From: Octopus vulgaris
Taxonomy: Eukaryota
Direction: 5' to 3'
Assembly (NCBI GenBank): GCA_951406725.2
Contig: OX597828.1
Location: 34,038,001-34,102,000, forward strand
DNA length: 64,000 bases
Below are positions 1 to 64,000 of the stretch, one piece after another. Position 1 is the stretch's first letter. Each line of letters starts with the position of its first letter. The position numbers and the translations under genes are program-made. The notes under the pieces are model-generated. The model was not told the DNA's origin. It made no database searches and saw only the letters and a list, made by a program, of their open reading frames with translations.

Positions 1-344
1 AGAGAGAGAGAGATAGAAAGAGAGAGAGAGATATTGCAATTTATTATCTGAACATAAGTGACATATAAATACTTTTCCATCTCCTCAGACACATAAAATG
101 AAATATGCCGACAAACATAAAACAGAGTGAGAGAAAGGGACATTACAACATAAACACTGTGTCTTTTCTCACATACATAAAGCAAAATATATTCAAACAC
201 ATACGCAGAAAGAGTGAGAGAGAAGGATATCCCAATTTATGAACTGAGCATTTTCCTCTCCTCATACACATAAGGGGAGATATGGTTACACACATGAACG
301 GAGAGAGGGAGAAGGGGAGAAGGAGAACGACATTAAAATGAGCA

Positions 345-595
345 CCATGCAAAAGTGCCCATGTAGTACCATGTAAAAGCACCAGTGTGGTGCCACATAA
401 AAGCACTCAGCAAACTCGTAAAGTGGTCGGCATTAGGAAGGGCATCCAGCCATAGAAACCATGCCAAATCAGACTGGAGTCTGGTGCACCTCCCCAGCTT
501 ACCAGCTCTGCTCAAACTGTCCAACCCAAAGCCAGCATGGACAACAGATGTTAAATGAGGATGATGTTGTTGATGATGATGATGATGATGATGAA
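345..595 (+). mobile_element. RTE-LINE 3'-end-derived short repeat with (GAT)n tail (SINE-like or heavily 5'-truncated LINE)
   Basis: Shares ...ggcattaggaagggcatccagc...gtccaaccca..ccagcatgga...(gat)n with the 3' end of the RTE copy at 28770-28960. Further copies at about 3030-3225(-), 4425-4600, 39865-40053, 54745-55070 and 59200-59602. Confidence 0.7.
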
Positions 596-783
596 ACATT
601 AACACGTTTGATGTCAGATAATTCAGTGCCGAAACAGGGATTCCAAATTAGCAGCACCAGAACGCCTGTGCCAAAATGTTTCATTTTTTTAATGCATTTG
701 ATGTCAAGCACTCCTGGGTGTAATCAAAATTTCTGTAAACGATCGTGTTCTCGTAAATTAAAACTGATGCACTATTAACCATC

Positions 784-1697
784 TATGAAGTGGTATCAAA
801 AAGTTCCTGGACTAGTCCTGTAGCTTGCCAATAGATGGCAGCACACAGTTGCATGCATAATGAAAGCTAACTGACTGTCATGAGCCAGTGTGCCGAGTGA
901 TATCACTGTGTTTACTTGGCAAGTTGTGAAATTTGTGTTTTTGTGATTGTGTGTATGCTAAAGTCTGAGCATTTTGTCATAATTTGGAAGTTGGAACAAA
1001 AAGCCATCGTGAAAGTTTGCATTAAATTTGGGAAGTCTGCTAGAGAGACATTGTGCAATGAGACGTGTGACAATGAGGCTATGAGTTGTATGCAATGTTT
1101 TGAGTGGCACAAGCACTTCAAAAGCAGAAGAGCATTCCTGGAAGGTGATGAGTGGTCTGGAAGACTTGCTACAAGTGTCACCCCCAGAAATGTGGAGAAA
1201 ATTCATCATTTTGTGCATGAATATCGTCAGAGGACAATCAATGATGTTTTGAAGCATTTGAGGAAGGACATTTGGTGAAAGCAACCGGATCTGTGGAGCA
1301 CAAAGAACTGGATTCTTCATGATGACAATCCACCCTGTCACCAAGCTCTGTCACCATTTATGTGGTTCTCACCAAAAACAACATGATATTGCTTCTGCAC
1401 CCACCCTATTCACCAGATTTACCACCTGTGGACTTCCATCTCTTCCACCAGAGGAAAACACAGCTCAAAGGTCGCTGTTTTAATACTATTATCAATCCAG
1501 AACAAATTGCAGAAGGTCCTCTACTTGCTTATACCAAACAACTTACAGGCCAGATTCCAAAAGTGACAGGAAGGCCGAGACAGGTGTATTGCTGTGCAAG
1601 GTGATTATTTCGGAGAAGATAATGTTAAAACTCAGGTAAATAAGTTGTTTTTTTATAAAACCCAACTAGTCCAGGAACCTTTTAATGCCACTTTGTA
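784..1697 (+). mobile_element. Internally deleted, degenerate mariner (DD34D) DNA transposon
   Basis: ~31-bp TIRs (tgaagtggtatcaaaaagttcctggactagt / actagtccaggaaccttttaatgccactttg) flanked by TA on both sides. Transposase relics: N-terminal HTH (EQKAIVKVCIKFGKSARET..CFEWHKHFK), WILHDDNPPCH and HPPYSPDLPPVDFHLF. The middle (WVPH and first catalytic D) is missing. Confidence 0.88.
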
Positions 1698-2091
1698 ATT
1701 TGAGAAAAGTACAAAAATGAAAATAAACATAGGAAAATAATTATATTTGCATAGAATGGGGAGGATTCAAATTTGTGGAGTCCCACCAGGCTATGAGAGC
1801 CAGATGCTGTAGAGAATGAGTCAAATTTCTGATAAACCAAGACCACAGAGTTTGTTTTTTTTTCCTGTTTTTTTTTGTTGTTGTCACATGCGGAAGCATT
1901 GCTCATTCATTGACATGTGTCATGATAAGGTTGAAAAGTCATAACACACAGATAACATAAATAATAGATTATCAGTAAAAAGCAAAATGTAGTACACATA
2001 CACACACACACACATATTGGAGCCTTAGTCAAATCGTCCAGTCCATACCAGCCTGGAAAACGGACATTAAACGATGATGATGATGATGATG

Positions 2092-2134
<43 letters not shown>

Positions 2135-2173
2135 CATACATACATATATATATACATACATACATACATACAT

Positions 2174-2209
<36 letters not shown>

Positions 2210-2239
2210 CCACACACACACACACACATATATATATAT

Positions 2240-2402
2240 GGGTGCAGGAGTGGCTGTGTGGTAAGTGGCTTGCTGACCTACCACATGATTCCGGGTTCAG
2301 TCCCACTTTGTGGCACCTTGGGCAAGTGTCTTCTACTATAGCCTTGGGTCAACCAAAGTCTTCTGAGTGGATCTGGTTGGCAGAAACTGAAAGAAGCTTG
2401 TC

Positions 2403-2440
<38 letters not shown>

Positions 2441-2604
2441 TTGTGTGTGTGTTTGTCCCCCCCACCATCGCTTGACAACCAATGGTGGTGTGTTTATGTC
2501 CCCGTAATTTAGAGGTTCGGCAAAAGAGACCGATAGAATATATATTAGGCTTACAAAGAATAAGTCCTGAGGTTGATTTGTTCGACTAAAGGCAGTATTC
2601 CAGC
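2240..2604 (+). mobile_element. tRNA-derived SINE family A with internal (TG)n tract
   Basis: A-box-like tggctgtgtggtaa and B-box-like gggttcagtccc, followed by the same body as copies at 31994, 33169 and 56151. Confidence 0.75.
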
Positions 2605-2608
2605 ATAT

Positions 2609-3005
2609 ATATTCTTTTATTCTTTTACTTGTTTCAGTCATTTGACTGTGGCCATGCTGGAGCACTGCCTTAAAGGGTTTTTTAGTCAAGAAATCAACCC
2701 TAGAACTTATTCTTTATAAACTTACTTTATCAGTCTCTTGCCAAACTGTTACATTGCAAGGCTGTAAACACACCAACACCGGTTGTCAAGCAATGATAGG
2801 GGGAGAAACACAGACACAAAGGTACATGCACATAAATATATACATATTTATAAAGGCAACGGGCTTCATTCAGTTTCCGTTTCCACTCACAAGGTTTTGG
2901 TTGGCCTGTGGATATAGCAGAAGGCACTTGCCTAAGGTGCCATGCAGTGGGACTGAACCGGGAACCATGTGATTGAGAAACAAGCTTCTTACCACACAGC
3001 CATGT
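2609..3005 (-). mobile_element. SINE family A, reverse copy tail-to-tail with 2240-2604
   Basis: Reverse complement of family A: ...ttgcctaaggtgccatgcagtgggactgaaccgggaaccatg...ttaccacacagccat. Confidence 0.75.
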
Positions 3006-3365
3006 CTATATCATCCTCCTCCTCACCATCATCGTTTAACATCCATTTTCCATGCTGGCATGGGTTGGACAGTTTGACAGGAGCTGGTTAGACCAGGAGC
3101 TGGCAAGACCAGGAGCAGCACTAGGCTTTATAGTCTGTTTTAGCATGGTTTATACACCTAGATGCCCCTTCCTAATGTCAACCACTTTATAGAGTGCACT
3201 GGGTGTTTTTTACATGGCACCAGCACACACACACACACACATACACACACACACACACATAATCTTCATCGTTATTTTAATGTTCACTTATCCATGCTTG
3301 CATGAGTCAGACAGAGCTTATTGAGGCTGATTTTTCTACAACTGGATGCCCTTCCTGTCACCAAC

Positions 3366-4160
3366 AGTCGGATTACTACCTCCCACTTGGAAGGGTATGT
3401 GTTTGCAATCCAGGAACAGGAAATATCAACCAAGTGTCTGATGCACAAAAGTGATACAGATGTGGGAAAAAAGTCGTAAAATGAGACAACCAATGCAGAC
3501 TTTGTGGAGTTCACACTGGAGTTCATTCACAGCATAAGCAGGTATCCGAAAATGTCATTATAGTATTATCTACTGATGAGACATGATGTAGCTAAGACAC
3601 TCTATAATGAAATCTGTCAGAAGGATAATCCTGAGGACAAAGAAATATGAACCTACAATATGGTAGAAGCCATAGCCACTCATAATAAACAGGAATACTG
3701 GTGGAATGTCCCAGTGAAGATCTCAATAAGATAGAAGCACAACAGGCCTGATATAGTGATTTGGAAAAGAGAGGAGAAACTGTGCACTGTTGTGGAAATT
3801 AACTGCCCAGCGGATGTTAATATAAAGCTGAAGATCAGTGAAAGAGAATATCTACGCTGAATTATTGAGAAATTTACGGTTACTCTATCCAGATTACAAG
3901 TTCAGGTATATATACCTGTAATTATTGGGCCCATGGGATTTTTAACTCACTGCCTAAATACCAATCTTGACAAATTAGGCTTCTCAAAACCAGAAAGGAA
4001 AAAGCTGATTCAAAGACTACAGATCCAAATCATCACTGGAACTGTAAAAATCTGTAAAACTTTCCAGAGATTTATCATTTAAATATATATGAGCATATCT
4101 AGATATGTAACTATATGCATGAGAAGGCATACATAAAACACAGAAATCTGCACACAGGCA
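3366..4160 (+). mobile_element. Decayed 3' fragment of an R4/Dong-type (restriction-like endonuclease) non-LTR retrotransposon
   Basis: Translation across frameshifts gives EGYVFAIQEQEI..CRLCG..RHD..WWNVPV..HNRPDIVIW..VVEINCPADVN..YAELL..IPVIIGPMG (zinc knuckle plus PD-(D/E)xK endonuclease). Followed by (TACA)n. Confidence 0.8.
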
Positions 4161-4801
4161 TACATACATATGTACATACATACATACATACATACATACA
4201 TACATACATACATACATACATACATACATACATACATACAGATATATATATACATATACATATACATACATACATATACATGTTATATCTGTTATATGTA
4301 CGTATGTATATATATGCATGAATGAATGTATGAATATATATATATATATATAATTATATGAGAAAATCCATCAAGGTAAGTGAAATCATAGTCATGGTAG
4401 ATATTGGTATCATGCAAATGGCACTTGTGCTCTCACAGTGGTTGGCACTAGGAAGGACATCCAGCCATAGAAACCATGCCAAATTAGACTAGAGTCTGGT
4501 ATAGTCCCTCAGCTTACTAGCCCTGGTCAAACCGTCCAATCCATACCAGCATGGACAATGGACTTTAAATGATGATGATGATGATGATAATGATGATGTA
4601 AAATCCAAGGATCCTGATGTAGAAAGTTAGTAAGCTTCAAGCAGTCCGTAGAAGGTATGAAAAACCAACTTCCAGGAACAATAGTTGTTTATTGGCAGAG
4701 AGGGGTGTAAATTTTTCCCTTATTGAAGTTTGATAAGCTGAAATAAGTTATTTTATAGTTCATGGTTAGCAACTGGGGTTGCTATGTATGCAAATAAAAA
4801 T

Positions 4802-5080
4802 CTCAAATTTAGGAAATGGAGCAGGTAAAATCTAGATTACAAATGTCTCATAGCTAGTAGAACCTTGGAAGTAGTAATAACTCGACAAGGAGTACACTAC
4901 TAGCTGCACATCAAGCTGAAGACACCTTAGTTTAATAGAGGTTACATTGTCATCAAGGGATCCCAAGTTAACTCACTGGAAGTTTCTCCTGTTTGATAAG
5001 TAGCTAGTGGAGTACCCCCTCGTTGAGTAATTTCTACTTCTCAGGTTCTGGACTTTACCTGCTCCATTCCCTCAATTTGG

Positions 5081-5081
<1 letters not shown>
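4802..5081. mobile_element. Foldback MITE-like element
   Basis: caaatttaggaaatggagcaggtaaaatctaga pairs with tctggactttacctgctccattccctcaatttg. Imperfect pairing continues inward for about 100 bp. Confidence 0.6.
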
Positions 5082-5128
<47 letters not shown>

Positions 5129-5210
5129 TTGAGATTCAGTTGAATTAGGTACTTAAGTTGAAGCACCAAGTCAGTGCGGTATTATCTGCACAGCCGAAAG
5201 AGTAAGATGA

Positions 5211-6845
5211 ATAAAATCAAAATAAGCAACAGGATATCAAGTAGTGATGCAATACAACCATTTCAAGTGGATCCACTTAATTGATCAATGCAATTATTAC
5301 ATCAATTTAAATGCAGTGCCATCTTCAACTGCTCAAATAAATAAATAGAATTTTAACTAGTTGGACACATTAATATAATTTTACTCAAATATTTTAACAG
5401 AGCAAGAAGATGGAAGAAATTCATGTAGTCACTGTTGTAGCTAAGAACAGACAACACTTCCAAGGATTGCATGAAGCCTATTGGGGTCATAATGTTGTAA
5501 AGAATTGTAATTCATTTCTAATTCATTTATCACTTTATAAACTATTAAATCTAAGACTAGAAGACTGTGTCTATTATGAATAAAGGACAAGAGTCACTTG
5601 ACAGCTCATGGCTAGTTATGGTCATAAATATTGTCATATGTATCCCTTTTCCTCAGAGAGGAAAGAAGACATTAGGAGTAGTCAATTGGATATAAAGTAA
5701 CTGTCTATAAAAAGAGGCTGGGTAGGGGAAGACTTTAAATCATAATGTTAATTACCAGTTAAAGGGGCAAAACGCTGAGAAACCTAGGATGTTAATACAG
5801 AAAAAAAATTATTTTGGAGCACCATGGGTGATTGTTTATAAACAATATTGTTATGTTGTAGAAAAAATAAAGTTAGGATTTTCAAAAATAATATCATAAC
5901 CAAAAAAGGTAAAATGTGCATATATATCAATTTTCAACATAAAAAAGGAAAAATTACTTAGAATCAGTTTAATATTCATTTGTGTACTTAATTATTTACT
6001 TAGGTGGGTTCTATAAAGATTGCTCAAGGCATTTACTTATGGAATAACTGGAAAGATAATAAACATGCTATCTATATATAAATATTTAAGCCATGAATCA
6101 GAAAAAAAAATAAAGATGTGTACAGATACACACACATTTATATATGAGCACACATGCACACATACACATACACAAATATTTATACGTTTATAAAGATACA
6201 ATATAACCATCTCGCATAGACTTAAGTATCTGGAAAATATCTATTTAAGAACAAGAAAAATAACAATTTATAAGGGATAAGAAGTTAATAAGTTATGTGC
6301 TTATATGCATAAGAGATTAATAGGTAAAGATATCAAAATAAGAAAACAAAATAATAATTTATAGAAAATAATAAGAAATACATATAACTTACATTTAAAG
6401 AAACAGGGGATTAAAATTTGAGGTAAGAGATAAAGGTAACTAAAAAAGGTAACTAAAAAAGAGGGGTAATAGGTATGGATGTAGTGAGGGTAGTTAAAGG
6501 TATTCAGACTGAAGAAATTTCATAAGTCGTAATGTTACAGTTACTTTGTATGTATAATTTTATAGTTTCTAGCGGGTATATAATTTAGTCAAAAGGAGAC
6601 TTACTTTCATAAAGTCACTACAAATATACATAATATTTTCTTCCATCTTCTTGTGCTGTTAAAATATTTGAGGAAAATTCTGTTTATGTGTCCAACTGGT
6701 TAAAATTCTATTTATTTATTTGTGCAGCTGAAGATGGCACTGCATTTAAATTGATGTAATGATTGCATTGTTCAATTAAATGCAACCGCTTGAAATGGCT
6801 GTACTGCATCACTACACGATATCCTGTTGCTTATTTTGATTTTAT
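5211..6845. repeat. ~210-bp inverted repeat pair (5211-5420 / 6637-6845), Penelope-LTR-like
   Basis: ataaaatcaaaataagcaacaggatatc...agcaagaagatggaagaaa is mirrored by tttcttccatcttcttg...gatatcctgttgcttattttgattttat. Each arm carries a hammerhead-like motif, and both lie near (TA)n tracts. Confidence 0.75.
6722..6809 (+). ncRNA. Type I hammerhead-ribozyme-like motif
   Basis: Stem I gugcag/cugcau; CUGAAGA at 6728-6734; long stem II (ugcauuuaaauuga/ucaauuaaaugca); GAAA at 6792-6795; quasi-palindromic stem III AUGGCUGU; GUA triplet at 6801-6803. The base of stem II is imperfect. Confidence 0.55.
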
Positions 6846-6858
6846 ATATATATGTATG

Positions 6859-6892
<34 letters not shown>

Positions 6893-7040
6893 TGTATGTA
6901 TGTATGTATGTATGTATGTATGTATGCATGTACCAGTATGGTGATTGCAAAGAGGAAAAATAGAACTCAAAATATGAGTATATGTATATTTTTATTAATA
7001 TTTAGCAGAAGCAACAGAGTGACTCAGGGTCTGAGAGTTT

Positions 7041-7098
<58 letters not shown>

Positions 7099-7344
7099 GC
7101 ATATATATACATATATATGCTTCACAAGAATATGAAATTCTTCTTTTTTTTGAAATGGTGGATCTTGAAGCAGTAACACTATAAATAATAGTGCGTAAAT
7201 ATTGGGTTAAAAACCCATTTTTGATAAGAAAAAATTCGAAGGCTGCTGCTCATGGAACTCAAACTTACATCTCTTGTAAACATAACAAGCATACTCTCAT
7301 TGTACCAAAGCAATCCTTTGAATTTCTCTATCCATTTTAGAAAC

Positions 7345-7350
7345 TTTATT
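7345..7350 (-). promoter_or_regulatory. Candidate poly(A) signal (AATAAA) of the Cys-scaffold/NDY-rich gene
   Basis: About 120 nt downstream of the TAA at 7472 on the minus strand. Confidence 0.35.
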
Positions 7351-7471
7351 CTTACCAGCGAGCACTGTATGTTGTTGACATCATAAGAATTTATAAATTT
7401 TGAGAGAATGTGTCTCCAGGAGATGTAGGTTTGTGTCTAAAATTAAAGTTTGTATGATTTGAATTACACAC

Positions 7472-7625
7472 TTATGTACCTGCAGATTCAGCTGACATAT
7501 CACAGTTCATAAAAAGACGTCCAAATTGATAGATCATGTTGTTAAGATTATACATAAAATTATCAGATTCCTGGTTGCAGACTTTCTTCATTTCATGAGA
7601 GCAGTCTCTCATCTTTGACATTCCT
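7472..7625 (-). CDS. Cys-scaffold/NDY-rich protein, probable terminal exon (GMSKMRDCSHEMKKVCNQESD...FMNCDMSAESAGT*)
   Basis: Acceptor tttatttacag|A completes the AG+A Arg codon left by the upstream exon (phase 2). Three Cys are spaced like those of exon 16282-16409. An alternative donor G|gtacat exists at 7480. Confidence 0.8.
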
Positions 7626-8365
7626 CTGTAAATAAAGGTAAAAGAAAACAAAAATGAAAGTTTGGAATTACAAATTGTTAAATGAATAAATTTTTGCTTT
7701 TGTTCTTTACTTGTTTCAGTCACTGGACTGCAGCCATTGCTGGAGCATGACATTGAAGGGTTAAGTCAAACAAACTCTTCCCCCACCCCCAGTATTTATT
7801 TTTCAAAATCTAGTACTTATTTTATGAGTCCCTTTTGTCAAACTGCTAAGTTATGTTGACGTAAACAAACCAACATTGGGTATCGCGAGGTGAAGGGAGT
7901 ATATACAAACACAAACACAAACACACAAACACACAAACACACACACACACACACAATAACATATCGAACATAGGTACTATTTAATGTTTTATATACCATA
8001 CACACATTTCAACCAATTACTGTCATAATTACACAACAGTTTTTGAATCATTATATAATGCTGCATTTCACCTCATCAGTGTTTAGCAACAAATGCAATG
8101 ATTGTGTGTTGTATTTTACAGCACCTTTACTTGATATATATATATATACATGACAAGCTTCCATACAGTTTCTGTCTACCAAATTCACCCACAAGGGATT
8201 GGTGAGCCTATGGCTACAGCAGAAGACACTTTCACAATGTACCATGCAGTAGAACTGAACCTGGGCCAACTTGGTTGCAAAGAGAGCTTCTTAAGCACAC
8301 AGCCATGTCTGCATCTAATGATAATAATAACTAAAGAACAGAGCGTATGAATAAGAAACACTTAC

Positions 8366-9389
8366 CTGCAAATGTCTGTGCGATATCTTACATCATAGTT
8401 ATAAAACGCCCAGTAATCTGGTCTACGTTCATTGGAATTATAGTAATTGTAACCATAGTTACGACCATCATAATCATAGTCTTGGTCATAGAACCTGTTA
8501 CGATCATAATAGTTGTTCCGATAGTGGTTATTATAGAATGGTGTATTCCTGTTATTCTCCCAGTCCTTGTCTTGTTCATAGGTACCATGGATGTCAGGTT
8601 TTAGTTTCTCAGCTTCAGGCTGGGGCTGTTCCTTGTCAGGTTCTTCTCGAGTTTCACGGTTCAGTCGCTCGAAGTTTTGATTATAGTAGTCGTTGCTGAA
8701 AAGGTCTGATCTTTGGGAGTGACTTTTCTGCCATCCATCATGGTTGTATTTCTTGTTGTAATAGTTATCATCATTGTCATAGTAACTGTTGTCATACCAA
8801 TGTCTTCTGTTGCCATCGTAGTCGTTGCCATCGTAGTCGTTGCCATCGTAGTTGTTGCGGCGATTGTTATCGTAATAGTTGTTCTTGTTATGCCAATTAT
8901 ATTTGTTCGCCCAGTAGTCACGGTTGTGGTCGGAATTATAGTCACGATTATGATCAAAGCCATTTCCAAAGTTACGTAGCCACTCGTGCATGTTGACATC
9001 ATCATCATCATCATCGCTTTCATTTTTAACACCATCCTTTTTGGCTGCAGAAGTGACAGTTTCTGTTTTAGCCGGAGCAGTTGCATCAGCTTGGAGTCCA
9101 GCTGTGCCAGTCTCAGAGAAAGGCGCATCAGGTTGCAATGCTTGGTCAGACCGATAGCCTTGACCTTGGTCATGAACTTGACCATCACCTTGCTTGTTAG
9201 GGTCATCCTCAAAATATCCCTGCCAATTGTAAGAGTTTGGATAGTTATGAAAGAAGTCACGATTGATATATTCATACTCATGTTCAAAGAAATTTCTGTG
9301 ATTCAGTTCTGAAGTTGTGTAGCAGTGCCTTATTTTCTCTTGGACATTGTTCTTGTTTGATTTGAAGCATTTCTGGAATTTCTGGTAAT
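8366..9389 (-). CDS. Cys-scaffold/NDY-rich protein, large 1024-bp exon (DYQKFQKCFKSNKNNVQEKIRHCY...NDY-rich...YRTDICR)
   Basis: Long pyrimidine tract and cttgtag acceptor (phase 1); TGCAG|gtaagt donor (phase 2). Open, non-microsatellite frame within the 392-aa ORF 8362-9540. Confidence 0.88.
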
Positions 9390-9571
9390 CTACAAGTTTG
9401 GTGAGGAGAGTAGAATATAAAAGAAAAAAAAAGAAAAAGAAAAAGAAAACAAACAGAACAAACACAGCAAAAAAAAAAAGGAAGAAAACAAACCAGACAA
9501 TATAGAAAAAGAGATAAGAAAACACAGGACTGAATAACAAAACTGAAAATGAGGAACTGAATCAGGTTTAA

Positions 9572-9795
9572 CCCTTTCGTGACCAACCTGCCTGAGAATT
9601 TCCTTGGTTTTATGATGTAAATTTCATGCGTTAAAGTGATATAAATTTAAACATTTCATCAAAATTTCTTGTTAATTTATGTTCCAAATATCAATTTAAA
9701 AATGGCAATGTTGCTTTTTTTAAATTCTTGTTTTATTTTCAAAATTAATTGAAACAAAGGCAGGGTTTTGCCATAGAAATATGGTAACAAAAGGG
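9572..9795. mobile_element. piggyBac-like MITE
   Basis: ttaa|ccctttcgtgacca...tggtaacaaaaggg|ttag. Related to 54061-54270. Confidence 0.55.
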
Positions 9796-10065
9796 TTAGG
9801 AGGAAATGAAATAGGTAGACGGGAAAGATAAAACAGAATGGATAAGTAATGCGCATGCACACACACACACAAATGTGTGTGTGTATCAATATGGCTTTGA
9901 TTAGGAAACAGCTTTTCTTTGGAACTTGTTACATTGAAAACGTGACTGTTAGAGTTTAATTATTTTTGTTAATGCTTTTTCGATGAACATTCTTATGTCC
10001 ATTAAATTTTTCTAGACCCTCTTGATCTCATCTTCTGTATGAAGTGGTGGTAGTGACAACATATA

Positions 10066-11324
10066 TAGGATGGGCAAGCAAAACTTTTGACAGGAATTTT
10101 TTGTAAACCTCATTTTTTTTATGTAGCATTGGTGTATTATAACAACTGTTTTTTTAATCTTATCTTCAGTATTAGGTCTCATAGTAACAATTTAATTTGC
10201 TTTCAGCTAAAGAAGCAATGAGACAATACTTTGCTCATTTGCTCTGCACAGGAATTGATATCAAGCAAATTTCTGAGTTGGTTAATGTGTTAATGTCTCA
10301 TTAAGCACAGTTTACAACATCAAGAATAATTTGGATAACATCAAAAGCATTCAGAGGAAGCAAGGCATTGGAGGAACCAATAAAAAGTGAAATCCAGCAT
10401 TCCTAAAGGCCCTCAAGTCTAACATTTTGAAGGATCCAACCACATCCACGAGGAAACTGGCAGTTGACATGGAAGTTGGTGCCAAGACTATAAGAAATTC
10501 TGTTCACTGTGATTTAGGCCTGAAATCCTTTGTGTCTCCTCCTAATCAATTCAATGAAGGCCAGGAGGCTTGAAAGGGCAAAGAAATGTGTGGTCCTTTC
10601 TCAAAAAGTCTGAATCCACTGTTTAAAATATTTTCTAATAAGAAAATCCTCACTGTGGATGCTGTTGTGAACAGATGAAATGATTAGTATATTGCTGAAT
10701 CACCATCTCAAGTCAAGGGTATCTTCAGAGCAAAGCATCCTGCTCAGGTGATGGTTTTGGGAGTTGTGGCATCAGATGGCCAAAAATGCTCCTGCATTTT
10801 TTCAAATCTGGTGAGAGAATTAGTGCTGATGCTTATTACTATGTGCTGAGATATCATGTTCTGCTTTGGCTTAAGGCTAATTACCCTGATGGTAATTATG
10901 TGTGGAATCAGGATGGGGCACTTGCTCATACAGTGAAAAAAGTGCAAACATTTTGCAAGAATAATTTTGCTGATTTTTGGCCCTCCTCCAGCCCAGATTT
11001 GAATCTGCTGAACTATTCAATTTGGAGCACTTTAGAGCAGTCTACCAACAGAACTTCTTATCCTAGAACTGAACATCTCAAGCAAGTTTTGAAGGAAGAA
11101 TGGGCCAAATTATCTGCACATTTTATAATAAAGACCTGTGGCACATTCAGACTCCGTATCCAAATGGTGATAGAAAATAAAGGTGGACACATTGAGTAGA
11201 ATCTCTATTATTGGCAGTTAATAACTTATGTATAAATAATTTTGCTATACATTGTCTCTTCCATGGACAATAAACCATTTCCAAATTCCATTTGGCTTTT
11301 CCAAGTTTTGCTCCCCGCATCCTG
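10066..11324 (+). mobile_element. Degenerate Tc1/mariner-superfamily transposon, maT/DD37D-like
   Basis: Relics IFSNKK (FSDEK), KHPAQVMVLGVVASDG, VWNQDGALAHT, WPSSSPDLNLLNY and terminal KGGHIE*. Degenerate TIRs taggatgggcaagcaaaactt / aagttttgctccccgcatcctg. Multiple stops and frameshifts. Confidence 0.8.
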
Positions 11325-11355
11325 AATGTGTGTGTGCATGTGTGTGTGTGTGTGC

Positions 11356-11386
<31 letters not shown>

Positions 11387-11458
11387 TGTGTGTGTGTGTG
11401 CATGTGTGTGTGTGCATGTGTGTGTGTGTGCATGTGTGTGTGTGTGTGTGTGTGTGTG

Positions 11459-11500
<42 letters not shown>

Positions 11501-12074
11501 TGTGTGTATACATGCATAAAGAGAGACAAGTCAATGCTAAATACAGCAATATAATAATACTGGCAAATATTCTTATGAGAGGAAGAATATATAAAAATAT
11601 ATAGATTAAAATTACATGGAATTTATGAAATATGCATAAAAATATGATGTGAGAACATTTTAACAAATAGAGTTGAAGGTAATACAGGATATACATTCAT
11701 GTAACATAAATTTTATTTTGATAAATTAATCAAAGAAATAGGGGAATACCCATGGCCTTTGCATGATTTCCCAGTCTCTTGAGATTGATGCAGTCAATGT
11801 TGAGTTAAAAACATTATATGAAATAAACTGTATTGGAAACAAAATATTTGGGTTTATGGTGAAATGATAATATAATAAAAGTAAATATATATAAAACAAA
11901 ACAAAGTGCAAAGGGAGAAATAATTTTTAAAAAATTGATAATATAAGATATATTTTTAAAAAGAATTTTGCTTGAGCTGCAGGATTCATAAGGCCAGTTA
12001 TCCAAGCTCGATGGCATAGAAGTGGTCAAGATCATATTACAACAAAATGCTGGTCTGTTGCTGGGTCCAAGGTT

Positions 12075-12260
12075 GGCTATCTTGAGGGGAGGAGACAAGT
12101 TAATTACGTTGACCCCAGTATTTCACTGGTACTTTATTTTATCAATCCAAAAGAGATGAAAGGCAAAGTTGGTGTTGGCAGGGTTTGAACCCAGAATGTA
12201 AAGCACCAGAAGAAATGCCACCAAGCATTTTGTCTGACATGCTAACAATTCTGCCAGCTT
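12075..12260 (-). mobile_element. tRNA-derived SINE family B
   Basis: Reverse complement of ggcgagctggcagaa..ttagca..gagttcaaattcc..ctttgcctttcatcc. Other copies at 19460-19672, 19695-19893 and 25125-25335. Confidence 0.65.
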
Positions 12261-12500
12261 TCTAACAATTCTGCCAGCTTGCTAACAATTCTGCCAGCTT
12301 GCTAACAATTCTGTCAGCTTGCTAACAATTCTGTCAGCTTGCTAACAATTCTGCCAGCTTTCTAACAATTCTGCCAGCTTGCTAACAATTCTGCCAGCAT
12401 GCTGACAATTCTGTCAGCTTGCTAACAATTCTGTCAGCTTGCTAACAAGTCTGCCAGCATGCTGACAATTCTGTCAGCTTGCTAACAATTCTGCCAGCTT
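12241..12500. repeat. 20-bp minisatellite (gctaacaattctgccagctt) x13
   Basis: Thirteen in-register units with few variants (ctgtc, ctgac). Confidence 0.95.
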
Positions 12501-13230
12501 TATTATACAATAAATACTGATATACAAGATTTTTATTTATTTAATTATGCAAACAATAATCAAAATTAAGTTTAGCAAATGAATTCTTTCTCAGAATCTG
12601 TACCTGTACGATTTTCTTTTTTTTTTTTGTTGGGTGAGGAAAATTCTTTGTTTCCTTTCTTTTGGTTTCTATCACTTGATATGTTGCAATGAGTCTGTTT
12701 TGTACACATCCACAAGTTGTTGACTCGGTACTGTGAGAAGGGGAATTTGGCAAGTCAACAACATGTGGATGTGTGCACCACACACAAAAACTTCAAAGTA
12801 TCAGGAAGGAAACAGGTGTTGAAGACAATAGGTGTAAAAAAATATATTAACATGGTTATCAAAAAAGACATCATGATTCAATATTATTATATTCATTTAT
12901 TAATCAATACTGTTGATGCAATGATGGATTGATTAATGGATTGGATCATTAAACTCCATTTTATGTTTTGTGGTTGTTAATTTACACTTTGTTTTTTGTT
13001 TGTTTGCTTTGTCACAGAGGATTCCACACCAATCAACAAGAGTCATATTCTTACCTGAATACAGATCTTGCAACTGACACATGCAAAATTGTTAAAGATG
13101 AGAAAACTACGGGAATTAAAAACATAACAGTAAACTACTATAAAAGCACATAGAATTTGTGTGTGTGTATATATATATGTATATATGAATGTTAAATGTT
13201 TTTGTATATATGTGTGTGCATATATGTATG

Positions 13231-13309
<79 letters not shown>

Positions 13310-13359
13310 TGATAGAAAAATGTACCTCCACCAACTACTCTGCCTATATATCTGCGCTT

Positions 13360-13545
13360 GCCTTTCAATGCTGCTTATGCCATAAGATCTGAAAATCTAA
13401 TTGAAGGTTTCTAAAGACATTTTAAGATTCACAAAGATCAGAACTAAACTGCAGCTCTTCATGGTCCAAAGCAGATATGCAATCTATGTGGGTGTCTTTT
13501 CAATACGTTGTCTGGTTTAAAAAGCCACATCAGACCCCATGATGT
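13360..13545 (+). pseudogene. Decayed double C2H2 zinc-finger segment, probably the C-terminus of an RTE-type LINE ORF
   Basis: [17 protein letters not shown] and QICNLCGCLFNTLSGLKSHIRPH, with stops and frameshifts, between (TA)n tracts. Confidence 0.5.
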
Positions 13546-13591
13546 AAGTACAAGAGGTAGTCAGACTCTGCATAAGGAGTAGATGACCACC

Positions 13592-13646
<55 letters not shown>

Positions 13647-14640
13647 TTGGAGGTGACTCCTGGTCATCAGCGTCACTCAAGTTCATTACAGATTTCTCAT
13701 AAGACACATGCCTGCTCGAAGAATTTCACATTTTTCTGAAATATTTCTAACCTCAAATGGCTTATTTGTTTTATATCTAGCACTATGTCTTTCTCTATTT
13801 CTAAGTTAAGGGTTAAAATAAAGCAATCCTGCAAAACACAACTGATCTTTGCACACAGACACACAGAACAACAGCAATCAAATAATGACCACGGAGTGCA
13901 CAGCAAACATCACCGATCTGACTGTTGTCTGTCCTCTTGCCCTGAGATGCCAGTTAGTCTTTTACACCTACCAGGCTCGTTCGTATTAGCCTGAGTGAGT
14001 TGCTGGATAATTTTTCATTCCTTTAAGAATATTGTAGAACGGAAACTATTCATATATTGGAATTTAAATCCTAATCTCTATAGAAATTTATTGTTTCAAG
14101 AAAAAATTTAATTTGAATTACTTTTAATTTTTACGATTATAGATAACAACTCGGGCTGTAACTTCTGAGCCTGAGTCAGGTGTGTGTGAACGATGTCAAG
14201 AGAATGTCTGCTACGAATGATATTTTTTTACACAGGGCACCTCTAAGACGACAACCAGATGCTGAACGCAAATAAATGAACTGCGACCAGGCTCAATAAA
14301 AGGAGCCTGAGTTATCGGCTGCAATTACATAATTGAAGTCAGTGTTGGCAGAAATTAAATCATAACACCTTGATTGAGTTAGCTTCCCTATTGCGCTTGA
14401 AGGTTTCCAGAATCATTCCTCTGCAGCAGTTGAATTGGCAAAAAAGAAAATTCTTGGCTATGTTGTCTGTTGTTTAAATTCATTTTGTTTTCTGGCCTGA
14501 AGTTACATCTTTGTATCTGAGACCTTTGGGCTCAAAATGTCAATTGGTTAAAATGTCATTTGCTTTATGGAAGAAAGAACAAGAGAGAGAGAAAGGTGGG
14601 GAAGAGGATGTGAGAGAGAGGGAGAAGAAGAAAGAGAGAA

Positions 14641-14686
<46 letters not shown>

Positions 14687-14849
14687 TGACTGAGAAAAAT
14701 TCTTTACATTGTTACAACTTCTCTTATAAAGTTTCATATTGTCGGTATTTCCTACTCATTCTTTCTCAAAATAAAAAATTACTAAGACAATCACACCTTG
14801 TCAGGAAGCTATGGAAGATACTTAGATTTCATAAACATACATAAATAAG

Positions 14850-14933
<84 letters not shown>

Positions 14934-15342
14934 CATAACTGTATTTATTCATGTATAAGTCACATCCCTAATTTAGTGGTGGATCTTGGTCCCTGAATTT
15001 TTTCCCTTCATAGTTTTTGCTCTGCTCTGTATGTAAGTTGCATCCCAGCTTCTTTGGTTAAAATGAAGTATAAAATAGCGATGGTGTGACTTGTACATAA
15101 GTACGTATGATATGTGTGTGTCTGTATGAAAGTCTCGTCTATTTTTTTGATTATTATAAATCTTTGGGATGTAGTTAACACAGACAAATGCATGCATGTA
15201 TGTATGTATGTATGTATGTATGTATGTATGTATGTATGTATGCATGTATGCATGCATGTACGTATGTATGTACGTATGTATGTATGTATGTATGTATGTA
15301 TGTATGTATGTATGTATGTATGTATGTATGTATGTATGTATG

Positions 15343-15565
15343 TGTAGCGGTAGCTGATATCCTCACTGTTTGAGAGACACAGCAGGAATGATCTCAATGA
15401 GATTACAGCCATCTTTGGCTGGGTTGTTCCTGTTGTGTCCACTGATCTGATTGGTTGACATGTGGCGCGGTTTGTCTCTACTTTATTTCGTGCCACTGTC
15501 CAAAGCCAACTAATCACGGCTCCTGTTGTGTCTCTCAAACAGTGAGGATATCAGCTACCGCTACA
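15343..15565. mobile_element. MITE with ~45-bp TIRs, TGT...ACA ends and an apparent 4-bp TSD (Ginger-like)
   Basis: tgtagcggtagctgatatcctcactgtttgagagacac.. / ..gtgtctctcaaacagtgaggatatcagctaccgctaca, flanked by tatg on both sides inside (TATG)n. Confidence 0.8.
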
Positions 15566-15970
15566 TATGTATGTATATATGTATATATGTATGTATGTAT
15601 GTATGCATGTATGTATGTATGTATGTATGTATATATGGTGAGAATTTACAGTTAGGTATATTTGAAGAAGGAAAAGAATGACTTCACTGGTAGTTCTAAT
15701 CAATTTAATTTTCTAATAATATAATTTGACAGTTTGGCTTGTAGATCTAGAACTGAAAAATTTATATTATATTATTAGAAAATCAAATTGATTAGAACTA
15801 CCTTTTTCAAATATATATACATATGTGCATATAAAGATTACAGCGAATGGAAAATCCAAAGTTTTGGATAGAATTCTTCAAATAAAAGTTGAAAGGAGAG
15901 GAATTAATGGGACACAGCAGCGTAAAATAAGACTTTGCTGCCTTTCATTAATTTTTCTCCTTTCAAATTT

Positions 15971-16003
15971 TCTCTGAAGAAGGACTCTGTCTGAAACGTT
16001 GGA
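15971..16003 (+). ncRNA. Minimal hammerhead-ribozyme-like motif (Penelope-type)
   Basis: ucu CUGAAGA a ggac-ucu-gucu GAAAC GUU gga. It forms one arm of an inverted pair at 15845-16014. Confidence 0.55.
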
Positions 16004-16281
16004 TTTTCCATTCCTCACTGCAGGTTCATTGGACTCTTTGTATCATTTTTACTTTATAATATCAGTCTTGCTAATGCAGACCAACACTAGCCTCTTTAGA
16101 GAATGTCAGATCATATGCATGTGTGTGAGTGTCTGTGTGAGTGTGTGTGTGTGCGCGCGTGTGTGTGTGTGTGTGTGTGTATGGATGCACATATCATCAA
16201 CAGTATTAGACAGCAAGTATGGATTAGTTAGATAAGACTGAAAAGAGCAAGTCTTGAGATCTTGCCTATTAGCATAAATAC

Positions 16282-16409
16282 CTTTCCATCCGTTATAGCA
16301 GAAGTAATGAAAGCTTGTGTTCAGTTGTTTCAAAGCACTCTGTCTAGTTGTCTGACCACAAGAACCTTCAATTCTGTCCATGCAGTATACAATATCAGTC
16401 TGCAAGACC
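16282..16409 (-). CDS. Cys-scaffold/NDY-rich protein, internal exon (VLQTDIVYCMDRIEGSCGQ...FHYFCYNGWK)
   Basis: Acceptor ttttaatgtag|G (phase 2, completes CAG); donor AAAG|gtattt (phase 1, G+AT = Asp joining the exon at 9389). 128 bp, open. Confidence 0.82.
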
Positions 16410-16474
16410 CTACATTAAAACATTGCAAAAATATTCTTTCAATGCTTAGAATGGTAGTTTTAATTTTGAAATTA

Positions 16475-17600
16475 TTAGGTTGTCAAGAAAGTTCTTGCAG
16501 TTTTTAACCTTTAAATTCAGATGCACATATCTCAACTCAAACGAAACTTTATTGATCAAAATAAACACCATCAGAATCAACACAGTTTTGCCAATGCGAA
16601 ACAAGTTTATTTATGCCAGTAGCGTAAAAATCCTGCTTTGTGGTGGCGATGAAGTCACTGAAGGTGTGTTTGGCATCGTCTTGGATTTTGTAACATTTCT
16701 GACGCAGGAAGTTGCTGAGATGCTTGAAAAAGTGGTAGTCGGTAGGCGAGAGGTTTGATGAGTGTGGCAGATGAGGCAGAGTTTTGTAGCCCAATTCGTT
16801 CAACTTCTGCAGGATCAGTTGTGCAACATGGGGCCGAGTGTTGTGGAAAAGAATTGGTCCTTTTCTATTGACCAATGCTGGCTATTGTCAGAGTTTCTTA
16901 TGCATTTCATCCATTTACTGACAGTACTTCTCTGCTGTAATGGTTTCACCTGGATCCAAAAAGCTGTAATGGATGAGACCAGCCACAAGCCACCAAGCAG
17001 TCACCATGGCCTTCTTTTCGTGAAACTTTGGCTTCGAGAAGTGCCGTGGAGCTTCGTCCAACCACTGAACTGAGCATCGCCGGTTGTCGTAAAGAATCCA
17101 CTTTTCATCGCAAGTCACAATCCAGTTGAGAAATGGGTCATTCTTGTTGTGTAAAAGTAGGGAAGACAATGCTTCAAAACAGGGTTTTTGTTTTGGCTGT
17201 TGTTCAATTCGTGCAGCACCCATTTTTCAAGTATTTTTGTTTTTTCAATCTCTTTCAAGTGGTTGGAAATTGTTGTATATGTTACGTCTAATTCAGAAGC
17301 AAGCTCTATAACAGTTGTGCATGGATTGACTTCGACTAAGGCTCTTAGTTGATTGTTGCCAACATCTGATGGCCGACCACTATGCTTATCATCTTCAAGA
17401 CTTTCGTCACTGCTATGAAATTTCTTGAATCACCATCGAGCTGTACATTCATTAGTGGTTCCTGGGCCAAATGCATCGTTGATATCATGAGCTGTTTCAG
17501 CAGCTTTTCGGCCTAGCTTGAACTAGAATAAGAAAATTGTGCGAATTTGCTTTTTGTCCATGTTGTATTCAACATTCCGGAAAAAATGGTCTAATTATTC
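16475..17600 (-). mobile_element. Degenerate mariner, cecropia (Hsmar1-like) subfamily
   Basis: Starts MDKKQIRTIFLF*FKLGRKAAETAHDINDAFGPGTTNE at 17561; also [24 protein letters not shown] and LPHSSNLSPTDYHFFKHL. One TIR, ta|ttaggttgtcaagaaagtt, at 16475; the other end was not found. Confidence 0.88.
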
Positions 17601-18427
17601 AAACTATGTTGGCATAGGTAAGACTGTTTGACTGGAGCTGGTAAACCGGAGAGCTGCACCAGACTCTGCTCTGTTTTGGCTTGGTTTCTCCAGCTAGATA
17701 CCCTTCCCTACTCCAACCACTGTACAGAGTGCACTGGGTATACTTTACATGTCACCAGCCTGAGTGCCTTTTGCATATTACTGGCACAGGTGCCTTTTAT
17801 GTGTCACCGTCACAGGTCACGCCCACGATTTCACTTAGCTTGATGTATCTTCTCAAGCACAGCAAATCGCCAGTATGTATGTATGCATGTGTGTGTGTGT
17901 GTGTGTGCACGTGTGTATGTGTGTGTGTGTGTGTGTGTATTTGTGTGTCTCCTTGTCTTGACATCATGTACTGCTTGTAAACAAGCATCACTGTCATACA
18001 AGCAGTGTTGTTCCTTTCAAGTCTTCTGTGAAAAATATCTTTGGCCATGGGAAACTATTACCTTGCTGGGAAATAGGTGATGGTTGGCCACAGGAAGAGC
18101 ATCCAGCCATACAAAATCAGCCACAACAAATTCTGTCTGACTCATGCAAGCAAGGAAAAGTGGACATAAAATGATGATGAGGTTTTAGATATTTGGATAT
18201 TTCTCAAGATAAGTTATGTTAGAATCTTTGAACAGTTTTGGAATTATTTATCACATGTTGTTATCTTTCAGGGAAGTGTGGGGCTTATGGTAGGGTTGGA
18301 GTTGGGGGTGGCATGAAGTCAGAACTTATTATTGTAGGTAAGATGGCAGAGAGAGCAGGACATTGAAATTCTTCATTGGAAATGTAGGATCACCACGTAT
18401 TTCTCTTTTACAAATGCAACATGAACA

Positions 18428-18780
18428 TCACCACCACCACCAATAACACCACAACCACCACCACCACCACCACCAATACCACCACCACCAACAACACCAC
18501 CACCACCACCACCACTACCACCACCACCACCACCACCACTACCACCATCGTCGTCACCACCACCACCGCCGTTGCCGCCACCACCACCACCACCACCACT
18601 ACCACCATCGCCGTCACCACCACCACTGCCGTTGCCGCTGCCGCCACCACCACCACCACCACCACCACAACTACCACCATCACCGCCGCCACCACCACCA
18701 CCTCCACCGCCGCCACCACCACCACCACCACCACCACCACCACCACCACCACCACCACCACCACCACCATCATCATCATT
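18428..18780. repeat. Degenerate (ACC)n/(GCC)n trinucleotide tract
   Basis: Directly visible; produces spurious poly-T, poly-P and poly-V ORFs. Confidence 0.95.
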
Positions 18781-20060
18781 TAGCTGTTGTTATCTTACAC
18801 CATGGATTTGACAATAATGGCACCCCATTCATGGTGAAATTTGTCAAAACAATCCATGGTTGTGAACAGATGTTGACTGTATCTTCTCATTAAGCTCGCT
18901 AATTGTCCTCTTCATACTCTAAGAATTATTTGATGTGTTTGATGTTTACATAGCAAGACATTCCAACCAATGTCCAAATGACTGTCAGATAGCAACCTTC
19001 TTCATTATCATCATCATCAGCAGCATTTTAACAATCATTTTTCTATACTAACATGGGTAGACAGAATTTGCCAAAGCATATTTTCTACAGCTGGATGCTC
19101 TTTCTGTCACTAACCCACGCCTATTTCTAAGCAAGTTAATATTTCCCTGTGGCCAGACATGTTTTCATGGGAGACTGGAAATGGATGACACCATCTGTAA
19201 GACAGTGATGCTTGTTTACAACTATCATGTGATGGCAAGATAAAGAAATGCACACACACACATAAACACAGAGGTAAATATATGATGGGCTTTTTTCAGT
19301 TTCCATCTACTAAATTCACTCAAAAAGGCTTTGTTTGGTTCAGGGTTGTAGTTGAAGACACTTGCCCAATGTGCCAAATTGTGGGACTGAACCCAAAACC
19401 ACATGGTTGGAAAGTGGACTTCTTAACCCCTCAGACTTGCCTTCATTTATTCTTCATAATATTGGTTCCAAATTTTGGCACAAGGCCAGAAATTTTGAGG
19501 TGAGTGGGTAAGTCAATTACATCGACCTCAGTACCCAACTGGTATTTATTTTATCAACCCCTAAAGAATGAAAGGTAAAGTTGACCCTGGTGGAATTTGA
19601 ACTCAGAACATAAAGACAGATGAAATGCCGCCGAGCTTTTCATCTGGCATGCTAACAATTCTGCCAGCTCACCCATTTCTTTATTAACCATAATATTCCT
19701 TTCCACTCTAGGCACAAAGCCTGAAATTTTGGGGGAGGGTGCCAGTCGATTTGATTGACCCCAGTACACAACGAGTACTTAATTTATCGACCCTGAAAAG
19801 ATGAAAGGCAAAGTCGACCTTGGTGGAATTTGAACTCAGAATCTAAAGACAGACGAAATACCGCTAAGCATGCTAAAAATTCTGCCAGTTCACCATTTTG
19901 TTTATTAACCAGGATATTAAAACAAATATTTTTTTGACATTTCTCAAAGATTAATATAATCATTTCAATTTTTTGGTTTCATTTCATTTGATTTTTGTGT
20001 GTGTGTGATTCAAGAATTAATTGAAAAGATTAAAAAATGAAAAATAAATGGAAAACTTAC

Positions 20061-20229
20061 TGGCACATATTATCAAAATCTTGTTTGTTGAATTGCAGGT
20101 GAGAAGTTCGTCTGAGACGATGGTACTGCTGTTTCATAGTCTGGTAAGCTGGATAGAAACAGCTCATCATTGACTGTGTGATACAGGTCCCCATGGTGGT
20201 AGTGGACTGTTCCATACTATGGCCACAGA
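20061..20229 (-). CDS. Cys-scaffold/NDY-rich protein, most upstream exon found ([30 protein letters not shown]...QDFDNMC)
   Basis: Acceptor cttccttgcag| (phase 1); donor TGCCA|gtaagt (phase 2). 169 bp, open, complex sequence amid microsatellites. Confidence 0.82.
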
Positions 20230-20395
20230 CTGCAAGGAAGCAATATATATATACATGATGTGTGTGTGTATAATGTATAATGTATGCAAATGAATTAATG
20301 CTTATAAAAATGAAAATGTTTCCAACGTCGCTAAATGTAAGAAAGAGAAATATGTATATATAATTATACTTGCAAACATATATGCATAAATATAT

Positions 20396-20456
<61 letters not shown>

Positions 20457-20606
20457 TACATACATACATACATACATACATACATACATACATACATACA
20501 CACATATGGATATACATATGTAAATACATATATATATATATATATATTTGTACATACATATGGATGTACATATGTACATACATACATATATATATATATA
20601 TGTACA

Positions 20607-20666
<60 letters not shown>

Positions 20667-20670
<4 letters not shown>

Positions 20671-20927
20671 ATGTGTGTATATATGTATGTACATATATAT
20701 CATCATCATCATCATGCTAGCTTTCCATGCTAGCATGGGTTGGACGAGGTCAACTGGGGTCTGTGAAGCTGGAAGGCTTCGTCAGGCCCAGCCAGATCTG
20801 ACTGGGCCTGACGAAGCCTTCCAGCTTCACAGACCCCAGTTGACTCGTCCAACCCATGCTAGCATGGAAAGCGGACGCTAAATGATGATGATGATATATA
20901 TGTACATACATATATACACACATTGCA
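20667..20927. repeat. ~260-bp near-perfect palindrome centred on cagatctg (20793-20800)
   Basis: The arms mirror each other through the RTE-tail repeat, its (CAT)n tail and the flank tgcaatgtgtgtatatatgtatgtacatatat. Confidence 0.9.
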
Positions 20928-22273
20928 AGAAGCAGCCAGGTTTCTTTCTTTTAACAATTTACATTCTTCAAACAGCACAAGGGAATGTGTTGACAATAAA
21001 ATAGGAATTTTGAAAGAAGTTTCTATAAAACTAGTTTTTAAACATCAAATGGCTATGGGGATCCACCAGAATGAAATAGTAATCAAAGGTGTGTATAGAA
21101 AGAAAAATGGTTGAGAACTCCTGATGTAGAGCAAGCAAGGACAACCTTTATCAAAAAGTGGGAAACAAAGGACATGGGCTCATCATCGAGCAGCCCCCCC
21201 CCCCCCCGCTGCTAAAAAATATTCAAGGTAATTTATCATTAGACATGCCATTCAAAAGTCTTGTGGGTCACATTTTGCCTATGACTGATATGAAGGTTCA
21301 TTGATTTGCCCATTGTTGTTGTTATTTTGTTTTTGTAATCTTTGTTCTTGTTGGCACCATCAGCCTTAAAAGATTACACTGCATTGCATTATAATGACCT
21401 TTCCTATTGATTCTTGGTGCGAACTGATATAAACTGTATGGACCTATTTTCGACTCATTGTTCTCTACTTGTTATTTCAACAAATAATAACAGAATTCTT
21501 TGTTGTTTCAACAAATGAAGAACATAGAACTCTGTAATCATTCCTGACAATTACTTCTCAACCAATTTGCTTCTCCAATGTCCATTTTTACTTCTTAGCT
21601 TTAATGTTTTTTTCGGAGTTTTTTTTTTTGTTTCGTTTTTGGAATTCAAACTTGGCAGATGTTTCGTTAATGGCTAAATTGAGACATAATTAAGTATTTA
21701 TCTAGTGTTCTTTGTTATTTTGTAGACAAGCAGTCTTCAAGAACTATTATCACCTCTTCAAATACTGTTCTACAAAATAAAATATCTTGTGTTAACATTT
21801 GTCTGTACATATATATATATATATATACATAGGTGTACTTATAAATATCTGTGTGTATGTATGTATGTGTGTATGTACAAGTGTGTGTATGCATCGGTAT
21901 ATGCATGTGTGTATGCATGTGTATGTATATATATATATATATGCAATATAAGAATGTATAAGTGGATGAAGATATCCTTATATGTACATGCACACATTTG
22001 TAAAAATTTGTGAGTAGATGTGGATATGTGTATGTATGATTAAATGTTTGCCTATATGTATATATATATATATGTATACACACATACATGCACACACATG
22101 CACACACACACATGCACACTCACATACATACACACAGAGGCATGGGTTTGCAGTTAAGAAACTTGCTTTGGATTTATGAGGTCTTGGGTTCAGTCCTACT
22201 ATGCAACACCTTGAGCAAGTATTTTCTACAATAACTCCAGGCCAACCAATGCCTTGTGAGTGGATTTGGTATG

Positions 22274-22345
<72 letters not shown>

Positions 22346-22375
22346 TATATACATACATACACACACATATATATA

Positions 22376-23824
22376 TCATCATCATCATAATGGTTTAACA
22401 TCCGTTTTCTGTGCTAGCACGGGTTGCATAGTTCGACTGGGGTCTGGGAAGCCAGAAGGCTGCACCAGGCTCCAGTCTGATCTGATAGTGTTTCTACAGC
22501 TAGATGCCCTTCCTAACGCCAACCACTCTGTGAGTGCAGTGGGTGCTTTTTACGTGCCACCAGCACAGGTAACATGACTACAATTTCCATTTGATATTTA
22601 TTTTGATGTTGATGTACTTGACTCAATAGGTCTCCTCAAGCACAGCAGGTCACCCTACGATCCAAGGTAAGCACAGCAGGTCGTTCTGCAATCCAAGGTA
22701 CTTTGGATGGGCTGGGGCTGCTATGCGAAACTGGTGCGGGAAACAGCCATGAACTCACTTTATTTGTCGGGTCTTCGCAGTCACAGCATATCTCCAGAGA
22801 TCTCTGTCTTTCGTCATTGCCTCTGTGAGACCCAATGTCATGCTTGACCACCTCATCCCATGTCTTCCTGGGTCTACCTCTCCCCCGGATTCCTTCAACT
22901 GTTTTGGAGTGGCTCTTCTTCACACATCTCTCCTCATCCATCCTTTGTACATAACCATACTAGTGCAAACGTTTCTCTTGCACACCACATCCAATGCTTC
23001 TTATGTCCAACATTTCTCTCAGAGCACTTACACTCTGTCGTGTGTGCACACTGACATTACACATCCAGCAGATCATGCTAGCTTCATTTCTTTCAAGCCT
23101 ATGCATGTCCTCTGCAGACACAGCCCATGTTTCACTACCGTGAAGCATGGCAGTTCATACACATGCGTCGTACAATCTACCTTTCACTCTGAGCGAGAGA
23201 CCCTTTGTCACCAGTAGGGGTAGAAGCTTTCTAAACTCTGCCCAGGCTGTTCGTATTCTAGTGGTGACACTCTCTGAGCATCCACCTCCACTACTAACTT
23301 GGTCACCTAGATAGCAGAAACTATCAACTACTTCTAGTTTCTCCCCCTGGAGTGTGATGGAATCTGTTTTCTGAGTATCTGTGGTGACTATTGCCCCTGT
23401 GCAACTGCCACACATGAAAGCTATCTTCTCGGTTAATTTTTCCTTTGATGTTACTGCACCTCTTATGCGTCCATAGCTTACACTGGGTACATCTTATGGA
23501 GTTTCTACCTACACCTTTTCTACAGATCGAGCAGGGCCACCTACCTTAGGGGGTGTGTGATGAGTTCGCCTTCCTACTTACTAGAACTTTGGTCTTTGCT
23601 ACATTGACTCTAAGGCCTTTTGATTCTAAACCTAGCTTCCACACCCGAAATTTCTTTTCTAGTTCCGGTAGTGATTCTGCTATGAGGGCCAGGTCATCGG
23701 CATAGAGGAGCTCCCAGGGGAAACTTGTCTTGAATTCCTCTGTTATTGCCTGGAGGACTATGATAAATAAAAGGGGACTAAGGGCTGAACCTTGGTGGAC
23801 CCCTACTTCTACCCGGAATTCTTC
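22376..23824 (-). mobile_element. 5'-truncated, decayed RTE-clade LINE (RT C-terminal half, PHD-like finger, 3' UTR)
   Basis: GVHQGSALSPLLF, LLYADDLAL, GLRVNVAKTKVL, FCYLGD, HGSETW and GRGRPRKTW; ends in an (ATG)n tail. Confidence 0.92.
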
Positions 23825-24634
23825 ATATATATATATATATATATATATTTTACCTTTCATCTTTTACCTGTTAAAGTTATTGGAAGAAAGAATGAAAGAA
23901 AGAAAGCAATGAAGTAAGCTAGAAAGAAAGAAGAAAAGAAAAAGGTTCAAAGTAAGAAAAATAAGTGAAAGAAAAAAACTGAAAAAAAGAAAATGAATGA
24001 ATGAGGAATTAAAGAAAAGAACTAAGAAAAATCGGAAAGAAAATAACTTACGAAAGAAAGAAGAAATAAAGAAGTGAAGACCTTTTTCATTCAATTTAAT
24101 CCCACTAAACTACTATGCAGGTGGGGTGGGGAAGTGGGGGGGCAGTTGTTTGTATCTGTTGCCTGTGCTTCTCTAGGCAGGGCTGTAGAAGACATCACAC
24201 ATTTAAAAAAAAACCAAAAAACAAAAAGATTTTAAACAGGTGATTAATGATTGTCTTGTTATATTGTAAAAGGTAAGTTGGTGCAGTTCATTGTCTGTAG
24301 GTGAAGAAATAAGAACTAAAAAAATACAACAATAAAAACCCCCCAAAACAAGAAATGAGAAAAATTACTCTCTAATTTCCTTTTCCCCCATCCCCCCAGT
24401 ATAATTGAGACAAAGATACAGATATATATACACACACACACTCACACGCACACACACACTCACACAAACACACACACATCTGTATAAACTAACAGCCATG
24501 AGTGTGTGTTAGATTAGTGCAAAAGGTGGCGGTGGTGGTGCGGTGGTGGGTGGTGAGTCGTTATCTGGAGGAAATAAATAAATACTTAAATAAATAAATG
24601 ACAATTCTCAAAGATTATCAAAATAAACTGAGTG

Positions 24635-24886
<252 letters not shown>

Positions 24887-25399
24887 TTCTATGTAATCTC
24901 AAGGTTTAAAACAAACATAATTTTTTGGTTTTTTTTTTTTTTAGACATTCACTAGTACAACACCAAAAAAAAAAAAAAAACCAAATATATGGCACACTAG
25001 GTATAACAACAACATGAACTTCCAACCTGTTGTCTCTTGAGGTTTCTGGGTGAGACTTGGAGCCAACTTGTACAAATATAAAGCAAAAGTCAAACATAGA
25101 ATAATAATAAAAATAATAATAATCCTTTCTACTATAGGCACAAAGCCTGAAATTTGCGGGGCGGAGTTAAACCAATTATATCAACCCCAGTACTCAACTG
25201 GTACTTAATTTATTGACCCTGAAAGGATGAAAGGCAAAGTCAACATTGGTGGTGGAATTTGAACTCAGAATGTAGTGGCAAATGAAATACCACTAAGCAC
25301 TTAGTCCAGTGTGCTGCCGATTCTACCGACCAACCACCTTCATAATAATAATAACGATGATGATGATGATGATGGTAATAATAATAATAAGAAGAAGAA

Positions 25400-25830
25400 T
25401 TTAAGGAAAAGCAAAGTTACTTCCTCATCGATTCCTCGTGACCATTTAATTCCAAGATCATAAAGAAAGTGGTAGAAAAAAAAATACAATCCTTTAAAAT
25501 ATGAAATAACAAGAATTTGCAGCATGCAAACAGTAATGGCCATGTCTATAGTAATTGGTGTGTTGGGAAAAATTAGCAAAAATATAGACAAATTGTCGAA
25601 GGAGATTGAAACAGAATGACCGGTAGAGCTCCTAGAAATAGAAATGCCCAGCAAAGCTCCTACAGAAAGTTTGTCTCTTAGGGACAGCAAGGATTATTAA
25701 GAGGGTTCTATGCACTTGAAAGACTGCGGAAGAGTTGTAGAATCTTAAGGTTACAGGTAGTAATCTGCTACCCACACAAATCCTACCAGTAATAAGACAG
25801 AACCTGAGTCAAACCAAAATAACAACAACA
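25400..25830 (+). mobile_element. Decayed 3' end of an R4/Dong-type LINE
   Basis: KKKYNPLKYEITRI...SIVIGVLGKI...LLQKVCLLGTARIIKRVL, flanked by (TAA)/(CAA) repeats. Confidence 0.6.
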
Positions 25831-27114
25831 ACAGCAATAATAATTTTAGGGTAGAGTTTGAGTTGATTGCACCGACTGCAGAGCTCACCTGGTTCTTATT
25901 GACCAGAAAAGGATGAAAGGTAAAGTTGCCATTGGTGGAATTTGAACTCGGAATGTTAAGACAGACAAAATGACTCTAAATATCAACCAATTTGAGAGGA
26001 AGAATCACAGTTTAGTCCGTTGTCCCAGATTACAATTAGATGATTTGGTGCAGATGACTGGACATTCAGCCAGTTTTGGTGGCAGGGCAGTTCTTTTTGG
26101 CACTGGAGGCAAACACACACATATGCACACGCAGAAATATATGCATAGAGAGAGAGAGATACTAGGAGAGAAGAAGATAGAGGGAAGGAGAAAACGACCA
26201 CTATCGTCGTCATCATTGTTTAACGTTTGCCTTGGGTTGAACGGTTTGACAGGGGCTGGCAAGGCAGGAGACTGCACCAGACTTCTGTGTCTTGTCTTGG
26301 CATGATTTTTACAGCTGGATGCCCTTCCTAACACCAACCACCCACCAGAGTGGATGTTACAATTTATTAACTGTAGACAGACATAAACATTTCCCTTTCC
26401 TCATACACATAAAAGGGAAACCTACCCACACACATAAACAGTGTGAGGGATGGGAGGGAGAGAGAGAGAGAGAGAGGACGAGAGAAACATTAAAATGTCT
26501 GATTTCAAATAAGTCAGCATCGAACACCAGAGCTAAATAAACAGGACCAAAATGGCTGTGTCAAAGCATTTCATATCCAAGACAGAGTTCTCATCTGTCC
26601 TATTTCTCACTACTGCTTTTCAACAGAATTTAAGGTAAGTATATCTTGCATTCTGATCAATAAAGCTGCTTAATTTAAACCTATTTCATAATTTCTATAA
26701 TAAAATCACACACCTTTTAGATAACAATATGTAACATCACAATGAATGAGGTTATCTAAAGTTATTAAGTGTTTGGAGGAGGTTGACTGTGATAGTGACC
26801 CTCTGGACTGATTCAGTCATTTGGTCATGTATCACGGTTGAACATAGCCTAACGATGTCATATCTATATTTATGCTGATAAATGATAATCACGTACAGCA
26901 TTGCTTATTTCATAAATACATCTAGGAACCAGCACGGCTGTCTGGTTAAGAAGTTCACCTCCCAAGTATGTGGCTTGGAGTTCAGTCTCACTGCATGGCT
27001 CCCAATTTGGACAATGTGTCATCTGTTATAGCCGCAGTCGATCAAAGCCCCATGGGTAAATTTAGTAGAAGGAAACTGAAAGAAGCCTCTCATATACATG
27101 TGTATGTATATAAG

Positions 27115-27180
<66 letters not shown>

Positions 27181-27502
27181 CAGTGGAACCTCAGTTTTCA
27201 AACACCTCTCATAATAAAGAAATCAGTTTACGAACAATTTTTTTAAGATGAAACATCTCGGGTGATGAACAGTGTCTCAAGTAATGGACATGCAAGCTGG
27301 CAATAACAGTCGGTGATGAACTGGGGGTATTAACAGGAGACCATAAGTTACTGTCTGGCTTTTTCTCAGTGCACATCCCTGCTTGAATTCATTGTGCATT
27401 CTTTTGAATTTACCCAAAGTGTGAAAAATAGCTTCAGTTTATGAATATTTTGGATGGCAAACAGCCTTTAGGAAAGAATGAAATTCATAGACCATGGTTC
27501 CA

Positions 27503-27505
<3 letters not shown>
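27181..27505. mobile_element. Tigger/pogo-like MITE
   Basis: Terminal inverted repeat cagtggaacc / ggttccactg; TA TSD is degenerate. Confidence 0.5.
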
Positions 27506-27544
<39 letters not shown>

Positions 27545-27737
27545 GCCATGATAGCTTGCTAGCCACTAAACCTTTTTCTATTTTCTCTCCCTGTTTATTT
27601 CTGCATTCCTTTCTGTTGAAGAGCGTAGGCTCGAAACGTAAAAGACTTTCTCACTTCCCGAAAGTTAAATTAATACATCTGTTTGTTGTTTACACACCAG
27701 TCTTCGTCTTTTGTATTTTTGTTTTTTTTTGTAAATC

Positions 27738-27789
<52 letters not shown>

Positions 27790-27995
27790 ACCGCGTGTGT
27801 ACCGTTGGCCATTTTTTTTTTCCATTGTCTTCCTTTCCTTGGACCTTTCCTTTTCCTATGTTTCTGACGAAGAGCTCCGCTCGAAACATTAAACCCTCCT
27901 TCTTTCCTTCTTTCCTGAGCGTCCAATAATACTATACTTGTTCCACGTCCTCGCATTGTTGTGTTTTCTCTTTGTGTTTTCATGTTTGGATTAAC
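27545..27995 (+). mobile_element. Two short (TA)n-embedded Penelope-LTR-like modules, each with a minimal hammerhead-like motif (27609-27644, 27860-27894)
   Basis: cuuu CUGUUGA a gagc-guag-gcuc GAAAC GUA aaag and guuu CUGACGA a gagc-ucc-gcuc GAAAC AUU aaac. Sister copies at 32720-32910(-), 33820-34010, 60620-60780 and 61390-61570(-). Confidence 0.6.
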
Positions 27996-28011
27996 TATAT
28001 ATATATATATG

Positions 28012-28960
28012 TACCTTGAGAGAAAAGTTGAACCTAAGAAGCATCAGTTGTGGTGTGCAAGAGAGACAGCTGCGCTGGTATGGTCATGTGACGAGAATGG
28101 CTGAAAATAGTTGTGTGCAAAAGTGCTACACCCTAGCAGTTGAGGGAACCTGTGGAAGAGGTAGACCCAGGAAAACCTGGGACGAGGTGGTGAAGTACGA
28201 CCTTCGAACATTAGGTCTCACCAAGGAAATGACTAGAGACCGAGACCTATGGAAGTATGCTGTGCGTGAGAAGACTCGGCAAGACTAGTGAGGCCATAAC
28301 CCGTGGCTCCTACTTGGGACGTAGTCAGTCCACCTGTGCATACCTTCCTTCTTGTGACACTTGTGAAGACCTGTTGAGGCAAGTGAAAACCAAAAACCAA
28401 ATCAAAATAGATGAACATCAATGGAATTTGTATCTTTTTGGTACCAGTGCCGGTGGCACATAAGAAAACCATCCGAACATGGCCGTAGCCAGTACCGCAT
28501 CGACTGGCCTCCGTGCTGTGGGCACGTAACAAACACCATCCGATCGTGGCCGTTCACCAGCCTTGTCTGGCACCTGTGTCGGTGGCACATAAAAAACACC
28601 ATCCGAGCGTGGCCGTCTGCCAGCCTCATCTGGCACCTGTGTCGGTGGCACATAAAAAACACCATCCGAGCGTGGCCGTTCGCCAGCCTCATCTGGCACC
28701 TGTGTCGGTGGCACATAAAAAATACCATCCGAGCGTGGCCGTTCGCCAGCCTTGTCTGGCACCTGTGTCGGTGGCACATAAAATCACCCACTACACTCTC
28801 AGAGTGGTTGGCGTTAGGAAGGGCATCCAGCTGTAGAAACACTGCCAGATCTGACTGGCCTGGTGCAGCCTTCGGGCTCCCCAGACCCCAGTGGAACCGT
28901 CCAACCCATGCTAGCATGGAAAGCGGACGTTAAACGATGATGATGATGATGATGATGATG
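28012..28960 (+). mobile_element. RTE-clade LINE 3' fragment with a 63-bp tandem repeat in the 3' UTR
   Basis: LRWYGHVTRM..GRGRPRKTWDEVVKYDLR. ggtggcacat recurs at 28581, 28644, 28707 and 28770. (GAT)n tail. Confidence 0.88.
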
Positions 28961-30469
28961 TATGTATATATATATATGTATATATATATGTATGCATATA
29001 TATATATATATATATATATATGTATCTATATCTATATCTATATCTATCTATCTATCTATATATCTATCTATCTATCTGTCTGTCTGTATGTATGTATGTA
29101 TGTATGTATGTATGTATGTATGTATGTATGTATGTATGTATACATACATACATCGAGCTTCTTTCAGTTTCTGTCCATCAAATCCACTCAGAAGGCTTTG
29201 GTTGGGCCAAGGCTATAGCAGAAGATATTTGCCCAAGGTGCCATGTAGTGGGACTGAACCCGGAACCATGTGGTTGCGAAACAAGTTTCTTACCACACAG
29301 CCACACCTATGCCTATATATCATTTCTGTTTTAGGTCTTATAAGCCCTTACTGTTTAGTTTGAAATTTCATAATTTCATAAACTTTTTCAAGAGATTCTC
29401 AGCCCTTTATCAACTGATATTATATCATGATCCCAGTTTATGGAATGGTAAGCTGCCAGAATCTTCACCATGCTGGATAGCAGTATTTCTTTCTGGCTTT
29501 ATATTCTGAATTCAAATGCCATGAGGTTGACTTTGCTTTTATGCTTCCAGGGTCGATAAATAAGTACCAGTTGCAGGTTGATAAATAAGTACCAATCGAC
29601 TTAATCCCTTTCTCATTTTGAACTCTAACACATTTCTAACAGAATACACCTCAACTGATATATATATATATATATATATTTATGTATATATTATCCGAAA
29701 TGTACCATATTATATGTCCATGATGGTTGATTTTACCAACTGGTTTTGTACAGCCAATACAATGGAGTGTTAAGTAACAATCCAATTATATAACCTTATA
29801 CTCATCAGAGTTAGCTGATCTGGAAGGGAATTTGGCAACAGTTATATGAGTGCATCTTTGCCCTCCCTGATTTATGGTCCCTTAGACAACTCACACGCAT
29901 ACATACGCATACATATATACATACATTTACATTTAGCCCCGTGTGGGCAATAAAGAAATAAATAAGTACCAGTTGAATACTGGGGTTGACTTAATCAACA
30001 AGCCCCCTCTCCACAAAGTTTCAGGCCTTGTGGCAATTATAGAAAGAAAACAATGTGATCTCAGATTTTTGTTATGAGCCCAGTTGCCTGCCATTGCTTT
30101 TATTCCGAGAGAATAATGTTATTTATCATTGACGATTTTGTCATCACTGGATTTAAAATTTTTGTTCTTATCTCAAAGTCTCTTTCAGCAATCAGTAAAT
30201 GTTTCTAGTTTTTTTTTTTTTCTTTTACAAGTCTGCTATATCTGGATGTTAATTTCCGATGTGTCTTTTGCTATCAGTTAAAGCTTATGTTCCTAATCTT
30301 CTTATTTTTAAAAGTTTTTTTTTATTTGTGAAATTTAATGACATGTTGCGACGATAGCTCTTTGCTGTAAATGTATGCTTAGAGGTTTAGAAAGTGTTAT
30401 ATTTGTGTGTGTGTATGTGTGTGTGTGTGTGTATGTGTGTGTGTGTGTGTGTGCATGGATGCATATATA

Positions 30470-30765
<296 letters not shown>

Positions 30766-31078
30766 CCTTTTCACATCCACTTTCCCATGCTTGCATGGGT
30801 TGGATAGAGATTATTGAGATATTTTCAACAGATGAGGGTTGGCAACAGGAGTGGACATGGGTATCTGGCTGCAGAAAGCATGCCTTTCCTGTTGCCAACC
30901 CTTGTCTATTTTGCTAAGCAAGGTGATATCTCCTCATGACCAGACATATTCTTATACAATAGCGGAAATGAATGACACCACTTGTATGACGGGGACAATC
31001 ACAACAATCATACAGTTTCAAGATAAGGACACACAGACATATACACACTCACACCTGCTTACACATACATTATATTTA

Positions 31079-31176
<98 letters not shown>

Positions 31177-31369
31177 TTTCAGCAGACTCAAAGTTAGATC
31201 TGCTGAAATGAACTGATGACCCTACATGTAACATCAAAAAAGGTACATCCTTTTTCCTCTGATGTAATTATACTCATCTCATATAAATGTAAATTTAATG
31301 TACAAATTTGTAATTAAATTATTGAGTATTAATTGAAACAGCTGTAAGAAGCGAAAATGACCAATTCGT

Positions 31370-31662
31370 TAATTATTATTATTATTGTTTGACCGTGGTC
31401 GAGACAATGGAATTTACCATGCTACGCCAGACTTCATGGTCCATCATGGCATTATGGAGGTCCTGTTGCTGGATGCCTGTATCCCTGGAGATTACATCAG
31501 GGTAGGAGAGTGTGTGCCCTCTGGTATTGCGAGTAGATGGCTTCCAGAGGAGAAGAGTAGAAATTACTTCTTTTCCAGCTCTACAACAATGTCCAGCAAA
31601 CTGGACTCTCCTACCTTTCACAAGAGATGACACAGGTGGTAGTTTCCCATATATTTGCATTT
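31370..31662 (-). mobile_element. 3' fragment of a second RTE-like LINE family with (TAA)n tail
   Basis: IYGKLPPVSSLVKGRRVQFAGHCCR..LLLWKP..AMMDHEVWR* followed by taataataa. Confidence 0.7.
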
Positions 31663-32169
31663 TGGTTGGAGCTCAAAATTCGTTAATAATAAATAATTAT
31701 TAACTTCCTTATCTCCATTTTCTTTTCTTTTCTTCTCTTAAATGGATATAAACTATATGTTTAATATATACCTATTGTTTTAAGGGAATTCTATTCCCTA
31801 AAAACACTAGGTATTGAACCAGTATTTCCTTGAATGCAACCATCCCTTCACGAGGTTAACATATACTCTAATTAAATATACATATATATGTATATATATG
31901 CATACACACACACACACACGATGGGCCTCTTTCAGTTTCTGTCTAATAGACACACTCACAAGGCTTTGACTGGCCTGGCTGTGTGGTAAATAGGTGTAGG
32001 AGTGGCTGTGAGGTAAGTAGCTTGCTTATGAACCACATGGTTCCAGGTTCAGTCCCACTGCGTGGCACCTTGGGCAAGTATCTTCCACTATAGTCTCGGA
32101 CCAACCAAAGCCTTGTGAGTGGATTTGGTAGATGGAAACTGAAAGAAGGCAGTCGTATATATGTGTATA

Positions 32170-32222
<53 letters not shown>

Positions 32223-32614
32223 GTTTGTGTATCTGTGATTGTGTCCCCAATATTGCTGACAACTGATGCTGGTGTGATTACGTCCCCGTAACTTAGCAGT
32301 TTGACTGACAGAATAAGTACTAGGCTTACAAAGAATAAGTCCTGGGGTCGATTTGCTTAACTAAAGGTGGTGCTCCATCATAGCCACAGTCAAATGACTG
32401 AAACAAATAAAAGAGTATAAAAGAATATATATATATATATATATATATTCCTTTAGATTTTTTCTTAGGCTCCAAATTTCAAAGACTTCTTCCATTCTTC
32501 CATAGTGTTAAACTAACACACTGTATCTGTTGTTTCCTCATCTATCTCTGTCTTTTGCTTTTTGCTTTTTGCAACATTTTGAACTATATATATATACATA
32601 CACACACATCCATA

Positions 32615-32659
<45 letters not shown>

Positions 32660-33071
32660 ACATACATATACATACATGCAATACACACACACAAACACAC
32701 ACATATATGTGTGTGTGTATAGTGAGAATTTACAAAAAAACAAAAGATGAAGACAGGTGTGTAAACAACAAACAGATGTATTAGTTTAATGCTTGAGAAG
32801 TGAGAAAGTCTTTTATGTTTCGAGACTATGCTCTTCGACAGAAAGGAATGCAGAAATAAGAAGAGAGAGAAAATAAAAAAGGTTTAGTAGCTAGCGATGT
32901 ATCATGACAAATATATATATGTATATGTATATATATATATTGGCCTGCTCGCTTAGCCAGCAGGGTGGCGTCATTCGAAGGCTAAAACAATGCGAACGCA
33001 TTGTGACCAGTGATGTGTCACAACATTTGATGGTCTGGTCAGTCACGTGATCACGTGATATATATATATAC

Positions 33072-33168
<97 letters not shown>

Positions 33169-33170
<2 letters not shown>

Positions 33171-33555
33171 CGCAGGAGTGGCTGTGTGGTAAGTAGCTTG
33201 CTAACCAACCACATGGTTCCGGGTTCAGTCCCATTGCGTGGCATCTTGGGCAAGTGTCTTCTGCTATAGCCCCGGGCTGACCAATGCCTTGTGAGTCGAT
33301 TTGGTAGACGGAAACTGAAAGAAGCCTGTCGTACATATGTATATATATGTATGTGTGTCTGTGTTTGTCCCCCTAGCATTGCTTGACAGCCGATGCTGGT
33401 GTGTTTACGTCCCTGTCACTTAGCGGTTCGGCAAAAGCGACCGATAGAATAAGTACTGGGCTTACAAAGAATAAGTCCCGGGGTCGATTTGCTTGAGTAA
33501 AGGCGGTGCTCCAGCATGGCTGCAATCAAACGACTGAAACCAATAAAAGAGAAAA
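33169..33555 (+). mobile_element. SINE family A, near full-length
   Basis: ggcgcaggagtggctgtgtggtaag...gggttcagtccc...internal (TA/TG)n...gactgaaac..taaaaga. Also at 31994-32425, 37450-37848, 40056-40486(-) and 56151-56548. Confidence 0.8.
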
Positions 33556-34004
33556 AAAAGAGAGCAATATATATGTATGTATGTATGAGAGGAATTGGTA
33601 TGCAGAAGACCCAAGATAGGTCTTAACTCTCTCATTTCTCTCTAATGAATGGATATCCCTAATATCCCAGAAACTTAAATAAAAGTCCTATAAATTCCAC
33701 ACAGCTTTGGTTTTGTCATCTCATTTTATTTAATAGACACACATATATATATGTACGTATTTTACATATATACATACATACATTTATATATAAATGCAAC
33801 AACATGTAAATCATTAGTGATTTCCTTCCTCCGCCTTCCTTTTCTATTGAACTTTTCTCTGTTTCTGAAGATGAGCTTTACTCAGAACATTAAACCATCT
33901 TTATTTTCTTCCTTGAGCGTTTGTTAATACATTGCATGTACAACATCCTTACATTGTTTTTTTTGTGTGTGTTTGTTCATCGTTTTTTTTGGATTTACTC
34001 TTTT

Positions 34005-34051
<47 letters not shown>

Positions 34052-34656
34052 AATTGAGATAGAGGTTGCAAATTCAACCCTCCATGGGATAACATATATC
34101 CAATATACTGCTAGTGAAGTACCCAACAAAATTAATACATAAATGTTAAGAATTGCGATGCAATTAATTCATTTACTGTATTACATGGGCAAAGGTAAAA
34201 TTATTTTTTGATTTTGTATATATATATATATATAGGTGCTGAACCCTATTTATAAAGTATTTCTTAAGCTTACCATGAAATGGTCCTTTTCATGCCGAAT
34301 TCTACTTGGGGAAATTACTGATTACTTCTTAATTAATTGATTTCACCCTTTGTTATTATATATATCTTGGACTCTCCTGTCATTAGATGACATATGAGGA
34401 TTCGGTAATTTTTGCCGAACAACCACAATGATTTGTTTGTTGTGATCAAATGCTTGTGTACACATAAGCTCACTCTCTCCATCAAATTAACATTACCTGT
34501 ACAGGTGCACCATGTGCCACATGTCAGATGACAAAATGATAGTAATGTAAAGTGAAATACTTTGCCCAAGAACACAATGCAACACCTGATCTGGGAATCA
34601 AACCCATGATCTTGCAATTGTGAGTGCAACACCCTAACCATTAAGCCATGTGCCTT

Positions 34657-34692
<36 letters not shown>

Positions 34693-34711
34693 CATATATA
34701 TACATATATAC

Positions 34712-35232
34712 ATATTGACAAAAGACCGAGACCTCTGGAGATATGCTGTGATTGCGAAGACCTGACAAATAAAGCGAGTTCATGGCTGTATCCTACACCA
34801 GCTTCACACAACCAGTCCCAGCCCATTCAAAGTACTTTGGATTGCAGAACAGCCTGCTGTGCTTACCTTAGATCGTGGGGTGACCTGCTTTGCTTGAGGA
34901 GAACTATTGTGTCAAGTACATCAACATCAAAATAAAAATCAAATGGAAATTGTAGTTGTGATACCCGTGCCGGTGGCACATAAAAAGCATCAACTGATCG
35001 TGGCTGTTGCCAGCCTCCTCTGGCCCCTGTGCCAGTGGAATGTAAAAAGCACCCACTACACTCACAGAGTGGTTGGCATCAGGAAGGGCATTCAGCTGTA
35101 GAAACACTGCCAGATCAGACTGGAGCCTGGTGCAGCCTCCTGGCTTCCCAGACCCTGGTTGAACCATCCAACCCATGCTAGCAGAAAAACGGATGTTAAA
35201 CAATGGCAATGATGATGATGATGATGATGATG
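34712..35232 (+). mobile_element. RTE LINE extreme 3' fragment
   Basis: Collinear with the reverse complement of 22376-22810; (GAT)n tail. Confidence 0.75.
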
Positions 35233-35702
35233 ATATATATATATATATATGCACTCACACAAAGGTTTCTGTCTGCCAAATTCTTTCACAAGATTTCTGG
35301 GTTTAGAAGAGGTAAGTGGGAGGCAACAAGTACATCAGTGTTAGGTGTAGAAAGCAAGCCCAAAAGGGGTCTATGACTACCTGGTGTCCACCTCTCCAAA
35401 AAAAAAAAAATTAAAAAAAGAGTAATATGCCCTTACAACTGAACCTTTGAATTTTAAGAGGGCCATTTCCTCTTCCAGGGCCTGAAGGGAGTTACTTTCT
35501 ACTTTGCTAAATTAATCAAAGAACCTCTGACTATATATTTTCCTGCTTGTATACACTTGCATATATACACATGCTTCTACACACACACACACATGTGTGT
35601 GTGCGTATGTATATATATATATATATATATATCTTCCAAATCATGCCAGCATGGAAAACGGATGTTAAACGATGATGATGATCATCATCATGATATATAT
35701 GT

Positions 35703-35755
<53 letters not shown>

Positions 35756-36276
35756 CATATGTGTGTGTGTGTGTGTGTGTGTTAAATAAAATGAAACAAC
35801 AAAGCCATATTTAACATATACATGCTCATACAAGACCCATATTAGACTCCTCGCTTATATTATTGTTCCGAGAATTTAACTACGGTCCTTCCAAAGCACT
35901 TATATAGCTTTACCTGCCACCTTGGGTCTTCTGGATACCAACACTTCTCATATATAAAGGTATCATGAAAGGCCTGATTTGATGCGCCACCTCTGAGGTC
36001 TTTTACAGAGCTTAGAAAAACTGAAGGACCAATGAAATAAGAACCTGAATCTGAGAGAGGGATGTGTAGGATAAAGCCGTAATAAACTGATCCTCCTGTA
36101 TTTTCTTTTACCCAAAACCAGGAACTTTTCGGCACCCACTTGTATAAATATACAGACATATACATACATACATTCATTTACACACACACACATACACACA
36201 CACACATGTATGTATGTATATGTGTGTGTGTGAGCGTCTGTGTATGTGTGTGTACGTATATATGTATATGTACATA

Positions 36277-36505
36277 GGCGGCGAGCTGGCAGAAACGTTA
36301 GCGCGCCGGACGAAATGCTTAGCGGTATTTCGTCTGTTGTTACGTTCCGAGTTCAAATTCCGCCGGGGTTGACTTTGTCTTTCATCCTCTCGGGGGTCAA
36401 TAAATAAAGTACCAGTTTCGCTCTGGGTCGATATAATCGACTTAATCCCTTTGTCTGTCCTTGTTTGTCCCCTCTGTGTTTAGCCCCTTGTGGGTAGTAA
36501 AGAAA
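36277..36505 (+). mobile_element. tRNA-derived SINE family B, full-length
   Basis: ggcggcgagctggcagaaacgttagc..gagttcaaattcc (B-box)..ctttcatcc..gtcaataaataaagtaccag. The central part resembles the Meta-SINE domain (from memory). Also at 54489-54701. Confidence 0.8.
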
Positions 36506-37407
36506 TGTATATATGTATACGTATATAAGAGAGTAAGAGAGAGAGAGAGAGAGAGGGAGATATACAGGTATATCAAATGCCTTACAAGGTAAATTTTTGA
36601 TTTATTAAAATTATCACTGTCCTGCCTCTAGTGGATGCAACACTACTCCTACATGGCAACTGGGACCAGCTTTATATTAGAAGGGGAGCTAATTTTAAGA
36701 ATCAAGAATTCTTCAAAGTTGACATGCCATTAAGGAAAAGGCTTATTGTCATGAGATAAGCAAATATTCATGAACATGTGTTTCTACCTCAAACGGTATC
36801 ATCAGCATAGCAATTGAACCGACAAACCTCTCTCCAGCAGCCACAAGGCATAAGCAGATACAAAAGGAATAAAAAACATTTATGACAAAGTTATTTTGCA
36901 TTTGTTGAACTGAAAATAAGTCAGAGTAGACAAAGAGCTACTCATAGTTTCTTGCTAAGAAGACACCTGGCAAGACAGGCTTTTATGGCGTGCCCTGTGT
37001 CTTGATAGGAAGAAACTATTTGTAATTCTCGTCTTAGTTTTATATTCTGTACATTAAATGATATTTCCTTCTCACTGGATGGAGTACATTTTTGTTGATC
37101 TTACCTTAATGGAACAATAGACTATATATGATGGCTGTCCACTCGTGACAGAGGAAGACCATTGGTGACTTTTAGGAACATTGTGCGCTCCAGGACTGAC
37201 TTATATTTTGCATTTACAGCTCCATTGGTGGCTAATGAGCCCTGCTCTTGACAAGCATACACGACTGCAAACATTGCAAACCAAGCTTTCCCCATTCACT
37301 ACAACAGAATACATGCTCTTTCAAAGGTGTCGATACCCCCACCTTCCTCCATCTGTGTGTATATATACATATATATATATGTGTGTGTATATATATGCAC
37401 ATACACA

Positions 37408-37448
<41 letters not shown>

Positions 37449-37560
37449 CTGAGTTGAAAGAATCTTGCATCCCAACCACAGGGTTCTGTGTTCAGTCCCA
37501 CTGTGAGCACCTTGGGCAAGTGTCTTCTGCTATAGCCTTGGGCCAACTGAAAGAAGCCCG

Positions 37561-37628
<68 letters not shown>

Positions 37629-37846
37629 GTATATATTTGTGTGTCTGTGTTTGTTTCTCCACCATTGCTTGACAACCGATGTTGGTGTGTTTACATCCCC
37701 ATAACTTAGCAGTTTGGCAAAACAGACCGATAGAATAAGTACTAGGCTTACAAAGAGTAAGCACAGGGATTAATTTGTTCGACTAAAGGTGGTGCCCCAG
37801 CATGTTTGCAGCCAAATGACTGAAACAAGTAAAAGAATAAAAGAAA

Positions 37847-38035
<189 letters not shown>

Positions 38036-38115
38036 AATTCAAATTCGGAATAGCTGAAGTTTAGCATCATGCTTGAAACTTGGAGTACCAACAAATTTGA
38101 ATAAAACTGCTCTGA

Positions 38116-38167
<52 letters not shown>

Positions 38168-40491
38168 TAGATATAGATATATATATACATATATATATTT
38201 TTACTTACACATGCATACTTATGTGTGTGTCTGTGTGTGTATGCATGTATGTATGTGTATACATGTAGGCACATGCATAGCTGTGTAGTTAAGATTCTTG
38301 CTTTTAAACTCCATGTTTCCGGGATCAATCCCACTGCACCATACTTTCGACAAACTAATGTCTGCCACTATAACCCCAAGCCAGCAAAAGCCTTGCGAGT
38401 GGATTTGGTGAATGGAAACTGATAGAAGCCCATTACATGTGTATATGTGTTGATGGGTGTTTTTGTCGTATTTACTTGCTCATTGTAAAAAGAAATCTGT
38501 TCTGAAAATATGTCTGGCCATGGAACAATTTGTGTTTGAAGGACCAGAGGAAAATTTCGCTAGATTGGAAACAAGTCAGGGTTGACCAGGATCATGACAG
38601 TAGCTTTATAGGTCCCTGGGCACTGGACCCTATAGTATCTATTTATTGACAGCAAGCCATAGCATACATAGATTAGAGTTGTGCCCTAAACACCTGAAGC
38701 CCTTGGATAACTGTCCAGTGTGCCCATGCCTTAAGGCATCCTTGGTGTTGGTGAGAGGAAGAGCACCCAGTTGTAAAAAAGATCTAATTCCCTAAAGTGC
38801 TGCTGATGCATGCAAGCATGGATCAAAAAAGTGCACATCAAAAAATATAGATGATGATGATGATGGTTGTGATGATGGTGATGATAATGATGCTTACACA
38901 CGCACATACATATGCATATATATTTATATATATATGAAAAACAGTTAATTAATTAATTAATTAATGATATATCAATATAAGACTAATCACTTCAAGATTA
39001 TCAATCAGGTAGAAAGGAGTTGGTTTGACTTACCCATAATTGAGAAAAAAAAGACGACCAATGTCAGAAGGAACTTCATGTTGTGCTCCTCTTGTCTCAA
39101 ATCTGTCTTACTGAGAAGTAACGTTTACGAGGCTATCTCTTATATCAGGGACTGAGTCCCTCAGGTGAAAAGACAATGGAGAAACACTCAGCAGTGTGTT
39201 TTCTTCAGTTATACACCTGGTGGGATACAAAGGAAAGAACCTGGGAGAAAGAGGAAGGTGAGGAGTTAAGATAATGAGGGGAATAAGAGAGGGAGGGAGG
39301 GAGGGAGGAAAGAGCAATATGGTAGAAGTGAAAGAGAAAGAGAGAGAGAGGGGGAGGAGGAGGAGGAGAGAGAGAGAAAGGAAAAGACATTTGCAAGTGA
39401 CTGGTTGATTGAATGGTGAGTGACCATGTGACTGACTGATTGGCCTGAGGAAAATTGGCCAAAATGGGATAAAGAAGTAATGAGAAAAATAGTTAATTAA
39501 TACCCTGGATATTACCGATTTCCACTCTTAGAGGAAGAAGTGGTGGAGAGAAGGGAATGGGGGAAAGCAGAGGAATTTGAAAGCTGGGTGCTTGAGTGTC
39601 TGGGGTGGCATGGCTATGGATTTGTGTGTTCTATAAATTGAAGAGTGGGTGGCATTCTGCCAGATTTTAGAAGTGAAATGTGGAGAGTAAAACAAAAGAG
39701 AAAGAAAAGATATATATATATATTTATAGGATAGGCATTCTGCTTCTGTTATTGTTGTTGTTTTTGTTTAGCCCTTGAAATAAGTTCTGATCAAGATCTA
39801 TATAAACAAAGGCACAGTTTGGTCATGACCCTCACGTTTATATATAAAAATATGTATATTTACGTGCGGGTGGCACGTAAAAAGCACCCACTACACTCAC
39901 GGAGTGGTTGGCGTTAGGAAGGGCATCTAGCCGTAGAAACACTGCCAGATCTGACTGGGCCTGATGAAGCCTTCCAGCTTCACAGACCCCAGTTGAACCG
40001 TCCAACCCATGCTAGCATGGAAAACGGACACTAAATGATGATGATGATGATGATATACTCTTGTTACTCTTTACACTTTTACTTGTTTCAGTCATTTGAC
40101 TGTGGCCATGCTGGAGCACCGCCTTTAGTCGAGCAAATCGACCCCGGGACTTATTCTTTTGTAAGCTCAGTACTTATTCTATCGGTCTCTTTTGCCGAAC
40201 CGCTAAGTGAGGGGGACATAAACACACCAGCATTGGTTGTCAAGCAATGCTAGGGGGGGGGGGCACACACAAACACACACACACATACATATATATATAT
40301 AAATATATATATATACATATATACGACAGGCTTCTTTCAGTTTCCGTCTACCAAATCCACTCACAAGGCATTGGTCAGCCCAGGGCTATAGCAGCAGATA
40401 CTTGCCCAAGATGCCATGCAGTGGGACTGAACCCGGAACCATGTGGTTGGTTAGCAAGCTACTTACCACACAGCCACTCCTGCACCTATAC

Positions 40492-40530
<39 letters not shown>

Positions 40531-40880
40531 AAGGTGTATGGCCTAGTGGTTAGGCTGTTGCACTCACGATTGCTACATTGTGGGTTCATTTCCCTCACTG
40601 GGTGGCATGTTGTGCTCTTGAGCAAAACACTTCGTTTGACATTGCTCCAGTCCCCCTTTTGACCTGGGGGAAATGTTGGCCTGCTCACCTAGCCAGCGGG
40701 GTGGCATCATTTGAAGGCTAAAACAATGTAAAATGAACATTGTGACTAGTGATGTGTAACAAAATCTGATAACCTGGTCAGTCATGTGATCAAGTGTTTC
40801 CTGAGTGTCAAATAATACTTTAATTGTTCCACGTCCTCGCGTTGCTGTGTTTTTTTCTGTGTTTTCTTGTTTGGATTAAC

Positions 40881-40914
<34 letters not shown>

Positions 40915-40972
40915 AATATAAATATATACATACACACACACATATATATGTATGTATGAATGTATGTATCAT

Positions 40973-41003
<31 letters not shown>

Positions 41004-41158
41004 GTGTGTGTGTATAAATATATATATATATATATATCAACAATAAAGGAACGGCCATAATAGGCCATTCACCCACTAGAAATAACAGCCAAAGCTTCAA
41101 CCGCAAATAAAAGTTAATTCAGTAAACCAGGAGAAAATTTAAAAACATTTACCCTGTA

Positions 41159-41265
41159 ATTTCTTATACGATATACCGTTTCATCTGCTGATTAATGGCA
41201 AACTAACCTGATTAAATTAAATCAAGCCAATCCTCCACAGGCCCTCAGATTCATCAGTAAGAAAT
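41159..41265 (-). ncRNA. Apparently intact type I hammerhead ribozyme
   Basis: Minus strand: AUUUCUUA-CUGAUGA-AUCUG-[loop]-CAGAU-GAA-ACGG-UAUA-UCGU-A-UAAGAAAU. Perfect 8-bp stem I, 5-bp stem II, 4-bp stem III and a GUA cleavage triplet; predicted cut between 41167 and 41166. Confidence 0.8.
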
Positions 41266-41934
41266 AGCCCAAGACGGAACAGATATTTTCACGAGGCATT
41301 TCCGACGTTGCCAAGTTTATATCTGACCTAAAATTTTAACATCTGCCATCCGTGCTGGCATGAATGGGACAGTTTGACCAGAACGGGCCTGGCAGAAGCT
41401 TGCACCAGACTTCTGTGACTGCTTTGGCAGGATTTTTACAACTGGATGTCCTTTCAGCAGAGTGGACATGGAACTTTTTACGTGGCACCAGCACAAGTGA
41501 GGTCAGTTTTGGCAAGCTCTTTATAGTTGGATGCCCTTCCAAATGCCAACCAGTTTACAGTGTGGACTGAGTGCTTTTTAAGTGGCACCTGCACTGACAG
41601 GGTCACCAAGTAACTTGCAAGACAAAAATCTATTGAGAGGGATGGGGGCATTGGAGGGGAGTGATCTTGTGTTAGATGATGAAAGATTGTAGTGAGACAG
41701 AGAGACAGAAACAGGTGTCTTGATGTTGAGTGGACCCACTTGCTGTCTGTGCACCTTGTGATATGCTCAGCCTAGTGTAACTTGTGCTTTTGGTACTCTG
41801 CACTCACATCGTTCACTGTCTATGTGTGTTTATGTGTTTGTGTGTACCCTTGTCTTGACATAACATGTTCCTTGTAAATGAGCATCATCATCATCATCAT
41901 TCAACATCTGCCTTTAATGCTGACATGATATATA

Positions 41935-41995
<61 letters not shown>

Positions 41996-42195
41996 GCATA
42001 TAAATATATATTTTTTCATAGCGTTTTCAAATAGCCAGATAACCGAAGAGATGTCGTGGATTCCCACTTTGGCATCTGAAACTCAGAGTTTTATCTTGAC
42101 TATCGAGTAATGTAACATATTATTGTATAGATAAATTTCCTCTATTTACATAATATTGAGGTCTCTTTCTTTCTTTTGTTATCTTACCGTTTTAT

Positions 42196-42228
<33 letters not shown>

Positions 42229-42231
<3 letters not shown>

Positions 42232-42771
42232 TAGAGAAAAACCACTATTACGTAATTCAAACAATGATAGATGTAGATCATGCCATATAGAAAAAATAAA
42301 ATATATGATAAAACATTTACCCAGATCACAATAAAGTACATAATAATAAACAATATATAATTCATATTATATATTAATTATATACTCTTTATTATTATGT
42401 ACTGTATTGTGATGTAGGTAAATGTTTTATTATATATTTTATTATATATTATTTATTATATATTATTTATTATATATTTTATTATATATTTTATTATACA
42501 TTTTACAACACTGAACACCTTTTTGATCTCCATGTGTCTAACACACGTGGACATGCCTACAAAGTCAGAAAACAACACAGCTCCCATGACTTTCGGAAAC
42601 ATTTTTTCACGCTCAGAGTTGCTGAAGCATGGAATAAACTGCCTGCGTCAGTTGTTGACTGCCATGACACTGCATCCTTTAAGGCCCTCATGCTTTCCGA
42701 AATCCGCCGAAACTACACCTGATTATATATACACTTTAGATGAGTTGTAGTGCACCTGAGCACTGTACACA

Positions 42772-42843
<72 letters not shown>

Positions 42844-42915
42844 TTTATTTTTTCTATATGGTATGATTTATGTCTTTCATTGTTTGAATAACATAATAGT
42901 GGATTTTCTCTAATT
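42229..42915. mobile_element. AT-rich foldback element (~135-bp arms) in (TA)n, with the right arm interrupted by a CR1 fragment
   Basis: aattagagaaaaaccactatta..tcaaacaatga..ccatatagaaaaaataaaata..tacataataataaa is mirrored by 42390-42440 plus 42840-42915. Confidence 0.75.
42504..42838 (+). mobile_element. CR1-clade LINE 3' fragment with (TTA)n tail
   Basis: SNTRGHAYKVRKQH..RKHFFTLRVAEAWNKLP; nearly identical to 48407-48700(-). Confidence 0.88.
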
Positions 42916-42939
42916 AATATATATATATATATATATATA

Positions 42940-43168
42940 TTTCTTTACTACCCACAAGGGGCTAAACACAGAGGGGACAAACAAGGACAGACATAGGTAT
43001 TAAGTCGATTACATCGACCCCAGTGCGTAACTGGTACTTTATTTATCGACCCCGAAAGGATGAAAGGCAAAGTCGACCTCGGCGGAATTTGAACTCATAA
43101 CGTAACGGCAGACGAAATACGGCTACGCATTTCGCCCGGCGTGCTAACGTTTCTGCCAGCTCACCGCC
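42940..43168 (-). mobile_element. tRNA-derived SINE family B, full-length reverse copy
   Basis: Reverse complement of the 36277 consensus, embedded in (TA)n. Confidence 0.8.
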
Positions 43169-43169
43169 A

Positions 43170-43203
<34 letters not shown>

Positions 43204-43980
43204 GTAGAATAAAAAATAGAATAAAAAATTTCCAGGCAGATATAAATAAAGCACCCAGTTTTAAAAGAATTTGGTTAACAATATTCAATAATCAGACACC
43301 AGTACTAATTTTCTTACCACACATCCACACTTGGACCTTTTTCCTGTAGTTTTTTTTTTTTCTGAGATGGCAGTGTGTGACTTAAAGGTGATTTAGCTGA
43401 TATTTCTAGCAGGTTGATAGACCTCTTAGAGGGAGGATTAGGTGGAGGAGGCGACAGAAGAGTATGTGTATAACAGCAGCAAGTACTAATGACACTATCC
43501 AACTATACTTAACAGGGTGTGAGTGAAATTACTAACGAGACAGGTTTGTTTACATCAATATAGAACTGTACTAATTAAACCAATCTTTTTCCATTTATTT
43601 TTTCTCTTGGAAATAGTTCTAATTAAGGTTTTCCCTTTCTTCCTTTCTTTCTTTCTTTTTTTATCATTTTGGTGAGCAGGTTCAAGTCCAGTGTAGTAAG
43701 GTCACTCGATAAACCCACAATACAAAAGCCCATAGTTAGTGACCAATATTGACCAATAGTGACCAATAGCTGAAAGGAAATTTAACCTTCAGCTTTTGTT
43801 TAAATAAAAAAAAAAACTGTTAAAAAAGCACTCTTTAAACAACAACAAAGGAAAAAAAGAATCTAATTAAATTTAGAAATTAGGTGCTTTGATTACTATA
43901 ATTACCAAGAAAGGAAACTGGTGCTGTGAGAGGTCTCAAGGAGAACTTGTATTAAATCTGCATATACACTACACATGCAA

Positions 43981-44055
<75 letters not shown>

Positions 44056-45409
44056 TGTGTGTGTGTGTGTGTGTGTGAATGCATATGTACATGTATATAT
44101 ATTTGTATGTATGTATGTATGTATGTATGTTTGTATGTATGTATGTATGTATGTATAATGGCACAAGGTTGATGGTATAACAATGCCAGGTGCACTTTTA
44201 GTTAGACATCTTTTGTTTTAAGTTCAATTAACAGTTTTGGTGAAATGTCCAGGTGGCCAACCCCAATTCCTAAACAAATCTAAAATATATGTTGCTGCTT
44301 TGCCCTGAGTGAACTCCGATCAAGCAAGCAGTTCTATGATTAAAGGTACTCAAGCCATGGACGTCCTTTTTCATTGTTTTCTAGAATATAGTGTATCTAG
44401 AACTAAATTTATCCAATCTGTCCTGTTTTCAAGATGTAATAGTTATATTTGAAAGACTATATAGAAGATTTCTTGTTAATTCATTAAAAATGATCAGGTT
44501 GTTTTCAGACATATTTGGCTGCTATTTCTTGCAGGTCAAGCAATCAAGCAACTATTTGGGCCCATTAAAATAGTACGGTATGTTTTCAGTGAGATTTGAC
44601 TACTATTTCTAGCAAGTCAATAAGTTATTTAGAGGATCTGACATTGGCTCATTAAAATAGTACAGTTTGATTTGAGGGAGATTTGGCTGCTATTTCTTGC
44701 AAGTCAAACAACTATTTAGAGGTTCTGACATTGGCCCATTAAAATAGTATGGTGTTATTAAAGAGAGATTTGATTACTATTTCTTGCAAGTCAAGCAACT
44801 GAAAGATCTGATATTGGCCCATTAAAATAGTAGTGTGAATTGAGGGAGATTTGACTGCTATTTCTAGCAAGTCAAGCAACTATTTACAGGATCTTATGCT
44901 GGTCCATTAAAATAGAACATGTGTGATTTCAGGAAGATTTGGCTGCTGTTTCTTCATTTCAATCACTTCTTCGGAGAATCTGACATGAACCCATCAAAAT
45001 ACAAGTGTGATTTGATGGCAATTTGACTGCTATTTCTAGCAAGTCAAGCAACTATTTAGAGGATTTCATGTTGGACCATTAAAATAGTAAAGTGTGATTT
45101 GAGGGAGATTTGACTGCTATTTCTTGCAATATAAGCAGCTATTTACTGGATCTGACGTCGGCCCATTAAAAGAGTACAGTGTGATATGAGGGAGATTTGG
45201 TTGCTATTTCTAGTAATTCAGTCAGTTATGTCGAGGTTCTGACATTGGCCCATTGAAATAATACAGTGAAAGTTGAGGGAGATTTGACTCCTATTTTTAG
45301 CAAATCAAGCAACTGTTTAAAGGATCTGATGTTAACCCATTGAAATAGTAGAGTGGGATGTGAGGAAGATTTGACTGCTATTTCTAGCAAGTCAAGCAAC
45401 TATCTAGAG

Positions 45410-45637
45410 CAGGGGTGGGCAAACTACGGCCCGCGGGCCGCATGCGGCCCGCCATAGGTTTTCATGCGGCCCCCCGCCGAGAGGAATATTTCACAAAATT
45501 TCCTTTCAATCAATTGTGTGTTTATAGGTCTATAACCGCCTTTAAAAATATTTCGACTTGATTTTTACAAATGAGGCCCGCCAAGGTTCCAAAGACGCAC
45601 TGTGCGGCCCGCGATCAAAAGAGTTCGCCCACCCCTG
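45410..45637 (+). mobile_element. hAT (Charlie/Buster-type, MER58-like termini) MITE, 228 bp
   Basis: TIR caggggtgggcaaact / agttcgcccacccctg; perfect 8-bp TSD atctagag (45402-45409 and 45638-45645). Confidence 0.92.
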
Positions 45638-48406
45638 ATCTAGAGGATCTAACTTTGGCCCATTTAAATAGTACAGTGTGATATAAGGTAGATTTGACTG
45701 CTATTTCTAGGATGTCAATCACTAATTTAGAGTATCAGACATTAACCATTAGAATGATACAGGGAGATCTGAGGGAGATGTGACTGCTATTTCTAGCAAG
45801 TCAAGGAACTATTTGGTGGATCTAATATGTTGGCCCATTAAAAAAGTAAAGTGTGATTTGGGGTAGATTTGACTGCTATTTCTAGCAAGTGAATTACTTA
45901 TTTAGAGCATTCACAATTTAAAATTGTACAGTGTGATTTGAGGGAGATTTGACTACTATTTCTAGCATGTCAAGCAGCTATTTAGAGGATATGACATCGG
46001 CCCTTTAAAATAGTACAGTGTGATTTGAGGGACATCTGACTGCTATTTCTAGCAAGACAAGCAACTATTTAGAGGATCTCATGTTGTCCGATTAAAATAT
46101 TAGAGTGTGATTTGGGGGAGATCCGTCTGCTATTTCTTGCAAGTCAAGCAACTGTTTAAAGGACCTCATGTTGGTTCATTGAAATAGCACAGAGTAATTT
46201 GAAGGTGATTTGACTGCTATTTCTAGCAAGTCAAGCAACTATTTAGAGGATCTGATATCGGTTCATTAAAATGGTACAGAGAGATCTAAGCGAGATTTGA
46301 CTGCTATTTCTAGCAAGTCAAGCAACTATTTACAGAATCTGACATTGGTCCATTGGAATAAAAAAGTGTAATCCAAGGGAGATTTGACTGCTATTTCTAA
46401 CAACTCAAGCAACTATATAAGGGAACTGATATTGGTCCATTAGAATAGAACAGTGATCTGAGGGAGATTTGACTGCTATATCTAGCAAGTCAAGCAACTA
46501 TTTAAGGGATCTGATATTGGTCCATTGCTAGATGGAAAAGTGATATGAGAGAGGTTTGACTGCTATTTCTAACAAGTTAATTAACTATTTAGAGGATCTG
46601 ACATTAGAATAGTACAGAGAGATCTGAGGTAGATTTGACTGATATTTCTTGCTAGTCAAGCAACTATTTAGAGGATCCAACATTGATCTATTAGAATAGA
46701 ACAAAGTAATCTGAGGGTGATCTGACTGCTATTTCTAGCAGGTCAGGCAACTATTTACAGAATCTGAAATTGGTCCATTAGAACAGAGCAGTAATCTGAG
46801 GGATTTTGACTGCTATTTCTAACAAGTCAAGCAACTATTTAGAGGATCTGACATTAATCGTTTAGAATAGAAAAGTGTAATTATAGGGATATTTGACTGA
46901 TATTTCTCGCAAGTCAAGCAACTATTTAGAGAATCTGACTTGGGCCCATTTAAATAGTACAGTGTGATATAAGGTAGATGTGACTCCTATTTCTTGCAAG
47001 TCAATCACTAATTTAGAGTATCAGACATTAACCCATTAAAATAGTACAGTGTGATTTGGGGGAGATTTGACTGCTATTTCTTGCAAGTCAAGCAACTATT
47101 TAGAGGATCTGATGGTGGACCATTGACATTTTAGAGAGTGATTTGAGGGACATTCAACTGCTATTTCTAGCAGGCCAAGCAACTATTTAAAACATCTCAT
47201 GCTGGCCCATTTAAATAGTACATGTGATTTAAATGAGATTTGAAGGCTATTTCTAGCAAGTCAATCAGTTATTTAGAGGATCTGAAATTGGCATGATAAA
47301 ATAGTACAGTGTGCTTTGAGGGAGATTTGGCTGCTATTTTTTGGAAGACATGCAACTATTTAAAAGATCTGACATTGGTTGATTAAAATAGTACAGTGTG
47401 ACTGGAAAGAGATTTTGACAGCTATTTCTAGGACGTCAAGCAACTATTTATAGGATCTGACATTGTTCCATTAGAATAGCAAAGTATGATCTGTGGAAGA
47501 GTTGACTGTTATTTCTAGCAAGTCAAGCAACTATTTAGAGGATCTAAGATGTTGGCCAATTAGAAAAGTAAAGTGAGATTTGTGGGGAATTTGACTGTTA
47601 TTTCTAGCAAGTAAATCACTTATTTGGAGGGTCTGACATTCAACCATTAAAATTGTACAGTGTGATTTGAGGGAGATTTGACTACTATTTATAGCAAGTC
47701 AAGAACCTATTTAGAGAATATGACATTGACCCATAAAAATAGTACAGTGTGATTTGATGGACATCTGACTGCTATTTCTAGCAAGACAAGCAACTATTTA
47801 GAGGAACTGACATTGGTCCACTGGAATAGAACAGAGAGATCAGAGGCAGACTGGACTGCTATTCCTAGCAAGAAAGCAACTATTTAGAGGATCTGACATT
47901 GTTCCATTGGAGTAGAAAAGTGTGATCCGAAGGAGATTTGACAGCTATTTCTAACGAGTGAAGCAACTATTTAAAAGATCTAAAATTGGTCTATTAGAAT
48001 AGAAAAGTGTTATCTGAGGGACATTTGACTGCTATTTCTAGCAAGTCAAGCAACTATATAGGGGATCGTATATTGGTCCTTCAGAATGCTAGAGAGAGAT
48101 CTGAGGGAGATTGACTGCTGTTTCTAGCAAGTCAGGCAACCATTTAGAAGATCTGACATTGGTCCAATAGAATATATAAGTGTGATCTGAGGGAGATTTG
48201 GCTGCTATTTCTAGCAAGACAAGCAACACTCTCAAGGGTCTGACATTGGTCCATTAGAATAAAAAAGTATGATCTGAGGGAGATTTGACTTCTATTTCTA
48301 CTAAATCGAGAATGTATTTTGAGGATCTGGCATTGGTCCATTACAATAGAAATGTATGAATGGAGGGAGTTTGACTGCTATTTCTAGCAAGTCAAGCAAC
48401 TATTTA

Positions 48407-48968
48407 ATAATAATAATAATAAACATTGTGTACAGTGCTCAGGTGCACTACAACTCATCTAAAGTGCATATTTAATCAGGTGTAGTTTTGGCGGATTTCG
48501 GAAAGCATGAGGGCCTTAAAGGATGCAGTGTCATGGCAGTCAACAACTGATGCAGGCAGTTTATTCCATGCTTCAGCAACTCTGAGCGTGAAGAAATGTT
48601 TCCGAAAGTCATGGGAGCTGTGTTGTTTTCTGACTTTGTAGGCATGTCCACGTGTGTTAGACACATGGAGATCAAAAAGGTATTCAGTGTTGTTATTGGT
48701 GAGGTGGTTGACAACTTTGTGGGCATTTACCAAGTCTGTCGCCAGACACCGGAGCTTCAGTGAATCCATGCCCAGGGAAACAAGGCGCTCAGAATATGGT
48801 AGGTGTCTGATGGAGGGTATGCGTTTGGTTGCATGTCTCTGAACAGATTCCAGGAGGTCAATGTTCTGAGCAAGATAGGGGTTCCAAACTGATGATGCGA
48901 ATTCCAAGTGTGGTCGTACCATAGCTGTATACAGTTTTAAATAGATGGCTGGAGAGCGGCTAACAAAG
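48407..48968 (-). mobile_element. 5'-truncated CR1-clade LINE inserted in the satellite
   Basis: Open frame LYTAMVRPHLEFASSVWNPY..LESVQRHATKRI..YSERL..TRGH..WNKLP. (TTA)n tail at about 48407-48421. The satellite resumes with gaggatctgaca at 48969. Confidence 0.92.
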
Positions 48969-50517
48969 GAGGATCTGACATTGTTCCATTTGAATAGGAA
49001 ATTGACATCTGAGGAAGATTTGACTGCTATTTCTAGTAAGTCAAGCAACTATTTAGGGGATCTGACATTGGTAGTATAGAAAGATCTGAGGGAGATTTGA
49101 CTGCTATTTCTAGCAAGTCAGGCAACTATTTAGTGGTTCTAAAATTGGTCCATTACAATAGTAAAGAGAGATCTGAGGGAGATTTAACTGATATTTCTGC
49201 AAGTCAAGCAACAATTTAGGGCATTGGTCCTTTAGAATACTAGAGAGAGATCTGAGGGAGATTGACTGCTGTTTCTAGCAACTCAAGCAACTATTTAGAG
49301 GATCTGACCTTGGTCCATTAGAATAGGAAAATGTGATCTGAGGGAGACTTGACTGCTAGTTCTTGCATGTCATGCAACAATTTATGGGATCTGATATTGA
49401 TCCATTAGAAAATACTGAGAGATTTCAGGGAGTTTTTGACTGCTATTTCTTTTGCAAGTTAAGCAACAATTCAGAGGATCTGACATTGTTACTTTAGAAT
49501 AGAAAAGGTTGATATGAGGGCGATTTGAATGTTATTTCTAGCAACTCAAGGAACTATTTAGATGATCTGACGTTGGTCAATTAGAATAGAAAAGTGTTAT
49601 CTGAGGGAGATTTGAAAGCTATTTCTAGCTAGTCAAGCAACTATTTAGTAGATCTGATATTGGTCCATTACAATAGAAAAGTGTGATCTGTAGGCGATTT
49701 GACTGCTATTTCTAGCAAGTAAAGCAACAATTTAGAGGATATGACATTGGTGCATTAGAATAGAAAAGTGAGATCTGAGGGTGGCTTCACTGCTATTTCT
49801 AGCAAGTCGAGCAACTATTTAGATGATCTGTCATTGATCCATTGCAATTGAAAAGTGTGATCTGAGGGAGAGTTGACTGCTATTTCTAGCAAGTCATGCA
49901 ACTATTTAGGTCACTGGATATTGGTCCATTAGAAAGTAGAGAAAGATTTGAGGGAGATTTGACTGCTATTTCTAGGAAGTCAATGAAATATTTAAAGAAT
50001 CTGACATTGTTCCATGGGAATAGAAGTGTTATCTGAGGGTGATTTGACTGCTATTTCTAGCAAGGCAAGCAACTATTGAAGGGATATGACATTGGTCCAT
50101 TAGAATTGACAACTGTGATATGAGGGCGATTTGACTGATATTTCCAACATGTCAAGTGCTTATTTAGAAAATCTGACATTGGTCCATTAGAATTGAAAAT
50201 TGTGAACTAAGGGTTATTTGATTGGTGTTTCTAGCAAGTCAAGACACTATTTAGAGGATCTGATATTGGTCTATTAAAATTGAAATGTGTGATATGAGTG
50301 ACTTTTGACTGCTATTTCTAGCAAGTCAGACAACTATTTGGAGGATCTAGCATTGGTCCATTAGAATAGAAAAGTTTGATGTGAGGTAGATATGTCTGTT
50401 GTTTCTATGAAGTCAAGCAACTATTTTGATGATCTCTCATTGGTCCATTACAATTGAAAAGTGTGATCTTAGGGCGATTTCACTGCTATTTCTAGCAAGT
50501 CAAGCAACTATTTAGAT

Positions 50518-50742
50518 CAGGGGTGGGCAAACTACGGCCCGCGGGCCGCATGCGGCCCGCCATAGGTTTTCATGCGGTCCGCCGAGAGGAATATTTCACA
50601 AAATTTCCTTTCAATCAATTGTGTGTTTATAGGTCTATAACTGCCTTTAAAAATATTTTCACTTGATTTTTATAAATGAGGCCCGCCAAGGTTCCAAAGA
50701 CGCACTGTGCGGCCCGCGATCAAAAAAGTTCGCCCACCCCTG
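50518..50742 (+). mobile_element. hAT MITE, second copy (225 bp)
   Basis: Near-identical to 45410-45637; perfect 8-bp TSD atttagat (50510-50517 and 50743-50750). Confidence 0.92.
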
Positions 50743-53700
50743 ATTTAGATGATCTAATATTGGTCCATTAGAATTGAAATGTCTAATCTTCGGGCGATTT
50801 GACTACTATTTCTAGCAAGTCAAGCAAATAATTAGAGGATCTGCCTATGTTTCTTTATAATAGAAAAGTGTGATAAGAGGGAGATTTGACTGCTATCCGT
50901 AGCAAGTAAAGCAACAATTTAGATGATCAGTTATTGGTCCAATACAATTGAAAAGTGTGATCTGAGAAAGATTTAACTGCTATTTCTAGCATGTCAAGCA
51001 ACTATTTAGATGATCTGTCATTGGTCCAGTACCATTGAAAAGTTTGATCTGAGGGAAATTTGACTGCTATTTCTAGCCACTCAGGCAACTATTTAAATGT
51101 TCTGTCATTGGTCCATTACAATTGAAAAGTGTGATCTGAAAGAGAGTTGACTTCTATTTCTAGCATGTCAAGCAACTATTTAGATGATCTGTCATTGGTC
51201 CATTACAATTGAAAAGTGTGATCTGAAAGAGAGTTGACTTCCATTTCTAGCATGTCAAGCAACTATTTAGATGATCTGTCATTGGTCCATTACAATTGAT
51301 CTGAGGGAGATTTGACTGCTATTTCTAGCAAGTCAAGCAACTAGTTAGATGATCTGTCATTGGTCCATTACAAATGAAAAGTTTGATCTGAGAGAGATTT
51401 GACTGCTATTTCTAGCAAGTCAAGCAACTATTTAGATGATCTGTCATTGGTCCATTACAATTGAAAAGTTTGATCTGAGGGAGATTTGAATGCTTTTTCT
51501 AGCAAGTCAAGCAACTATTTAGATGGTCTGTATTGGTCCATTACAATTGAAAAGTGTGATCTGAGGGAGATTTGAATGCTTTTTCTAGCAAGTCAAGCAA
51601 CTATTTAGATGATCTGTCATTGGTCCATTACAATTGAAAAGTGTGATCTGAGGGAGATTTGAATGCTTTTTCTAGCAAGTCAAGCAACTATTTAGATGAT
51701 CTGTCATTGGTCCATTACAATTGAAAAGTTTGATCTGAGGGAGATTTGAATGCTTTTTCTAGCAAGTCAAGCAACTATTTAGATGATCTGTCATTGGTCC
51801 ATTACAATTGAAAAGTGTGATCTGAGGGAGATTTGAATGCTTTTTCTAGCAAGTCAAGCAACTATTTAGATGATCTGTCATTGGTCCATTACAAGTGAAA
51901 AGTTTGATCTGAGAGAGATTTGACAGCTATTTCTAGCAAGTCAAGCAACTATTTAGATGATCTGTCATTGGTCCATTACAATTGAAAAGTTTGATCTGAG
52001 GGAGATTTGACTGCTATTTCTAGCAAGTCAAGCAACTATTTAGATGATCTGAAAGATTTCTCATTGGTCCATTACAATTGAAAAGTTTGATCTGAGGAGA
52101 TTTGACAGCTATTTCTAGCAAGTCAAGCAACTATTTAGATGATCTGTCATTGGTCCATTACAATTGAAAAGTGTGATCTGAGGGAGATTTGATTGCTATT
52201 TCTAGCAAGTCAAGCAACTAGTTAGATGATCTGTCATTGGTCCATTACAATTGAAAAGTTTGATCTGAAGTCAAGCAACTATTTAGAGATTTGATTACAA
52301 TGCTTTTTCAAGCAACTATTTAGATGATCTGTCATTGGTCCATTACAATTGAAAAGTCTGAAGATTTGCAACTATTTAGATGATCTGTCATTGGTCCATT
52401 ACAATTGAAAAGTGTGATCTGAGGGAGATTTGAATGCTTTTTCTAGCAAGTCAAGCAACTATTTAGATGATCTGTCATTGGTCCATTACAATTGAAAAGT
52501 GTGATCTGAGGGAGATTTGAATGCTTTTCTAGCAAGTCAAGCAACTATTTAGATGATCTGTCATTGGTCCATTACAATTGAAAAGTGTGATCTGAGGGAG
52601 ATTTGATTGCTATTTCTAGCAAGTCAAGCAACTAGTTAGATGATCTGTCATTGGTCCATTACAAATGAAAAGTTTGATCTGAGGGAGATTTGACTGCTAT
52701 TTCTAGCAAGTCAAGCAACTATTTAGATGATCTGTCATTGGTCCATTACAATTGAAAAGTGTGATCTGAGGGAGATTTGACTGCTATTTCTAGCAAGTCA
52801 AGCAACTATTTAGAGTGCATGACATTGGTCCATTAGAATAGAAAAGTGTGATCTGGAGGAGATTTGACTGCTATTTCTAGCAAGTCAAGCAACTATTTAG
52901 AGGATCTGACATTGGTCCATTAGAATAGAAAAGTGTGATCTGAAGGAGATTTGACTGCTATTTCTAGCAAGTCAAGCAACTATTTAGAGTATCTGTTATT
53001 GGTCCATTACAATAGAAAAGTTTGATCTGAGGGAGAGTTGACTGCTATTTCTAGCAAGTCAAGCAACTATTTAGATGATCTGTCATTGGTCCATTACAAT
53101 TGAAAAGTTTGATCTGAGGGAGATTTGACTGCTATTTCTAGCAAGTCAAGCAACAATTTAAGGGATCTGATATTGGTCCATTAGAAAGTAGAGAGAGATT
53201 TGAAGGAGATTTGACTCCAATTCCTAGGAAGTCAAGCAACCATTTAGAGGATCTGATATTGATCCATTAGAATAGAATGAGAGGGAAGTGACTGCTATTT
53301 CTAGCAGGTCAAGTAACTATTTAGAGGATCTGACATTGTTACATTAGAATAGAAAAGTGTGATCTGAGAGAGAACTGACTGCTATTTCTTGCAAGTCAAG
53401 CAATTATTTTTGTGATCTGATATTGGTCCATTAGAATAGTATGGAGAGATTTAAGGGAGATTTGACTGCTATTTCTAGCAAGTCAAGCACCTATTTAGAG
53501 GATCTGACATTGGTCCATTAAGATAGAGAAGTGTGATCTGAGGTCGATTTGACTGCTATTTCTAGCAAGTCAAGCAATGATTTAGAGTACATGACATTGG
53601 TGCATTAGAATAGAGAAGTGAGATCTGATGGCGTTTTGACTGCTATTTCTAGCAAGTCAATAACTATTTAGATGATCTGTCATTGGTCCATTTCATTTGA

Positions 53701-54060
53701 TGAGTGTGATCTGAGGGAGATTTGACTGCTATTTCTAGCAAGTCAAGCAACTATTTTGGTGATCTGAGATTGGTCCATTAGAATAGAAAAGTTTGATCTG
53801 AGAGATTTATTGTCATCCAATCAATGGACAGGATTCTATCATGTGATGTTTCTTACTTTCATTTTCTGTATCATTTAAGCTTACATCAGTTCATCCAACA
53901 AGACACCTTATGGACTCTATCAGGTGACGTTAGATATACATTGACCCGTTGTGGATTTACTCATTTTACCATGGCACGCTGATCGTTCATTTTGCATAGA
54001 CAATTGAAGTTACAGTTAGCCATTTTCTACTTTAGCTTGGAATTGTTACAATATTTTCTT

Positions 54061-54270
54061 CCCTTTCGTTAGCAACCCGGCTCTGGCTCTGAGTACAAAT
54101 GTCTTGTTTTCATAAGTTTTGAATTAAAATCTTCCACCAAACCTTAGTCACAATTTACGTTCGTAACACTAGCTTAATGATAACTAAGTTATTTTACTAA
54201 ATTCTTTGTTATATTTAAAGTAATTGAGAGAAGCACAGAGAATCTTAAAATAAATACAGTAATGAAAGGG
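54061..54270. mobile_element. piggyBac-like MITE
   Basis: ccctttcgttagc...agtaatgaaaggg|ttaa; the left TTAA is degenerate. Confidence 0.5.
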
Positions 54271-55882
54271 TTAATAAATTTATTATCTGAGCACAATATC
54301 ATTATTTGTCTTATAACAGAAAGAGTGGGAAGGTAGGCATCAAAATGACAAAGATGATACTTTTCTTTATCTATTGGGATTTGAATTAGAATTATATTTT
54401 TAATAAAAACAACCTTTAAACTTTTTCAATTGACCCCAAAATCATTCTGTCTTCAGTAGTGAAGAAACATCTATATATTTCAAATTAAGGCGGCGAGCTG
54501 GCAGAAACGTTAGTACGTCGGGCGAAATTCGTCTGCTGTTACGTTTTGAGTTCAAATTCCGTGGAGGTCGACTTTGCCTTTCATCCTTTCGGGGTCGATA
54601 AAGTACCAGTTACACACTGGGGTCGATGTAATCGACTTAATCTGTTTGTCTGTCCTTGTTTGTCCCCTCTGTGTTTAGCCCCTTGTGGGTAGTAAAGAAA
54701 TATATATATATTTCAAATTAAGAAATGCTAAAATTTTTTTTGATACTGGTGGCACGTAATAAGCACCATTCAAGCATGGGTTGATGCCAGTGTTGCCTGA
54801 CTGGCTCCCTGTGCTGGTGACATATAAAAAGCACCGTCCAAATGTTGTTGAAGCCAGTGCTGCCTAACTGTTTCCCGTGCTGGTGACATGTAAAAAGTAC
54901 CAACTACACTTTCTGAATGGTTGGCATTAGGAAGGGCATCCAGCTGTAGAAACCTTGCCAGATCAGATTGGAGCATGGTGCAACCTCTGGTTTACCAGTC
55001 CTCAGTCAAACCGTCTGATCCATGCCAGCATGGAAAACGGACGTTAAACAATGTTGATGATAATGATAAAACAGCAATAAGCTTCCTAAAATGAACTGAA
55101 GCATTGTATCTATCATCATCAGCTCCTAGTGATTAATGAACAACTAATGAATTATCATTTACAGAATCTATTTTGAGAAGATGATATGGTAGGTGCTCTG
55201 TAGTGTAATTGGTAACGTGGCCCCATGGCAAGTGGTATGCAGTTTTAGTCCAGCCTGAGTGTCTGTTGCTATAATCTGTCCCATGTTAGAGCTTATAATG
55301 TTTATAAAACATCTAGTATAATCAGGAATGCTTTGTCTTCAAAGGTTAAATATATTTAGATAAAATTAAAACTTAATTCCACACATCCATACTGACATAA
55401 GACCACAACAGCAGCTAGAAGAAAGAAGAGACAATGATGGCAACGAATGCCTCAATGTGGTCATATGATCTTCCAAAAATAGCAGTCACATCCCACTGGA
55501 ATCACACCCTGTCTTCTTAAAATAAGAAAGAATATGAAGTTTGTAGTGAAAATAATGTAAAAGTAGGCATAAGTTTTGAATTACTTTCATTACATACTTT
55601 GAACATTGGAAAATGCAGTTTGAGATATATTTTGCCAGGAAAAAAAGGAAAAAAGAAAAGATGGGATAGTTTTGACTGAAATATCTTTGAGCAAAGGTCT
55701 GCACAACCAGGACTCTAGCCTGGAGCTAAAATACAAAACAAACAACAACAGTAACAACAAAAACAAAAAGACTTTAAAATGATTTATTTGTATGGTTTCC
55801 TTGTTTTTAAAAATCACAGTTGTAGTTTCTGGGCCACCTTGGTCCCCTCCCCAATGAAATATATACACAGACCTAATTAGAC

Positions 55883-56119
55883 TCATAATAAGGGTTTTGT
55901 TAATTGGCGAATCTCTATGACAGGCAGGAGCGCAAAAGTTCTGGAAATCTCTCTTCTCCAAAATGAGACAGCTGCTATGAGAGCCACTGATGCCAAGCAT
56001 AGACTTTTCCATCCAAACCTATTTGGAAACGAGAACATTCCTGAAGTTCTTTCTTGGAGTAGATTATTATCCTTTGCAGAGATTATTTCAACTGGTTGTA
56101 GATTCTTATCTGCTAACAG
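55883..56119 (-). CDS. ASZ1: Probable ASZ1/GASZ terminal exon with C-terminal membrane anchor (LLADKNLQ...RFGWKSLCLASVALIAAVSFWRREISRTF...KPLL*)
   Basis: Acceptor ttcttctttttttcag| (phase 0); 78 codons plus TGA; a short hydrophobic helix flanked by basic residues; AATAAA at 55788-55783. Confidence 0.72.
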   Translation of the reverse strand: MLADKNLQPVEIISAKDNNLLQERTSGMFSFPNRFGWKSLCLASVALIAAVSFWRREISRTFALLPVIEIRQLTKPLL

Positions 56120-56942
56120 CTGAAAAAAAAGAAGAAAAAAATTATATATAGGCGTAGGAGTGGCTGTGTGGTAAGTAGCTTATGAACCACATGGCCCCCG
56201 GTTCAGTCCCACTGGATGGCACCTTAGGCAAGTGTCTTCTACTATAGCCTAGGGCTGACCAAAGCCTTGTGAGTGGATTTGGTAGACAGAAACTGAAAGA
56301 AGCCTGTCGTATATATGTATGTGTGTGTATATGTTTTTGTGTCTGTGTTTGTCCCCCACAACATCACTTGACAACTGATGCTGGTGAGTTTAGGTCCCCC
56401 GTAACTTAGCAGTTCGGCAAAAGAGACCGATAGAATAAGTACTAGGCTTACAAAGAGTAAGTCCTGGGGTCGATTTGCTCAACTAAAGGCGGTGCTCCAG
56501 CATTGCGGCAGTCAAATGACTGAAACAAGTAAAAGAGTAAAAAGAGAGAGTATAAAAACACCTACTGACTTAAACTGCAGCCTGTCGACAAAGAAGCAAA
56601 AGCACATGTATTGAGTACATATGTCTGATGATAATGTTTACAACACCAGGAGTGCTTCTGGTTCACATATGAATTGTCGTGGCACACCAGCAAATGGTGT
56701 TTATACTTTGTATAAGGTCATGGGCTAGCGATCCAATCTGTCTCTGATTCAGCTCACATATGTGATGCTGACAAGCCGCAAAATTGGCAAAACATAAATG
56801 TCCATCACTACTGGATGGGATTAGGGATCAGTTGTTTCACCAGTCTAAGACTTTCAGGTGTTTTAACCTAAACTGCAGCCTACTGACAAACAAGCATAGC
56901 ACATATTAAGTACAGGTGGTCAATAATGTTTATATATAAAAA

Positions 56943-57331
56943 CTAGCAGTATTGCCCTGCGTTGCTCGGGTTTGTAAGGGAAATAACTATATAAGCACTT
57001 TTAGAGAGTTATAGCCAAAAAATAACAAAAAAAATGCATTCAAAATGGAAAAAAAATTATGGTAAATTTTTTTTTAAATCGTTGACTCATCGTAGACATT
57101 TTTAGAGAGTTACTTCCCTTATATAATAGCGAGAAAAATGCACTAAAATGGAAAAAAATGATGGTAAATTATTTTTAAAATCGTAGACACACGCTAATAC
57201 CCAGAAGGGCTCGATATGAATCACGACTATAAGATACCCGCTTTTGGTTACACTGTACTGCAAAATGTGGGAGTAGTTAGGAATCTAAATCGTAGGAGAC
57301 AGACACACAACTTGACTTCTATATATAAAGA
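56943..57331 (-). mobile_element. Non-autonomous Helitron-like element
   Basis: The minus strand begins A|TCtttatatatag and ends with a GC-rich hairpin (cccgagcaacgcaggg) then CTAG|T. No TSD; internal duplicated block. Confidence 0.7.
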
Positions 57332-57905
57332 TATAAGCTACTATTTTTATTTATCTCTTTCCAGCATCTACTGAGCATTTTCATCCCGTCTTCCAAAATA
57401 TGACTAACCATTAAGCTATTCCATAGCAAGAACCTGCTTGCCCCACTTACATCTCCCTATACTTTAACCAAGTGGTTCTCAAATCACATCTTACAATCTT
57501 TAAAAAAAACACAAAAAGGATACATTGGCTGATGCTGATCCAAGACAGTGCTTGAGATGGGCAAAAATAAAAGTGAAATGATCACAGCTCGAAAGCCTTT
57601 GATTATAAGCTCAGCACAATCAATTAAATGGACTTGATCCATACATCCAATATGCCATATGTCCATGGACATATGGCGTAGTGGCTTTCTGTGACAGGAT
57701 ACCCCTCTTGATAATAATAATATTTATTTTTCAAGCATGGAAGCACATGGCTTAGTGGTTAGGCTGTTGGACTCATTATCCTAAGAATATGATCACAGCT
57801 CAAAAGCCTTTGATTATAAGCTCAGCACAATCAATTAAGTAAACTTGATCCATACATCCAATATTACACACAAACGTACACACACGAGGATCTGGCTCTA
57901 CTCAC

Positions 57906-58010
57906 CGTTTTAATTTCTTTGTTAAATTTCTCAAGCTGAATTAGAAGTGTGTTAACATTCTTCATGGAATGTGATGAGTAATGTAAAAATTTCTCTAACA
58001 ATCTCGTGTC
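57906..58010 (-). CDS. ASZ1: Probable ASZ1/GASZ coiled-coil exon (DTRLLEKFLHYSSHSMKNVNTLLIQLEKFNKEIKT)
   Basis: Acceptor tttctttctag|, donor ACG|gtgagt; 105 bp, phase 0/0, matching both neighbours. Confidence 0.75.
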
Positions 58011-59618
58011 CTAGAAAGAAACAAAAAACAAACAAACAGTAAATAAATTTTTAAAATCAGCCTTTCAAGGGAAATCTGTGTAAAAAAAATTCAGTTTTTC
58101 TTTTATTTTTCTTCTTCTAATATAAGGTACAATCATAGACTGAAAAACAGGGGTAAGTTCAAGGGGGGAAAAGGAGAATCACCACAGCTGTCACTCTTAC
58201 GTCTGCTTTTGTTGGCATAGGTTGGTTGAGGCATTTTAAAGTGCATTATTTAGACTATTTACATTTGACAAATATCTTTCCTCGTCTTGTTTCTCGTAAA
58301 CACGTCTCGGCTGATATACCCTTCAGGTGTCTTGAGGAAATTTTGAACCCGAGTTCTCATTCCTAAGGTATTATTTGATATTATTATTATTATTATCATC
58401 ATCATTATTCAAGTCACTGCCTGGAATCGAACTCGGAATCTTTGGGTTAGTAGCCCACACTCTTAACCACTATGCCATATGCCCATGGACATATGGCGTA
58501 GTGGTTTTCATATGGTGTAGTGGCTTTCTATGACAGGATACCCTTCTTGATAATAATACTTATTTTTCAAGCATGGAAGCACATGGCTTAGTGGTTAGGC
58601 TGTTGGACTCATGATCGTAAGAATGTGGTTTCAATTCCTGGACTGAGCAACGTATTATGCTCTTGAGCAAAACACAATCCCCTTATGTTGCTCCAGTCCA
58701 CTCAGCTGGTAAAAATGAGGTAATACTATGATGGGCCAGCATCCCATCCAGCGAGGGGAATATATACACCAGAGAAACCAGGGAAGCCAGCTGATGCCCC
58801 TTATGGATTAATGTGGACTGACCACAACTCCGTTTTCCAAGCACTTCATTCCACTGGTTTTGCCTCTAGAACTGCCAGGCTGCTGGATACGTTGTTTGTA
58901 TGAGGCATCAACATACATCCTAGCTCCCCAAGCAGTATCAGCATGAAGACAAGCGGGTGCAGTTATGTGGTCAGTAAGTTCACTTTGCAAGCACATGGTT
59001 TCAGGTTCAAGCCTACAGCATGGTACTTCAGGCAAGTGTTTTCTACTAGAGCCTCAGGGTGTCAACCAAAGCAGCGTAATGGATTTGGTAGATGAAAACT
59101 GAGAGAATCTTGTGTTTGTGTGTGTGTGTGTGTGTGTGTATATGCTTGTGTATGAGTGTGTTTGTGCATATGTGTGTGCATGTGTGTATGTATATATATC
59201 CGCCTAACTGGTCCCATACCGGTGGCACATAAAAAGCACCATTTGAGGGTTGTCGTTGCTAGTGCCACCTGACTGGTTCCTGTGCCAGTGGCATGTAAAA
59301 TGTACCATTCAAGCGTGGCTGATGCCAGGCTTGCCTGACTGGCTCCTGAGCCGGTGCCATGTGGAAAGCACCATTCGAGTGTGGTCGTTGCAAGGCCTGC
59401 CTGACTGGCTCCTGTGCTGGCGGCATGTAAAAAGCATCCACTACACTCTTGGAGTGGTTGGCATTGGGAAGAGCATCCAGAGGTAGAAACCTTTCCAGAT
59501 CAGATTGGAACCTGGTATAGCCTTTTGGCTTGCCAGTCCTCAGTCAAACTGTCCAATCCATGCCAGCATGGAAAACGGACATTAAGTGACAATGTTGATG
59601 ATATATATATATACATAC

Positions 59619-59669
<51 letters not shown>

Positions 59670-60313
59670 CTTGTGTATGTGTGTATATATGTATAAGTGT
59701 GTCTGTGGGGGGGGGTTCCATTTCCTTGTTTTGATATGGTGGGGTAGTTGTGAGTGTCACTGTCACACAAGCAGTGTCATTCATTTCCAATATTCTGCAA
59801 GAACACATCTAGTCATGGGGAAATATTATCTTGTTTAGATACAGGAAGAACAGCTGGCCTCAGGAAAATCTGCCTCAATAAACTCTGTCCAACTCATAAA
59901 AACGTGGAAAAGTGTGCTTTAAAACAAACGATGTTGATGATGACACACATACATATACAGAGGGCTTCTTTACAGTTTCTAGGTATTAAATGTCAATCAC
60001 ATAGCACAGGTCAACTCATGACTGTAATAGAAGATACATGCCCAAGGTGCACCCAGTGGATTTGAACCTAGGACACTAGAACACCACTTCTATTATGTGC
60101 CAAGTTTTGTGGATATTGCAGAAGGCCCACTAGAATTCCTCAAATATGACTTGAGGGTTCTGTCATTGAGCTATTTTTTTTTTTTTTGATATATGCACAA
60201 ATAAACAAACTTTGAGGATACAGGCAATTATATAGCATTATGAGACAATTCTTAAATAACAGAGAGAGAGAGATCTGAGGATACTGAAGTCCTTAAAAGT
60301 CTGAATTACTTAC

Positions 60314-60434
60314 ATTTGTCTCTTCAACAATGCAGGGATGAAGTTCAATCTGTTTACCAATGTAGACAATGGTGGAAGTCATGTAGAGAGCATGTTTAGA
60401 GATATTGGCTAACATGGCAGTAGCATCAGAACAA
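60314..60434 (-). CDS. ASZ1: Probable ASZ1/GASZ exon (CSDATAMLANISKHALYMTSTIVYIGKQIELHPCIVEETN)
   Basis: Poly-T plus catatttcag| acceptor (phase 2); AAT|gtaagt donor (phase 0); 121 bp. Confidence 0.75.
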
Positions 60435-62066
60435 CTGAAATATGAACAAAAAAAAAAAAAAAAAAAAGGAAAAATTAGGATTGTAGCAATAACAACAACA
60501 ACTACAATGTTGAGTTCTCGTGTTCGTACAACGGTCACATATTTTGGTGGATGACATAAGTTGAGTGAGACCATCGTCATTTATCATCCACTTTTCCATG
60601 TTCGCACAGGTCAGGTGGAATTTTCCCTTCTCTGGATCTTTCCTTCTATGTTTCCGACGAAGAGCTCCGCTTGAAACGTTAAACCCTCCTTCTTTCCTGA
60701 GCGTCCAATAATACTATATTTGTTCCATGTCCTTGCGTTGTTGTGTTTTTTTGTGCTTTCATGTTTGGATTAACTTTATATATATATATCACCGTGATCA
60801 CTGTGACTGACCAGGCTATGAGATGTTGCTACACATCGCTGGTCACAATGTGCTTCGCATTGTTTTTTAGCCTTCAAATGACGCCACCCTACAGGCTAAG
60901 CGAGCAGGCCAACAGAAGAAAAATTGAGAGAAAGTTGTGGCGAAAGAGTACAGCAGGGATTGCCACCACCCCCTGCCAGAGCCTTGTAGAGCTTTAGGTG
61001 TTTTCACTCAATAAACACTCACAACGCCCGGTCTGGGAATCAAAACCGCGAGTCCGCTGCCCAAACCACTGGGCCATTGCGCCTCTACACACACATATAT
61101 CTACCTCAACAAATTCCACCTAAAAATGACTATACCCTTCGATCCACCACTAGTTATGATAGCATAAATATTGGAAGGCAATGCATAAAATATATATGTG
61201 TTTATGTATATATATTTTTCCTTTCATATACCTTTTCATTTCTACAAAGTTGTACTCCTCTCAAACTCTATTGCCTACTTCTATTTTACGCTTATTTCTC
61301 CTCTTATACACTCTTTAATAGGAATATTGTACTGTACCTGCTAGTAACTGATTCTTATGTGTATATATATATATATATATATACATATATAGGGAAAGTT
61401 TATGAAAATAAACAAAAGACGAAGGTAGGTGGAGTACAAACAAACAAATGTATTAGTATAGTGCTCAGGAATAGAAAAAGTCTTTTACGTTTCGAGCCTA
61501 TGCTCTTCGAGAGAAAGATACACAGAAAAAAACAAAGAGAGAAAAAAATGCGTCTAGGAGCTAACGATCTATTATATATATTATATATATATATGTATAT
61601 GTGTGTGTGTGTATGTATGTATTTTTATATATACATACATAAGCCCTCTGAACTTCTTAGACCCTCTTTTAAACTCTCTGATGAAGCCTGGAATCCAAAT
61701 ATCCTAATTCTATTAACCAATCACTACAGAACACTGAAGAGATGGAAATAACATGAGGGGTATTGTGACCTCTTGGCAGAAACAGCTCGATTTTAGCACC
61801 CCAAACAAAACCGTTTTTCCAATCATTCTTCTCTCTGCTTAGAACACATTATACTGCAAACCACATGTCTGACACAGACAACACATGACAGATCACATTT
61901 CGGAAACAGATGTCATATAATAAATCACACAATACAATTAGCAGCAGGTCTCCAAAAGGAGATAACTCGTTTCCATGGATTTATCGCCCTTGATTACTGT
62001 ATACTAACTAAAGTGTTTTACATAACTTATACTTGACAGATATTTGTCCTCATCTTATTTGTTGTT

Positions 62067-62114
62067 AAGACACCGTTTCGGCTGATATACCCTCCAGCCT
62101 TCATCAGGTGTCTT
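62067..62114 (-). ncRNA. Degenerate hammerhead-like motif in a dispersed repeat (sister copy at about 58260-58480)
   Basis: aagacac CUGAUGA a ggcug..cagcc GAAAC g gugucuu. Stems I and II and the core are present, but the NUH triplet is missing. Confidence 0.45.
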
Positions 62115-62458
62115 GGGGAAATTTCGAACCTGGGTTCTCATTCCTAAGGTTATTTTTTTCGATGTTATTATTATTATTATTATTCAGGTCACTGCCTGGA
62201 ATCTTGGGGTTAGTAGCCTGCACTCTTAACCACTATGCCTGCCTGTCAAATGTAAATAATGTACATAATTTCTCATCTCTTAAATATAGAACCGTAAAGT
62301 GTTTTAGTTGTGACAGGACAATGATAGAAATTCTAACACTGTTGGTAGAATCAAATAATATTATCTTAGTAATTAATTAATAGTTAAACAGTATTAACTT
62401 TATTGGTAACATATTAATATACAAATGAGAAACTTAGTATACTTTCATTTCAACTTAA

Positions 62459-62682
62459 CCCTTTAGCATTTAAACCGGCCATATCCGGCCAAAAGTATTC
62501 TGCCTGTTTTATGTTTAAACTGGCCAGATCTGGTCTCTCACACCAACCCTACAATATCATCTTAAAAATTAACAGCTACCTCATCAAAATCTCATAGCTA
62601 CAAGATAATGCATGATTAGTTCAAAACAATGTGGATGAAAAAGGATTAATTTAGGCAGAATAATGTGAACACTTTTAAAGGG
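62459..62682. mobile_element. piggyBac-like MITE
   Basis: ttaa|ccctttag...taaaggg|ttaa with TTAA on both sides. Confidence 0.65.
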
Positions 62683-62779
62683 TTAATAGTCATATTTTGA
62701 AAATTTGTATCCATTCACCATGAACTTTGAAAGATATAGAATTACATTTATCATATCTCTGTAACATTAATTAGCATGA

Positions 62780-63405
62780 CATGGCCAATGACAGTACAGC
62801 CTGATTGGCACTCGTGCCAGTGGAATGTTAAAAGCACATCCGAGCATGGGGTGTAACCAACCCACTTATGAGTACCCCTCATTCATTGGACAATAAACTT
62901 TGCTTGCATAGACGTATCGAGGCAAGTGAAATTAAATCAAAAATCACTGACATGGCCAATGACAGTACCAATGTGCTTTTAACGTTAAGAGCACATCCGA
63001 GCGTGATCGTTGCCAGGGCTACGGATTGGCTCCCGTGCTGGTGGCACATAAAAAGCACTGTTTGAGCATGACCATTGCCAGCATCACCTTACCAGCACAT
63101 GTCCCAGTGGCAGGTGAAAAACAACATTTGAATGTGGTCGCTGCCAGTGCCATCAAACTGGCTCCTGTGCAGGTAGCATGTAAAAAACACCTTTTGAGCA
63201 TGGTCGTTGCCAGAACCGCCCTCGGCTGGTGGCACGTAAAAGCACCCACTACACTCTCGGAGTGGTTGGCGTTAGGAAGGGCATCCAGCTGTAGAAACTT
63301 TGCCAGATCAGATTGAGCCTGGTGCAGCCTTCTGGTTCATCAGTCCTCAGTCAAACCGTCCAACCCACGCCAGCATGGAAAGCGGACGTTAAACGATGAT
63401 GATGA
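62780..63405 (+). mobile_element. RTE-type 3' UTR fragment with tandem subrepeats and (GAT)n tail
   Basis: Same terminal sequence as 28770-28960. Confidence 0.65.
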
Positions 63406-63549
63406 TAACAGGTAACACAAATCCTAAAATAAACCAATCTTCATACAGCAAACATTACACAACTTGTCCTTTAATCAAAAAAAAAAAAAAAACCCCTAAA
63501 AAAAAAAAAAAAAGCAACATAGTAAAAGAAGTGAGATTTTATTCCTTAC

Positions 63550-63665
63550 GTTATGCTCTGATCATAATGTATCTTCATTAGACTAGATGTCTCCCATTCC
63601 ATTTGGTGTACAGCTCTTATAGCTTCAACTAATTTCTTCCGAGAACCGATCTGCTGAATACCAAT
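63550..63665 (-). CDS. ASZ1: Probable ASZ1/GASZ exon, end of SAM domain (IGIQQIGSRKKLVEAIRAVHQMEWETSSLMKIHYDQSIT)
   Basis: Acceptor tttatttcaacag| (phase 0); AC|gtaagg donor (phase 2). IGI..xGxRKKL..AI is the SAM helix 4-5 signature. The order SAM, coiled coil, tail anchor matches GASZ; the ankyrin exons would lie beyond the window. Confidence 0.78.
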
Positions 63666-64000
63666 CTGTTGAAATAAATGAATCAATAAAACCAAAGTTT
63701 ATTTCAGGGCTTGGTAATGTTAGAAAGAGGAAATGGAGCCAGTCTATCATATGAAATTTTTCATTTTTTACCTGTTTTCCATACATGCACAGTTCAGAAC
63801 ACTGGTTCCCAACCATTTTTCACTTATAGACTCATTTGATTCCTGTTTTATTTGGGTGGACCCTCAAAACTATTCTATGTTTTAAAACATCCTATTAGAT
63901 TTTTATGTGGAGGCACAGGCTAGGGTGTCGGACTCATGATTGTATGGTTGTGGTTTCGATTCCTGGACCGGGCAACGCGGTTGTGTTCTTGAGCAAAACA

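What the first reader, a model, noticed from the sequence alone, without database searches (positions are those of the whole stretch)
7472..20229. Unnamed protein: twin six-cysteine scaffold split by a ~315-aa Asn/Asp/Tyr-rich insert
Seen: four exons (20229-20061, 16409-16282, 9389-8366, 7625-7472) splice in matching phases to about 490 aa. After an N-terminal xCG there are 12 Cys in a 6+6 pattern, and the two halves share intron position (NMC-Q / DIC-R, both phase 2). Between Cys 2 and Cys 3 of the second half lies a huge low-complexity insert. Known: the spacing resembles DUF19/T20D4.11-like secreted helical proteins, and nacrein is a molluscan precedent for an Asn-rich repeat inserted into a folded domain. 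Inference: a lineage-specific secreted matrix, adhesive or biomineral protein whose disulfide clamp closes a giant disordered loop.
Basis: partly seen in the sequence, partly recalled or inferred. Interest (0 to 1): 0.75.

Follow-up and report, generated by a model that had tools for sequence, protein, structure and literature searches.

The report
Octopus secreted protein with giant loop
This spliced octopus gene encodes a likely secreted protein made of two copies of an old cysteine-rich helical module, one of which has grown a 300-residue, tyrosine-rich, predicted floppy loop that argonauts also keep, so it likely helps to build or glue an extracellular material.

Summary
The four exons are real and spliced in public contigs, but they are only the middle of the gene. 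It has ten coding exons and 719 aa. It runs from a signal-peptide exon (39079-39034) through the insert-bearing 12-Cys module to a second, insert-free 12-Cys module encoded left of the window; residues 15-719 equal Octopus vulgaris CAI9733820.1. Both modules, and an insert-free paralogue on the same contig, share the exon phases 1|2|1|2|1. The insert exon has 1024 nt against 136 and 148 in its twins. The module is a divergent DUF19/CPG4-like helical unit, below Pfam cut-offs. The insert keeps its length (300-317 aa) and its aromatic/spacer blocks in Argonauta and in a distant unnamed orthologue at 34% identity, and the split scaffold is more conserved than the intact one. Best guess: a secreted matrix protein whose disulfide-closed loop self-associates. 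Function and tissue are untested. Verdict: a new architectural variant of a known, uncharacterised family.

The parts
39034..39079 (-). Coding exon 1: signal peptide (15 codons + 1 nt, phase-1 donor)
   Evidence: Found by scan. The first 18 residues of the spliced product equal the O. sinensis RefSeq model XP_036365820.1.
20061..20229 (-). Exon 2 (169 nt, phase 1 to 2): end of signal peptide, Cys1-3 of module 1
   Evidence: the loose end behind 16409 equals its 3' end in 4 of 4 runs
16282..16409 (-). Exon 3 (128 nt, phase 2 to 1): Cys4-6 of module 1; its twin in module 2 is also 128 nt
8366..9389 (-). Exon 4 (1024 nt, phase 1 to 2): Cys7, Cys8, the insert, Cys9. Its twins are 136 nt (module 2) and 148 nt (paralogue)
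8371..9321 (-). 317 codons between Cys8 and Cys9: three aromatic N/D/Y/R-rich blocks separated by two aromatic-poor spacers; 45% NAY codons against 21% in the scaffold
   Evidence: pLDDT below 50 over residues 128-465 in the full-length model
8809..8858 (-). 15-nt tandem repeat (five-residue unit, 3.3 copies); one unit is missing in frame in organism B and in O. sinensis
   Evidence: (table 4)
7480..7625 (-). Exon 5 (146 nt, phase 2 to 1): Cys10-12 of module 1. The long form splices on to five exons left of the window (G000:C15:34034886-724, 34033428-301, 34032040-1905, 34030842-700, 34003424-348) that encode module 2 and a 33-aa tail
7472..7479 (-).
   Evidence: contigs covering 7121/7308-7509 are listed for X9 and X10, and 7121-7335 for X3
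7345..7350 (-). AATAAA, candidate polyadenylation signal of the short form
   Evidence: the X10 read-through contig ends at 7308; use of the signal is not shown

Best explanation
The gene encodes a spliced, likely secreted and unanchored 719-aa protein of two tandem 12-cysteine modules predicted to be helical, and the first module carries a 300-residue predicted-disordered loop that likely lets the protein self-associate into, or bind within, an extracellular matrix. Shown: exon structure, splicing of four exons, the four-exon duplication, growth of the insert inside one exon, and conservation of its length and block pattern. Predicted: signal peptide, no GPI or membrane tail, helical fold, disordered loop. 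Inferred: the insert sits at the tip of a helical hairpin, and Cys8-Cys10 and Cys7-Cys11 would bridge across it and close it as a loop. Its three Tyr/Trp/Phe/Arg-rich blocks would act as stickers and its acidic spacers would bind calcium, so that the protein condenses after secretion, while the helical modules bind a partner. Read-through at exon 5 would give a one-module form that keeps the loop.
For: Signal exon matches RefSeq. No hydrophobic tail (best 15-residue window in the last 30 residues -0.35, against 2.15 in the paralogue type P0015). Profiles of insert-free modules hit module 1 at profile positions 3-116 and 124-172 (residues 30-149 and 446-494 of P0008). They score 40.6, 22.4 and 18.7 bits (the last with no row from this gene family's module 2), with 0 of 500 Cys-fixed shuffles reaching any of these. 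The Cys8-Cys9 gap is 300-317 in the full-length orthologues and 21-28 in module 2 and in five single-module proteins. The module 1 scaffold is 85-93% identical to Argonauta and 67-79% to P0011, against 72% and 57% for module 2; the insert is 60% and 34%. The aromatic/spacer alternation holds in 4 of 4 sequences profiled. In the module 2 model, Cys8 and Cys9 lie on helices 180-203 and 208-224, joined by a 4-residue turn.
Against: No evidence on tissue, location or binding. The 12-Cys relatives have no known matrix function, and the paralogue has a GPI-like tail that suggests a cell-surface role. The insert has no Ser-Gly sites in O. vulgaris and no regular repeat typical of structural proteins. 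Net charge varies from -6 to -26, which weakens a strict calcium-binding role. The full-length model is poor (pLDDT 36) and the module model moderate (61). Disulfide pairs were not measured. A plain pairwise alignment of module 1 with module 2 was within the shuffle range (score 62, shuffle maxima 71 and 79), so their kinship rests on profiles and exon phases.
Confidence: 0.42

Rival explanations
1. A secreted ligand or ligand-binding protein of the neuritin/RGM-N kind: the helical modules bind a receptor or growth factor, and the loop is a spacer or a platform for tyrosine sulfation that tunes range or avidity.
For: Weak Pfam NRN1 (E 2.7e-4) and RGM_N (E 0.069) hits in a snail relative. RGMB-N (6z3m_C, Z 5.5, rmsd 4.3, 74 of 74 aligned) and RGMC-N (4ui1_C, Z 4.7, rmsd 3.9, 71 of 72) align to the second half-module. 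The scaffold is strongly conserved. 8-15 tyrosines per insert lie in acidic context.
Against: Those Z scores tie with unrelated bundles, and Foldseek found nothing at E<=0.001. The octopus proteins themselves give no NRN1 or RGM hit. There is no GPI tail.
Confidence: 0.2
2. A granin-like or pro-protein: the acidic, aromatic loop drives packing in secretory granules and is then cut out or cut into peptides, leaving a two-chain module held by disulfides.
For: The insert is acidic (pI 4.7) and holds several basic pairs and R-x-x-R sites, one of them in a conserved island in 4 of 4 octopod sequences. The inferred cross-insert disulfides would hold the halves together.
Against: No basic pair is conserved at both ends of the insert. 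The R-x-x-R site is lost in P0011. No Gly-Lys-Arg-type amidation site is conserved.
Confidence: 0.15
3. An ordinary DUF19/DUF1397-like haemolymph or defence protein whose loop grew by slippage of NAY-type triplets and is merely tolerated.
For: 45% of insert codons are NAY, in runs of up to 10. A repeat unit varies in frame between close species. The Atlas lists DUF1397 at 0.82.
Against: Insert length is held at 300-317 aa, with a shared block pattern and conserved islands, at only 34% identity to P0011.
Confidence: 0.18
4. A mis-joined or non-coding artefact.
For: The runs are only guessed to be RNA, and the 7480-to-module-2 joint was not visible in the cut output.
Against: Canonical intron skips in 4 of 4 runs. 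Three independent gene models. A continuous 657-aa two-module product on a contig of 2.4 kb.
Confidence: 0.02

Closest known systems
DUF19 / T20D4.11-like proteins (PF01579), e.g. Pomacea canaliculata PVD20977.1, PVD31117.1, XP_025076180.1
   Same: Signal peptide; 12 Cys with the same spacing, all invariant in alignment A4; predicted helical; Atlas top hit 0.88
   Different: Those have one module of 184-299 aa with a Cys8-Cys9 gap of 21-27. This protein has two modules and a 317-residue gap. Identity is 15-22%, and there is no DUF19 hit in the octopus protein.
CPG4 domain (PF15481); C. elegans CPG-4 chondroitin proteoglycan
   Same: Best Pfam hit (E 1.6e-6, 29 bits, 3 stretches). CPG-4 is an 84-kDa proteoglycan core protein with 35 predicted attachment sites mostly in its C-terminal half (PMC2063922, one passage read), so it too has a long extra region.
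   Different: Below the cut-off of 32.7. No Ser-Gly in P0006. The extra region lies inside a module and is N/D/Y/R-rich.
Insert-free paralogue at G000:C15:75.06-75.22 Mb (69-73% identical to P0015)
   Same: Four module exons with phases 1|2|1|2|1 and the same Cys positions; P0015 passes the CPG4 cut-off
   Different: The P0015 type has one module and a hydrophobic GPI-like tail; the third module exon is 148 nt; identity to either module is 13-23%.
RGM N-terminal domain and neuritin
   Same: Weak profile hits in a relative; full-length structural coverage of RGMB-N and RGMC-N
   Different: Scores are not above background; no GPI tail; no RGM Pfam hit in the octopus protein
Nacrein / N66
   Same: A molluscan secreted folded domain plus an Asn-rich stretch (bioRxiv 10.1101/2021.07.10.451900, passage read; that the repeat lies inside the domain is recalled)
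   Different: No carbonic-anhydrase domain and no GN repeat here; analogy only

Membership tests
DUF19 (PF01579) | Pfam score at or above the curated cut-off (23.2 bits) | tested here: not met
   No DUF19 row at E<=10 for P0006-P0009; snail relatives reach 18-21 bits
DUF19-like 12-Cys helical proteins (broad) | 12 Cys in two groups of six, with the spacing of annotated members | tested here: met
   12 invariant Cys in A4; module 1 matches colinearly around the insert, 0 of 500 shuffles reach the score
DUF19-like 12-Cys helical proteins (broad) | Signal peptide | tested here: met
   Hydrophobic N-terminal exon equal to the RefSeq start; judged by hydropathy, no dedicated predictor
DUF19-like 12-Cys helical proteins (broad) | All-helical fold | tested here: met
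   Predicted only: no strands in either model; module 2 blocks mostly pLDDT 70-88
DUF19-like 12-Cys helical proteins (broad) | Disulfide connectivity | not testable with these tools
   Model coordinates are not returned; the pairing is inferred from helix boundaries
CPG4 (PF15481) | Pfam cut-off 32.7 bits | tested here: not met
   29 bits, E 1.6e-6
CPG4 (PF15481) | Many Ser-Gly glycosaminoglycan sites | tested here: not met
   0, 4, 1 and 2 SG in P0006, P0007, P0009 and P0011
RGM-N / neuritin | Shared three-helix disulfide fold | tested here: inconclusive
   Z 5.5 and 4.7, tied with unrelated bundles
RGM-N / neuritin | GPI-type hydrophobic tail (feature recalled) | tested here: not met
   Hydrophilic tail in 3 of 3 long forms
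Nacrein / N66 | Carbonic-anhydrase domain with GN repeat | tested here: not met
   No such Pfam hit; Gly is 5% of the insert
Reflectin | Met-Asp spaced repeat (motif recalled) | tested here: not met
   0 matches in 4 of 4 sequences; no Pfam hit
SepECP egg-case proteins | 50-55 Cys, strongly cationic | tested here: not met
   PMC4500399 section 21 against 25 Cys and pI 5.5 here
clkA-like Ser/Thr kinase (name of XP_014782791) | Protein kinase domain | tested here: not met
   No kinase Pfam hit in P0009; the name probably comes from Asn-rich composition (inference)

The most novel reading that the evidence does not exclude
Cephalopods turned an ancient neuritin/RGM-like helical module into a materials protein by growing a sticker-and-spacer block polymer out of NAY-triplet slippage inside one exon. 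The result is a disulfide-closed 300-residue loop that phase-separates after secretion, and a 3'-end switch makes one-module or two-module forms to tune cross-linking.
Probability: 0.17. Interest if true: 0.72.

Novelty: new variant of a known kind. Interest (0 to 1): 0.42.

Why it matters
The gene carries its own control. The same exon exists with and without a 296-codon expansion inside one protein, and again in a paralogue, so one can test directly how a disordered material-like segment arises inside a folded domain and what it adds. If the loop condenses or binds mineral, it is a new cephalopod biomaterial design and a first functional handle on molluscan DUF19/CPG4-like proteins. It also corrects a kinase name on the O. 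bimaculoides record. Without tissue or biochemical data it remains an unusual architecture in an uncharacterised family.

Tried and rejected
Pfam on the four single exons: 0 hits. Atlas on the insert exon: no usable hit. Own-genome searches with single exons found only the gene itself at meaningful scores. DUF19 and CPG4 family searches found nothing over cut-off; they work exon by exon and are weak. PDB sequence searches: 0 hits with A2 and A4 at E<=10, and only chance exosome rows with P0013. Foldseek: no match at E<=0.001. VIA: none at Z>=8; this does not show a new fold. No RNA holder was listed as RNA on record, and four same-species runs held next to none of the words; neither is used as evidence. 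Contig depth was not used to rank isoforms. The test of whether the two halves of module 1 pack together was not available, so that step stays open. The module tree groups modules by position but is too shallow to date the duplication. Paper searches: 0 hits for the accessions, for clkA with octopus, for cephalopod tyrosine-rich proteomics and for neuritin/RGM/DUF19/CPG4 together. DUF19 searches listed 13 and 3 papers, none on this protein by title or abstract. Searches were uninformative listings. No supplements were searched, and the gene could be listed in one under another id. Passages of PMC8700984 and PMC9635652 added nothing. Three papers asked for by recalled id were not held.
Full report
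1. Observation. The four exons are at the stated places and join in frame to 490 aa with 13 Cys; the intron phases are 1|2|1|2. A stop-free frame over the 1024-nt exon was seen in 0 of 2000 shuffles. Twenty of 24 listed runs, from 8 studies, hold this exon; their RNA status is a guess by the tool. I laid 4 of them on 7000-16700. The 7625/8366 joint with GT-AG ends is in 4 of 4. Contig X9-23 carries three exons back to back. The loose end behind 16409 is the end of exon 20229-20061 in 4 of 4.

2. The gene is larger. A search with the 42-aa exon among longer proteins returned O. vulgaris CAI9733820.1 (705 aa) and Argonauta hians GAB1605186.1 (682 aa). Cluster members are O. sinensis XP_036365820.1 (714 aa) and O. 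bimaculoides XP_014782791 (named a clkA kinase, with no kinase domain). The O. sinensis start equals the signal exon I had picked at 39079-39034. Five more exons lie 3-35 kb left of the window. The ten exons give 719 aa, and residues 15-719 equal the O. vulgaris model. In the contigs, exon 5 pieces stop at 7480, the donor, in 4 of 4 runs. Pieces running on to 7308 or 7121 start at 7509 in X9 and X10, an overlap of 30 letters that is typical of a branch in such assemblies (inference). An AATAAA lies at 7350-7345. The onward joint was not visible in the cut output. The long form rests on three gene models and on a continuous 657-aa product on a 2.4-kb contig of a distant relative.

3. Architecture. 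Exon lengths are 46 | 169, 128, 1024, 146 | 163, 128, 136, 143 | 77, and the phases 1,2,1,2,1 repeat exactly. Module 2 is therefore a four-exon duplicate of module 1, and the insert is a 296-codon growth inside one exon. A single-module paralogue 41 Mb away on the same contig has the same phases and a 148-nt third exon. The two modules are only 21-26% identical, and their pairwise score alone is not above shuffles. Profiles of insert-free modules match module 1 in two colinear pieces around the insert, with 0 of 500 Cys-fixed shuffles reaching the score for any of three profiles.

4. Family. A search of 1.84 billion representatives with module 2 gave 6 hits: Argonauta, the unnamed orthologue P0011 (49% identity), three Pomacea proteins and P0015. 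Pomacea records are labelled DUF19 domain-containing. The word-based search added two more Pomacea proteins and no other two-module protein. Pfam gives CPG4 below cut-off for the octopus protein. Across the 12 rows of A5, CPG4 is hit by 9, DUF19 by 5, and NRN1, DUF1397 and RGM_N by 1 each at E<=0.5. The Atlas ranks DUF19 0.88, CPG4 0.87 and DUF1397 0.82, all leads only. The model of the distant orthologue's module 2 is all-helical (pLDDT 61 overall). Structure searches gave nothing clear; the RGM N-domains appear with full coverage but tie with unrelated bundles. The protein works like a DUF19/CPG4-type helical disulfide module but passes neither Pfam cut-off.

5. The insert. It is 317, 312, 307 and 300 aa in O. 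vulgaris, O. sinensis, O. bimaculoides and Argonauta and 300-314 in the P0011 cluster. Identity to O. sinensis is 60% for Argonauta and 34% for P0011. Yet three aromatic blocks separated by two aromatic-poor spacers persist in 4 of 4 sequences profiled, with short conserved islands at both ends and in the middle. P0011 has fewer Asn and more Tyr and Arg. It is predicted disordered (shallow alignment). 45% of its codons are NAY, and one five-residue unit varies in frame between close species, which fits growth by slippage. The scaffold around it is more conserved than the intact module 2, so it very likely still folds. In module 2 the equivalent place is a four-residue turn between two helices. 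By symmetry about that turn and by Cys spacing I infer the pairs 1-5, 2-4 and 3-6 in each half. That would put two bonds across the insert. This was not measured.

6. Mechanism. I favour a secreted matrix component whose closed loop self-associates through aromatic and Arg contacts and binds calcium (0.42); the sticker-spacer logic is general knowledge, not tested here. Rivals: a neuritin/RGM-like ligand (0.20), a tolerated expansion in a haemolymph or defence protein (0.18), and a granin-like or excised pro-region (0.15). Against excision, basic sites are not conserved at both ends, and P0011 lacks the central R-x-x-R site. I have no tissue data.

7. Comparison and novelty. Nacrein, reflectin, SepECP and kinase membership all fail their tests. 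No paper in the library names the accessions; supplements were not searched. Papers seen: PMC2063922 (one passage), PMC4500399 (abstract and section 21), bioRxiv 10.1101/2021.07.10.451900 (passages; tables are images), PMC8700984 and PMC9635652 (passages). Two unchecked notes of this scan describe other giant in-exon insertions in the same genome, which suggests the phenomenon recurs in octopus and lowers the surprise a little. The taxon of P0011 is unknown, so a range beyond octopods is likely but not shown. Verdict: real, a new variant of a known uncharacterised kind, interest 0.42.

Noticed in passing
G000:C15:75060223-75221712 (L012-L015): Insert-free single-module paralogue, 69-73% identical to P0015 (which has a GPI-like tail and passes the CPG4 cut-off), with the same four intron phases
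   Followed up: partly
P0009 / XP_014782791.2 (O. bimaculoides): Named 'probable serine/threonine-protein kinase clkA' but has no kinase domain; the model also stops early in module 2 and has a different N-terminus
   Followed up: partly
P0006 / CAI9733820.1: The O. vulgaris model starts at the last Met of the signal exon and so lacks 14 residues of the signal peptide
   Followed up: yes
window 9096: Organism B contigs read a substitution giving Leu to Ile in the insert, as in O. sinensis P0008
   Followed up: partly
window 16552-17429 (-), 901-1601, 10699-11196 (+): Broken transposase-like fragments in introns; 16918-17226 hits Pfam Transposase_1 (E 3e-18); the others resemble Tc1/mariner by eye only
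   Followed up: partly
window 48479-49048 (-), 22639-23493 (-), 27995-28285 (+), 42378-42747: Fragments that look like ends of LINE reverse transcriptases by eye; two of them were scanned and gave no Pfam hit
   Followed up: no
window 39079-64000: No other clear protein-coding exon seen upstream of the signal exon in the part of the six-frame list that was shown; an AG at about 39111 could mark a further non-coding 5' exon
   Followed up: no
G000:C15:34030700-34003424: A 27-kb last intron precedes a 77-nt terminal exon; the 33-aa Tyr/Met-rich tail is conserved (82% to Argonauta, 48% to P0011)
   Followed up: no
P0006 residues 355-360 and 491-497: A similar Pro-Glu-Ala motif occurs in the second spacer of the insert and in the linker between the modules, in octopods and partly in P0011; unexplained
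   Followed up: no
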